Assembly (NCBI GenBank): GCA_903885865.1
Contig: CAISKH010000570.1
Location: 1-39,525, forward strand
Direction of reading: 5' to 3'
Length of the DNA: 39,525 nt
Source: an uncultured Mucilaginibacter sp.
GTDB taxonomy: Bacteria; Bacteroidota; Bacteroidia; Sphingobacteriales; Sphingobacteriaceae
The translations under genes were made by a program, and so were the position numbers. The notes beneath the pieces were generated by a model. It searched no databases. It saw only the letters and a program-made list of their open reading frames with translations, and was not told the origin of the DNA. The first letter of the stretch is position 1; each line of letters begins with the position of its first letter. Below are positions 1 through 39,525 of this stretch, piece by piece.

Positions 1-558
1 ATATTCTACGTTGACCATGATCCTATGGACGCTGCTCAGGCGCTCGTAGATAAACATGTAGTCAAAATGATTCTCGAGAGCGCTCAGTTGCTCTCGACAG
101 CTCATCGAGTACTAGATGGAGAGATGCAGGTACGAGAACGACTTGTTCCTGGTACATTAGAAAATCCCAAATATCGCAAACATAAACAATGGGTACTTCC
201 TGATGCTCGCAATGATGTAATGTATCAGGCAACTCATATGAATCATCCGTCTGCTATTTGGTGTCGTCAATCTGTTAGAAATTATGATTGGCTCGTTGAT
301 CATTTCTTTGCTCTTATGCGAGAATACACTCACCGATATAACAAGCAGCATAAATGCTACGGTGAAATTTCTTACATGCTCCAGTCGCCTCCTAAAAATT
401 TAAAAGATTGGGATTGGACTGAAATGCCTTCGTGTATGGCAGAAGAGTATATCATCTCTGATGACCCGATAATAAATTACAGAAATTATTATATAATTGG
501 AAAATCAGGGCTACATAAGTGGACTAACAGACAACCTCCGGAGTGGATTAATGGGTAG
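1..558 (+). CDS. Phage-type pyrimidine dimer DNA glycosylase / endonuclease V (DenV-like) family protein, 5'-partial
   Basis: Frame is open from base 1 (IFYVDHDPMDAAQALVDKHVVKMILESAQLLSTAH), matching the typical MNIFYLD..DKHVVKMILESAQLL N-terminus, so the true start lies just outside the window. Also has YxATHxNHPSAIW and a C-terminal WTNRQPPEW. Confidence 0.75.
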   Translation: MFYVDHDPMDAAQALVDKHVVKMILESAQLLSTAHRVLDGEMQVRERLVPGTLENPKYRKHKQWVLPDARNDVMYQATHMNHPSAIWCRQSVRNYDWLVDHFFALMREYTHRYNKQHKCYGEISYMLQSPPKNLKDWDWTEMPSCMAEEYIISDDPIINYRNYYIIGKSGLHKWTNRQPPEWING

Positions 559-754
559 ATTTGAATGGGACTGGTTCATTGGTTGGACCTGCGCGACAGT
601 AACTATTTTGGGTATTGTTACTGCGATTTATTTTGGTGTTCAAGATACTAACGCAAAGTACTACGCATCTATGGATAAGTGCACTGCTGCTGGTGGTTCT
701 TTTATTCCTACAAGCCAAGGTAATGCGATTTGTATTCAGGGAATAAAGCAATGA
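551..754 (+). CDS. Small phage-like single-pass membrane protein (67 aa)
   Basis: ATG at 551 overlaps the upstream stop; hydrophobic WFIGWTCATVTILGIVTAIYFGV followed by a C-x3-GG...C motif; ATGA overlap with the next gene at 751-754. Confidence 0.7.
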   Translation: MGRFEWDWFIGWTCATVTILGIVTAIYFGVQDTNAKYYASMDKCTAAGGSFIPTSQGNAICIQGIKQ

Positions 755-1242
755 GTTTTTATACAGACGTAAGAGATTTCCATCAAGCATTCGGTCAGCG
801 TATTGGTGAGAAGCCAGAGTTTCCTAACGATGATGAACGTAAGCTTAGAGTTAAGCTTCTTAAAGAAGAAGTATGGGAATATATGGATGGAGAATCTGCC
901 AATGATCTCGTTGAAGTTGCCGATGCACTTGCTGACATTATCTATATTGCTTGTGGCACTGCCGTTTCTTACGGCATTCCTTTGGACGATGTTTTTGCTG
1001 AGGTCCATCGAAGCAATATGGCAAAGCTTGTCGATGGCAAGGTAATTCGTCGTGAGGATGGTAAGGTACAGAAACCAGAAGGATGGACTGCTCCTGACAT
1101 TAGAAGCATTTTAGATAAGGCACACACAAAATATATTTGTAAAGTAGCCATTAATATCTATCGGTTTTATTTTCCTGTTAAAACCTGTCCATATAAAATA
1201 ATTGCTACTGGTTTTGTCGAGGTTAATAAACTGCGTGGTTGA
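751..1242 (+). CDS. MazG-like / PRA-PH-like nucleoside triphosphate pyrophosphohydrolase (phage type); C-terminus probably chimeric after ~1150
   Basis: VRDFHQAFGQ, LLKEEVWE, EVADALADIIY, EVHRSNMAKL, RREDGKVQKPEGWTAPDI motifs. Residues after ~1150 are the antisense of the beta-barrel gene. Confidence 0.85.
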   Translation: MSFYTDVRDFHQAFGQRIGEKPEFPNDDERKLRVKLLKEEVWEYMDGESANDLVEVADALADIIYIACGTAVSYGIPLDDVFAEVHRSNMAKLVDGKVIRREDGKVQKPEGWTAPDIRSILDKAHTKYICKVAINIYRFYFPVKTCPYKIIATGFVEVNKLRG

Positions 1243-3393
1243 TTTGCCGGTTGACGTATTGGTTATGGTATTATTAGCTATTCCGGCCGTTGTAAAGGCA
1301 TAGCTACCGCTTACATTAAAGCTTTGCCCGCTTACAACACCGTAAGTATTATAGGATACGTTAAAACGATTGGTAAACGATGCCTTAAGGTCGGGGTTGC
1401 CCAGGGTGATAAACAGCGGGTCGGTATTTACCCTTATGGGCTGTATTTGCTCAAGGGAAGGCTGGGTAGTGCGCCCACTATACTCGGCCTTGAACGATTT
1501 TTGGAGCGAAAATTTATATTGGTAACTTGCCTGAGGCGCCCAGTTAATAAAGCTGCGTTTGTAAACAATGCCGGTATATTCGTCTACCTGTTTAAAATCT
1601 ACTGCAAAGGCTTTTGTGCCGAAATTCACCAGCGCCTTACCCTTTTTATAATTAAACACCGCGCCCAACTGGTTGCTAAGCTGGTTAAAATTATAATTGT
1701 TGCTAAAGGTACTGTTGAAAACATCATACTGGCCTGTTGGCCCTTTGTCATATGACCGTGTATCGGCATGCGCATTGTTTACGCCAAGTCCGTAATTGAA
1801 AATTATCGCAAATGTTTTTGACAGCGGCTCGCTATAAGTAGCGTTGCTGTTGATAACCATATGGGTAGCGGCGGTGGTTTTTAGCTGGTGTACTTCAACT
1901 ATACTGTCGAGAGCCCCAAGAGGGTTAAAAAAATCAGTTTCAGAATTGACGTAGCCGATTGAGTGGTTCTCGTCATACGATGTGCCCAGGTTGAGTGAAA
2001 AAGTACGCCCCGGCGTTTTAAACTTATGGGTGTAAAGGCCGTTTACATTTACCAGCTTCTGGTCGTTATTGTTGGTATTGGTGCGGTTGCTGCGGTTAAG
2101 CACTACATTGCTGCCGTTGTCGGTCGATGTTATATAGTTATCATCGGTTTTTGAGTTTCTCAGTGTAGCATCGGCGCCGATTTTAAAGTTCGATGAAGTA
2201 TCGGGCCTGAATTGGTACATGGCATCCAGCTTTTGCCTGAAGGAAGACTTGTCATAAGTTTGCGCCGAATGGTTATTGATAATGCCCGATGTTAAGCTCT
2301 GCTGCGATGTAGTAGTGGTTACCCCGGTAACATCCATCGATCTTAACTTGTAGTTGGTATTTATGGATGCTTTATCGGCATTCATCTTGCTGTCAAAATG
2401 GATGCCTGCATTACGCGCCCATGGCTGGCCGGCGCCATAATATTTTCCATCCCATCCATCATCCTCATCGCTATATGATCTGAATGTTTCGTCGTCCATC
2501 TGGCCGATATTGGTCATCCCGAGTTTGTCTTCATCGTCTTCCCCCAGGCCTATCTTACCATTGTTAGCAACGCTGCCATAAACCGACAGCTTATATTTCG
2601 CCTTAAATTTGTTGAATATAGCCTGGCTCTGGTAATAGCCATTGGTGCCAATGCCGCCTTCCAGTTTCCCGAAGACGCCGCTTTTTTTATCTTCTTTCAG
2701 CTTTATGTTAATGGTCCTGGTTTTTTCGCCGTCATCAATACCTGTAAAGGCCGCCTGGTCGCTTTTTTTATCATAGAGTTGTACCGATTCCACCATATCC
2801 GCCCGCAGGTTTTTGGTAACCAGTGTAGGGTCATCGCCAAAAAACTCTTCGCCATCAACCAATACTTTACCCACTTTTACACCGTTGGCGGTAATTTTTC
2901 CGTCCTTATCAATGGTCATGCCGGGCAGTTGTTTCAGCAGGTCCTCTACCTTATCGTTAGGTTGTATTACATAAGCTTTGGGGTTAAACTCGGTGGTATC
3001 GCCTTTAATTTTTATTGCGCGTATCTCGCCCTTGATCATTACCTCCATCAATAGCTTTGATTTCAGCTGCATATTCACATTGCCAAAATCGTGTGTAGGG
3101 TGAGTGGCATCCAGTGTAAACTCCTCTACATAATCCACATAATCGGGATAGCTTACCAATAATAAAAATTTCCCCTGCGGCAGGCCGTTAATGGCAAACA
3201 GACCATTATCAATAGCGTACGTATACTTATACATAATAGAATCTTTGGCATTTAATATGCAAATGGTAGTATTGGGCAGTTTGACCCTGGAGGCAGTATC
3301 GGTCACCATGCCTTTTACGGCATAGTTATTTTGGGCTGATAGTGACAAAGAACATAAGCAAATGGCCAGTATTGCCAGAATTGTGATCTTCAT
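1111..3393 (-). CDS. Outer-membrane beta-barrel (TonB-dependent-receptor-like) protein with carboxypeptidase-regulatory-like N-domain, 3'-truncated
   Basis: Signal peptide; KGDTTEFN, EDLLKQLPG, LVDGEEFFGDDP, GNPDLKASF motifs of this Bacteroidota family. Ends in an atypical FTNIFCVCLI read from phage-like DNA and lacks the final barrel strands and terminal Phe. Confidence 0.85.
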   Translation of the reverse strand: MKITILAILAICLCSLSLSAQNNYAVKGMVTDTASRVKLPNTTICILNAKDSIMYKYTYAIDNGLFAINGLPQGKFLLLVSYPDYVDYVEEFTLDATHPTHDFGNVNMQLKSKLLMEVMIKGEIRAIKIKGDTTEFNPKAYVIQPNDKVEDLLKQLPGMTIDKDGKITANGVKVGKVLVDGEEFFGDDPTLVTKNLRADMVESVQLYDKKSDQAAFTGIDDGEKTRTINIKLKEDKKSGVFGKLEGGIGTNGYYQSQAIFNKFKAKYKLSVYGSVANNGKIGLGEDDEDKLGMTNIGQMDDETFRSYSDEDDGWDGKYYGAGQPWARNAGIHFDSKMNADKASINTNYKLRSMDVTGVTTTTSQQSLTSGIINNHSAQTYDKSSFRQKLDAMYQFRPDTSSNFKIGADATLRNSKTDDNYITSTDNGSNVVLNRSNRTNTNNNDQKLVNVNGLYTHKFKTPGRTFSLNLGTSYDENHSIGYVNSETDFFNPLGALDSIVEVHQLKTTAATHMVINSNATYSEPLSKTFAIIFNYGLGVNNAHADTRSYDKGPTGQYDVFNSTFSNNYNFNQLSNQLGAVFNYKKGKALVNFGTKAFAVDFKQVDEYTGIVYKRSFINWAPQASYQYKFSLQKSFKAEYSGRTTQPSLEQIQPIRVNTDPLFITLGNPDLKASFTNRFNVSYNTYGVVSGQSFNVSGSYAFTTAGIANNTITNTSTGKSTTQFINLDKTSSNYFIWTGFNRKIKPIDINGYFTNIFCVCLI

Positions 3394-3651
3394 AAAGTGG
3401 GTTTGGTGAAAGCAAGATACAACTAAAAAAATAGTGTATAATATAATTTAGCACTTTTTAACAAATTGATTATGAGCAAGGATAGTGCATAAAGCTATAC
3501 TCTTAAAATAAATGGGATGAAAAGGGTAGTTGGTGGGATAAAAGATACTAATTACCCGTAGTGTATATTCCTGCAGATATATACGCACACCTGCAAAGCC
3601 TCCGTAGCTGTAATTTTACAACCATAAATTAGCATATGTGGTAATTTATAA

Positions 3652-3659
3652 TAATTTTG
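3652..3659 (+). promoter_or_regulatory. Bacteroidota sigma-A -7 element (TAATTTTG) for the GH-like pair
   Basis: Exact TAnnTTTG 35 bp upstream of the ATG at 3695. Confidence 0.6.
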
Positions 3660-3694
3660 TATACAAAATACAAAACCAATAACACCTGAAAAAT

Positions 3695-5887
3695 ATGAAG
3701 TTAAAAATTGCGTTGTCGTTTGCTGTTACAATGGCTACCGGGATACTGTTATGCCTTGCGGTACAGGGCGCCACCATTATTGCCGCTACCGGCTATGCCA
3801 ACTCGCGCATGGTAAACTATGCCTTAAAAAAGCTGGATGAAGCTTCCGCCGTTACCGGCAATAGCCTGGTAAAAAAAGCAATGAGCAATAAAACTATGGT
3901 CAACGTAATGGTACTGGGCCAAACCGATGGGCTTGCCTATAGATACTTGCCCACTGGCGAAAAACCATTGGCAGCGGAGGGTTTCCGCATTATTCGTGAT
4001 GGCGCAAAGGTGGTAGTTATTGGTGCAGATGAAAAAGGGGCCATGTATGGTACGCTTGATGTTGCCGAACAGCTAAAAGCCAATGGCGGTAACCTGCAGT
4101 TAGTAAAAGAGAAAAAAGAAGAACCCCGTTTAAGTTTCAGGGGCATAAAATTTAACTTACCGTTCATGGCCTACCGGTCGAGTATATCGCTTACCCAGCA
4201 GGATTACGTGGTGCGCGACCCCAAATTTTGGGAAGCTTTTTTAGATATGATGGCGGCCAACCGCTACAACGTGCTCTCGTTATGGAGCCTGCACCCTTAT
4301 CATTATATGATACGGGCCAAAAACTTCCCCGAAGCCTGCCCGTTTGATGATGTGGAACTGCTGGCCATGAAACAATTTTGGACCAACCTGTTTAAGATGG
4401 CGCATGACCGCGGTATACAAACCTATATTATTAACTGGAACACCTTTGTATCGCCAAGTTTTGCGCTGGCCCATAAAAAAGAAGGGGTAATACAATACTC
4501 GGTAACACCGGCATTTGGCGGCAACCAGGATACTACCAAATTAGTGGAGCAATATACCCGCGAAACAATTACACAGGTAATTAATGAATACCCGGAACTT
4601 GACGGCCTCGGTATTACCATTGGCGAGGGCATGGGCGGCCGTACGCCGCAGCAGCGTCGCGACTGGCTCGACCGCACTATTTTTGCCGGTATGAAGGCCG
4701 CTAACCGCAAAATAAAATTTGTGTACCGTGCGCCGCTTTCGGCCAATACTGGGTCGGGTGGCAGCACCAGCGAGGAGAACGATATTGCCTCGCGCAAGCA
4801 TATTGAGAGCCTGGATGTTACCGACGCCTTTGTGGAGTTTAAATATAACTGGAGCCACGGGCACTCGTCGCCCAAACTGTTTATGGTGCACGGCGGCAAG
4901 CTCACCGATAAATATTATAACCCGTTCCCCACCAAATACAAATATGTGTGGACGGTGCGTAACGAGGATTTTTACCGCCTGCGCTGGGGCAACAGCGATT
5001 TTATACGCGAGTTTATTAAAAATAACGGGGAGGCCTATGTGGCCGGATGCTTTATCGGCAGCGAAATATTTACGCCCGCGCTGGATTATACCAGTTTATC
5101 CGGCCCGTTTAAAACCTGGGATTATCATTTTCAGCGCCAATGGCTATGGTACGCAATGTGGGGCCGCCTGATGTATGATGAGAAGACTCCCGACGCCACC
5201 TTCGAGCAAATGCTGTCAGCAAAATACGGCAAGGGTACCGGCCCAGCCGCGCTGCTGGCCTGGAAAATAGCTACCAACAATCAGCTGAAATTTGCTGCCT
5301 ACCATTCAGGCACCGCCGATGCGCAGTTGTACACCGAAGGTTTCTGCGACTGGGCGCCTGATAAGCCGGTAAGGTTGTTTGATATCAATAACATCATCAC
5401 CCACCCCGTATTGGATTCAACCCTGTACGTTAACATACACGACTGGGAAACTGCCGGCGAAAAAACAAGGCCGGGCAAAATGTCGCCGCTTCAATTAGCT
5501 GCGGAACTGGACAGGGACAACGCGAAATTGTTTACCCTCATCACCCAGTTAAAGGCAAAAGGGTTAAGCCCCGGCGCGGCAGTTGAAGTGAACGATATGC
5601 TGGCCTGGTACTGGTTCGGCAGATACTTTGCCGACAAAATAAAGGCGGGCGTTGCCGTGGCGCGTTACCGTTATAAAGGTAATGACGAGCGTCAGCAGGC
5701 GGTTGCCTACCTGAAACAATGTTCGTCGCATTGGGCCAATTATGCCGGTACAGTAGCTAAATACAATAAAGAATCGTTCCAGTTTATTATCATCAGCGGG
5801 TTGTTTTCGTTAAGGAGCATGCAGCCGCAGGTTGACCATGATATAGAACTGGCCATGGGCCCCGCGCCTTCAACAAAAACTAAGTAA
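3695..5887 (+). CDS. Secreted uncharacterised glycoside-hydrolase-like protein (GH20/GH67/GH115-type N-terminal zincin-like domain plus probable TIM barrel)
   Basis: Signal peptide; VVVIGADEKGAMYG N-domain motif; FRGIKFNLP; DMMAANRYNVLSLWSLHPY; paralogous to 5910..8090. Confidence 0.7.
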   Translation: MKLKIALSFAVTMATGILLCLAVQGATIIAATGYANSRMVNYALKKLDEASAVTGNSLVKKAMSNKTMVNVMVLGQTDGLAYRYLPTGEKPLAAEGFRIIRDGAKVVVIGADEKGAMYGTLDVAEQLKANGGNLQLVKEKKEEPRLSFRGIKFNLPFMAYRSSISLTQQDYVVRDPKFWEAFLDMMAANRYNVLSLWSLHPYHYMIRAKNFPEACPFDDVELLAMKQFWTNLFKMAHDRGIQTYIINWNTFVSPSFALAHKKEGVIQYSVTPAFGGNQDTTKLVEQYTRETITQVINEYPELDGLGITIGEGMGGRTPQQRRDWLDRTIFAGMKAANRKIKFVYRAPLSANTGSGGSTSEENDIASRKHIESLDVTDAFVEFKYNWSHGHSSPKLFMVHGGKLTDKYYNPFPTKYKYVWTVRNEDFYRLRWGNSDFIREFIKNNGEAYVAGCFIGSEIFTPALDYTSLSGPFKTWDYHFQRQWLWYAMWGRLMYDEKTPDATFEQMLSAKYGKGTGPAALLAWKIATNNQLKFAAYHSGTADAQLYTEGFCDWAPDKPVRLFDINNIITHPVLDSTLYVNIHDWETAGEKTRPGKMSPLQLAAELDRDNAKLFTLITQLKAKGLSPGAAVEVNDMLAWYWFGRYFADKIKAGVAVARYRYKGNDERQQAVAYLKQCSSHWANYAGTVAKYNKESFQFIIISGLFSLRSMQPQVDHDIELAMGPAPSTKTK

Positions 5888-5909
5888 CCCTACACCAATT
5901 TAACCTGTT

Positions 5910-8090
5910 ATGAACCGATTACTCAAAATTTGCCTGGTATTAGTTGCCGCCGTTACGCTGATAAGCGCCCGTGCGCCGCAAAAAGTTAACGTAGTGTATG
6001 ATAAGACAATTCCGCAGCTGCAGTTTGGCGTGCAGGAATTTAAGAATGCCTTTAAAATGGCCAACCTGCAGTATTCGGCAAGCCCGGCAGGCGCTGTTGT
6101 GGTTACGTTCGTGCTGGATAAATCGTTAGGGGCCGAGGCGTATAAAATCACACAAACCAATAAGGCCATCAAAGTAAGGGGAGGAGATGCAAGAGGATTG
6201 ATGTATGCCGGCCTTGCACTTGCGGATAACCTGGAGGCCGGGAAGGACCTGCTTAAAACCGGAACAATAGAAGGCAAACCCTATATGCCTTACCGGGGGA
6301 TAAAATTCAACATTCCGCTCGACGCGCGTACGCCAAGCTATGACGATACCGGCGATGCAGCCCAAATGAACATTGAAACCATGTGGGAGTTTGATTTCTG
6401 GAAAAATTACCTCGATAATATGGCGCGTTACCGCTATAACCTGCTTACCTTATGGAATTTGCATCCCTACCCGTCAATGGTGAAAGTGCCGGGCTATGAA
6501 GATGTGGCGCTTAACGATGTATGCGTTTATACCGGCCCCATCACCGCTAAAACCGATATGCGCTGGAAAAAAGAAGGCATACAGGACCCTGCCCACCTGC
6601 GCGTGGTTAAAAAGATGAGCATCGACGAAAAGATCGCCTTTTGGAAAAAGGTATTTAAATATGCTGATGACCGGGGCATTGATATCCACTGGTACCACTG
6701 GAACGTTTTTGTAAGCGGCGCCGAAGGCAAGCATGGCATAGAAACCCGCCAGGATTCCCCTACTACTATTGACTATATGCGGAAAAGCGTAAAGCAATTT
6801 TTGCTTACCTATCCAACCATTAAAGGTATCGGTGTTACCGCCGGTGAGAATGTTAACCGCAACTTAAAGAATGAGTACAGCACCGAAAAATATATATGGT
6901 CAACCTATGGCAAGGGTATTATGGATGCCAGGGCAATTAATCCGAAAATTGATGTGGCCTTTATTTTCAGGCAGCATGAAACCGATATGAGTTTAATAGC
7001 TGATGCTTTTAAGGATTATAACCGCCCGTTTGATACTGAGTTTAAATATTCGAGGGCGCGTATGTTCAGCAGCGAAAAACCTACCTGGTTTGATAAAATA
7101 TACAAGGATGAGGTGGTTAGCCACAAAATTAAAGTGTGGATGAATGTGCGCAATGATGATATTTTTATCTTCCGCTGGGGCAAGCCCGACTACGCCAATG
7201 CGTTCATTAAAAATATGCCCAAGGATTTGATGGCCGGGTATTTCTGGGGGCCAGATGGCTACATCTACGGCCGCGATTTTCACAGCAAGGATGAGAATGT
7301 GCCTAAATATGAAATTGATAAGCAATGGTACTTATTTATGATATGGGGCATGGCAGGCTATAATCCCGACCTGCCGGAGTCATATTACATTGATAAGATA
7401 GCCGAACATTTCAAAGGCGCGGATGCAAAGGCAATATATACCACCTGGAACGCTACATCGGATGTGATCGAATGGGTTGATAAGATACACTACCGTCAAA
7501 ACGACGCCGAATTTTTGCCCGAGGGAAGCTTTGATATCACCCGTTTTAAAGACCTGAACGCCATTGCCCGCAACGATTGTATGCCCGACCAGGGTGTAAC
7601 CGCCATTGGCGATTTTGCCCAAAAAGGAAAAGTAGCCGGCGAACTTACTCCTTTTGAGGTTGCTGATAAACTGGAAGAAGCCTCAAAAACTTTATTGACA
7701 GGCGCGGCCAGGATAGCTGATAATAACAACCCTGAACTAAAACAAACTCTGGGCGATTTTAAAGCCATGGGCTATATGGCCGATTATTACGCGCATAAAG
7801 TAAATGCGGCTACTTATATGGCCCAATATCGCTTTGCAGGCGATGAAAAGAATAAGGCCCGGGCCGTTGCCGAAGCAGAAGCAGAGGTAAATTCATGGAT
7901 AAATTATGCCGCTGCGGCTTCGGCGCAATACAAACCGCAGCTTTTTGCCCGTACGCAATACCTTGACTGGAACGCAGAAACCGACCTGGTAAAACAAGAT
8001 GTGAACATTGCCAGGAACGCCCAAAAAGGCGAACCTGTTGCTGTAGCCGCCTCCAATAAATTATGGGAAAAGGATAAGAAGAAATTGTAA
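5910..8090 (+). CDS. Secreted uncharacterised glycoside-hydrolase-like protein, paralogue of the upstream gene
   Basis: Signal peptide; VRGGDARGLMYAG; YRGIKFNIP; DNMARYRYNLLTLWNLHPY; VRNDDIFIFRWG (cf. VRNEDFYRLRWG in the upstream gene). Confidence 0.7.
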   Translation: MNRLLKICLVLVAAVTLISARAPQKVNVVYDKTIPQLQFGVQEFKNAFKMANLQYSASPAGAVVVTFVLDKSLGAEAYKITQTNKAIKVRGGDARGLMYAGLALADNLEAGKDLLKTGTIEGKPYMPYRGIKFNIPLDARTPSYDDTGDAAQMNIETMWEFDFWKNYLDNMARYRYNLLTLWNLHPYPSMVKVPGYEDVALNDVCVYTGPITAKTDMRWKKEGIQDPAHLRVVKKMSIDEKIAFWKKVFKYADDRGIDIHWYHWNVFVSGAEGKHGIETRQDSPTTIDYMRKSVKQFLLTYPTIKGIGVTAGENVNRNLKNEYSTEKYIWSTYGKGIMDARAINPKIDVAFIFRQHETDMSLIADAFKDYNRPFDTEFKYSRARMFSSEKPTWFDKIYKDEVVSHKIKVWMNVRNDDIFIFRWGKPDYANAFIKNMPKDLMAGYFWGPDGYIYGRDFHSKDENVPKYEIDKQWYLFMIWGMAGYNPDLPESYYIDKIAEHFKGADAKAIYTTWNATSDVIEWVDKIHYRQNDAEFLPEGSFDITRFKDLNAIARNDCMPDQGVTAIGDFAQKGKVAGELTPFEVADKLEEASKTLLTGAARIADNNNPELKQTLGDFKAMGYMADYYAHKVNAATYMAQYRFAGDEKNKARAVAEAEAEVNSWINYAAAASAQYKPQLFARTQYLDWNAETDLVKQDVNIARNAQKGEPVAVAASNKLWEKDKKKL

Positions 8091-8093
8091 GTT

Positions 8094-8204
8094 AAAAAAA
8101 ACGGTGTCATCTGAGGTACTCGAAGCATGTGGGTCGGCCTTTGCGCTCACCCCTGCCTGCCGGCAGGCAAGGCTTCGACGGAGCTCAGGGTGACGCCTTT
8201 TTTT
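8094..8204. repeat. REP-like long imperfect hairpin between convergent genes, probable bidirectional terminator, with a nested 20-bp palindrome
   Basis: Arms GGTGTCATCTGAG..TCGAAGC and GCTTCGA..CTCAGGGTGACGCC, flanked by an A-tract and a T-tract; CCTGCCTGCCGGCAGGCAAG at 8152-8171. Confidence 0.75.
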
Positions 8205-8217
8205 GAATATACTTTAT

Positions 8218-9744
8218 TTACACATCCACTTTTGCGTATTGCGCAATTTTGCGGTATAGCTCATTGGGGTTAAATGGCTTGCTGATATAATCATTCATCC
8301 CTACAATATAGGCCTGGTCTTTAATATCAAGCATGGCCGACGCGGTAAGGGCAATTATAGGCAGATTCTTGAATTTTTCGCCGTCCAGTTTCCTGATCTC
8401 GATGGTAGTTTCGTAGCCATCCATTTCGGGCATTTGCAGGTCCATCAAAACCATGTGGTAATCGTTGGTTTGAACCAGTGTAAGGGCAATCTCGCCGTTT
8501 TCGGCAACATCGCATTCAATATCCCATAGCTTCATATATTGTTTGGCCAATATCACGTTGATCTGGTTATCTTCAGCAATTAACAGCTTAATGCCTTTTA
8601 AACTTTTGGTTTCTTGCTGAATGATATCATAACCGTTTTTTTCAAATTGCTTATCGCTGTTTTTCATTTTAAGGCTGAAATAAAATACCGAGCCTTTGCC
8701 CAACTCGCTTTTTACATTGATCTCGCTATCCATCAACTCCAGCAATTTTTTGGTTATCGTTAACCCCAAGCCGGTACCGCCAAACTTACGGGTAGTATCA
8801 GAGCTTGCCTGGGTAAAACTTTCAAATATATTGTTCAACTTATCTTTGTCTATACCTATGCCGGTATCAGCTACTTCAAAATCAATGGTGGTATACTCCG
8901 CTGTTTTTTTGTTGAGCGAGGCCGTAATGGTAACCTTACCCTCCTTAGTGAATTTTACTGCATTGCTTATTAAATTAGTTAATATTTGGCCCAGCCTTAC
9001 GGGGTCGCCTTTAATGGCGTTTGGCAGTTCCTGGTCTATCAGTAATTTAAGCTGAATGTCTTTTTCGTTTGCTTTTTGCAGCAGCGCCAGCCTTATATTG
9101 CTTATCAAATCCTTAATGCTAAAATCAGCTTCTTCAAATTCAACCTTACCAGCTTCAATTTTACTAAAGTCCAGTATATCATTGATCAGCACCAGCAGGT
9201 TCTCGGCCGAGAATTTCAACATTTTAAGGTACTCCATTTGCTCCTCCCGCGGCTCAAGCTGCAAAAGCAAATGGGTAAAACCAATTACCGCGTTCATGGG
9301 CGTCCTGATCTCATGGCTCATTGTCGACAGGAAATGCGATTTTGTTAGCGCCGCTTTTTCGGCCACGTCTTTTGATTCGATGAGTTGTAATTCCAGCTCC
9401 TTGGCCTTTTCTATTTGTTGTTGTAAGAATCGTATAATATCTATCAGGTCATCATCCGAACTTTCAATATCTGTTTTGGAGCCGGGCGACAAGGAACTTA
9501 TTGCCTTTTTTATTTCTGAAATAGACTGTTGTTTTATTTCATTCTCCTTTAACAGGAAATTGTTGATCTCCTGGTATTCGCGCTCGCTTATGGTAAAAGC
9601 ATGTTCGGATAGTTTTTTTGACTTCTCAAACGAACTGTATGAATTACTCACGCTCTCCAGGAAGTTCTGCATCGCCTCATCTTCCAGGCATTTATCCGGG
9701 ATAAATTTTATGATCTGCTTATTTAATATACTGTGATATTCCAT
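8218..9744 (-). CDS. Cytoplasmic hybrid sensor histidine kinase (HisKA-HATPase-REC)
   Basis: H-box FLSTMSHEIRTPMNAVIG; N-box NLISNAVKFT; DTGIG and GGTGLGL; receiver AEDN..LMDLQMP..KPF; no TM segment. Confidence 0.95.
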   Translation of the reverse strand: MEYHSILNKQIIKFIPDKCLEDEAMQNFLESVSNSYSSFEKSKKLSEHAFTISEREYQEINNFLLKENEIKQQSISEIKKAISSLSPGSKTDIESSDDDLIDIIRFLQQQIEKAKELELQLIESKDVAEKAALTKSHFLSTMSHEIRTPMNAVIGFTHLLLQLEPREEQMEYLKMLKFSAENLLVLINDILDFSKIEAGKVEFEEADFSIKDLISNIRLALLQKANEKDIQLKLLIDQELPNAIKGDPVRLGQILTNLISNAVKFTKEGKVTITASLNKKTAEYTTIDFEVADTGIGIDKDKLNNIFESFTQASSDTTRKFGGTGLGLTITKKLLELMDSEINVKSELGKGSVFYFSLKMKNSDKQFEKNGYDIIQQETKSLKGIKLLIAEDNQINVILAKQYMKLWDIECDVAENGEIALTLVQTNDYHMVLMDLQMPEMDGYETTIEIRKLDGEKFKNLPIIALTASAMLDIKDQAYIVGMNDYISKPFNPNELYRKIAQYAKVDV

Positions 9745-9763
9745 ACCCGATGGCGGCCTATTT

Positions 9764-10900
9764 CTAAAGTTCGGTAAATGTAGTAATAGTCATGGTTTGA
9801 TTGTGCAATTCGCATTGGGTGCTTTCGCTAAACGGTGAAATTTCGCCATAACTATAAAAACCTGTAATGGCAGTATCCGCGCCCAATATCTCTTTTGCAG
9901 CTTCTAATTCTTCATAAGTTCTTTCCTGTAAAATCAATTTGCGCCCAACGCAGCTAATTAATATGGCCAGGCCAGGACTGTTATTTTTGAGGCTGTTAAA
10001 CGAATTAGTAGCGGCTTTAGACGATGCGTCAATAATTTTATCAAAGTTGGCTTTCATCAATCTTACTTTGCCTCCCTCCGGAAGGTTGCCGGCAAAGGTC
10101 ATTGATTTTTCTTCCTCGTTAATGCTTAAAATAGTACGCACGAGGTTTTTGTCGCCGCCATTTACACGTAAAGATAGCGGAAAAAGCAGTGCCGACCCCG
10201 GCAATTCAACTACATATTCGCCCAGGTATTCTTTATAAAGGTCGAGCGCGTTTTTATGATCTATTTCATACAAAACATTTTTGTCAGACCGGGTAATGGT
10301 ACGCTCCTGCCCAAACTCATCCCAACCTCCCAACGAGCCATGGCCTATCAACATACCTTTGCCATAAAATCCAATGGCTGATACATTTCCCTGTGAGGGT
10401 ATTTCGTTAACCCCTGTGAACGTCTTTTCGAACCGGGCGGCATCGCCGGCTAAGCCTCCGGTTATTGGTACGTTGTGTTTATTGTTCTTATTGAGGCCAC
10501 TAACCAGTTCGCTGCCATTAATAAATGTGCCATCTGATATAACAAAAACACAATTCAGATCATCGCCCGATAGTTGGTCCATTAAAAAACGCCCAGTTTC
10601 AAAACTATTGCTATGGCGTTTTATATTTGTTTTAACCGTGCGCACACTGGTTTTTTCAAACTCAATAGCGGTAACTACTGCGCTGTTATCAAAAACCGAA
10701 TCGCCCAGTATCTCGCCCGACGTGGATGAAAATACAATATCGGCCTTTGAATATAAAGATTTTAAGTGCTCATATACTTCGGGTTTCACAATGCTGTCTG
10801 ATGATCCGAAAACCAGTACCAGTTGGCATTTAGCTGCATTTAATTCTGAAGGGTAGTCTTTCCAGGCCCCATTCACAAAATGATGTTGTTTGGTTCTCAT
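9764..10900 (-). CDS. FIST_N/FIST_C sensory protein (NosP-like)
   Basis: STSGEI, GGLAGD, LISCVGRK, GFYSYGEI, LHNQTMT motifs. Start is ATG 10900, or 10915 per the ORF track. Confidence 0.9.
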   Translation of the reverse strand: MRTKQHHFVNGAWKDYPSELNAAKCQLVLVFGSSDSIVKPEVYEHLKSLYSKADIVFSSTSGEILGDSVFDNSAVVTAIEFEKTSVRTVKTNIKRHSNSFETGRFLMDQLSGDDLNCVFVISDGTFINGSELVSGLNKNNKHNVPITGGLAGDAARFEKTFTGVNEIPSQGNVSAIGFYGKGMLIGHGSLGGWDEFGQERTITRSDKNVLYEIDHKNALDLYKEYLGEYVVELPGSALLFPLSLRVNGGDKNLVRTILSINEEEKSMTFAGNLPEGGKVRLMKANFDKIIDASSKAATNSFNSLKNNSPGLAILISCVGRKLILQERTYEELEAAKEILGADTAITGFYSYGEISPFSESTQCELHNQTMTITTFTEL

Positions 10901-11137
10901 TGTTGGTTCAATCAATAATTAGTGTAACGTAAATTTAAATAAAAATACAGGTTTATTAACTAATTTAAATTTATACGTGTATAAAATAATTATGGTTGTT
11001 TTTCAGCCTAACTTATTAATAATAAATATTTTTCGGAAAATAATTAACATTAACTTCATGGGTTTTGAAATGATTAATTATTATTTTTAACTTTAATCGT
11101 TAAGCGAATTTTATAGCCACCCTAATTAGCTATTGTC

Positions 11138-12586
11138 ATGATAAATATTTCTAAACGGTATGGCGTAGTTATTTTAATAACTATACTTTCCATCCAAAAC
11201 TCATTTAGCCAAACCCATAGCCGGGGTTTGGATTTTGACGATGCCGCATACGCTACGGCCCCAAAAAAAGCTAAACTTACCCGTGCACTTGATGTGCTGC
11301 CCGCGAAAGCATCGATAAAGCAGTTTGCGCCTTACCCTAAAACCCAGGACCAATATGGCACTTGCGCCGCGTGGGCATCGGCTTATTGCGGCCGCACTAT
11401 TGTTGACGCCATAAAAAACAACTGGACAGACCGTAATCAAATCACTAAAAATGCGTATTCCCCGGCCTTTTTGTTCCGCTTGTTAAGGCCCGATGATCCC
11501 GCCTGCGTGGGGGGCTCAAATATTGAGTTTGCTTTTGAGCTGATGAAGAATAAGGGAAGCATACCTTTTACCAGCCTGCCTTTGTTATGCGTACCAACCG
11601 TCGCCCCGGCCCAACTGGATATGGCATCATCTGCTAAAATTAAAGATTACGCGCGCTTGTTCGATGTTTATTCGGGCGACAATATTAAGGTTCAGGCGGT
11701 AAAAAAATCTATTTCCGAAAAAAAGCCGGTGGTAATAGGAATGCTTTGCCCGCCATCATTTGACTATGCGAGAGATTGCTGGCAACCTACCGAGCAGCCC
11801 CTAACCACTTATGGCGGCCACGCGATGTGTATTGTGGGATATGACGATGAGCAATATGGCGGCGCTTTTGAAGTTCAAAACAGCTGGGGGACCAACTGGG
11901 GCAACCAGGGCTATATCTGGATAAAATATACCGATATGGCCAAATTTGTAAAATACGCTTATGAGTTTGTTGATCTCCCGGACCCCAAACCCAATGTGCC
12001 CGACCTCTCGGGTTCATTAAGGCTGGCGCTTTCAACCGGGTTGGATATGCCTGTAAACCTCCTCGTTTCAACCCGGGGGCTTAAAGTTGTTGCCGCCGAT
12101 AAACCAATAAACAAAACACCCGAACCGTTAACCATTTATCAAACAGCAAGCACCTATACTTCGGGCACCAATTTCCGTATTTATATCACTAATGATGCCC
12201 CGGCCTATGTATATGCCATCAGTTCTGACCTGACCAACGCGGTTACCAAAATATTTCCGTATGCGGATGGGATAAGCGCCGTATTAAATTATAAAAAGAA
12301 TGATGTTGCCCTACCCGATGAGGACCATTACATACAGTTTGATAATGTGGCCGGAAAGGATTTTTTATGTGTACTGTATAGCAAAAACGAACTGAATATT
12401 AATGACCTGATAGCCAAAATAGGCACACAAACCGGTACGTTTAATGAACGGGTATTTGGCGCACTGGGCGAGCGTATGGTTGACCCGAAAAATGTTAAAT
12501 TTGATAGTGACAAGATCAAATTTTCGGGCAGCAGCGCTGATAAGCAGGATGTAGTGGCCCTGATGGTTGAACTTGATCATAAATAA
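11138..12586 (+). CDS. Secreted papain-like cysteine peptidase (C1A) with C-terminal DUF4384-like domain
   Basis: Signal peptide; Q70..C76 (QDQYGTCAAW), H228 (GGHAMCIVGY), N248 (QNSWGTNWG); C-terminal FRIYIT..AYVYAI..KIFP pattern. Confidence 0.9.
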   Translation: MINISKRYGVVILITILSIQNSFSQTHSRGLDFDDAAYATAPKKAKLTRALDVLPAKASIKQFAPYPKTQDQYGTCAAWASAYCGRTIVDAIKNNWTDRNQITKNAYSPAFLFRLLRPDDPACVGGSNIEFAFELMKNKGSIPFTSLPLLCVPTVAPAQLDMASSAKIKDYARLFDVYSGDNIKVQAVKKSISEKKPVVIGMLCPPSFDYARDCWQPTEQPLTTYGGHAMCIVGYDDEQYGGAFEVQNSWGTNWGNQGYIWIKYTDMAKFVKYAYEFVDLPDPKPNVPDLSGSLRLALSTGLDMPVNLLVSTRGLKVVAADKPINKTPEPLTIYQTASTYTSGTNFRIYITNDAPAYVYAISSDLTNAVTKIFPYADGISAVLNYKKNDVALPDEDHYIQFDNVAGKDFLCVLYSKNELNINDLIAKIGTQTGTFNERVFGALGERMVDPKNVKFDSDKIKFSGSSADKQDVVALMVELDHK

Positions 12587-12592
12587 GCGAAT

Positions 12593-14860
12593 ATGGATAA
12601 GATTTTTAAAAGGGCGGCTTTTATTTTGATGTGTTTACTGCTTTGCGGCATCGTTAAAGCGCAAAGTTTAATTTATTACAATGCTTTTAGCAAAGGCGAG
12701 TCTACATGGGGAAACTATGACGATGCCACAAGCAATGCCCGCATAGAAGGGGGTAAATACATACTTACACATAAACTGCATACCTCAACGGTTATGGCAC
12801 CCGAAATAAAGGTGGATTATAGCCGTAATTTTGCCATACAAACCGTTTTAACCCCCGTGGGCGTACAAAGCCGTTACGCTGCAGGGTTAACTTTTTTTGG
12901 GAAGGATTATAGTAATATATATTACTTCGGCATCGCCGCGGGCCAGTTCCTGGTAGGTAAGTTTGAAAACGGGGGCAATGTTACCATCGTAAACTGGACA
13001 CCCTCAACGGCCATTGCAACCGGTAACGCGGCCAATAAACTGCGTGTTGAAAAACTGGAGAGCAGCGTGAAGTTTTATATAAACGACATACTGGTTAAAG
13101 AGATACCCCCGCTGCTGCCTTTTGGAAATAGATTCGGCCCGGTAGTTATGGAGCAGCAGTCGGTAGCGTTTGATTATTTGAAACTGGCTTATTTAGCCGA
13201 TCCTTCTGTGCAAACAACAACTGTTGAGCCTATAAATAAATCGATCATTGAAACGGCTTACCATACCGATTTTGCTAAAGATGACGCGAACCAATGGGTT
13301 TTAGCGCCTGCGGATTCGTTAACAACTGCAATTACCGACAACCATTTTAAAATGGTGCGCATAGCCCGGTCAGGATATAACGTTTCGGTAACAGCGCCCG
13401 CGCTAAAGGTTGATATGAAGCGCGATTACCTGTTAGAAACCGAAGCAACGCATTATTCGGGCGTGCAAAACTTTGGTTACGGACTGGAGTTTGCAGGCGA
13501 CGAAAACCGAGTTTATCATTTCTGGATAGGCTGCACCGGCTATTATTATATCGGGTATAATGATAAGACAGGGTTTAATACCATCCTCGCCTGGACATCG
13601 TCTGACGCGATAAAAAAAGGCGACCTGGTAAAAAACAAACTGGGCATTCTGCATAAAAACGGACAGCTCAATTTTTATATTAACGACCAGCTGGTAACCT
13701 CGCACCCCGAGATAGAGTTTACCGGGTATAGGTTTGGTTTTGGCGTTTGTGCCAATCAAAACATAGGGTTTAAATATTTGACGTTTGGCTATACCGATAA
13801 AGCGCCTGCTCCCCAGGTTATAACCCAAAATGATGTTACCCCGCCCGAAATATATATTACCTCGCCAGAGGTTACGCGGGGGTTAAAAGTAGTGCAAAAC
13901 AGTGATGTGTTGCACGTTGCCGGTGTTGCCAAAGATGCCAGCGGCATATTTTCGGTTGTGGTAAACGGCATACAGGCTGCGGTTGATAAGGCAGGTAATT
14001 TTACCGTTGATGTGCCTATGGCCATAGGCGATAACCCGCTGATGGTGGTGGCTACCGATATGAATATGAATAAGGGCACTTACAACTTTCATATCGTTCG
14101 TAATAACATATCGGCAGCCACGCAGGCAACGGTACAACAAAGCGCGGCGCAGGGGAAATACTATGCCCTGTTAATTGGCGTACAGGATTATAAGGACCAA
14201 TCTATACCAAGTTTGGAGGGCCCTGTTGGCGACGCCAATACCTTGTTGAAATCGCTTACCAGTAACTATACCTTTGCTCCCGAAAATGTAACTGCCTTAA
14301 ATAATGCTACACGCGAGCAGTTTTTCCACGCGCTGGATGATCTGTCGAACAAAATTAAACCCGAAGATAACCTGCTGATATTTTATGCCGGGCACGGCTA
14401 CTATGATGAGGCGCATTTGCAGGGCTACTGGTACCCCGCCGACGCGGTGCTTAAACGCAGGGATACCTGGATATCAAACGCCGACCTGATAGACTATATA
14501 ACCGCCATAAAATCAAAACATACGCTATTAATAAGCGATGCTTGTTTTTCGGGGAGCATATTTAAAACCAGGGCCATTGATATGGCACCCAAGGATATAC
14601 AGGAACTGTATAAACTGCCCAGCCGCAAAGCCATGACCAGCGGCGCCATGAAGGAAGTACCCGATAAAAGCGTTTTTATAGAATACCTGGTAAAGCGCCT
14701 TAACCAAAATACAGATAACTTTTTACCTGCCGAACAATTATTTGCCAGCTTTAAAGCCGCGGTAATAAACAACAGCCCCAACGGCCAGGTGCCCCAATTT
14801 GGCGAGATCAGGGAGGCCGGTGATGAGGGAGGGGATTTTATTTTTATAAAGAAGCAGTAG
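12593..14860 (+). CDS. Secreted caspase-like (C14B ortho/metacaspase-type) peptidase with two ConA-like beta-sandwich domains and an Ig-like domain
   Basis: Signal peptide; duplicated WT.S.AI..G...NKL....FYIND.LV domains; DVTPPEIYITSP Ig-like domain; YALLIG, FYAGHG (H601), ISDACFSG (C651), terminal GGDFIF. Confidence 0.9.
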   Translation: MDKIFKRAAFILMCLLLCGIVKAQSLIYYNAFSKGESTWGNYDDATSNARIEGGKYILTHKLHTSTVMAPEIKVDYSRNFAIQTVLTPVGVQSRYAAGLTFFGKDYSNIYYFGIAAGQFLVGKFENGGNVTIVNWTPSTAIATGNAANKLRVEKLESSVKFYINDILVKEIPPLLPFGNRFGPVVMEQQSVAFDYLKLAYLADPSVQTTTVEPINKSIIETAYHTDFAKDDANQWVLAPADSLTTAITDNHFKMVRIARSGYNVSVTAPALKVDMKRDYLLETEATHYSGVQNFGYGLEFAGDENRVYHFWIGCTGYYYIGYNDKTGFNTILAWTSSDAIKKGDLVKNKLGILHKNGQLNFYINDQLVTSHPEIEFTGYRFGFGVCANQNIGFKYLTFGYTDKAPAPQVITQNDVTPPEIYITSPEVTRGLKVVQNSDVLHVAGVAKDASGIFSVVVNGIQAAVDKAGNFTVDVPMAIGDNPLMVVATDMNMNKGTYNFHIVRNNISAATQATVQQSAAQGKYYALLIGVQDYKDQSIPSLEGPVGDANTLLKSLTSNYTFAPENVTALNNATREQFFHALDDLSNKIKPEDNLLIFYAGHGYYDEAHLQGYWYPADAVLKRRDTWISNADLIDYITAIKSKHTLLISDACFSGSIFKTRAIDMAPKDIQELYKLPSRKAMTSGAMKEVPDKSVFIEYLVKRLNQNTDNFLPAEQLFASFKAAVINNSPNGQVPQFGEIREAGDEGGDFIFIKKQ

Positions 14861-14960
14861 GTTCATCTTCAAATACCATAAACTTAAGGCAATAGTAATT
14901 TTTACCAGGATAACAGAAGATCAAAAATAAATTTGATATTTATCTGGTTAAATTAAATCA

Positions 14961-15713
14961 ATGCCCACATCAAAAAACAATAGAATAGCTATAATAACAG
15001 GAGGCGCATCGGGTCTGGGTCTGGCTGCTGCTAAAAAGTTTGTTGAGCAAAATATAAAAACCATCATTATAGGCCGCAACCAGGAAAACCTGGCTAAAGC
15101 TGCCGGCGAGTTAGGCGGGCTATGCAGTTACAAAGTATTCGACCTGAATAATTTGAGTGGCATCCCGCAATTGATAAGCAGTATTGTGCTGGAATATGGG
15201 ACGATAGATATACTGGTAAACAATGCCGGTATTAACCTGAAAAAGCATTTCACTGAAGTAACCGACGAAGAATTTCAACAGGTTATTCAAACCAATTTAA
15301 ATTCGGTTTTTGCTATCAGCCGCGAGACGGCTAAGGTAATGATAGCTAATGGCAGGGGCTGTATTATTAATATCAGCTCAATGGCGGCGCAATACGGCAT
15401 ACCATATGTAATTGCCTATACGGCCGCCAAAACGGCCATTGAGGGCATGACAAAGGCTATGGCTGTTGAGTTATCGCCAAAAGGTATACGGATAAATTGT
15501 GTGGCGCCGGGTTTTATAAAAACCAATATGTCGGCAAAAGCGCTGGATAATGACCCCGAACGAAAACAAAAAGTATTATCACGTACCCCTATGGGTAAAT
15601 TAGGCGAGCCGGAAGATGTAGCAGAAGCTATTTTTTTCCTGGCATCTGATGCGGCCAAATATATTACAGGCGTAGTTTTACCGGTTGACGGTGGCAATTC
15701 AATCGGCTTTTAA
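14961..15713 (+). CDS. SDR family oxidoreductase (gluconate 5-dehydrogenase-like)
   Basis: TGGASGLG, NNAG, YTAAK (YxxxK), VAPGFI, VDGG. Confidence 0.9.
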   Translation: MPTSKNNRIAIITGGASGLGLAAAKKFVEQNIKTIIIGRNQENLAKAAGELGGLCSYKVFDLNNLSGIPQLISSIVLEYGTIDILVNNAGINLKKHFTEVTDEEFQQVIQTNLNSVFAISRETAKVMIANGRGCIINISSMAAQYGIPYVIAYTAAKTAIEGMTKAMAVELSPKGIRINCVAPGFIKTNMSAKALDNDPERKQKVLSRTPMGKLGEPEDVAEAIFFLASDAAKYITGVVLPVDGGNSIGF

Positions 15714-15726
15714 CCGGGATATTGAA

Positions 15727-15936
15727 TTACTTGGGTTTATTCAGGTTTGGATTAACCGCGGGAGGCGGGGTCGAGGTTATTTCACCAAATTCGTTTACAT
15801 AAGCCATCATGCTGTCAAGGTCGCTGCTTCCGGGGTTATCCTTGCGTTCCTGTTTGCGCTGGGCCTTATCTTCTTTTTTTTTCTGGCGGTTCTTTTCCAG
15901 TTGTTTCTTCATAAAGGTTGCTTGCGATTTAGCCAT
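15727..15936 (-). CDS. Small basic Bacteroidota cold-shock-associated protein
   Basis: Lys-rich helix followed by MMAYVNEFGEITSTPP, a pattern familiar beside or fused to Bacteroidota CSD proteins. Confidence 0.75.
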   Translation of the reverse strand: MAKSQATFMKKQLEKNRQKKKEDKAQRKQERKDNPGSSDLDSMMAYVNEFGEITSTPPPAVNPNLNKPK

Positions 15937-15971
15937 AAATTATATTGGGTTAAGTGAATATTGTTATAAAT

Positions 15972-15999
15972 AAAAAGCACCCCGATTTGATCGGGGTGC
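15972..15999 (-). terminator. Intrinsic terminator downstream of the cold-shock gene
   Basis: Perfect 10-bp stem GCACCCCGAT/ATCGGGGTGC, 3-nt loop, TTTTT on the minus strand. Confidence 0.85.
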
Positions 16000-16024
16000 C
16001 TTACGATCAACTTATAGAGATTTT

Positions 16025-16219
16025 TTAAATTACCTTTACATTTACCGCGTTAAGGCCTTTTTTGCCTTCTTCCAGATCAAACGATACTTTGTCGTTTTCA
16101 CGAATTTCATCGATTAATCCTGTAGAGTGTACAAAAACATCGCTTCTGTCGTTACTCTGTGAAATGAATCCAAAACCTTTTTCGGAGTTGAAAAACTTTA
16201 CTGTTCCTTCTTTTTGCAT
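16025..16219 (-). CDS. Cold-shock domain protein (64 aa)
   Basis: GTVKFFN, RNP1 KGFGFI, RNP2 VFVH; true start MQKEG at 16219. Confidence 0.95.
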   Translation of the reverse strand: MQKEGTVKFFNSEKGFGFISQSNDRSDVFVHSTGLIDEIRENDKVSFDLEEGKKGLNAVNVKVI

Positions 16220-16518
16220 TATATATTTTAAATAAGCGTGCAAGGTAGGCATATATACTGGTATATCGGTCTTTTTCCCCCATATTAAATTCAGGTCCTC
16301 TACATTTATATTCAAATAGCTGCCTTTATTTCATAAACAATGCCTACCTTTAAGCACTTCTCTAAAAAACTCTTAGGCATTATCCGTTTTCTGATACGGT
16401 GATATTTAAGCTTCACGCTAATAATTGATCAGGAAAAACCACACCATCACTGCTTATTTAATTGTTGTCTGCTGCCGGGATATGCGCTGCCGGCAATTGA
16501 TGTTAAACAAACACTATT

Positions 16519-16656
16519 ATGAGTAAAGACAGGAAAACTATTAAAGAAAAAAAGAAGGAGCCGAGTGCAAATTTAAATAAAAAGCTATCCAGCTATCAGT
16601 CTGAAAAAGGTTCCATGTCACAATCTGATCTGTCGATCGGAAAAAAATCAAAATAA
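16519..16656 (+). CDS. 45-aa Lys/Ser-rich small protein (below the ORF-track cutoff)
   Basis: MSKDRKTIKEKKKEPSANLNKKLSSYQSEKGSMSQSDLSIGKKSK; A-rich leader; stop 2 nt before the next ATG. Confidence 0.65.
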   Translation: MSKDRKTIKEKKKEPSANLNKKLSSYQSEKGSMSQSDLSIGKKSK

Positions 16657-16658
16657 CT

Positions 16659-16982
16659 ATGAAAGAGCAAACAATAGAAAACCAGGTAAAAATGTACCTG
16701 TACGACCTAATGAACACAGCTAAAGAACACGGTTTTAAAGCAGATGATAACTGGGAACTGAGTATGGTAACTGACACCGAAAGAATAAAAATTCAGAAAG
16801 ATTATTACCCTACTATCGCAACCAAAATAATCCCTGAGTTTTTATTGCAGGTTTTTCATTTAACAAAATTCAGGCTTAAACAGACCTTAAATAAAAATGA
16901 AGAAAGCCTGAATAACCGCAGCGTTGTAAATAACGAGCTGAATTATATAGTAGCGTTTAACCCCAAGCGGCCACGAACTTAG
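16659..16982 (+). CDS. Hypothetical protein
   Basis: 107-aa ORF closely coupled to the upstream small ORF; no motif recognised. Confidence 0.75.
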   Translation: MKEQTIENQVKMYLYDLMNTAKEHGFKADDNWELSMVTDTERIKIQKDYYPTIATKIIPEFLLQVFHLTKFRLKQTLNKNEESLNNRSVVNNELNYIVAFNPKRPRT

Positions 16983-17100
16983 CCATATAGAATGGATTAA
17001 GGCTGGTTCTGAAGCAATTAAGTATGCAATTCGTGTATCTGAGGTAATTGCAGGATGCCCCCATGTTCTGTATATTAGTAGGTTAGTAGGTCAAAAAAAA

Positions 17101-17787
17101 ATGGTATTGAGTAGCGCAATAAAAATAAGGGCCATAATTACCGGTACAACCGGTATGGTTGGCGAAGGCGTAATGCGTGAGTGCCTGCTGCATCCGCAGG
17201 TGGAAGCGGTGTTGGTTATTAACCGAAGGCCGGGCGGTGTTAGCCATCCAAAATTAAAAGAAATTATTCACCGGAATTTTCTGGACCTTTCGGCTATCGA
17301 AGACCATTTAACGGGATATAACGCTTGTTTTTTTTGCCTCGGGGTGTCGTCTATAGGGATGAAGGAAGAGGAATACTTTAAGCTTACCCATACGTTAACG
17401 CTTAATGTTGCCCAAACGTTAAGCAAGCTTAACAAGGAGATGACCCTATGTTATATTTCAGGCGCCGGAACTGATAGCACAGAGAAAGGGCGGTCAATGT
17501 GGGCCAGGGTTAAAGGTAAAACCGAAAACGACCTGATGAAGCTGCCATTTAAAAAGGTATTCGCATTCAGGCCCGCTTTTATAAAACCTACCGCGGGATT
17601 AAAAAGAACACAAAAAGTGTATAAATATATTGCATGGCTATATCCATTTATGCGATTAGTGGCTCCCGGTGCAACCTGCACACTCAAAGAAATTGGCTTA
17701 GCCATGATTCACTCGGTAACGCGGGGATATGATAAAAATATCCTGGAAGTGAGTGATATTGTGGCTTTAGCAAAAGCTGATAATTAA
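17101..17787 (+). CDS. NAD(P)-binding Rossmann-fold epimerase-like protein (YraR/TIP30-like)
   Basis: ITGTTGMVG, CFFCLG, ISGAG, WARVKGKTE, FRP. Confidence 0.85.
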   Translation: MVLSSAIKIRAIITGTTGMVGEGVMRECLLHPQVEAVLVINRRPGGVSHPKLKEIIHRNFLDLSAIEDHLTGYNACFFCLGVSSIGMKEEEYFKLTHTLTLNVAQTLSKLNKEMTLCYISGAGTDSTEKGRSMWARVKGKTENDLMKLPFKKVFAFRPAFIKPTAGLKRTQKVYKYIAWLYPFMRLVAPGATCTLKEIGLAMIHSVTRGYDKNILEVSDIVALAKADN

Positions 17788-17891
17788 TATCTTTATTTTC
17801 AATGTTTTATAAGAAAATATTCTTTCCATTTAAAACAATATTTGAATTTCGTTATTGTGTATAGGTCTTAGTATTGTCTTTCGCAATTATC

Positions 17892-19307
17892 ATGAAATCG
17901 CCCCTTATAAAAGAATACTTGTTCCTGTTCATCCTGGCAATATGTATAGCACCATTACGGGTTAAAGCCTATGGGATTTTAACGCATGAGGCCATTGTTG
18001 ACGCGAGTTGGGAAAAATCTATCAAGCCATTACTTAAAAACAGGTTTCCGGGCACTACCGATGCCGACCTGCTGATCGCGCATTCTTACGCTTACGGCGG
18101 CAGTTTAATGGCCGACATTGGTTACTCGCCTTATGGCAGCACCTATTTTACCAACCTGGTACACTATGTACGCAGCGGTGATTATGTAAGTAACCTCATC
18201 TCTGAATCGCAAAACCTGAATGAATTTGCTTTTTCCCTTGGTGCAATGTGCCATTACATGGCCGATAGGTACGGCCACTCAATAGGCACCAATCTGGTGG
18301 TGCCTATGGTGTACCCCAAAATAGAAAAAAAATACGGCAATGTTGTTACCTATGAGGACGATCATATATCGCATAGCCGGGTTGAAATTGCATTTGATGT
18401 TTTGCAAATAGCAAGGGGCAATTATGCCACGCAGGCATACCATGATTTTATTGGCTTTAATGTGGCAAAACCGGTATTGGAAAGAGCCTTTATAAAGACC
18501 TACGGGGAGGACCTTAACGAAGTATTCGGTAATTTAGACAAATCAATAAATAATTTCAGATGGGCCGTAAACAGCCTGATGCCTGTGGTTACCCGCAGTG
18601 CGTGGGAACTAAAAAAGGACGAAATAAAGAAAACTACCCCGGGTATTACCAGCCGCAAATTCAATTACCGAATGCACCGGAAAAAATATTTTGCAGAGTT
18701 TGGGAGCGATCTTGACAGGCCGAAATTTAAGGAGCGTTTAATAGCATTTTTTCTGAAAATAGTACCTAAAGTTGGCCCTTTCAGAATTTTCAGGTTTAAA
18801 GAAGTTGACCAGAAAGGTGAAAAACAATTTATTAAAAGTTTTGATACTGTGATGGCCAGGTACGCTGCTGCTTTAACCCAATTAGATTACAAAATCCCCA
18901 AATTATCTAATATTAATTTTGATACCGGAAATGCAACAGTGTATGGTGAGTATGAACTTACTGATAAAACTTATGATGACCTGGTTGATCATTTAGAAAA
19001 AAATAAATTTGCCGACCTTACAGCTCCGCTAAAAAAGAATATTCTTTCTTTTTACAGCAAGACTGATACAACTGCGCTGGCTAAGTACGACCCCTCTGGC
19101 TGGAAGAAAACAAGTACGACACTAAAAAAAATAGAAGCAACTCCTCCGGTACCTTCAGATAGTTTAAAAATAACGCCAACCCCTGTTGAAAAAACAGCAA
19201 TTAAAGCAGCCGATAAAGCTGTTGATAAGGCCGATAAAGCTGCTGACAAAGAAGTTGATAAAGCCGATAAGGCTTCTGATAAAGCTGCCGAAAAATCAAA
19301 ACCATAA
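17892..19307 (+). CDS. Secreted zinc-dependent phospholipase C family protein with repetitive tail
   Basis: Signal peptide ending VKA, then YGILTHEAIVD; CHYMADRYGH; HSRVE zinc-ligand pattern. Confidence 0.8.
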   Translation: MKSPLIKEYLFLFILAICIAPLRVKAYGILTHEAIVDASWEKSIKPLLKNRFPGTTDADLLIAHSYAYGGSLMADIGYSPYGSTYFTNLVHYVRSGDYVSNLISESQNLNEFAFSLGAMCHYMADRYGHSIGTNLVVPMVYPKIEKKYGNVVTYEDDHISHSRVEIAFDVLQIARGNYATQAYHDFIGFNVAKPVLERAFIKTYGEDLNEVFGNLDKSINNFRWAVNSLMPVVTRSAWELKKDEIKKTTPGITSRKFNYRMHRKKYFAEFGSDLDRPKFKERLIAFFLKIVPKVGPFRIFRFKEVDQKGEKQFIKSFDTVMARYAAALTQLDYKIPKLSNINFDTGNATVYGEYELTDKTYDDLVDHLEKNKFADLTAPLKKNILSFYSKTDTTALAKYDPSGWKKTSTTLKKIEATPPVPSDSLKITPTPVEKTAIKAADKAVDKADKAADKEVDKADKASDKAAEKSKP

Positions 19308-19327
19308 AAGAGCGGCTATTCCCGATC

Positions 19328-19696
19328 TTATTTAAGATGTTTCTTTACAATGGCGATCAATTCGGCAAGATCAAACGGTTTTCTTAAATAACCATCGGCA
19401 AGGCCCGCCGCTGCTATTTCCTTGATATTACTTACTGCCGAAACAATAATAACAGGTATGTGGCTGGTATCAGGGTTTGATTTTAACTCCCTGCTTATTT
19501 GCTCGCCATTGGCATCGCTTTTCCATTCGGTAAGCCAGTTATCCAATAGCATCATATCAGGGGCAATTTGGCCCAGGGATTTAAGAATTTTAGCATCTTC
19601 GGATGAGACAACCTCATATCCCTCTTCCTCTAATACATAAACAATAGTATCCCTAATGTCTTTGTCATCCTCAATTACCAGTATCTTTTTAGCCAT
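19328..19696 (-). CDS. Single-domain response regulator
   Basis: ILVIEDD, LLD, VSA, KPF. Confidence 0.9.
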   Translation of the reverse strand: MAKKILVIEDDKDIRDTIVYVLEEEGYEVVSSEDAKILKSLGQIAPDMMLLDNWLTEWKSDANGEQISRELKSNPDTSHIPVIIVSAVSNIKEIAAAGLADGYLRKPFDLAELIAIVKKHLK

Positions 19697-19835
19697 TGCC
19701 TTGGTATATAATATACCATTAACACTCAAGCCTATACCTTTTGTTTTAACTGCCCCTGTTTTTTAGCAGAATTGTGACTTATGGAGTATGAATAAACTGA
19801 TTAACAGTCAATTCAATAATCCGATAATGCAATCA

Positions 19836-20417
19836 TTAAAAAGTTTTGCTATTAAAACAAACACGGCAGCGGGGTTCATAACTTTCTTTTTCGCCCAGCA
19901 ATACCTTTTCTTTACTTGGCACCAAACGGTACGAGTAAAGCGCCGGGTTACCGCATCTTACGCATACAGCGTGTACCTTGGTTACCGATTCGGCAATTGC
20001 CATTAAACCCGGCATAGGGCCAAAGGGGCGGCCCTTAAAATCCATATCTAAACCGGCAACAATTATGCGCACGCCCTTATTGGCCAATATGGTACATACC
20101 TCCGGCAGTTTATTGTCGAAAAATTGCGCCTCGTCAATGCCAATTACCTGGGTATGGCCGGCTAATAATAATATAGCTGCTGATTTATCAACTGGGGTAG
20201 AAGCTACGGCTCTCGAATCATGCGATACTACGTCGCTTTCATCATACCGCACATCAAGTTTTGGTTTAAATAGCTGCACGCTCAGCTTCGCAAAACGGGC
20301 GCGGTTTATTCGTCGTATCAACTCTTCGGTTTTCCCCGAAAACATTGAACCGCAAATAACCTCGATACCGCCTCCGCTTTCATTTTTTCGCTTAAAAATT
20401 TCCTCGCTGAGCTGCAT
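19836..20417 (-). CDS. tdk: Thymidine kinase
   Basis: [35 protein letters not shown]. Confidence 0.97.
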
Positions 20418-20492
20418 GTTAAACTTATTGTAAGGGTCTAATATCAGAATTTAATGCTTAATTTTGATAAGCATTTTTTCTTAAAGCATACC

Positions 20493-21335
20493 ATGAACCA
20501 ACTGGAAGTATTTAATAAGATAGGCGGCATCATCAAAGAGCTTAATGACCAGTATAAATATCTTGAAGCCAACCCCGCAGAGTTAAACGAACTTGAACTG
20601 GAGCTTTTTGTTGCCAATGCCCATTTTTTGGCCGATCATTCAGAAATATTAAGTAAACTAAACCTGCGGACCAGGGCCGAAAAGCCCGTTATAAATAAAC
20701 AGGAAGGCAACGAAAAATATTTTGAGCCGATTGCCCAGCAGCCCGTTATTCAGGACAAAACGGTGGCTGAAACCGGTGACGAGCCGTCGGGTTTAGATAT
20801 TTCGGCACATAGCCCCGAGGATACTTATTCCTTTATACGGGAAGAGCCTGAAATTATAAGACATGAGCTAGAAATTGACGAAACAGCGTTCACGGATGAA
20901 GAAATTAAGGAAGATGAATTACTTATTGAAAAAGAAAAAGCTGAAGAATTAGCCAAAGAGCCGTCCCCGCTTAAAGAAGAATTGAAGCCCGCGGCCAAAA
21001 AGAAAAATGCCGGCAAGGAAGAAATAATCACCATTAATCAAAAAATATCATCGACATTAAATAATACGGCCAGCATAACTGCGCAGGCGGGCGCACAGCC
21101 GGTAACCAACCTAAAAAATGCCATAACGCTGAATGAAAAATTGCTGTATATTAAAGATCTTTTCAGGGGTTACAACCTTGCTTACAGCGAAGCCATAGAA
21201 ATACTTAACCGCTTTAATACATTTGAAGAAGCCGAGCGCTTTTTAAATAAAAACTACGTGATGAAAAACGACTGGGAAAGTAAGCCGGATACAACTGAAA
21301 AATTTTATGAGTTGTTGAGGAGAAGGTACTGTTAG
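20493..21335 (+). CDS. Hypothetical Bacteroidota protein with acidic linker
   Basis: C-terminal LKNAITLNEKLLYIKDLF..F.ELLRRRY. TAATTTTG at 20459-20466 supports the ATG at 20493. Confidence 0.8.
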   Translation: MNQLEVFNKIGGIIKELNDQYKYLEANPAELNELELELFVANAHFLADHSEILSKLNLRTRAEKPVINKQEGNEKYFEPIAQQPVIQDKTVAETGDEPSGLDISAHSPEDTYSFIREEPEIIRHELEIDETAFTDEEIKEDELLIEKEKAEELAKEPSPLKEELKPAAKKKNAGKEEIITINQKISSTLNNTASITAQAGAQPVTNLKNAITLNEKLLYIKDLFRGYNLAYSEAIEILNRFNTFEEAERFLNKNYVMKNDWESKPDTTEKFYELLRRRYC

Positions 21336-21365
21336 TAGCAGCGGAGGTGTTACTGAAACTTAAAA

Positions 21366-22637
21366 TTACGCGTATATCATTCCCATCCTGTTCGAATCAA
21401 GCTTGATTAGGGTAAAAAGCATGATAGTAAAGCTTAGCAGCGACGAACCGCCGTAGCTGATGAGGGGGAGCGGAATGCCTATTACCGGCATAATGCCAAT
21501 TGTCATGCCGATATTAATAACGACATGGAAAAATATAACCGACCCGACGCCATAGGCATAAATACGCGAGAAAGGCGATCGCTGGCGTTCGGCAATATAT
21601 ATTATCCGCAATACTAAAAGCAAGTACAAACCTAATACCACAACTGATCCGGCGAAGCCGAATTCTTCGCCTACGGTACAAAAAATAAAATCGGTGCCCT
21701 GCTCGGGCACATACCTGTACATGGTTTGCGTACCGCGCATATAACCCTTACCCCAAAGCTTGCCCGAGCCAATGGCTATCAGTGATTGATGGACGTTATA
21801 TCCCTTTCCTTTCGGGTCGCTTTTTATTCCAAGCACTATGTCGATGCGCACTTTTTGGTGCGGTTCTAAAACGCTGTTGTACAAAAATTTTACGCTACAA
21901 ACAAAGGCTATTAATATAGCGGCACCCACCAATACGGTAAACACTAATTTTTTATTGCGCCTGAATACCAGGACAATTAATACGGCAAGACCTATAAGCA
22001 CGCCAATAATAAGCAGTATATTATTTAACTTAAGCGTTAAAACAAACAGTGTAATAAATAACCCCTCCAGTACCAAAAAATAAGGCGAAAGCCCCTCGCG
22101 GTATAAAACAAAAAGCAAGCAGCTAAACACTAAGGTTGAACCGGCATCTCCCTGCAATAGTATGAGCATCATTGGGAAAAAAATGATCGCAGCTGCGATA
22201 GCAAAAGATTTAATTTCCGTCACTTTTATATTGACCCCGCTTAAATAACGGGCAAGTAAAAGGCAGGTGGCAAATTTGGCAAACTCTGCAGGCTGCAGCC
22301 TTAAGCCTCCCGGCAAGGCTATCCAGGCCTGGTTGCCTTTAACCCTATGCCCTATAACCAATACCAGTATTAACAGGATAATTGTAAGGGCATACAGAAC
22401 AGGCGCAAGTGCCGACAGGAAGCGGCTCTCCAATAAAAGAATAAACACCCCCAACACTACAGATACGATAACAAATATAAACTGCTTGCCGTAATCGGTA
22501 TCAACATCGAGAATATAAGGATGCCGCGGGTCGTACATTGCCGAATGGATGCTGAACAGGCCAATAGTACACAGCGCCAGGTAAATAAATACCATTAACC
22601 AATCAACATTAAAAAAGAAACTGCGCTGGTTATTCAT
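21366..22637 (-). CDS. rodA: Rod shape-determining protein RodA
   Basis: SEDS motifs LQPAEFAK, AIGSG, PEQGTDFIF, PLISYGGSS; operon context. Confidence 0.97.
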   Translation of the reverse strand: MNNQRSFFFNVDWLMVFIYLALCTIGLFSIHSAMYDPRHPYILDVDTDYGKQFIFVIVSVVLGVFILLLESRFLSALAPVLYALTIILLILVLVIGHRVKGNQAWIALPGGLRLQPAEFAKFATCLLLARYLSGVNIKVTEIKSFAIAAAIIFFPMMLILLQGDAGSTLVFSCLLFVLYREGLSPYFLVLEGLFITLFVLTLKLNNILLIIGVLIGLAVLIVLVFRRNKKLVFTVLVGAAILIAFVCSVKFLYNSVLEPHQKVRIDIVLGIKSDPKGKGYNVHQSLIAIGSGKLWGKGYMRGTQTMYRYVPEQGTDFIFCTVGEEFGFAGSVVVLGLYLLLVLRIIYIAERQRSPFSRIYAYGVGSVIFFHVVINIGMTIGIMPVIGIPLPLISYGGSSLLSFTIMLFTLIKLDSNRMGMIYA

Positions 22638-24621
22638 TTTCCTTTTGTTTAATAGCTGCCAAATATTTTACAGACGGATCTCTTTTATTTTTATTCGATG
22701 CAGATTTTACGGGGCCAATTTTACGCGCCGAATCCAATCTTGATTTTTTTAGGCTATCCAGCTGCGCTCTTTTTTTATTATGCTGATAGTAGGTACTCAG
22801 GTCAGGCAGCAAGTTGGCGTTCATGATGCGGTTAAACTCATCCTGCGGACGGGAGATGGTGCCGGTTAAGTATTTTTCGACCAGATAGCTGGCTATAGGA
22901 GCCGCCCAATTTGCGCCCTGCCCGCCATTTTCAACTACTACCGCGATAGCTATTCTTGGATGATCGCGCGGGGCAAATGCCACAAAGACCGAGTTAGGTT
23001 TGCCATGCGTATTATCCGCTGTCCCCGTTTTTCCGCACATCACTATTCCTGGTATTTTTGAGGCCGCCGCAGTACCATGATCTACTACGGCCTGCATGCC
23101 ATCAATAACCGGCTCAAAATATTGCCCGCTAATACCTACATTATGTTTTACGGTATCTTCGGGGCGCACTACATTGCGGGTGCCAATGCTTTTTATCAGA
23201 TGGGGTAAATAATAATATCCGTGGTTAGCAATTGTGCATTCAATATTTGCTAATTGTAATGGAGTGGCATCAAGTTCGCCCTGCCCAATAGCCAACGGAA
23301 TAATTGTACTTGAGCGCCATCCACCGCGATTATACATCTTATCATAATTCTGGGCAGTAGGTAAATTGCCCCGCTTTTCGTTTGGCATATCCAACCCCAG
23401 CTTTCGGCCTAAACCAAATTTGGCAACATTTTCGCGCCAGCTGCTAAAAGCAGGCAATATATCTTTACGGCCTGCCGCGTTCATTATCCGTTCAAAAACC
23501 ATTGAAAAATAACCATTGCAAGATACGGCCACCGCACTGCTCAAGTTAACGGTTCCGTGTGCTTCATGGTTATAGCATGAGATTTTACGGTTACCAGCCC
23601 AATAATAACCGGGGCAGTTGTAAGTAGTTTCCGGTGTAATAATGCCTGCCTGCAAAGCAATGAGTGCGCTTAACGGTTTAAAGGACGATCCGGGACGGTA
23701 ATAAGCCTGTATTGGGCGTACCAGGAATGGGCTGTACGGATCATTATATAGTTTTGCCGCATTATTGCCGCGTTCACGCCCAACCATAAGGTTGGGATCA
23801 TAAGTTGGGCTGCTTACAAAGGCTAATATTTCACCTGTCGACGGTTCAATGGCAACAATACTACCCACTTTATTTTGCATTAATTTTTCGCCCAGTTTTT
23901 GTATGTTTATTTCTAATGATGAGGTTAAGCGTTCGCCCGGTACGGCTACTGTATCATATGCGCCGTTCGCATACGACCCTTTTTGGATCCCCCGCGAATC
24001 AACCATCATATTTTTCACGCCGCGCTGTCCGCGTAAAACATTTTCATAAGCTTTTTCAACACCGGTGGAGCCAATATAATCGCCCGGGCGGTAATAGCCG
24101 CCTGAATTTTTTATATCAACGTCTTTTACCTCACTAATATATCCTAAGAATTGGGCAGCTGTCGAATCGGGGTAAGTGCGTACCGGGTGGGGGTCGACGG
24201 TGAACCCGGGGAATTCTGATAACCGTTCCTGCAAAGAAGCATATAGCTGCGGCGATAATTGCTGCTCGAAAGGGGATTGCAGCACATGCGAATATTTTTC
24301 AGCTTTTAAAAGGCGTTTGTCAAACTCGGCTTTATCTATGCCAATTAATTTGCAAAATTCTAAAGTATCAAACGGCTTAACATCTTTTGGGGTTACGCTG
24401 ATATCATATACGAGGCTATTTTGAACCAGTATCTTTCCATTACGGTCTAATATTGGCCCGCGGTCGGGGAATTGGATGATCTTACGGTTAACATTGCTAT
24501 TGGCATATAATAGGTATTTATCGTCAACTATTTGTATATAAAATAGCCGGGCAAGCAATATCAGTATAATAGTGATAAAAACGCCCCCGATAACGTAACG
24601 CCGCTCAAAAAATTTATTCAT
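22630..24621 (-). CDS. mrdA: Penicillin-binding protein 2
   Basis: RGPILDRNG, SSFK (SxxK), SCN (SxN), KTG. Confidence 0.95.
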   Translation of the reverse strand: MNKFFERRYVIGGVFITIILILLARLFYIQIVDDKYLLYANSNVNRKIIQFPDRGPILDRNGKILVQNSLVYDISVTPKDVKPFDTLEFCKLIGIDKAEFDKRLLKAEKYSHVLQSPFEQQLSPQLYASLQERLSEFPGFTVDPHPVRTYPDSTAAQFLGYISEVKDVDIKNSGGYYRPGDYIGSTGVEKAYENVLRGQRGVKNMMVDSRGIQKGSYANGAYDTVAVPGERLTSSLEINIQKLGEKLMQNKVGSIVAIEPSTGEILAFVSSPTYDPNLMVGRERGNNAAKLYNDPYSPFLVRPIQAYYRPGSSFKPLSALIALQAGIITPETTYNCPGYYWAGNRKISCYNHEAHGTVNLSSAVAVSCNGYFSMVFERIMNAAGRKDILPAFSSWRENVAKFGLGRKLGLDMPNEKRGNLPTAQNYDKMYNRGGWRSSTIIPLAIGQGELDATPLQLANIECTIANHGYYYLPHLIKSIGTRNVVRPEDTVKHNVGISGQYFEPVIDGMQAVVDHGTAAASKIPGIVMCGKTGTADNTHGKPNSVFVAFAPRDHPRIAIAVVVENGGQGANWAAPIASYLVEKYLTGTISRPQDEFNRIMNANLLPDLSTYYQHNKKRAQLDSLKKSRLDSARKIGPVKSASNKNKRDPSVKYLAAIKQKENE

Positions 24622-25136
24622 TTACGTTCTTTGCTCCTAAAGAATAATAAGGCTGAAACCAGCATTAAAAATACGGTAAAAATTGTACTTAACACTACGC
24701 GGCCCAGCGTGTACCTGATCTCGGAAAAGCGAAAAACTTCGAGGTTAAACAAAAAGAAATGATGAAACAAAGTAAGTATAAGCGCGTAGGTAAAAAACCA
24801 CCTGAAACCCATTATGCTTAAGGTTGGTTCGGGCTCATTGTCAAAGCCTTCTTTTTGTACAGTTATGCTGATAAATAAGATACGAACAAATGCCAGCAGC
24901 ACACAGGCCGTTGCATGAAGGCCGGGCGTATCGTAAAAAGCATCAATAGTTAACCCCATTAAAAACGATACGGCAAACAATACCAGGTTAGGTGTTTCAA
25001 ACGGGAGCAGCAAAATAAAAAGAATATACAAATAGGGCGCAGACAGATCGTACAGCGTAATATTTTTCAATAAAAACACTTGTACAAAAACCAATAAAAT
25101 AAACCTTGCCAGGTTAACAATTATAGCCCTACTCAT
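24618..25136 (-). CDS. mreD: Rod shape-determining protein MreD
   Basis: Hydrophobic 172 aa with GLTIDAF; lies between mreC and mrdA. Confidence 0.9.
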   Translation of the reverse strand: MSRAIIVNLARFILLVFVQVFLLKNITLYDLSAPYLYILFILLLPFETPNLVLFAVSFLMGLTIDAFYDTPGLHATACVLLAFVRILFISITVQKEGFDNEPEPTLSIMGFRWFFTYALILTLFHHFFLFNLEVFRFSEIRYTLGRVVLSTIFTVFLMLVSALLFFRSKERK

Positions 25137-25962
25137 CTTTTTTTTCCTGGGCCTCCAGTCCCAATTGTTCTTTGGCCAGTTTGTTAACTACAACATATAC
25201 GTATTGTAGTTTGCTAAAATCGACAGATAAGGCAACTTCCATATTTAGTGACGAACCACCCTCTGTTGCACGCAGGTTACTTACTTTGCCATAAAGCAAG
25301 CCGGCCGGGAAAAGCGAATGTTCGGAACTAACTACTTTTTCGCCAAGCTTTGGCTGGGCGTTGTTGGATACATCTATCAGTAAGCCTTTATGTGGATCGA
25401 TTTTGCTGCCCCAGATAAACGAGCCGATATCTTTATGATCGGCCAACATTGCGCTGAAGCGGGTATCTTTATGTAAAACAGATTGCACAACCGCAAAGTG
25501 TTGTGAAACGTTAATTATTTTGCCTACTATCCCGGCATCGCAAATAACGCCCATACCTTTTTCTATATGGGCATTACTACCCAGGTTGATGGTGATATAA
25601 TTGCTGCGTCGGTTAACAGAGTTGTTGATAACCTTGGCTACAATATATTCATATTGCTGTTTGTAAATGGTATCGGTTATTTTGCGCTTTGCGATGCTAT
25701 CAATGTAAAATGACGACTTAAGCTGGTTGCGCAGCCGGGCATTTTGCCTTGCCAAACTATCATTAACCTCGCTTAAGGACAGATAGTCCTTCAAATGGTC
25801 TACCCGGGCATATAAATTACCGGTAACCTGGTTGGTGCTGTTAATGAATGTAGCTTTTTGAAAAGAATTGTATTTGATGTAGATAATGAGCGCACTCACC
25901 TCAAATATAATGAACAGAAAAAATGCGTTGTACTTAGTGATGAAGATCAAGAGGTTACGCAT
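25129..25962 (-). CDS. mreC: Rod shape-determining protein MreC
   Basis: N-terminal TM, LARQNARLR coiled coil, GIVGKI, FPAG. Confidence 0.95.
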   Translation of the reverse strand: MRNLLIFITKYNAFFLFIIFEVSALIIYIKYNSFQKATFINSTNQVTGNLYARVDHLKDYLSLSEVNDSLARQNARLRNQLKSSFYIDSIAKRKITDTIYKQQYEYIVAKVINNSVNRRSNYITINLGSNAHIEKGMGVICDAGIVGKIINVSQHFAVVQSVLHKDTRFSAMLADHKDIGSFIWGSKIDPHKGLLIDVSNNAQPKLGEKVVSSEHSLFPAGLLYGKVSNLRATEGGSSLNMEVALSVDFSKLQYVYVVVNKLAKEQLGLEAQEKKDE

Positions 25963-25964
25963 CT

Positions 25965-26000
25965 TTAGTGATTAGTTGACTGGTGATTAGAGATTAGTTG
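25965..26000 (+). repeat. Heptamer tandem array TTAGWGA (left arm)
   Basis: TTAGTGA TTAGTTG A CTGGTGA TTAGAGA TTAGTTG. Confidence 0.8.
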
Positions 26001-26355
26001 CCTGTTGTCTAAGATAATTAATATAACCATTTATTAATTTCATGCATTCTTCGCATTGCAAATTAAATTTCTCAAAAATTTCATTGCTGATAAATTTCAT
26101 ATCTAATGCGATAATAAGATGATCAATTGTCTCGGCGGCAGAACCTCGGGCATTTATTAAGAATTTTGAAGAATCCACATAATGAAATCTTCCATGTCCT
26201 TCCGCAATATTATTACCTATTGACCTGGACGACCGAATGATTTGATCGGCTAACCGATATTTTTCTTCGGCAAGAAAGCTTTTAACCAATTCATAAATAT
26301 CGTTTCGAAAAATACGCGACTTTTTCCATGCCTCAAGTTCGGTAAATCCTTTCAT
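25987..26355 (-). CDS. Four-helix-bundle protein (23S rRNA IVS-protein-like family)
   Basis: FTELEAWK, EEKYRLADQIIRSSRSIGNNIAEGHGR, FLINARGSAAE. Confidence 0.92.
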   Translation of the reverse strand: MKGFTELEAWKKSRIFRNDIYELVKSFLAEEKYRLADQIIRSSRSIGNNIAEGHGRFHYVDSSKFLINARGSAAETIDHLIIALDMKFISNEIFEKFNLQCEECMKLINGYINYLRQQATNL

Positions 26356-26388
26356 TAGTTAAAAATACATACTAATTACAAATTTCAC

Positions 26389-26424
26389 TCACTAATCACT
26401 AATTAACCAATCACTAATCTCTAA
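26389..26424 (-). repeat. Heptamer tandem array TCWCTAA (right arm, inverted relative to the left arm)
   Basis: TCACTAA TCACTAA TTAACCAA TCACTAA TCTCTAA, abutting the mreB stop. Confidence 0.85.
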
Positions 26425-27447
26425 TTACTGCATAAGAAATTTAAAATTACCAATATTTTTAAGGGCCGTACCTGTTCCGCGCACTACGGCGCGCAGCGGG
26501 TCTTCAGCAACGTGAACGGGCAGTTTTGTTTTGGCTGATATGCGCCTGTCTAAACCACGCAGTAAAGCACCACCACCGGTTAAATAAATGCCGGTTTGAT
26601 AAATATCTGCCGACAACTCAGGCGGGGTTATTTCTAAAGCTTTTAATATCGCTTCTTCAATTTTTGATATTGACTTATCTAAACAATGCGCTATTTCGGT
26701 ATACGATACCATGATCTGTTTAGGTACACCAGTCATCAGGTCGCGGCCTTGCACGGCAAAATCAGCAGGCGGGTCGGGCAATTCGGGCAATGCCGCGCCA
26801 ACCTCAATTTTAATTTTTTCGGCTGTACGGTCGCCTATCATAATATTATGCTGGCGGCGAATGTACTGCACAATATCCGAATCAAAATTATCACCCGCAA
26901 CCCGTATGGATTGGTCACAAACAATACCTGATAATGCAATAACCGCTATCTCGGTAGTGCCACCGCCAATATCAATGATCATATTACCCATGGGTTCTTC
27001 CACATCAATGCCAATACCTACGGCGGCAGCCATTGGTTCATGTATAAGGTAAACTTCTTTGGCACCGGCAATTTCGGCCGAGTCGCGCACGGCGCGTTTT
27101 TCAACTTCGGTAATGCCCGACGGGATGCAGATCACCATCCGTAACGACGGAAAGAACCATCCTTTGCCCTGGTTTATCATTTTTATCATCCCGCGTATCA
27201 TGTGTTCGGCTGCGTTGAAATCGGCAATTACACCATCCTTTAAAGGCCTAACGGTACGGATGTTATCATGTGTTTTACCTTCCATTTGCATGGCCTGTTT
27301 GCCAATGGCGATAACTTTATTGGTTATACGGTCAAAAGCTACTATTGACGGTTCGTCAACAACAACTTTATCATTATGTATAATGAGGGTATTTGCGGTA
27401 CCTAAATCAATCGCGATCTCTTGCGTAAAAAAATTAAATAATCCCAT
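26425..27447 (-). CDS. mreB: Rod shape-determining protein MreB
   Basis: IDLGTANT, EPMAAA, DIGGGTT, LTGGGALL. Confidence 0.98.
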   Translation of the reverse strand: MGLFNFFTQEIAIDLGTANTLIIHNDKVVVDEPSIVAFDRITNKVIAIGKQAMQMEGKTHDNIRTVRPLKDGVIADFNAAEHMIRGMIKMINQGKGWFFPSLRMVICIPSGITEVEKRAVRDSAEIAGAKEVYLIHEPMAAAVGIGIDVEEPMGNMIIDIGGGTTEIAVIALSGIVCDQSIRVAGDNFDSDIVQYIRRQHNIMIGDRTAEKIKIEVGAALPELPDPPADFAVQGRDLMTGVPKQIMVSYTEIAHCLDKSISKIEEAILKALEITPPELSADIYQTGIYLTGGGALLRGLDRRISAKTKLPVHVAEDPLRAVVRGTGTALKNIGNFKFLMQ

Positions 27448-27585
27448 ATCTCGTTTGCTTCAAAAAATAGTTTGCAAAGTTTATAAATTTAGTTGAATAT
27501 GTTGCATTTAGTTGAATAAGTTGAAATAGTTTTTATCATTATGATAAATAACTATTAAGCACTCACAATTTAGCTACTCACCAAC

Positions 27586-29112
27586 TCAATGTTTAAAGTG
27601 ACGAACACCAGTAATAACCATTGAAATGTTTTTTTTATTGCACATTTCAACAGAATGTTTGTCGTTTATTGAACCGCCGGGTTGCAATACAGCCGATATA
27701 CCCGCTTCTGCAGCCAGCTCAACACAATCAGGAAACGGGAAGAAGGCATCGGAGGCCATTACGGCTCCTTCCAGGTCGAACCCAAAGCTTTTGGCCTTTA
27801 TAACCGCCTGTTTCAAAGAATCAACCCTTGATGTTTGCCCCACGCCGCTTGCCATTAATTGTTGGTTTTTTGCAAAAACAATGGTATTCGATTTAGTATG
27901 CTTTACTACTTTGTTAGCAAAGTGCAGGTCTTTTAACTCTTGTGCTGTTGGGGTTCGGTTGGTAACAGCGGTCATGTGTTCAGGGCCCTCTATAACCGAA
28001 TCCTTATCCTGCTCAATAACGCCATTTAACAAGGTTTTAAATTGTTTTGATGGTAATTCAACCGGCTGGCGTACCAGGATAATGCGGTTCTTTTTCTCCT
28101 GTAATATTTGTACAGCCTCATCGGTATAAGCTGGCGCTATTAATACTTCATAAAATATTTTGCTGACCTCAGTCGCGGTTTCGACGTTTATTTCATCATT
28201 GGCGATGATTACCCCCCCGAAGGCTGATACTGGATCGCAGGCCAAAGCATCTATCCATGCTTCTTTAATAAAGGAACGGCTGGCAATACCGCAGGCGTTG
28301 GTATGTTTTAATATAGCTACCGTAGGCTCCGTAAACTCATCTATCAAAGCAACCGCAGCGTCAACATCTACCAAATTGTTGTATGACAATTCCTTGCCAT
28401 GCAGTTTAGTAAATATCGCATCCAAATCGCCGTAAAAAACGCCCTTTTGATGAGGATTTTCTCCGTAACGTAAGGTTTGGCTGGTTTGTATATTCTGTTT
28501 AAATACAGGTAGCGCGTCCTGCTGGTTAAAGTACTGGAATATCGCGGTATCGTAGCCTGAAGTGATGTTAAAGGCTTTATGGGCAAACCTGCTGCGTTGG
28601 TCAATAGTAGTTTCGCCATTTTGCGTTTTCAATATTTCATCCAGTTCGGCATAATCATTTTTTGATGCAACGATAACCACATCTTTAAAATTCTTTGCCG
28701 CCGCGCGGATCAGGGAAATGCCCCCAATATCTATCTTCTCGATCACATCATCATGTCCGGCGCCCGATTTTACAGTTTCTTCAAATGGATATAGGTCAAC
28801 AATAACCAGGTCAATTTCAGGTATTTCATATTGGGCCAGTTGCTGTTGGTCGCCTTCAAAATTTCTGCGCGCCAGTATACCTCCAAACACTTTTGGGTGC
28901 AGGGTTTTAACACGCCCGCCTAAGATAGACGGATAGGAGGTAAGGTCCTCAACTGCTATAACGTTAACGCCGAGGCTGCGTATAAAAGTTTCGGTACCAC
29001 CGGTAGAGTATAGCTTAACCCCCAAACGGTTTAATTCATGAATAATAGGCTCCAGGTTATCTTTGTAATAAACTGAAATAAGGGCATTTTTTATGATAAC
29101 AGGTTGACTCAT
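27586..29112 (-). CDS. purH: Bifunctional AICAR transformylase / IMP cyclohydrolase
   Basis: GRVKTLHP, LRYGENPHQ, KHTNACG, ASDAFFPF, GVRHFKH. Confidence 0.98.
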   Translation of the reverse strand: MSQPVIIKNALISVYYKDNLEPIIHELNRLGVKLYSTGGTETFIRSLGVNVIAVEDLTSYPSILGGRVKTLHPKVFGGILARRNFEGDQQQLAQYEIPEIDLVIVDLYPFEETVKSGAGHDDVIEKIDIGGISLIRAAAKNFKDVVIVASKNDYAELDEILKTQNGETTIDQRSRFAHKAFNITSGYDTAIFQYFNQQDALPVFKQNIQTSQTLRYGENPHQKGVFYGDLDAIFTKLHGKELSYNNLVDVDAAVALIDEFTEPTVAILKHTNACGIASRSFIKEAWIDALACDPVSAFGGVIIANDEINVETATEVSKIFYEVLIAPAYTDEAVQILQEKKNRIILVRQPVELPSKQFKTLLNGVIEQDKDSVIEGPEHMTAVTNRTPTAQELKDLHFANKVVKHTKSNTIVFAKNQQLMASGVGQTSRVDSLKQAVIKAKSFGFDLEGAVMASDAFFPFPDCVELAAEAGISAVLQPGGSINDKHSVEMCNKKNISMVITGVRHFKH

Positions 29113-29134
29113 TTAAAGAAAAAAATTTGAGTCG

Positions 29135-29142
29135 CAAAGGTA
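29135..29142 (-). promoter_or_regulatory. -7 promoter element (TACCTTTG) for purH
   Basis: TAnnTTTG on the minus strand, 22 bp upstream of the ATG. Confidence 0.7.
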
Positions 29143-29181
29143 GTGATTAGTGATTAGAGATTAGAGGTAAGAGGTTAGTTT
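29140..29181 (+). repeat. Heptamer tandem array TTAGWG(A/G)
   Basis: GTAGTGA TTAGTGA TTAGAGA TTAGAGG TAAGAGG TTAGTTT. Confidence 0.85.
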
Positions 29182-29258
29182 TTTTGTGGAAAATATTGGG
29201 GTCTGTCCAGGTAGCTGTGGAATTTATTATTTAAAAAAATAAAACTCTAATCTTCAAG

Positions 29259-30482
29259 CTACGCCTCTATAAATTCCAAATCGGTACCATAAGTTTCTTC
29301 AATAAACCAGGCCGCGGTAATACCTGTTGCAAATATTATTAGCCCTGTTACCCAGCCGCCTGTAACGTAATCATGAAAAATATACCTGGTAAATTTAAAT
29401 AACAGTATCATCAACGGCAAAGTGCCCCTAACCATATTAGGGATGCTTATACCTGCCGATGCACGTAAATTGGTGCCAAATTGTTCAACGCTCATTGTAA
29501 TGTACACTACGCTTAACCCGGCGCCGAAGCCCAGGCCCGCGCAAATAAAGTAGAACCAGGCCGGACCATTACCGTGCTGCAAAAAATAAAACACTGTAAA
29601 TAACATGGCGATGCCATAAAAAATGAACAATGTTTTTTTGCGGCTTTGCAAACGGTGGCTCAACCAGCCCACACTAAAATCGCCGGCTGCAATGGCCAAA
29701 TACAAATACATGATGGCAGTGCCTGGTTCAACGCCATTTACGCCCATCACCTTAGCAAACTGATCAGAAAAAGTAACCAGAATACCAATAATATACCACA
29801 CAGGTAAGCCTATCAATATACATTGCATATATTTTGCAAAGCGCCTGCGGTTGTTAAAAAACATCAGGAAGTTCCCTTTGCTAATAGTCGTATGCCGCAC
29901 CTGTTTAAATAAGTTGCTCTCCTTAACCTGCACACGCAGTAATAACAGCAAAATACCAAGCGCACCGCCTATATAATAACACGTGCGCCAGTGGACCATT
30001 TTACTGATAACCGATGCAGCAACCACACCAAATAAGCCAAAACCTGCAATTAAACCCGCCGCCATGCTGCGTTTTTCTTTTGGTAGCAATTCGCTTACTA
30101 ATGTTATGCCTGCGCCAAGTTCGCCGGAAAGGCCCACACCGGCAATAAACCTTAACAATATATATTGGTTTAATGTGCCAACCATGCCATTTAAAATATT
30201 GGCAATAGAATAGAGGAGTATGGAGCCAAACAAAACCTTAAGCCGTCCATTTTTATCACCCAGTATTCCGAATATGATACCGCCTATTACCATCCCGATC
30301 ATTTGTATGCTGATGAGCAATTCGCCTTTAGATAATACTTCGGCAGGGTTTAAACCGAGTGAGGCCAGGCTGGGTTTGCGTATGATGGCAAACAGGAGCA
30401 GATCGTAGGTATCAACAAAAAAGCCAAGTGCGCTAACTATTACGGCGAGTTGGAAGATGCTTGTTGAGGGTTTGGTGGTCAT
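29259..30482 (-). CDS. MFS transporter
   Basis: Motif A GILGDKNGRLK; RFIAGVGLSGE; EQFGTNLRAS; about 12 TM segments. Confidence 0.92.
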   Translation of the reverse strand: MTTKPSTSIFQLAVIVSALGFFVDTYDLLLFAIIRKPSLASLGLNPAEVLSKGELLISIQMIGMVIGGIIFGILGDKNGRLKVLFGSILLYSIANILNGMVGTLNQYILLRFIAGVGLSGELGAGITLVSELLPKEKRSMAAGLIAGFGLFGVVAASVISKMVHWRTCYYIGGALGILLLLLRVQVKESNLFKQVRHTTISKGNFLMFFNNRRRFAKYMQCILIGLPVWYIIGILVTFSDQFAKVMGVNGVEPGTAIMYLYLAIAAGDFSVGWLSHRLQSRKKTLFIFYGIAMLFTVFYFLQHGNGPAWFYFICAGLGFGAGLSVVYITMSVEQFGTNLRASAGISIPNMVRGTLPLMILLFKFTRYIFHDYVTGGWVTGLIIFATGITAAWFIEETYGTDLEFIEA

Positions 30483-30561
30483 GGGTAAAGATTGGTTTTT
30501 TTGCTGTTGCAAAGACTATTAATCAAAAGACGAAAATACACCTAATCTTCAATCTTTAAAC

Positions 30562-31140
30562 CTAACTTTTCATTTTCTTAAGCAGGCTCTCAATAACCTT
30601 CGGGAAATGCTGATGCTCTAATTGCTGCCCTTTAAATTTTACCATTTCGAGGTTATCGCCGGGTTCGATCCTGAATTTTGATTGATGGATGATCTCGCCC
30701 TCATCAAATTGTTCGTTTACAAAGTGAATTGTAATGCCCGATTCTTCCTCATTTGCCGCCATTACGGCTTTATGTACATGGTCGCCATACATGCCCTGTC
30801 CGCCATATTTAGGTAGCAGCGCGGGGTGAAGGTTGATAATCTTGTTAGGAAAACTTTTTAACAGTGAGGGTGGTATGAGCCATAAAAAACCGGCCAGGAC
30901 AATCAAATCAACCTGCAGGGTTTTTAGGATCCTTATCACATCATCTGTTTCATAAAATTCATAACGGGTAAAAATATGCGATGGTATTTCAAAATTATCG
31001 GCCCGCTGCAATACATAGGCCTGTGGATTGTTGGTGAGTATCAATACTACTTCGGCTTCTGTGTTGCGTTTAAAATGCTCCATTATTTTTTGAGCATTCG
31101 ATCCTGATCCTGAAGCAAAAATGGCAATTCGTTTTTTCAA
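30562..31140 (-). CDS. purN: Phosphoribosylglycinamide formyltransferase
   Basis: ASGSGSNA, LAGF, NLHPALLP, GITIHFV; TTG start. Confidence 0.97.
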   Translation of the reverse strand: MKKRIAIFASGSGSNAQKIMEHFKRNTEAEVVLILTNNPQAYVLQRADNFEIPSHIFTRYEFYETDDVIRILKTLQVDLIVLAGFLWLIPPSLLKSFPNKIINLHPALLPKYGGQGMYGDHVHKAVMAANEEESGITIHFVNEQFDEGEIIHQSKFRIEPGDNLEMVKFKGQQLEHQHFPKVIESLLKKMKS

Positions 31141-31166
31141 AACGGCGAATGTATTTTATGATGACC

Positions 31167-31174
31167 CAAATATA
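31167..31174 (-). promoter_or_regulatory. -7 promoter element (TATATTTG) for purN
   Basis: TAnnTTTG on the minus strand, 26 bp upstream of the start. Confidence 0.6.
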
Positions 31175-31195
31175 AACGTTTACTTATTTTAATCA

Positions 31196-31699
31196 CTATT
31201 TAATAGATGAGTTTTGGCGAATAAAACCATAACGTGTAACCTTTCGCTTTGTTGACGAGGTATAATTTTGTAAATCGCCGGTTAGCAATACCAATGAGTA
31301 TTGGCCTATATTATAGATTTGCGCCGTTGCAAATGGTTTTGAACTACCTGCGGCAGTAGTGTCTTTACAAACTATATCAGAATTTAAATACAACTGATCG
31401 GAAGACAACGACCAATGGCCGCTGGCAGTAGGCTGGTGCCTGCAATCGAAATTGGTATAGGTGCAGGTATTATCTGCATTAAAGGTAAATAGCTGGGTAG
31501 TATCACATTTGGTATTTAACGTATCAGCAAATTTTACAGTATCGCCCACAAACACGGTTTCATTTATTGAAGCCAGCTGCCAGGTACCATTGGCGAATAG
31601 CGCCTGTATAGACGTTTGCTTATCCTTTTTACAGGAATTGCTCAGCAGGTTGAGCAATAGCAAACCCGATACAAATAATAATGGTATTTTATTTTTCAT
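31196..31699 (-). CDS. Lipoprotein, lipocalin-like domain
   Basis: Signal with lipobox-like SNSC followed by KKD; GTWQL motif. Confidence 0.8.
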   Translation of the reverse strand: MKNKIPLLFVSGLLLLNLLSNSCKKDKQTSIQALFANGTWQLASINETVFVGDTVKFADTLNTKCDTTQLFTFNADNTCTYTNFDCRHQPTASGHWSLSSDQLYLNSDIVCKDTTAAGSSKPFATAQIYNIGQYSLVLLTGDLQNYTSSTKRKVTRYGFIRQNSSIK

Positions 31700-31819
31700 T
31701 AAAAACAGGTGGTACAAAAATAAAAATTCGCGGCTATTGAAAGGTAACCAACGGCAATTATAACTGTTTTAAATCACTATTATTTTAGCGGGTAATTTTT
31801 AAGCTATTATATTTGCCTT

Positions 31820-32809
31820 ATGCGTGTACCATTTGAACAACTTAAAGCCGAATTTAAACGAGTATTGATTGGCCTTAACTTCCCTGATGAAAAAGCCGGA
31901 CTATGTGCCCAGGTTTTTGCCGAAAATAGCCGCGACGGCGTTTATACACATGGGCTGAACCGGTTCCCTACTTTTGTAAGTTATATAAAGGAAGGGGTGA
32001 TAGACGCCAATGCAGTGCCAACTAAAGTAAACTCCTTTGGCGCCCTTGAGCAATGGGATGGCAATTTAGGGCCCGGAATGTTGAACGCCGGCTTTTGTAT
32101 GGACCGGGCCATTGCTCTCGCAAAAGAATATGGCATAGGCTGCGTTGCCATTAAGAACACCAATCACTGGATGCGCGGCGGCACCTATGGCTGGCAGGCT
32201 GCGGAGGCGGGCTATATCAGCATAAGTTTTACCAACGCGTTGGCAATAGTAGTGCCCTGGGGCGGGACGACTGCTACACTGGCTAATAACCCTATGGTGA
32301 TTGCTGTTCCGCGAAAGGAAGGGCATATTGTGCTTGATATGGCTATTTCGCAATATTCGTATGGCAAGGTGCTGCAATACAAGAGTTATAACGAACAATT
32401 GCCGGTGCCCGGCGGGTATGACAGTGACGGTAATATAACCCACGACCCGGTAGCTATTGCAGCATCAAAAAGACTGCTCCCCATTGGTTTTTGGAAAGGC
32501 TCAGGATTAACGATGATGATCGATCTGTTGGTTACTGTATTGAGCCAGGGGCGGTCGGTGAAACAGATAAGCGAGCGTAACACAGAGTCGGGTGCGTCGC
32601 AGGTATTCATCGCTATAAAGCCGCAGGATACCCAACAAACTCACGGTCTGATAGAAGAAATATTAAACTACACCAAGAGCAGCCCACCGGTAAACCCGGA
32701 TAAACCCGTAGTATACCCCGGTGAAAATACGCTGAAAACGAGGAATAAAAATTTAAACGAAGGGGTTTTGGTGGATGAGAAAATCTGGGATGAAGTGAAG
32801 AGACTTTAA
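31820..32809 (+). CDS. yiaK: 3-dehydro-L-gulonate 2-dehydrogenase (Ldh2/YiaK family)
   Basis: DGVYTHGLNRF, NTNHWMRGGTYGW, PIGFWKGSGL, YPGE. Confidence 0.9.
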   Translation: MRVPFEQLKAEFKRVLIGLNFPDEKAGLCAQVFAENSRDGVYTHGLNRFPTFVSYIKEGVIDANAVPTKVNSFGALEQWDGNLGPGMLNAGFCMDRAIALAKEYGIGCVAIKNTNHWMRGGTYGWQAAEAGYISISFTNALAIVVPWGGTTATLANNPMVIAVPRKEGHIVLDMAISQYSYGKVLQYKSYNEQLPVPGGYDSDGNITHDPVAIAASKRLLPIGFWKGSGLTMMIDLLVTVLSQGRSVKQISERNTESGASQVFIAIKPQDTQQTHGLIEEILNYTKSSPPVNPDKPVVYPGENTLKTRNKNLNEGVLVDEKIWDEVKRL

Positions 32810-32893
32810 ACTACCTGGTCCACCTGGTCCAGGTTATGGCCTGTAAATATAAAGGCTTCCAAAGTCTGGTATTAATATTATATTTGTATTATA

Positions 32894-33187
32894 ATGCAGC
32901 TATCAGTTAATGACATACAAATAGTAAAGGATTATTTTTCGGAGCAACCGGTGATAAAGGCCTATTTATTTGGCTCATTTTCCCGGAGTGAAGCTGATGA
33001 TAATAGTGATGTGGATATATTAGTCGACCTGGATTATTCAAAACATATCGGGCTTGGATTTGTGACTATGCAATCAGAACTTCAGCAAAAGCTGCATAAA
33101 AAAATAGACCTTATCTCATCTAAAGCCGTTTCAAAATATATAAAGCCTTTTATCGAAAAAGACAAAGTTTTGATTTATGAAAGGTAA
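32894..33187 (+). CDS. Minimal nucleotidyltransferase antitoxin (MntA-like)
   Basis: FGSFSR..DVD (GSx10DxD); overlaps the downstream HEPN gene. Confidence 0.9.
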   Translation: MQLSVNDIQIVKDYFSEQPVIKAYLFGSFSRSEADDNSDVDILVDLDYSKHIGLGFVTMQSELQQKLHKKIDLISSKAVSKYIKPFIEKDKVLIYER

Positions 33188-33521
33188 AATTGGCGACCGG
33201 CAGCGGTTACTTCATATCTTAGAAGCGATCAACGAAATTCAGCTTTATACCTCAAAAACAGATTTAAAATCTTTTCTTAAAAACTCGATGATGCGATTTG
33301 CCTGCGTCAAACAAATTGAAATAATTGGCGAGGCAGCGAATACAATAACTCCCGAAACAAGGGCCATTTTTACTGATTTGGAATGGAAGCAGATAATAGG
33401 TATGCGCCACATTCTCGTTCATGAATATTTTGGTGTAGATTTCGATCTCGTTTGGCAAGTTATTATTGATGATCTTCCCAACTTGAAAGAGAAAACCCTT
33501 AAAGCAATCGATACATTATAA
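33177..33521 (+). CDS. HEPN/DUF86 ribonuclease toxin (HepT-like)
   Basis: EIIGEAA; RHILVHEY (Rx4HxY). Confidence 0.9.
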   Translation: MKGKIGDRQRLLHILEAINEIQLYTSKTDLKSFLKNSMMRFACVKQIEIIGEAANTITPETRAIFTDLEWKQIIGMRHILVHEYFGVDFDLVWQVIIDDLPNLKEKTLKAIDTL

Positions 33522-33527
33522 TTCGTA

Positions 33528-34250
33528 TTATCCCATCATCCCCTCAAACTTTTCCCAAAAACCATCCTTCGGCACGGGCGCAATAATTAGTATCGGTTCT
33601 TTTTTTATAGGATGAATGAATTGCAGTTTCCGGGCATGCAGGCAAATGCTTTTGCGCAGGCTGCCGCGCGGGTAGCCGTATTTGTTATCGCCCACTATGG
33701 GGCAGCCCAGGGTTGAAAGCTGTACCCGTATCTGGTGCGGGCGGCCGGTTATGGGGTCAACCTCAATTAAATAATAGCCTTCAAGTTCGCCAACCAGTTT
33801 ATAGTGCAGTTCGGCCCGTGAACTACCCGGTACTTCGTGGTCGTGTGCTTTAGTTACGTTTTTCTGCGGGTTTTTTATCAGCCAGTGAACCAATGTGCCT
33901 GATTCAGGAACCGGTTTTTTGCGCACAACTGCATAATAGGTTTTATGCATTTCGCGTGCCTTGAACATTTTGTTTATCCGCTCAAGCGCCTTGCTGGTTT
34001 TGGCAAACAGGATAACGCCGCTCACGGGCCTGTCCAGCCGGTGTACCACGCCCAAAAAAGCGCCGTTAGGCTTATTGTATTTTTGCGCTATATATTTCTT
34101 TACTTTATCATCCAGCGATTCATCACCCGTATCATCTACCTGCACAATATCGCCGGCGCGTTTATTTACAGCTATAAGGTGGTTATCCTCATAAAGAATA
34201 TCCTTATCGGTAATATCGTAATTGGTATAGTGAAATTCGGGTCGGGCCAT
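33528..34250 (-). CDS. RluA-family pseudouridine synthase
   Basis: ILYED..NK; HRLD; TGRPHQIR; PIVGD.KYG; LHA. Confidence 0.95.
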   Translation of the reverse strand: MARPEFHYTNYDITDKDILYEDNHLIAVNKRAGDIVQVDDTGDESLDDKVKKYIAQKYNKPNGAFLGVVHRLDRPVSGVILFAKTSKALERINKMFKAREMHKTYYAVVRKKPVPESGTLVHWLIKNPQKNVTKAHDHEVPGSSRAELHYKLVGELEGYYLIEVDPITGRPHQIRVQLSTLGCPIVGDNKYGYPRGSLRKSICLHARKLQFIHPIKKEPILIIAPVPKDGFWEKFEGMMG

Positions 34251-34257
34251 ATTATTT

Positions 34258-34292
34258 AGTCGGGAAGTCGGAAAGACCGTAAGTCCGTAAGT
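34258..34292 (+). repeat. Octamer tandem array
   Basis: AGTCGGGA AGTCGGAA AGACCGTA AGTCCGTA AGT. Confidence 0.7.
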
Positions 34293-34300
34293 GTTTTATT

Positions 34301-34326
34301 GCTCCCCCTTCAGGGGGCAGGGGGGC
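34301..34326. repeat. REP-like GC hairpin directly after the panB stop
   Basis: GCTCCCCCTTCAGGGGGCAGGGGGG; near-identical reverse complement at 37664-37688. Confidence 0.8.
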
Positions 34327-35142
34327 TTAGTATTGCTCACTCTCATTCGGGAAATCTTTCGCTTTTACATCGCTCACATAATTTTTAATAGCGCCGCTCA
34401 TCACATCGGATAAGTTGGCATACTGACGCAGGAAACGCGGTTTAAAACCTTTGTTTATACCCAGCATATCATGTATCACCAACACCTGGCCGTCGCAATA
34501 CTGCCCTGCGCCGATGCCTATAGTGGGTATTTGCAAACTTTCAGACACTTCCTTAGCCAACGTTGCAGGTATTTTCTCTAATACTATGCCAAAACAGCCC
34601 AGCTCCTGTAGTTTTAGTGCATCTTCCCTTAGTTTTTGCGCCTCGGTGGCTTCTTTGGCGCGTACAGTGTAGGTGCCAAATTTGTAAATAGATTGCGGCG
34701 TTAAACCCAAATGCCCCATAACGGGGATACCTGCGGTTAATATCCGGCTCACCGATTCGGCAATTTCAACCCCGCCCTCAATTTTTACTCCATGCGCGCC
34801 CGATTCTTTCATAATGCGGATGGCCGAGTTCAATGCTTCTTTCGAATTTCCCTGGTAGGTGCCAAAAGGCAGGTCGACAATAACCAGCGCGCGTTTGGCC
34901 GCGCGTACTACTGCCGAAGCGTGGTATATCATTTGGTCGAGCGTAATAGGCAGTGTAGTTTCATGGCCAGCCATAACGTTTGATGCCGAGTCGCCCACCA
35001 AAATAATATCCATACCTGCCTCATCAACAATAGTTGCCATGGAGTAATCGTACGCGGTAAGCATGGCTATCTTTTCGCCGCGGTTCTTCATTTCCTGCAG
35101 GGTATGTACGGTAATTCGTTTTACTTCTTTATTTACAGACAT
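34327..35142 (-). CDS. panB: 3-methyl-2-oxobutanoate hydroxymethyltransferase
   Basis: [37 protein letters not shown]. Start at ATG 35142, because the ORF-track start at 35166 falls in the promoter. Confidence 0.97.
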
Positions 35143-35163
35143 GGCTGGTTGATTAAGATTGGG

Positions 35164-35171
35164 CAAAGTTA
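35164..35171 (-). promoter_or_regulatory. -7 promoter element (TAACTTTG) for panB
   Basis: TAnnTTTG on the minus strand. Confidence 0.7.
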
Positions 35172-35177
35172 TTATTT

Positions 35178-35295
35178 TTTATTTCGGATTTCGGAAGTGG
35201 GATTTCGGATTTGTTTTATGTTGAGTATATTTTTTAATAGGTACGCTAAAAGCTATATAAAATTCCGAAATCCCACTTCCGAAATCCGAAATAAA
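35178..35295. repeat. Perfect 32-bp inverted repeat built from ATTTCGG heptamers, with a 54-bp spacer
   Basis: TTTATTTCGGATTTCGGAAGTGGGATTTCGGA (35178-35209) and its exact reverse complement (35264-35295). Confidence 0.92.
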
Positions 35296-35298
35296 TCC

Positions 35299-35306
35299 TA
35301 CTTTTG
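35299..35306 (+). promoter_or_regulatory. -7 promoter element (TACTTTTG) for carA
   Basis: TAnnTTTG followed by CA. Confidence 0.7.
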
Positions 35307-35396
35307 CATTGTGAAAAAAGCAGTTATATCAAACTCTTTTTACGGCGCGTCGCACCCAACCAGCCGTTATTTTAACCATTCAATTTATTTACGCAA

Positions 35397-36497
35397 ATGA
35401 CCTATTTCACCAAATTACCGGCGGTATTATTATTGGCTGACGGAACTGTTTTTTATGGCAAAGCCGCCGGAAAAATAGGAACCACTGCCGGCGAAATATG
35501 TTTTAATACCGGCATGACCGGTTACCAGGAAATTTTTACAGATCCATCCTATTTCGGGCAGATCATGGTGGCCACCAACGCGCATATAGGTAATTATGGT
35601 ATTGCGAAGGAAGAAGTAGAGTCCGGGAACATTCAAATTGCCGGGCTGGTATGCAAAAATTATAATATCGCTTATAGCCGCAAACAGGCTGATGAGAGCA
35701 TACAGGATTATTTCCAGGAACAAAATATAGTAGGAATATCGGATATTGATACCCGCGAGTTGGTGCGCCATATACGGGATAAGGGAGCAATGAACGCCAT
35801 TATATCATCGGAAATACTGGATATAGAGGAACTGAAAAACAAACTGGCAGAAGTGCCGTCAATGGATGGTTTGGAGCTGTCGTCACAAGTATCAACTAAA
35901 GAAACCTATACGTTCGGCGATGAAAGCGCGCCTTACCGCGTAGCTGTTTTAGATTTGGGTGTAAAGAAAAACATCCTGCGTAATTTTGACGACCGGGAAG
36001 TTTATGCTAAAGTATACCCGGCTAAAACTACCTTCGCCGAAATGGAAAAGGATTTCGCGCCAACGGGTTATTTTATCTCTAACGGCCCCGGCGACCCGGC
36101 AGCTATGCCTTATGCTATAGATACCGTAAAAGATATTTTAGCGGCGGGTAAACCCATGTTTGGTATTTGTTTAGGTCACCAACTATTGGCTTTGGCTAAT
36201 GATATCCCCACTAAAAAAATGTTTAATGGTCACCGCGGGTTGAACCACCCGGTGAAAAATATTATTATCAACCATTGCGAGGTAACCTCACAGAATCATG
36301 GTTTTGGGGTAGTGCCGGAGGCGGTGCGCGCGTCGGATAAAGTAGAGATAACCCATGTTAACCTGAACGACCAATCCATCGAAGGCATTCGGGTAAAGGG
36401 TAAAAAGGCATTCTCGGTGCAGTATCACCCCGAATCATCGCCTGGCCCGCATGATAGCCGGTATTTGTTTGATGATTTTATTAAGTTGATGCGTTAG
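35397..36497 (+). CDS. carA: Carbamoyl-phosphate synthase small subunit
   Basis: FNTGMTGYQE, SNGPGDP, GICLGHQ, SQNHG, QYHPE. Confidence 0.98.
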   Translation: MTYFTKLPAVLLLADGTVFYGKAAGKIGTTAGEICFNTGMTGYQEIFTDPSYFGQIMVATNAHIGNYGIAKEEVESGNIQIAGLVCKNYNIAYSRKQADESIQDYFQEQNIVGISDIDTRELVRHIRDKGAMNAIISSEILDIEELKNKLAEVPSMDGLELSSQVSTKETYTFGDESAPYRVAVLDLGVKKNILRNFDDREVYAKVYPAKTTFAEMEKDFAPTGYFISNGPGDPAAMPYAIDTVKDILAAGKPMFGICLGHQLLALANDIPTKKMFNGHRGLNHPVKNIIINHCEVTSQNHGFGVVPEAVRASDKVEITHVNLNDQSIEGIRVKGKKAFSVQYHPESSPGPHDSRYLFDDFIKLMR

Positions 36498-36498
36498 A

Positions 36499-36533
36499 CC
36501 CCTCTAAATCTCCCCCGGTAGGGGAGACTTTTT
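36499..36533 (+). repeat. REP-like hairpin / possible terminator after carA
   Basis: CCCCTCTAAA-TCTCCCC-CGGTA-GGGGAGA-CTTTTT. Confidence 0.7.
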
Positions 36534-36787
36534 AATACATTTGCATCGTAAGATTAATTGCCGTCTGTTTTAACCGAGGATAGCGGATTAATTCACCCAT
36601 TTCACCGATAAAATCCCCCATTTTACCTAATAACCATGTGTGGTTGTTGGTTTAGCAGGCATTTTTGCCTTATAAATCGCAACGTAAAATGATAACTTTA
36701 TTAACCACACCTGCAATACTAACACTCGCTAAGTTTATTGCCCATGCGGCTTCAGCTATTTATTTGTTGGGCCATATGGTAAAATAA

Positions 36788-36819
36788 TTATAGCGATGGG
36801 TTTAAACCCATCGCTATAA
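36788..36819. repeat. Perfect 32-bp palindrome (REP-like)
   Basis: TTATAGCGATGGGTTT|AAACCCATCGCTATAA. Confidence 0.9.
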
Positions 36820-36898
36820 AATTATTTTTTACAATTTCCTGTAAAAAGTAATTCAGTAAACTCATTGATATTCCAATTTTCTGCACCATTTTTACACC

Positions 36899-37663
36899 AT
36901 GGCAAAACAACCCATTATTACGGTAAAAAACCTGGTAAAAAACTACGGCGATTTCCATGCCGTAAAGGGCATCAGCTTTGACGTAGCTGAGGGCGAGATA
37001 TTTGGCCTGCTTGGCCCCAACGGCGCAGGAAAAACCACCACTCTCGAAATTATAGAAACCCTGCGCGACAAAACATCGGGCGAAATTTTTGTTGATGGCT
37101 TTAATATTGAAACCGATGCTGCGGCAATTAAAAAGCGCATCGGCGTACAGCTACAGTCGGCGGGCTACTACCCTAATTTAAATCTTTCAGAGCTCATTAA
37201 ACTTTTCTGCGGCCTGTATGGCATTGATAAAACGCCTATGGAAATGCTGGAAAAAGTGGCCCTTACCGATAAAGCTAAATCAAAATACAAAGAATTGTCA
37301 GGCGGGCAAAAACAGCGGTTCTCTATTGCCACTACCTTAATAAATGATCCGCGTATAGTTTTTTTGGATGAGCCTACTACTGGCCTCGACCCCCAGGCGC
37401 GCCGTAACTTATGGGACCTGATACGCGGCATACGCGACCAGGGAACCACCGTAGTGATCACCACGCATTATATGGATGAAGCCGAAGTGCTTTGCGACCG
37501 CGTTGCATTTATTGACGGCGGCAATATTATAGGCATAGACACGCCCGATCATTTTATTGATAAACTGGTAGCATCGGGTTTTGAACGTAAAAAGGAAGTG
37601 AAGCTGGCCAACCTCGAAGATGTATTTATTAATATGACGGGTAAGGAGTGGAGAGCAGAGTAA
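36899..37663 (+). CDS. ABC-2 type transporter ATP-binding protein
   Basis: GPNGAGKT, LSGGQ, FLDEPT, TTHYM. Confidence 0.95.
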   Translation: MAKQPIITVKNLVKNYGDFHAVKGISFDVAEGEIFGLLGPNGAGKTTTLEIIETLRDKTSGEIFVDGFNIETDAAAIKKRIGVQLQSAGYYPNLNLSELIKLFCGLYGIDKTPMEMLEKVALTDKAKSKYKELSGGQKQRFSIATTLINDPRIVFLDEPTTGLDPQARRNLWDLIRGIRDQGTTVVITTHYMDEAEVLCDRVAFIDGGNIIGIDTPDHFIDKLVASGFERKKEVKLANLEDVFINMTGKEWRAE

Positions 37664-37688
37664 CCCCCCGACCCCCTAAAGGGGGAGC
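37664..37688. repeat. REP-like GC hairpin directly after the ABC ATPase stop
   Basis: CCCCCCGACCCCCTAAAGGGGGAGC; same family as 34301-34326. Confidence 0.8.
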
Positions 37689-37691
37689 AAT

Positions 37692-37728
37692 TAATGACGC
37701 GATAAACTAATGACCAATGACTAATGAC
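37692..37728 (+). repeat. Heptamer array YAATGAC providing the permease ATG
   Basis: TAATGAC .. TAATGAC CAATGAC TAATGAC. Confidence 0.7.
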
Positions 37729-38824
37729 AAATAAACACTATAGTAACATCCGCGCAACGCTGGCCATTGCGCAGGCAAGTTTCCGTTCTATCATACGCAG
37801 CCCGTCATCGGTGGTATTTACGCTGCTTTTTCCGCTGATATTTATATTGGTGTTCGGGTTTATAAGCGGGGGCGGGGTTATTTCTGTTGATGTGGGCCTG
37901 GCCAAAACCAATGATACTATTAACCCGGTTTACCAGGGATTGAAAAGGGTGGGTGTGATACATTTGATACATACCCAAACAGAGCAGGAGATGAAAACTA
38001 ACCTGCAAAAAGGCACTATTGACGCCATAATGGATATCCAAAAAAATACAGCCCCTCCGTATTATACTGTAAATATTCAGTACAGCAAAGCATCGGGCGA
38101 TAAGGAGAATATTTTGAAATCAGCGTTAAACAATATTTTTTTCCAGATCAATACCCATCTGCCCGGCGCGCCGCCGCCGGTTGCTGTAATAAAAGAGGTA
38201 GCCGTGCAAAGCCGCGAGTATAAAACCATTGATTTTATTTTACCCGGACAACTGGGTTTCGCGTTGTTAAGCACAGGGGTGTTCGGTACCGCGTTTGTGT
38301 TTTTAAGTCTGCGCTTAACGCTGGTTATTAAACGGTTTTTTGCCACACCGGTAAAACGGTACAGCATAGTAGTTGGCGAGGCTATGGCACGCATAACTTT
38401 CGCGCTTATCGGCGCTTTATTTATTATCTCCATTGGGCATCTGGCATTTGGTTTTACGCTGGTGCATGGGTTTGTCACGGTTGTCAATATGCTCATACTC
38501 TCCTTTATTGGGGTGCTCGTTTTTATGGGTTTTGGGTTTACCGTATCGGGTATTGCAAAAAATGAAACTTCGGTGCCGCCTATCGCTAACCTGATCACGC
38601 TGCCGCAGTTTTTGCTGTCGGGTACGTTTTTCTCTATCAATGTGTTCCCGGCATGGCTGCAGCCCATTAGCAGGGCGCTGCCGCTAACTTATTTAAATGA
38701 TGCCATGCGTAAAGTAGCTTTTGAAGGCGCCAGTTTGATGGATGTATCGCACCAGATACTCGTCCTATGCCTTTGGGGCGTGGGGATATATTTTGTGGCG
38801 GTGAAGACGTTTAAGTGGGAGTAA
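37724..38824 (+). CDS. ABC-2 type transporter permease
   Basis: 1+5 TM layout; FILPG, KRFFATP, LSGTFF..FPAWLQ..LPLTY. Confidence 0.93.
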   Translation: MTNKHYSNIRATLAIAQASFRSIIRSPSSVVFTLLFPLIFILVFGFISGGGVISVDVGLAKTNDTINPVYQGLKRVGVIHLIHTQTEQEMKTNLQKGTIDAIMDIQKNTAPPYYTVNIQYSKASGDKENILKSALNNIFFQINTHLPGAPPPVAVIKEVAVQSREYKTIDFILPGQLGFALLSTGVFGTAFVFLSLRLTLVIKRFFATPVKRYSIVVGEAMARITFALIGALFIISIGHLAFGFTLVHGFVTVVNMLILSFIGVLVFMGFGFTVSGIAKNETSVPPIANLITLPQFLLSGTFFSINVFPAWLQPISRALPLTYLNDAMRKVAFEGASLMDVSHQILVLCLWGVGIYFVAVKTFKWE

Positions 38825-38827
38825 GGG

Positions 38828-38878
38828 GATGTGCACCTGCCTGCCGCAGGCAGGGATGTGCGAATATGCAGATGTGTA
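38828..38878 (+). repeat. Octamer array GATGTGCR interrupted by the CCTGCCTGCCGCAGGCAGG palindrome
   Basis: GATGTGCA [38836-38854] GATGTGCG AATATGCA GATGTGTA. Confidence 0.8.
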
Positions 38879-38906
38879 AATTTCAAGATTGTTTAAATTG
38901 ATAAGC

Positions 38907-39525
38907 ATGAGCAAAACATTACGGTATGCTTTAGTTTTCTTGATAATCGCGTTATCATTTCAAATTGCAATATCCAACGCCCAACCTCGCGGCATCCATA
39001 TCAGCTGGAATGGTGCGTCAAAAGCAGAAACATCAACCACAATGGGTATTACCTGGTTAAATGATAATACTGATAATGGGGTAGTTAAATATGGCGCTAA
39101 TGCCGGGAATTTAGATAAATCTATCACCGCGACGGAAGCTTATTCAACAGGCGTTAAAACTTATATCAGCAAGGCTACTTTACAAAGCCTCAAACCGGCT
39201 ACTTATTATTTTTATAAAGTAGGGTCTGAAAAAAATGGGTGGAGCGCAGTGTATAAATTTAAAACTGCCCCGGTTGAGGGGGCTCAATCAAAAATACTCA
39301 TCGGCCTTTGGAGCGATACGCAGAATAATGGCGGCAATTATAACTTTGAGCAAACTGATACCATCATCAAACAATTTGGTAAAAACGCGTACGACTTCAC
39401 CATTCATACCGGCGATATTGTAGAGAATGGCTCGGTTGCCAAAAGCTGGCGCGATTATTTTAATACTGCCCAGCCCGTTAATGCCAGTGCGCCGTTTATG
39501 GCTGTTCCGGGTAATCATGATGTGG
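38907..39525 (+). CDS. Secreted purple-acid-phosphatase-like metallophosphoesterase with FN3-like N-domain, 3'-partial (absent from the ORF track)
   Basis: Manual translation MSKTLRYALVFLIIALSF..QPRGIHISW..LKPATYYFYKVG..WSAVYKFKTAP..SDTQ..HTGDIV..PGNHD, open to the window end. Confidence 0.9.
   Translation, partial: MSKTLRYALVFLIIALSFQIAISNAQPRGIHISWNGASKAETSTTMGITWLNDNTDNGVVKYGANAGNLDKSITATEAYSTGVKTYISKATLQSLKPATYYFYKVGSEKNGWSAVYKFKTAPVEGAQSKILIGLWSDTQNNGGNYNFEQTDTIIKQFGKNAYDFTIHTGDIVENGSVAKSWRDYFNTAQPVNASAPFMAVPGNHDV

What the first reader, a model, noticed from the sequence alone, without database searches (positions are those of the whole stretch)
11138..14860. Candidate exported proteolytic cascade: papain-like and caspase-like proteases sharing an Arg cleavage code
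Seen: two co-oriented genes 6 bp apart, both with signal peptides and intact catalytic residues. These unrelated proteins share an identical heptapeptide, TRGLKVV (papain T312, 12071-12091; caspase T428, 13874-13894). It is encoded with different synonymous codons (acc cgg ggg ctt aaa gtt gtt vs acg cgg ggg tta aaa gta gtg), which suggests protein-level selection rather than recent DNA duplication. Related sites are SRGLD just after the papain signal peptide (S28), TRALD (T48) just before the 'LP' that marks mature papain-fold N-termini, and TRAID (T659) 8 residues after the caspase catalytic Cys. Consensus: [ST]R|[GA][LI][DK]. Known: C14B meta/orthocaspases are P1-Arg/Lys specific, orthocaspases self-activate by cutting after Arg in the post-Cys linker, and C1A enzymes need pro-peptide removal. 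Inference: the caspase self-processes, sheds its sensor domains, then matures the papain and releases its DUF4384-like domain. This would be an extracytoplasmic signalling or defence cascade.
Basis: partly seen in the sequence, partly recalled or inferred. Interest (0 to 1): 0.85.

Follow-up and report, generated by a model that had tools for sequence, protein, structure and literature searches.

The report
Exported protease pair shares cutting code
Two neighbouring genes for bacterial proteases that are predicted to be exported carry the same short arginine motif in floppy loops, and the motif changes in step in both proteins across related bacteria, so one enzyme likely cuts and switches on the other, although no cutting has been shown.

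Summary
A C1A papain-like protease with a DUF4384 domain and a C14 caspase-like protease lie 6 bp apart and share TRGLKVV, found in 2 of 3748 genome ORFs. Four of the five sites are conserved: papain R49 (98%) and R313 (88%), caspase R429 and R660 (100%). R29 is not (36%).

The pair recurs: 100 of 128 decidable homologous loci have a caspase within 4 kb. The motif varies in step between partners (RGL, RNL and R[DN]W lineages; own partner best of 720 pairings). Where the papain junction has Lys, the caspase linker usually does too (10 of 11), and a predicted S1-pocket residue is Ser (10 of 10 versus 6 of 71). These Lys switches are too few for a significant tree-corrected test (p = 0.125).

Best reading: the caspase's acidic pocket reads these sites, likely self-cleaves, and likely removes the papain pro-segment at R49. 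Corrections: R313 and R429 lie in loops inside beta-sandwich domains, so domain release is doubtful, and R313 is optional. No defence role is shown. It works like the published LcCaspase–LcHydrolase module, but appears exported and has a protease as effector.

The parts
11138..12586 (+). C1A papain-like protease precursor with C-terminal DUF4384-like domain (482 aa, P0001)
   Evidence: Pfam PF00112 E 9.7e-12, PF14326 E 5.2e-6 at 26.9 bits against a cut-off of 27; model matches xylellain 3ois, Z 28.4, rmsd 2.6 over 245 residues
11138..11209 (+). Predicted signal peptide of the papain (residues 1-24, before Q25)
   Evidence: read from the sequence; Q25 nearly invariant; Gln after the signal peptide fits the Bacteroidetes Q-rule (PMC5837995, start of abstract in search listing); no predictor run
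11210..11293 (+). Short pro-segment (about residues 25-52) with conserved G-hydrophobic-x-F-D-D-x-x-Y
   Evidence: model residues from about 20-24 align with proenzyme chains, mature enzymes align from 52-55; conservation
11219..11233 (+). SRGLD (S28-D32): chance match, the Arg is not conserved; rejected as a site
   Evidence: R29 in 43 of 120 and 34 of 302
11279..11293 (+). TRALD (T48-D52): candidate maturation site R49 at the pro/mature junction
   Evidence: R in 118 of 120 close homologues; R 104, K 25, neither 18 of 147 distant representatives
11345..11881 (+). Papain catalytic residues Q70 (11345), C76 (11363), H228 (11819), N248 (11879)
   Evidence: invariant columns
11999..12583 (+). 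DUF4384-like beta-sandwich domain (residues 288-482)
   Evidence: Atlas search with homologue P0013 gives DUF4384 clusters
12071..12127 (+). Optional loop insert (residues 312-330) beginning TRGLKVV (12071-12091); candidate site R313
   Evidence: pLDDT under 50 for 312-330; R in 105 of 120; long insert in 56 of 147 representatives, 35 of them with a basic motif against 14.3 in shuffles
12593..14860 (+). Caspase-like C14 protease (755 aa, P0002): predicted signal peptide, two lectin-like beta-sandwiches, Ig-like domain, catalytic domain
12665..13795 (+). Two tandem concanavalin/galectin-like beta-sandwich domains (about residues 25-401); candidate sensor or anchor, exchanged for TPR, WD40, MORN, WG and other domains in relatives
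   Evidence: Foldseek hits to BT3469, galectins and laminin G domains with low whole-chain TM; relatives' domains
13832..14107 (+). Ig-like domain (PF09136, residues 414-505)
   Evidence: Pfam E 2.3e-7, over cut-off
13874..13894 (+). TRGLKVV (T428-V434) in the loop after the first Ig strand; candidate site R429
   Evidence: R in 120 of 120; pLDDT under 50 for 429-431
14150..14857 (+). C14 catalytic domain: H601 (14393), C651 (14543); predicted S1 residues D547 (14231), A599 (14387), D649 (14537), D691 (14663)
   Evidence: invariant in 88 rows; aligns with metacaspase-4 around the first Asp, His and Asp-x-Cys; S1 residues of TbMCA2 and MALT1 from PMC4357240 passages; equivalence of A599 and D691 is my inference from motif position
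14567..14581 (+). TRAID (T659-D663) in the post-cysteine loop; candidate self-cleavage site R660
   Evidence: R in 120 of 120; pLDDT under 50 for 658-670

Best explanation
The two genes form a conserved pair of likely exported proteases in which the caspase-like enzyme likely recognises a basic-small-hydrophobic motif with its acidic pocket, likely cuts itself, and likely activates the papain-like enzyme by cutting off its short pro-segment at R49. Shown: the pair, the four conserved arginines, their co-variation between partners, the acidic pocket residues. Inferred: (1) both proteins reach the periplasm (signal peptides; no type IX secretion tail in Pfam or NCBIfam scans); (2) a ligand bound by the exchangeable N-terminal domains clusters or activates the caspase; (3) it cuts at R660 in the post-cysteine loop and at R429 in the Ig loop; (4) it cuts the papain at R49, freeing the active site; (5) the optional TRGLKVV loop at R313 copies the caspase's own Ig-loop site and is a second cut or a recruiting site that nicks rather than releases the DUF4384 domain. 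The trigger and the papain's targets are unknown; envelope damage or attack is a guess.
For: Linkage: 100 of 128 decidable papain loci have a caspase within 4 kb, 85 of the 100 within 300 bp, with caspases from two deep subfamilies. Conservation: R49 118/120, R313 105/120, R429 120/120, R660 120/120. Exposure: R313, R429 and R660 are in segments with pLDDT under 50. R49 lies 3-6 residues before where mature papain-fold enzymes begin to align. Motif enrichment: 45 of 66 caspases have RG-hydrophobic in the 130 residues before the catalytic domain, against 2.9% of background windows and 4 of 54 windows further upstream, in two different Ig loops. Cross-protein co-variation: 8 of 9 papains with an RNL insert have RNL in the neighbouring caspase, against 1 of 92 without; over six lineages the true papain-caspase pairing ranks first of 720. 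R/K co-switch: junction versus caspase post-Cys loop RR 69, KK 10, RK 4, KR 1; junction versus insert RR 21, KK 9, RK 1, KR 2; Lys types fall in at least four places on the tree and are not Arg-poor overall (0.31 versus 0.35). Reader: caspase position 599 is Ser in 10 of 10 Lys-junction loci from three lineages and 6 of 71 Arg-junction loci; no papain catalytic-domain column tracks the switch in 4 of 5 lineages. Precedents: LcCaspase cleaves LcHydrolase at two putative R|G sites; Csx29 cuts Csx30 in a beta-hairpin of its C-terminal domain, and one group of such domains is DUF4384; MaOC1 self-activates after Arg219.
Against: No cleavage data. Tree-corrected tests are not significant: junction versus second site, 5 independent pairs, p 0.125; Ser599 versus Lys loop, 7 pairs, p 0.25; caspase linkage versus junction Arg, 3 pairs, no trend, because 21 of the 28 unlinked papains are one subfamily. 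12 of 96 caspase-linked papains have no basic residue in the junction window, and four linked loci have Arg at the junction with only Lys in the caspase loop. The six lineages and the motif pattern were chosen after seeing the data, lineage B's own partner is not its best match, and within-lineage pairing is not significant (p 0.18, 0.11). A second column (715) passes the same filter as 599, and Ser599 also occurs with Arg loops (10 of 21). Papain R347 is also less kept in Lys types (6 of 20 versus 84 of 96). R49 is in a well-modelled stretch (block mean pLDDT 83), so it may be structural. 21 of 56 long inserts lack the motif. 4 of 10 genomes with unlinked, Arg-less papains do encode a C14 protein elsewhere.
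Confidence: 0.6

Rival explanations
1. The caspase's active site binds the motifs, but the loops act as docking, bait or pseudo-substrate segments, or as activating peptides once cut, that hold the two proteins together or regulate the caspase. The papain is a regulator or cargo and matures by itself.
For: R313 and R429 sit inside folded domains, where a cut releases nothing directly. The match between partners runs up to about 10 residues on the prime side in the RNL lineage, longer than cleavage usually needs (my judgement). Several RNL-lineage papains have the insert but no junction Arg. The insert is optional and changes state about 20 times on the tree.
Against: R49 sits exactly at the pro/mature boundary, has no extended prime-side match, and still switches R/K with the caspase loop. 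A characterised caspase-zymogen pair is cut at such sites.
Confidence: 0.2
2. The papain is the protease that reads the code: it matures itself at R49 and clips the caspase, so the cascade runs the other way.
For: C1A enzymes commonly self-process (PMC10380794 passage) and often accept Arg at P1 (recalled). Co-variation between the two proteins does not by itself give direction.
Against: The caspase has the acidic pocket and a pocket-lining position that tracks R/K; no papain catalytic-domain column does. Small polar P2 residues (T, S) are not the bulky hydrophobic P2 typical of papain substrates (recalled). MaOC1 self-cleaves at an Arg without a papain.
Confidence: 0.08
3. The sites are independent structural features or copied DNA: R49 and R660 are conserved for folding, and TRGLKVV was copied between adjacent genes and kept alike by gene conversion.
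For: Identical codons at identical residues between partners are 76 of 175, against 60.8 expected from codon usage (z 2.5, with two near-duplicate loci included). R49 is well modelled.
Against: 57% of those codons differ and the flanks are unrelated. The motif sits in two different Ig loops and, in other caspases, just after the signal peptide. The junction shares almost no sequence with the caspase loop yet switches R/K with it. DNA copying could explain the origin of an insert but not these patterns.
Confidence: 0.07
4. A third Arg/Lys-specific protease (gingipain- or clostripain-like) processes both proteins.
For: Bacteroidota have secreted clan CD proteases that activate other proteins, such as fragipain (search listing and start of abstracts).
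Against: The motif follows the locus lineage and the linked caspase's pocket. No recurrent third protease was seen among 800 neighbouring ORFs of 103 loci (only chosen clusters were annotated). I did not search the genome for C11 or C25 proteases.
Confidence: 0.05

Closest known systems
LcCaspase-LcHydrolase of Lysobacter capsici (bioRxiv 10.1101/2025.11.14.688446; abstract, outline and sections 4 and 7 read)
   Same: Adjacent caspase-like protease and enzyme zymogen; two cuts at putative conserved Arg followed by a small residue (R|G); protease fused to exchangeable sensor domains.
   Different: There the effector is an alpha/beta-hydrolase whose fragments kill E. coli, within antiviral defence modules. 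Here both proteins have signal peptides, the effector is a C1A protease, the caspase carries the same site in its own Ig loop, and the code varies between lineages (RG, RN, RD, KG). C1A is not among the effector families named in section 4.
Csx29-Csx30 of type III-E CRISPR (bioRxiv 10.1101/2022.08.17.504292; passages read)
   Same: A caspase-like protease cuts its partner in a beta-hairpin of a C-terminal domain; one group of Csx30 C-terminal domains is DUF4384, noted as often fused to proteases.
   Different: CHAT-family protease, P1 Met, RNA-triggered, anti-sigma substrate, CRISPR-linked. The passages do not say that the cut protein's own domain is of the DUF4384 group.
Orthocaspase MaOC1, metacaspases (TbMCA2, AtMC4) and paracaspase MALT1, family C14B (PMC7475262, PMC6426788, PMC8283722, PMC4357240; passages read)
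   Same: His-Cys dyad, acidic S1 pocket, Arg/Lys preference, self-cleavage after an Arg in MaOC1.
   Different: No exported partner protease is described in the passages read. The window protein misses the PF00656 cut-off on its own.
Xylellain (PDB 3ois) and other C1A proenzymes
   Same: Papain fold with a short N-terminal pro-segment (Z 28.4, rmsd 2.6, 245 residues).
   Different: Single-domain, with no DUF4384. Its activation paper was not available; only the title was seen in a reference list.
Fragipain and gingipains (C11, C25) of Bacteroidota (search listing only)
   Same: Secreted clan CD proteases that activate other secreted proteins by cleavage.
   Different: Different families. They serve several unlinked substrates rather than one co-evolving neighbour (partly recalled).

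Membership tests
C14B caspase-like proteases (ortho/meta/paracaspases) | His-Cys dyad in GHG and D-x-C motifs | tested here: met
   H601 and C651 invariant in 88 rows and in 116 domains
C14B caspase-like proteases (ortho/meta/paracaspases) | Caspase fold | tested here: met
   Foldseek MALT1 3v4o E 4.8e-9, TM by target 0.70; metacaspases 7qp0, 8a53; phmmer metacaspase-4 E 7e-4
C14B caspase-like proteases (ortho/meta/paracaspases) | Acidic S1 pocket residues | tested here: met
   D547, D649, D691 invariant; reference residues from PMC4357240; position equivalence inferred from sequence
C14B caspase-like proteases (ortho/meta/paracaspases) | Pfam PF00656 above cut-off | tested here: inconclusive
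   no hit for P0002 itself; close homologues, such as P0122 at 90% over residues 400-755, carry it
C14B caspase-like proteases (ortho/meta/paracaspases) | Cleavage after Arg/Lys and self-processing | not testable with these tools
   R660 conserved and in a low-confidence loop; no activity data
EACC1-associated caspase (NF047832) | Score above the curated cut-off of 140 bits | tested here: not met
   73.1 bits
C1A papain family | Gln, Cys, His, Asn catalytic set and papain fold | tested here: met
C1A papain family | N-terminal pro-segment | tested here: met
   residues about 20-52 align with proenzyme chains; that it blocks the active site was not checked, as no coordinates were available
C1A papain family | Activation by removal of the pro-segment | not testable with these tools
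   needs an assay
Protease-effector antiviral modules (10.1101/2025.11.14.688446) | Protease encoded next to its effector, conserved as a pair | tested here: met
   100 of 128 decidable loci
Protease-effector antiviral modules (10.1101/2025.11.14.688446) | Conserved basic cleavage sites in the effector | tested here: met
   R49 and R313 conserved; as sites of cleavage they are inferred
Protease-effector antiviral modules (10.1101/2025.11.14.688446) | Effector is one of the described families (MBL, alpha/beta-hydrolase, Pepco, EACC1, gasdermin, Csx30 and others) | tested here: not met
   the effector is C1A plus DUF4384; list
Protease-effector antiviral modules (10.1101/2025.11.14.688446) | Phage sensor domain or defence-island setting | tested here: inconclusive
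   N-terminal domains are lectin-like, TPR, WD40, MORN, WG; recurrent neighbours look housekeeping or signalling; PADLOC gives only a generic caspase model and nothing for the papain
Protease-effector antiviral modules (10.1101/2025.11.14.688446) | Cleaved effector kills the cell or blocks phage | not testable with these tools
   needs an assay
Csx29-Csx30 (type III-E CRISPR) | CHAT protease | tested here: not met
   no PF12770 match in the assembly, 84% complete; the protease is C14-like

The most novel reading that the evidence does not exclude
A two-step protease cascade in the bacterial envelope, caspase then papain, recalling caspase and cathepsin relays of eukaryotes, with a private lineage-specific recognition code. 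The caspase's S1 pocket and prime-side preference co-evolve with short motifs that are repeatedly grafted into loops of its own Ig domain and of the partner's DUF4384 domain, so that each caspase activates only its own papain. DUF4384 would then be a general carrier for caspase target loops.
Probability: 0.35. Interest if true: 0.85.

Novelty: new variant of a known kind. Interest (0 to 1): 0.7.

Why it matters
Many bacterial caspase homologues have likely signal peptides (PMC3501461 passages), and I found no described substrate for an exported one in ten searches of the held library. This pair gives a named candidate substrate, exact candidate cut positions, and natural Arg and Lys variants with a matching pocket change, so the specificity and the direction of the cascade can be tested with two purified proteins. 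It also offers a role for DUF4384 and would extend protease-gated zymogen modules from the cytoplasm to the envelope.

Tried and rejected
R29 (SRGLD) as a site: rejected. Clean release of the DUF4384 or sensor domains: not supported by loop positions. Complex prediction of caspase 414-755 with papain 25-482: no verdict, score 0.02, no evidence either way. RNA runs: none was listed. Promoter and terminator scans: no more hits than in shuffles. Other substrates in the genome: [ST]RG-hydrophobic-x-[VI][VI] occurs in one other ORF, which looks cytoplasmic; no second C14, C1A or DUF4384 protein was found in this 84%-complete assembly. Motif among neighbouring proteins with signal-like N-termini: 5 of 197 against 17 of 603 others, no enrichment. 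Caspase linkage versus junction Arg as co-evolution: 67 of 78 linked against 1 of 17 unlinked, but only 3 independent pairs and no trend; 29 loci with short flanks were left out. D691E as Lys determinant: E in 9 of 11 Lys loci but also 9 of 72 Arg loci, and not in L065 by the alignment; rejected. A first caspase-typing rule was noisy because of unrelated KG words, so the simpler post-Cys rule was used. The second order-level genome search repeated nearly the same sample. Literature: ten searches found no paper on a caspase plus C1A-DUF4384 pair; most subscription journals and all supplements were not seen. The 2025 preprint was reached through an earlier finding, not through these searches, so they can miss relevant work.


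Full report
OBSERVATION. The two ORFs, their 6-bp spacing, the five motif matches and the quoted codons are as described. TRGLKVV occurs in 2 of 3748 ORFs of the assembly. A shared word of seven or more residues arose in 3 of 5000 shuffles and 9 of 5000 random ORF pairs. The nearest named relatives are Mucilaginibacter and other Bacteroidota. The first protein is a C1A protease with a DUF4384-like tail. The second has two lectin-like beta-sandwiches, an Ig-like domain (PF09136) and a C14-like catalytic domain that misses the Pfam cut-off but has the dyad and the fold. Signal peptides were judged by eye and by a crude rule only.

WHICH SITES HOLD. In 120 close homologues each, papain R49 is kept in 118, R313 in 105 and R29 in 43; caspase R429 and R660 are kept in 120. 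In 302 wider papain sequences the R29 position is mostly Thr and only the next Gly is fixed, so SRGLD is part of a structural pro-segment motif and not a site. In AlphaFold models (mean pLDDT 88 and 86) the segments 312-330, 429-431 and 658-670 are under pLDDT 50, while R49 lies in a well-modelled stretch. The papain's residues from about 20 to 52 align with pro-regions of solved proenzymes, and mature enzymes align from 52-55, so R49 is at the pro/mature boundary. R313 follows the first two strands of the DUF4384-like domain and R429 follows the first strand of the Ig domain.

THE PAIR. Of 159 distinct full-length papain homologues in fetched loci, 100 have a caspase within 4 kb (85 within 300 bp), 28 do not, and 31 have flanks too short to decide. 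21 of the 28 unlinked ones are one subfamily with an acidic junction, mostly without the Arg. That contrast is one evolutionary event and carries no statistical weight (3 independent pairs, no trend); 4 of 10 such genomes have a C14 gene elsewhere. Linked caspases come from two deep subfamilies and carry varied N- or C-terminal domains: TPR, WD40, MORN, WG, FGE-sulfatase. Full or partial family matches were in 34 of 401 genomes sampled from the phylum.

THE MOTIF IS MOBILE AND CO-VARIES. 45 of 66 caspases have RG-hydrophobic within 130 residues before the catalytic domain, against 2.9% of background windows and 4 of 54 windows further upstream. It occupies either of two Ig loops, about 77 or about 40-50 residues before the domain. 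The papain insert is optional: 56 of 147 representatives at 50% identity have a long insert at this hairpin, 35 of those carry a basic motif against 14.3 in shuffled inserts, and the state changes about 20 times on the tree. Where both partners have the motif they match. The window lineage has RGLKVV in both; a second lineage has RNL in both (8 of 9 papains with RNL have a caspase with RNL, against 1 of 92 without); a third has R[DN]W in both. Over six lineages the true pairing ranks first of 720 permutations. I chose the lineages and the pattern after seeing the data, and pairing within lineages is not significant (p 0.18 and 0.11). Codons are identical at 76 of 175 shared residues, against 60.8 expected. 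This small excess leaves room for DNA copying at the origin of inserts, but most codons and all flanks differ.

ARG-TO-LYS SWITCHES. Of 96 papains whose nearest caspase had a readable post-cysteine loop, 69 were Arg/Arg, 10 Lys/Lys, 4 Arg/Lys and 1 Lys/Arg, and 12 had no basic residue at the junction. Within papains, junction and insert were Arg/Arg 21, Lys/Lys 9 and mixed 3. Lys types appear in at least four places on a FastTree tree, including L065 nested among Arg sisters. Only 5 independent pairs lie on well-supported branches (3.9 same way, 0.1 opposite; p 0.125). Lys types are not Arg-poor overall, though one other papain Arg (R347) is less kept in them.

WHICH ENZYME READS THE CODE. The caspase has D547, D649 and D691 invariant, placed like the S1 acids of TbMCA2 and MALT1 (PMC4357240 passages). 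Position 599, two before the catalytic His and by my inference the Ser156 position of TbMCA2, is Ser in 10 of 10 Lys-junction loci from three lineages and in 6 of 71 Arg-junction loci; one other column (715) passes the same filter. Across all 116 caspase domains Ser goes with Lys loops in 11 and Arg loops in 10, and Ala with Lys in 4 and Arg in 85 (7 independent pairs, p 0.25). No column of the papain catalytic domain tracks the switch in 4 of 5 lineages. This favours the caspase as reader but does not prove it.

MECHANISM. Most likely (0.6) the caspase, once triggered through its exchangeable domains, cuts its own loops at R660 and R429 and removes the papain's pro-segment at R49, with R313 as an optional second cut or recruiting loop. 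All cutting steps are inferred. The main rival (0.2) is that the loops dock in or regulate the caspase rather than activate the papain. The reverse direction (0.08), structural or copied motifs (0.07) and a third protease (0.05) fit less well. The biological role is open. Recurrent neighbours are mostly housekeeping genes, with CHASE2 or adenylate-cyclase genes in some lineages, and nothing marks these loci as defence islands.

KNOWN SYSTEMS. It works like LcCaspase-LcHydrolase, where a bacterial caspase cleaves an adjacent zymogen at two putative R|G sites, and like Csx29-Csx30, cut in a hairpin of a C-terminal domain with DUF4384 among the variants. It is a member of neither: the effector is a C1A protease, both proteins look exported, and there is no CHAT protease. 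MaOC1 gives the precedent for self-cleavage after Arg. Ten searches of the held library found no description of this pair; subscription journals and supplements were not seen. Earlier notes of this scan describe similar Arg motifs around exported caspases in other genomes; they are unchecked leads and not independent support. One doubted the papain step because its papain lacked an RG tag. My spirochaete-like loci show a junction Arg with N, S or D after it that switches to Lys with the caspase in L065, so a strict RG tag is too narrow a test.

VERDICT. A real, conserved and testable feature; a new variant of protease-zymogen modules. Interest 0.7.

Noticed in passing
window:25-1242: Two phage-like ORFs at the contig start (PHROG 624 DNA-binding protein, E 3.8e-46; PHROG 671 nucleotide pyrophosphohydrolase, E 2.4e-43) run head-on into the minus-strand ORF 1111-3393, whose C-terminus looks cut short. 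Possibly a prophage edge or a chimeric join. Only two short matches in the phage collection.
   Followed up: partly
L049, L125, L047, L075, L123, L167: Some loci have two to four caspase paralogues in tandem beside one papain, most with the same Ig-loop motif but different N-terminal domains, as if several sensors feed one effector.
   Followed up: partly
L066:6177-8141, L012:2686-3888: CHASE2 proteins, one fused to an adenylate/guanylate cyclase, with small unannotated proteins that look secreted, recur next to the pair in several lineages, hinting at a link to transmembrane signalling.
   Followed up: partly
P0283, P0299, P0302: Papain-DUF4384 fused to Ig-like (PF09136) domains and a DUF900 alpha/beta-hydrolase, notable because an alpha/beta-hydrolase is the caspase-activated zymogen in the Lysobacter module.
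   Followed up: no
L138-L153, L159, L161, L189-L198: A distinct 515-545 aa C1A-DUF4384 subfamily, nearly always without a neighbouring caspase, has an acidic junction usually followed by K-N-P-L-P; its activation route is unexplained.
   Followed up: partly
L130:10315-11142: A stand-alone DUF4384 protein directly upstream of the papain.
   Followed up: no
window:8218-10915: FIST-domain protein and hybrid histidine kinase divergent from the pair; same arrangement in the 94% relative L001 but not in most others, so probably unrelated.
   Followed up: partly
L084, L105, L162, L166, L183: In caspases with an N-terminal catalytic domain the motif often sits just after the signal peptide, suggesting a very short pro-peptide.
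   Followed up: partly

Follow-up and report, generated by a model that had tools for sequence, protein, structure and literature searches.

Among the closest described relatives of the element reported here are the intervening sequences (IVS) of rRNA genes, known from helix 45 in Coxiella and from Leptospira (PMC4990558), in which an open reading frame (ORF) of the S23p protein family lies within complementary, stem-forming borders; as described there, these elements are patchily distributed among relatives, their ORFs decay, and cutting by RNase III is known for them. Members of this four-helix-bundle family have had solved structures and no function for years. Intergenic hairpins are also known from REPIN-RAYT systems (PMC3116915), where many inverted-repeat hairpins occur and each family is tied to one clade of a gene flanked by those repeats, and non-homologous spacers at one gene pair, running against the gene tree, have been described as switched intergenic regions or horizontal regulatory transfer (PMC5890482). 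The DGR protein Avd (4DWL, 8UB7; 10.1101/2023.10.23.563531) shares the S23p fold and is a pentamer binding RNA, its five protomers contacting one stem-loop. Moreover, TAACTGA heptamer repeats of Beggiatoaceae, Cyanobacteria and Bacteroidetes occur in runs of 2-6 copies that stop a few bases short of start codons (PMC4679880); that paper describes direct repeats of one unit, apparently with no paired arms or family switching, its main text does not contain the terms "four helix", "intervening" or "S23", it suggests a repeat-binding protein as the possible mobile component, and its supplements list ORFs next to repeats.

The window analysed here, a stretch of 39,525 nucleotides from an uncultured Mucilaginibacter sp. 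(contig CAISKH010000570.1), links that protein family with intergenic heptamer arrays, for which a mechanism of spread has been missing: between mreB and mreC it carries a cassette, that is, a four-helix-bundle ORF bracketed by inverted heptamer arrays (arms). Like an rRNA IVS, the locus has complementary borders that form a long predicted stem around the ORF, but it does not belong to that class, as it lies between two protein genes and the window has no Rfam match. Whereas IVS occupy rRNA, the cassettes occupy protein-gene junctions, their arms are tandem 7-8-mers of about 27 clade-matched families, and their gene-less forms switch families at one site. REPIN-RAYT systems are similar in layout, with many inverted-repeat hairpins between genes, but here the cassette gene does not encode an HUH tyrosine transposase, the arms are tandem heptamers rather than small palindromes, and the evidence leans to exchange between genomes at fixed sites rather than copying to random sites. 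The mreB-mreC junction has the non-homologous spacers and the gene-tree incongruence by which switched intergenic regions are defined, but differs from them in its single architecture (inverted 4-5-unit arrays), its defined cargo-linked families and its switching in most sister pairs. Assignment to the DGRs fails as well: the protein shares 8% identity with Avd, the cassette has no linked reverse transcriptase (RT), template or variable repeat, and no RT family was detected in the window or found in the source genome, which is 84% complete. Nor is an insertion sequence or MITE indicated: an NCBIfam scan of 34 window ORFs detected no transposase or integrase family (the cargo being TIGR02436), in agreement with the original prediction made from the letters alone.

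No published description of heptamer-armed cassettes of the TIGR02436 family, or of their family switching, was found in a search mainly of main texts in the open literature, and the cassettes point to exchangeable operon hairpins as a class that has been little described. What is new, as judged from the sequence comparisons below, is that the junction is not a clean site and that hairpin families are swapped there even between close relatives. Within essential operons (mre, ribosomal-protein, atp, dcw, nuo), entire spacers are replaced from one close species to the next with the architecture kept, which matters for the evolution of operon expression and for the reading of intergenic DNA in comparative genomics.

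Anatomy of the mreB-mreC cassette

On the mRNA strand, the letters give the order mreB stop, array, ORF, array, AG and mreC ATG (Table 1), as had been predicted. The 460-base cassette fills the mreB-mreC gap of 462 bases, and the last codons and TAA of the ORF lie inside the downstream array; both points had been claimed and hold. The 3' arm ends 2 nt upstream of the mreC ATG at 25962. The 5' arm reads TTAGAGA TTAGTGA TTGGTTA A TTAGTGA TTAGTGA and the 3' arm CAACTAA TCTCTAA TCACCAG T CAACTAA TCACTAA on the same strand, and the predicted formula of five TTAGWGA-type units per arm therefore needs amending: four units fit it, whereas one variant unit and one extra base make the arm 36 rather than 35 bases long.

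Table 1. Positions of the cassette, its neighbours and related repeats in the 39,525-nt window
Feature	Position	Strand	Remark
mreB	26425..27447	-	Stop TAA 26427-26425 directly abuts the 5' arm; MreB identity confirmed by profile
5' arm	26389..26424	-	36 nt, five heptamer units, AGAGATT (TTAGAGA/TTAGTGA) family
AT-rich inner spacer and ORF initiation region	26356..26388	-	33 nt
Four-helix-bundle ORF	25987..26355	-	122 aa, TIGR02436/PF05635
3' arm	25965..26000	-	36 nt, reverse complement of the 5' arm; contains the last ORF codons and TAA
mreC	25129..25962	-	MreC identity confirmed by profile
First 27 nt of mreC	25936..25962	-	7 differences from the closest relative (L069); neighbouring 30-nt stretches 1 and 0
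Lone AGAGATT-family 3'-type arm upstream of purH	29141..29178	-	Abuts TACCTTTG
Gene-less inverted heptamer hairpin, panB-carA	35172..35292	.	ATTTCGG family

The mutual complementarity of the arrays, likewise predicted, was evident in an arm-to-arm match of 74-83% and in the predicted fold of a 491-base RNA, in which the arms pair (z = -3.2; 1/100 shuffles as good). The stem score of the cassette was 16.5, compared with a maximum of 14 among 715 shuffled controls, and the arm duplex energy was -32.3 kcal/mol; Tandem Repeats Finder detected the upstream arm only (score 45). We infer that the ORF is probably co-transcribed with mreB and mreC, because the coding strand of the cassette contains neither a terminator-like site nor TANNTTTG, which we take to be the Bacteroidota consensus promoter motif (-7 element).

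Gene and arms as one unit

The source genome has eight family matches at seven loci, all seven with inverted arms by eye and with five different units among them, and all 32 same-genus genomes surveyed carry the family (184 matches in total). In a set of 143 family loci (130 of the 184 matches, the seven own loci and six other filled mreB junctions), the stem score reached 14 or more at 127, compared with 1/715 shuffles, and 9/143 reached 14 in the direct-orientation control. Among 455 small ORFs of the source genome, 13 reached this score, five of them from the TIGR02436 family, leaving 8/450 others; the enrichment of inverted arrays around family loci anticipated in the original prediction was thereby borne out. 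At 125/139 loci the arm begins within 15 nt of the upstream stop, and at 113/134 the distance from its end to the next start is -10 to 25 nt; the cassettes sit patchily between same-strand genes, at 48 operon junctions. There is little doubt that gene and arms form one unit. The proposal of a mobile cassette is thus supported in part, by the linkage of gene and arms, the patchiness and the 48 junctions, but not in its picture of a clean-site insertion made tolerable by looping out; nor does the family behave as a stably vertical gene without array enrichment, given patchy cassettes, many junctions and enriched arms. The ORF is broken or truncated at 12/143 family loci. In the source genome, three of the seven family copies are broken by a stop or frameshift with the arms kept (C515, C40 and C464:16641-16942).

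The arms cluster into 27 unit families, the labels of which are approximate, a few of them combining 7-mers with 8-mers. Mapped onto the protein tree, the unit underwent 29 changes (minimum 26; shuffled mean 114 +/- 2.5), and 53 changes of site were counted over 48 sites; this tree is built on few columns, many of its forks are open, and much of the match between unit and clade is explained by physical linkage alone. With this qualification, the repeat unit was shown by the comparison of arms and proteins to track the protein clade. A single clade can occupy several junctions, many of them neighbours, and several clades occur at certain junctions, for example putative metH-metF (named by reading). 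One site, s0 (L068, L160, L168 and others), read as lying between miaB and the gene of a sigma-54-type regulator, holds the same clade and unit in 17/32 genomes, so that each clade may have a home site.

Stems are 28-35 bp long, corresponding to arms of 4-5 units. For filled cassettes, the arm-to-arm stem score within a locus was 20.9, compared with 18.3 for arms combined from the same site in another genome and 15.7 for another site; for gene-less hairpins the within-locus score was only 17.0 versus 16.2 for the same site in another genome. Across 168 distant pairs, the two arms were 0.71 and 0.80 identical, compared with 0.48 for ORF third positions and 0.63 for the inner spacer (shuffled 0.58). 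One unpublished genome (G002) contributes one entry each to the 143 loci, to the 100 junctions described below (one of the seven filled), to the 20 filled ones and to the count of RT matches, and is the sole support for no claim.

Filled and gene-less states of the junction

The states of the junction were compared across 100 distinct mreB-mreC junctions, obtained from 30 + 80 loci minus 10 duplicates. Seven were filled, all with the AGAGATT family, and 93 were gene-less, with spacers of 68-143 nt that by eye contain inverted 7-/8-mer arrays with a short loop (except L031 and L032) and belong to about ten repeat families; mreB directly abutted mreC at 0/100. The filled and repeat-only states expected by the original prediction were therefore both present, whereas the empty, abutting state was not seen, and its premise that mreB and mreC are normally adjacent was not upheld for this bacterial family. 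In other genera, 22/22 genomes were gene-less at this junction, 21 of them looking like such hairpins by eye. Since all 93 gene-less junctions are 68-143 bases long and nearly all bear hairpins, other genera being alike, the locus is, on this comparative reading, an old hairpin site that carries a gene rather than a clean site that received an insertion.

Scanning 229 genus genomes with two patterns (gap 430-551 nt, exact anchors, by which some filled junctions are missed) gave 21 matches, of which 20 were true filled junctions (L255 being false), all with AGAGATT-type arms and with ORFs open over the part examined. Other families at this junction are gene-less only, the filled state being AGAGATT in 20/20; because only this family was seen filled, the view of other-family hairpins as remnants of cassettes at this site lacks demonstration. 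L266 (a probable indel) and loci with short flanks were left out of the distance comparisons. The ORF tree and the flank tree had several groups in common and conflicted in others, with synonymous sites saturated. The ORF grouped strongly (100/99) with those of L250 and L251 and with two copies upstream of purH. Judged from these trees, the cassette at mreB-mreC is an old resident with some movement. Recent copying from the pheT paralogue of the same genome was considered and not supported (pS 0.78, different clades of the DNA tree), the two being grouped weakly on the protein tree. Contigs assembled from four DNA runs of one study contained no joints but, none of them reaching across the cassette, are uninformative; 15 runs listed for the sequence included no RNA run, which carries no information on expression.

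Family switching at fixed junctions

On the mreB+mreC tree of 100 tips, the junction family (11 unit labels) changes 57 times, compared with 66 +/- 2.4 after shuffling (lowest of 500 shuffles 57), and the family thus carries little phylogenetic signal. It differs in 24/35 sister pairs; the four closest pairs (distance < 0.05) agree, whereas 7/10 at 0.05-0.10 differ. The closest relative of the source locus (L069), with flanks 91% identical, has a gene-less hairpin of another family.

The same was seen in a wider survey covering 300 kb from each of five close genomes, where at least two families occurred at 8/23 arm-bearing co-directional junctions common to at least three of the five. At rpsN-rpsH (named by reading protein ends) there were three families at 0.99 flank identity, and at rpsC-rplP (named by reading) the hairpin was present in some of the close genomes only. 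Both arms were of one family at 47/48 two-arm junctions of the five genomes and at 62/70 in the source genome. Spacer identity fell below 0.6 at 11/23 arm sites and at 10/37 arm-free sites, several of the latter with other palindromic repeats, and thus spacer turnover is high in general. Switching of families at fixed junctions was shown by these comparisons. Two further loci deserve mention. At the L133 junction, an AAGAATC hairpin is nested within leftover AGAGATT ends, as if a new array had overwritten the interior of an old one. At rpsN-rpsH (L283:3252, L296:19223, L312:13483, L327:8324 and L342:15552), the swapped hairpin is followed, ahead of the start codon, by about 65 nt that are nearly invariant and may be a regulatory RNA.

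Evidence for a probable short-tract exchange

The exchange of hairpin alleles between genomes by short tracts is probable on several lines of comparison. Sister pairs under a distance of 0.3 (6/35 at 0.3 or more being left out) were compared for third-position divergence near the junction, taken relative to that in distant windows. Within 60 nt, the 19 pairs with a switch exceeded the 10 in which the family is the same (Mann-Whitney p = 0.006), and the excess faded by about 120 nt; only 2/18 strong splits were in conflict between the mreB and mreC trees. In the source locus, third positions differ from L069 by 50% over nt 1-30 of mreC and by 5% and 0% in the windows either side. The first 27 nt of mreC (Table 1) are thus a probable co-conversion tract of the junction swap. 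The corresponding stretch of L069 matches lineages otherwise about 45% diverged, and transfer may have run in either direction.

Furthermore, 41/44 testable gene-less hairpins were closer to same-site copies in distant genomes than to same-family copies elsewhere, although this is a soft test, as copies of equal length score better by global identity and repeats tend to converge; the site-specific alleles are non-monophyletic and scattered on the tree. The all-pairs co-conversion signal was small (2-3%) and on the mreB side only, one switch pair (L110/L116) had zero flank differences, and the raised divergence near the junction could instead be codon co-adaptation to the new hairpin. The junction family was within the genome's own cassette set in 9/27 cases versus 4.7 expected (p = 0.012; incomplete catalogue, related genomes), and this excess over chance indicates an in-genome link. 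DNA palindromes are established as break-prone (PMC4245961). For SbcD, the 84% complete source genome gave a sub-threshold match only.

The four-helix-bundle protein

The predicted four-helix-bundle identity of the ORF is supported by profile scores of 110.6 bits for TIGR02436 (cut-off 24) and 114.1 bits for PF05635 (cut-off 33.8). A single-sequence fold gave a pLDDT of 49, and an alignment-based model with a pLDDT of 95 was used instead, its alignment leaving out 13 broken or partial proteins as well as L002 and L018. The model has a TM of 0.85-0.89 to 2GSC, 0.76-0.79 to 2RLD and about 0.76-0.79 to Avd, and the protein has a weak PHROG Avd match (E = 0.006). With high confidence, the modelled product has the Avd/S23p fold; structure entries of family relatives have five chains each. 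Its net charge is about neutral, and residues Q38, R41, S45, N49, E52 and E75 are near-invariant. Over 153 pairs of 18 filled-junction ORFs, pN was 0.12 and pS 0.76, with a median dN/dS of about 0.06 in the 57 unsaturated pairs, and purifying selection on the ORF at mreB-mreC was thus shown at the level of codon substitutions.

Binding of the protein to its own arms is our best guess, at roughly even odds, because purifying selection, the near-invariant Q-R-S-N-E-E set, the clade-matched conserved arms and the analogy of the Avd fold all point that way. Two other ideas were rejected. A defence or phage gene is not indicated, as there was no PADLOC match and no tblastn match among 50,697 phage records. 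Likewise, a correspondence of five units to five protomers does not hold, as 7-mer arms have 4 or 5 units (257/358) and 8-mer arms mostly 4 (44/68); what is constant is therefore the arm length (28-35 nt) rather than the unit count.

Mechanism and competing explanations

The reading that we favour, with a probability of about 0.5 as a whole, is that of a hairpin site with alleles swapped by short-tract recombination and a protein that binds its own repeat family. The ORF would be co-transcribed with mreB and mreC, and the arms would form a stem of 30-35 bp, either in RNA or in DNA that is single-stranded. Such stems would render the junction prone to cutting and replacement, in which the conserved gene ends would serve as homology and only tens of flank bases would be copied. 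Gene-less hairpins would be deletion products of cassettes that then circulate as junction alleles, and the pentameric protein would recognise its own unit family and thereby help the cassette to persist or spread.

A less probable, live rival is that the hairpin is mainly an mRNA element of the host, cut by RNase III like the rRNA IVS or acting on stability or translation coupling, such that any family suffices, alleles drift by ordinary recombination and the gene is a passenger or a regulator of the stem. In line with this, a hairpin is kept at mreB-mreC family-wide while its sequence changes, the arms start close behind the upstream stop at most loci, stems are 28-35 bp long, the source genome encodes RNase III, and RNase III excises the Coxiella IVS that carries an S23p ORF (PMC4990558). 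Gene-less stems also lean slightly to pairing on the mRNA strand (G.U 111 versus A.C 79; lower mRNA-strand energy in 63/93). Filled stems, however, have no such G.U excess (171 versus A.C 184), and selection for RNA-strand pairing was thus not seen in them; the predicted pairing of the arms in RNA or single-stranded DNA is supported as a stem, but finds no support as one specific to RNA. Moreover, this rival leaves the conservation of arm sequence, not just of pairing, and the match to clades unexplained, and the hairpin is missing at some junctions in close relatives (rpsC-rplP). It can be compatible with the exchange of alleles bound by their own protein, as a second layer if not as a rival. 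Copying within the genome in the manner of REPIN-RAYT, each four-helix-bundle clade spreading its own gene-less hairpins alone or with a host HUH transposase, is improbable. It would account for the one gene clade per repeat family (as in the model of PMC3116915), for the 75 gene-less hairpins of the same families in the source genome, for the excess of own-set junction families, for the recurrence of one clade at several, often neighbouring, junctions and for the presence or absence of the rpsC-rplP hairpin. Yet the predicted structure has no transposase fold, the four Y1 transposase matches in the source genome lack such arms (two being at contig ends with short flanks), 18/27 junction families have no matching cassette in the partial catalogue, and hairpins resemble same-site copies elsewhere more closely, with flanks co-converted.

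Retrohoming, in which an Avd-like pentamer holds the excised hairpin RNA for an RT acting in trans and a short cDNA overwrites the junction, as in DGRs, is very unlikely. The fold common to the protein and Avd, the PHROG match and the very short replacement tracts speak for it, but no RT was found in the source genome, RT matches of mixed sizes occur in only 49/81 genus genomes, three single-contig genomes with 5-7 cassettes (G016, G019 and G025) lack an RT match, and the donors appear to be other genomes; an obligate RT partner, neither linked nor universal, is not supported. The least likely explanation is an ordinary vertical gene with flanking repeats from local slippage. Although the ORF tree at mreB-mreC partly matches the flank tree (with synonymous sites saturated), the arms switch family together, between genomes a few percent apart and from a fixed family set, arm length is tight at 4-5 units, and the gene lies at mreB-mreC in only 20/229 genomes; this explanation is already contradicted by the family switching data.

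A bolder extension of allele exchange, and an unlikely one, is that the four-helix-bundle proteins are sequence-specific readers of their own repeats that run a nuclease-free homing, about 27 protein-repeat lineages overwriting hairpins at dozens of core-operon landing sites via tracts of about 100 bases. If true, the S23p/IVS family would acquire a function, the intergenic heptamer arrays of Bacteroidota and cyanobacteria would have an explanation, and an ancestry would suggest itself for the DGR protein Avd.

Other repeats and features of the window

The source genome has 82 inverted-repeat pairs, 75 of them with loops < 200 nt, compared with 0 in each of two shuffles. The neighbours of the 75 gene-less hairpins are 48 co-directional, 11 divergent and 6 convergent, with 8 at contig ends and 2 inside ORFs, near the background of 692/224/145. 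The TANNTTTG motif lies within 25 nt after the arm end in 16/164 cases (82 hairpins), compared with 100/2526 random intergenic 31-mers, with instances in the window at 29135-29142 and 35299-35306; some arms may thus overlap promoters. In addition to the arm before purH, where some relatives have a filled cassette, lone 3'-type arms lie before mreB (27487-27531, 9-mer), an RluA-family gene (34265-34292, 8-mer) and an ABC permease gene (37706-37732, 7-mer), the purH arm being a 7-mer; the latter two of these three come after a short GC-rich palindrome directly following the upstream stop.

Elsewhere in the genome, a gene for a GxxExxY protein (TIGR04256) has 9-mer-like inverted arms, being one of three such small genes (C134:3534-3942, C372:679-1075 and C630:588-891), and the two other repeat-bracketed small genes, with palindromic flanks, are presumably DUF559-like and GIY-YIG-like, which suggests several parallel repeat-plus-cargo families. 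Within the window, an MntA/HepT-like type VII toxin-antitoxin pair (32894-33521), below NCBIfam cut-offs, is without inverted arms. Finally, with all scores below family cut-offs, the region 8218-14860 contains a hybrid histidine kinase with a NosP-like neighbour, and divergent from them two ORFs, one unannotated (482 aa) and one whose product of 755 aa has a caspase-like domain.
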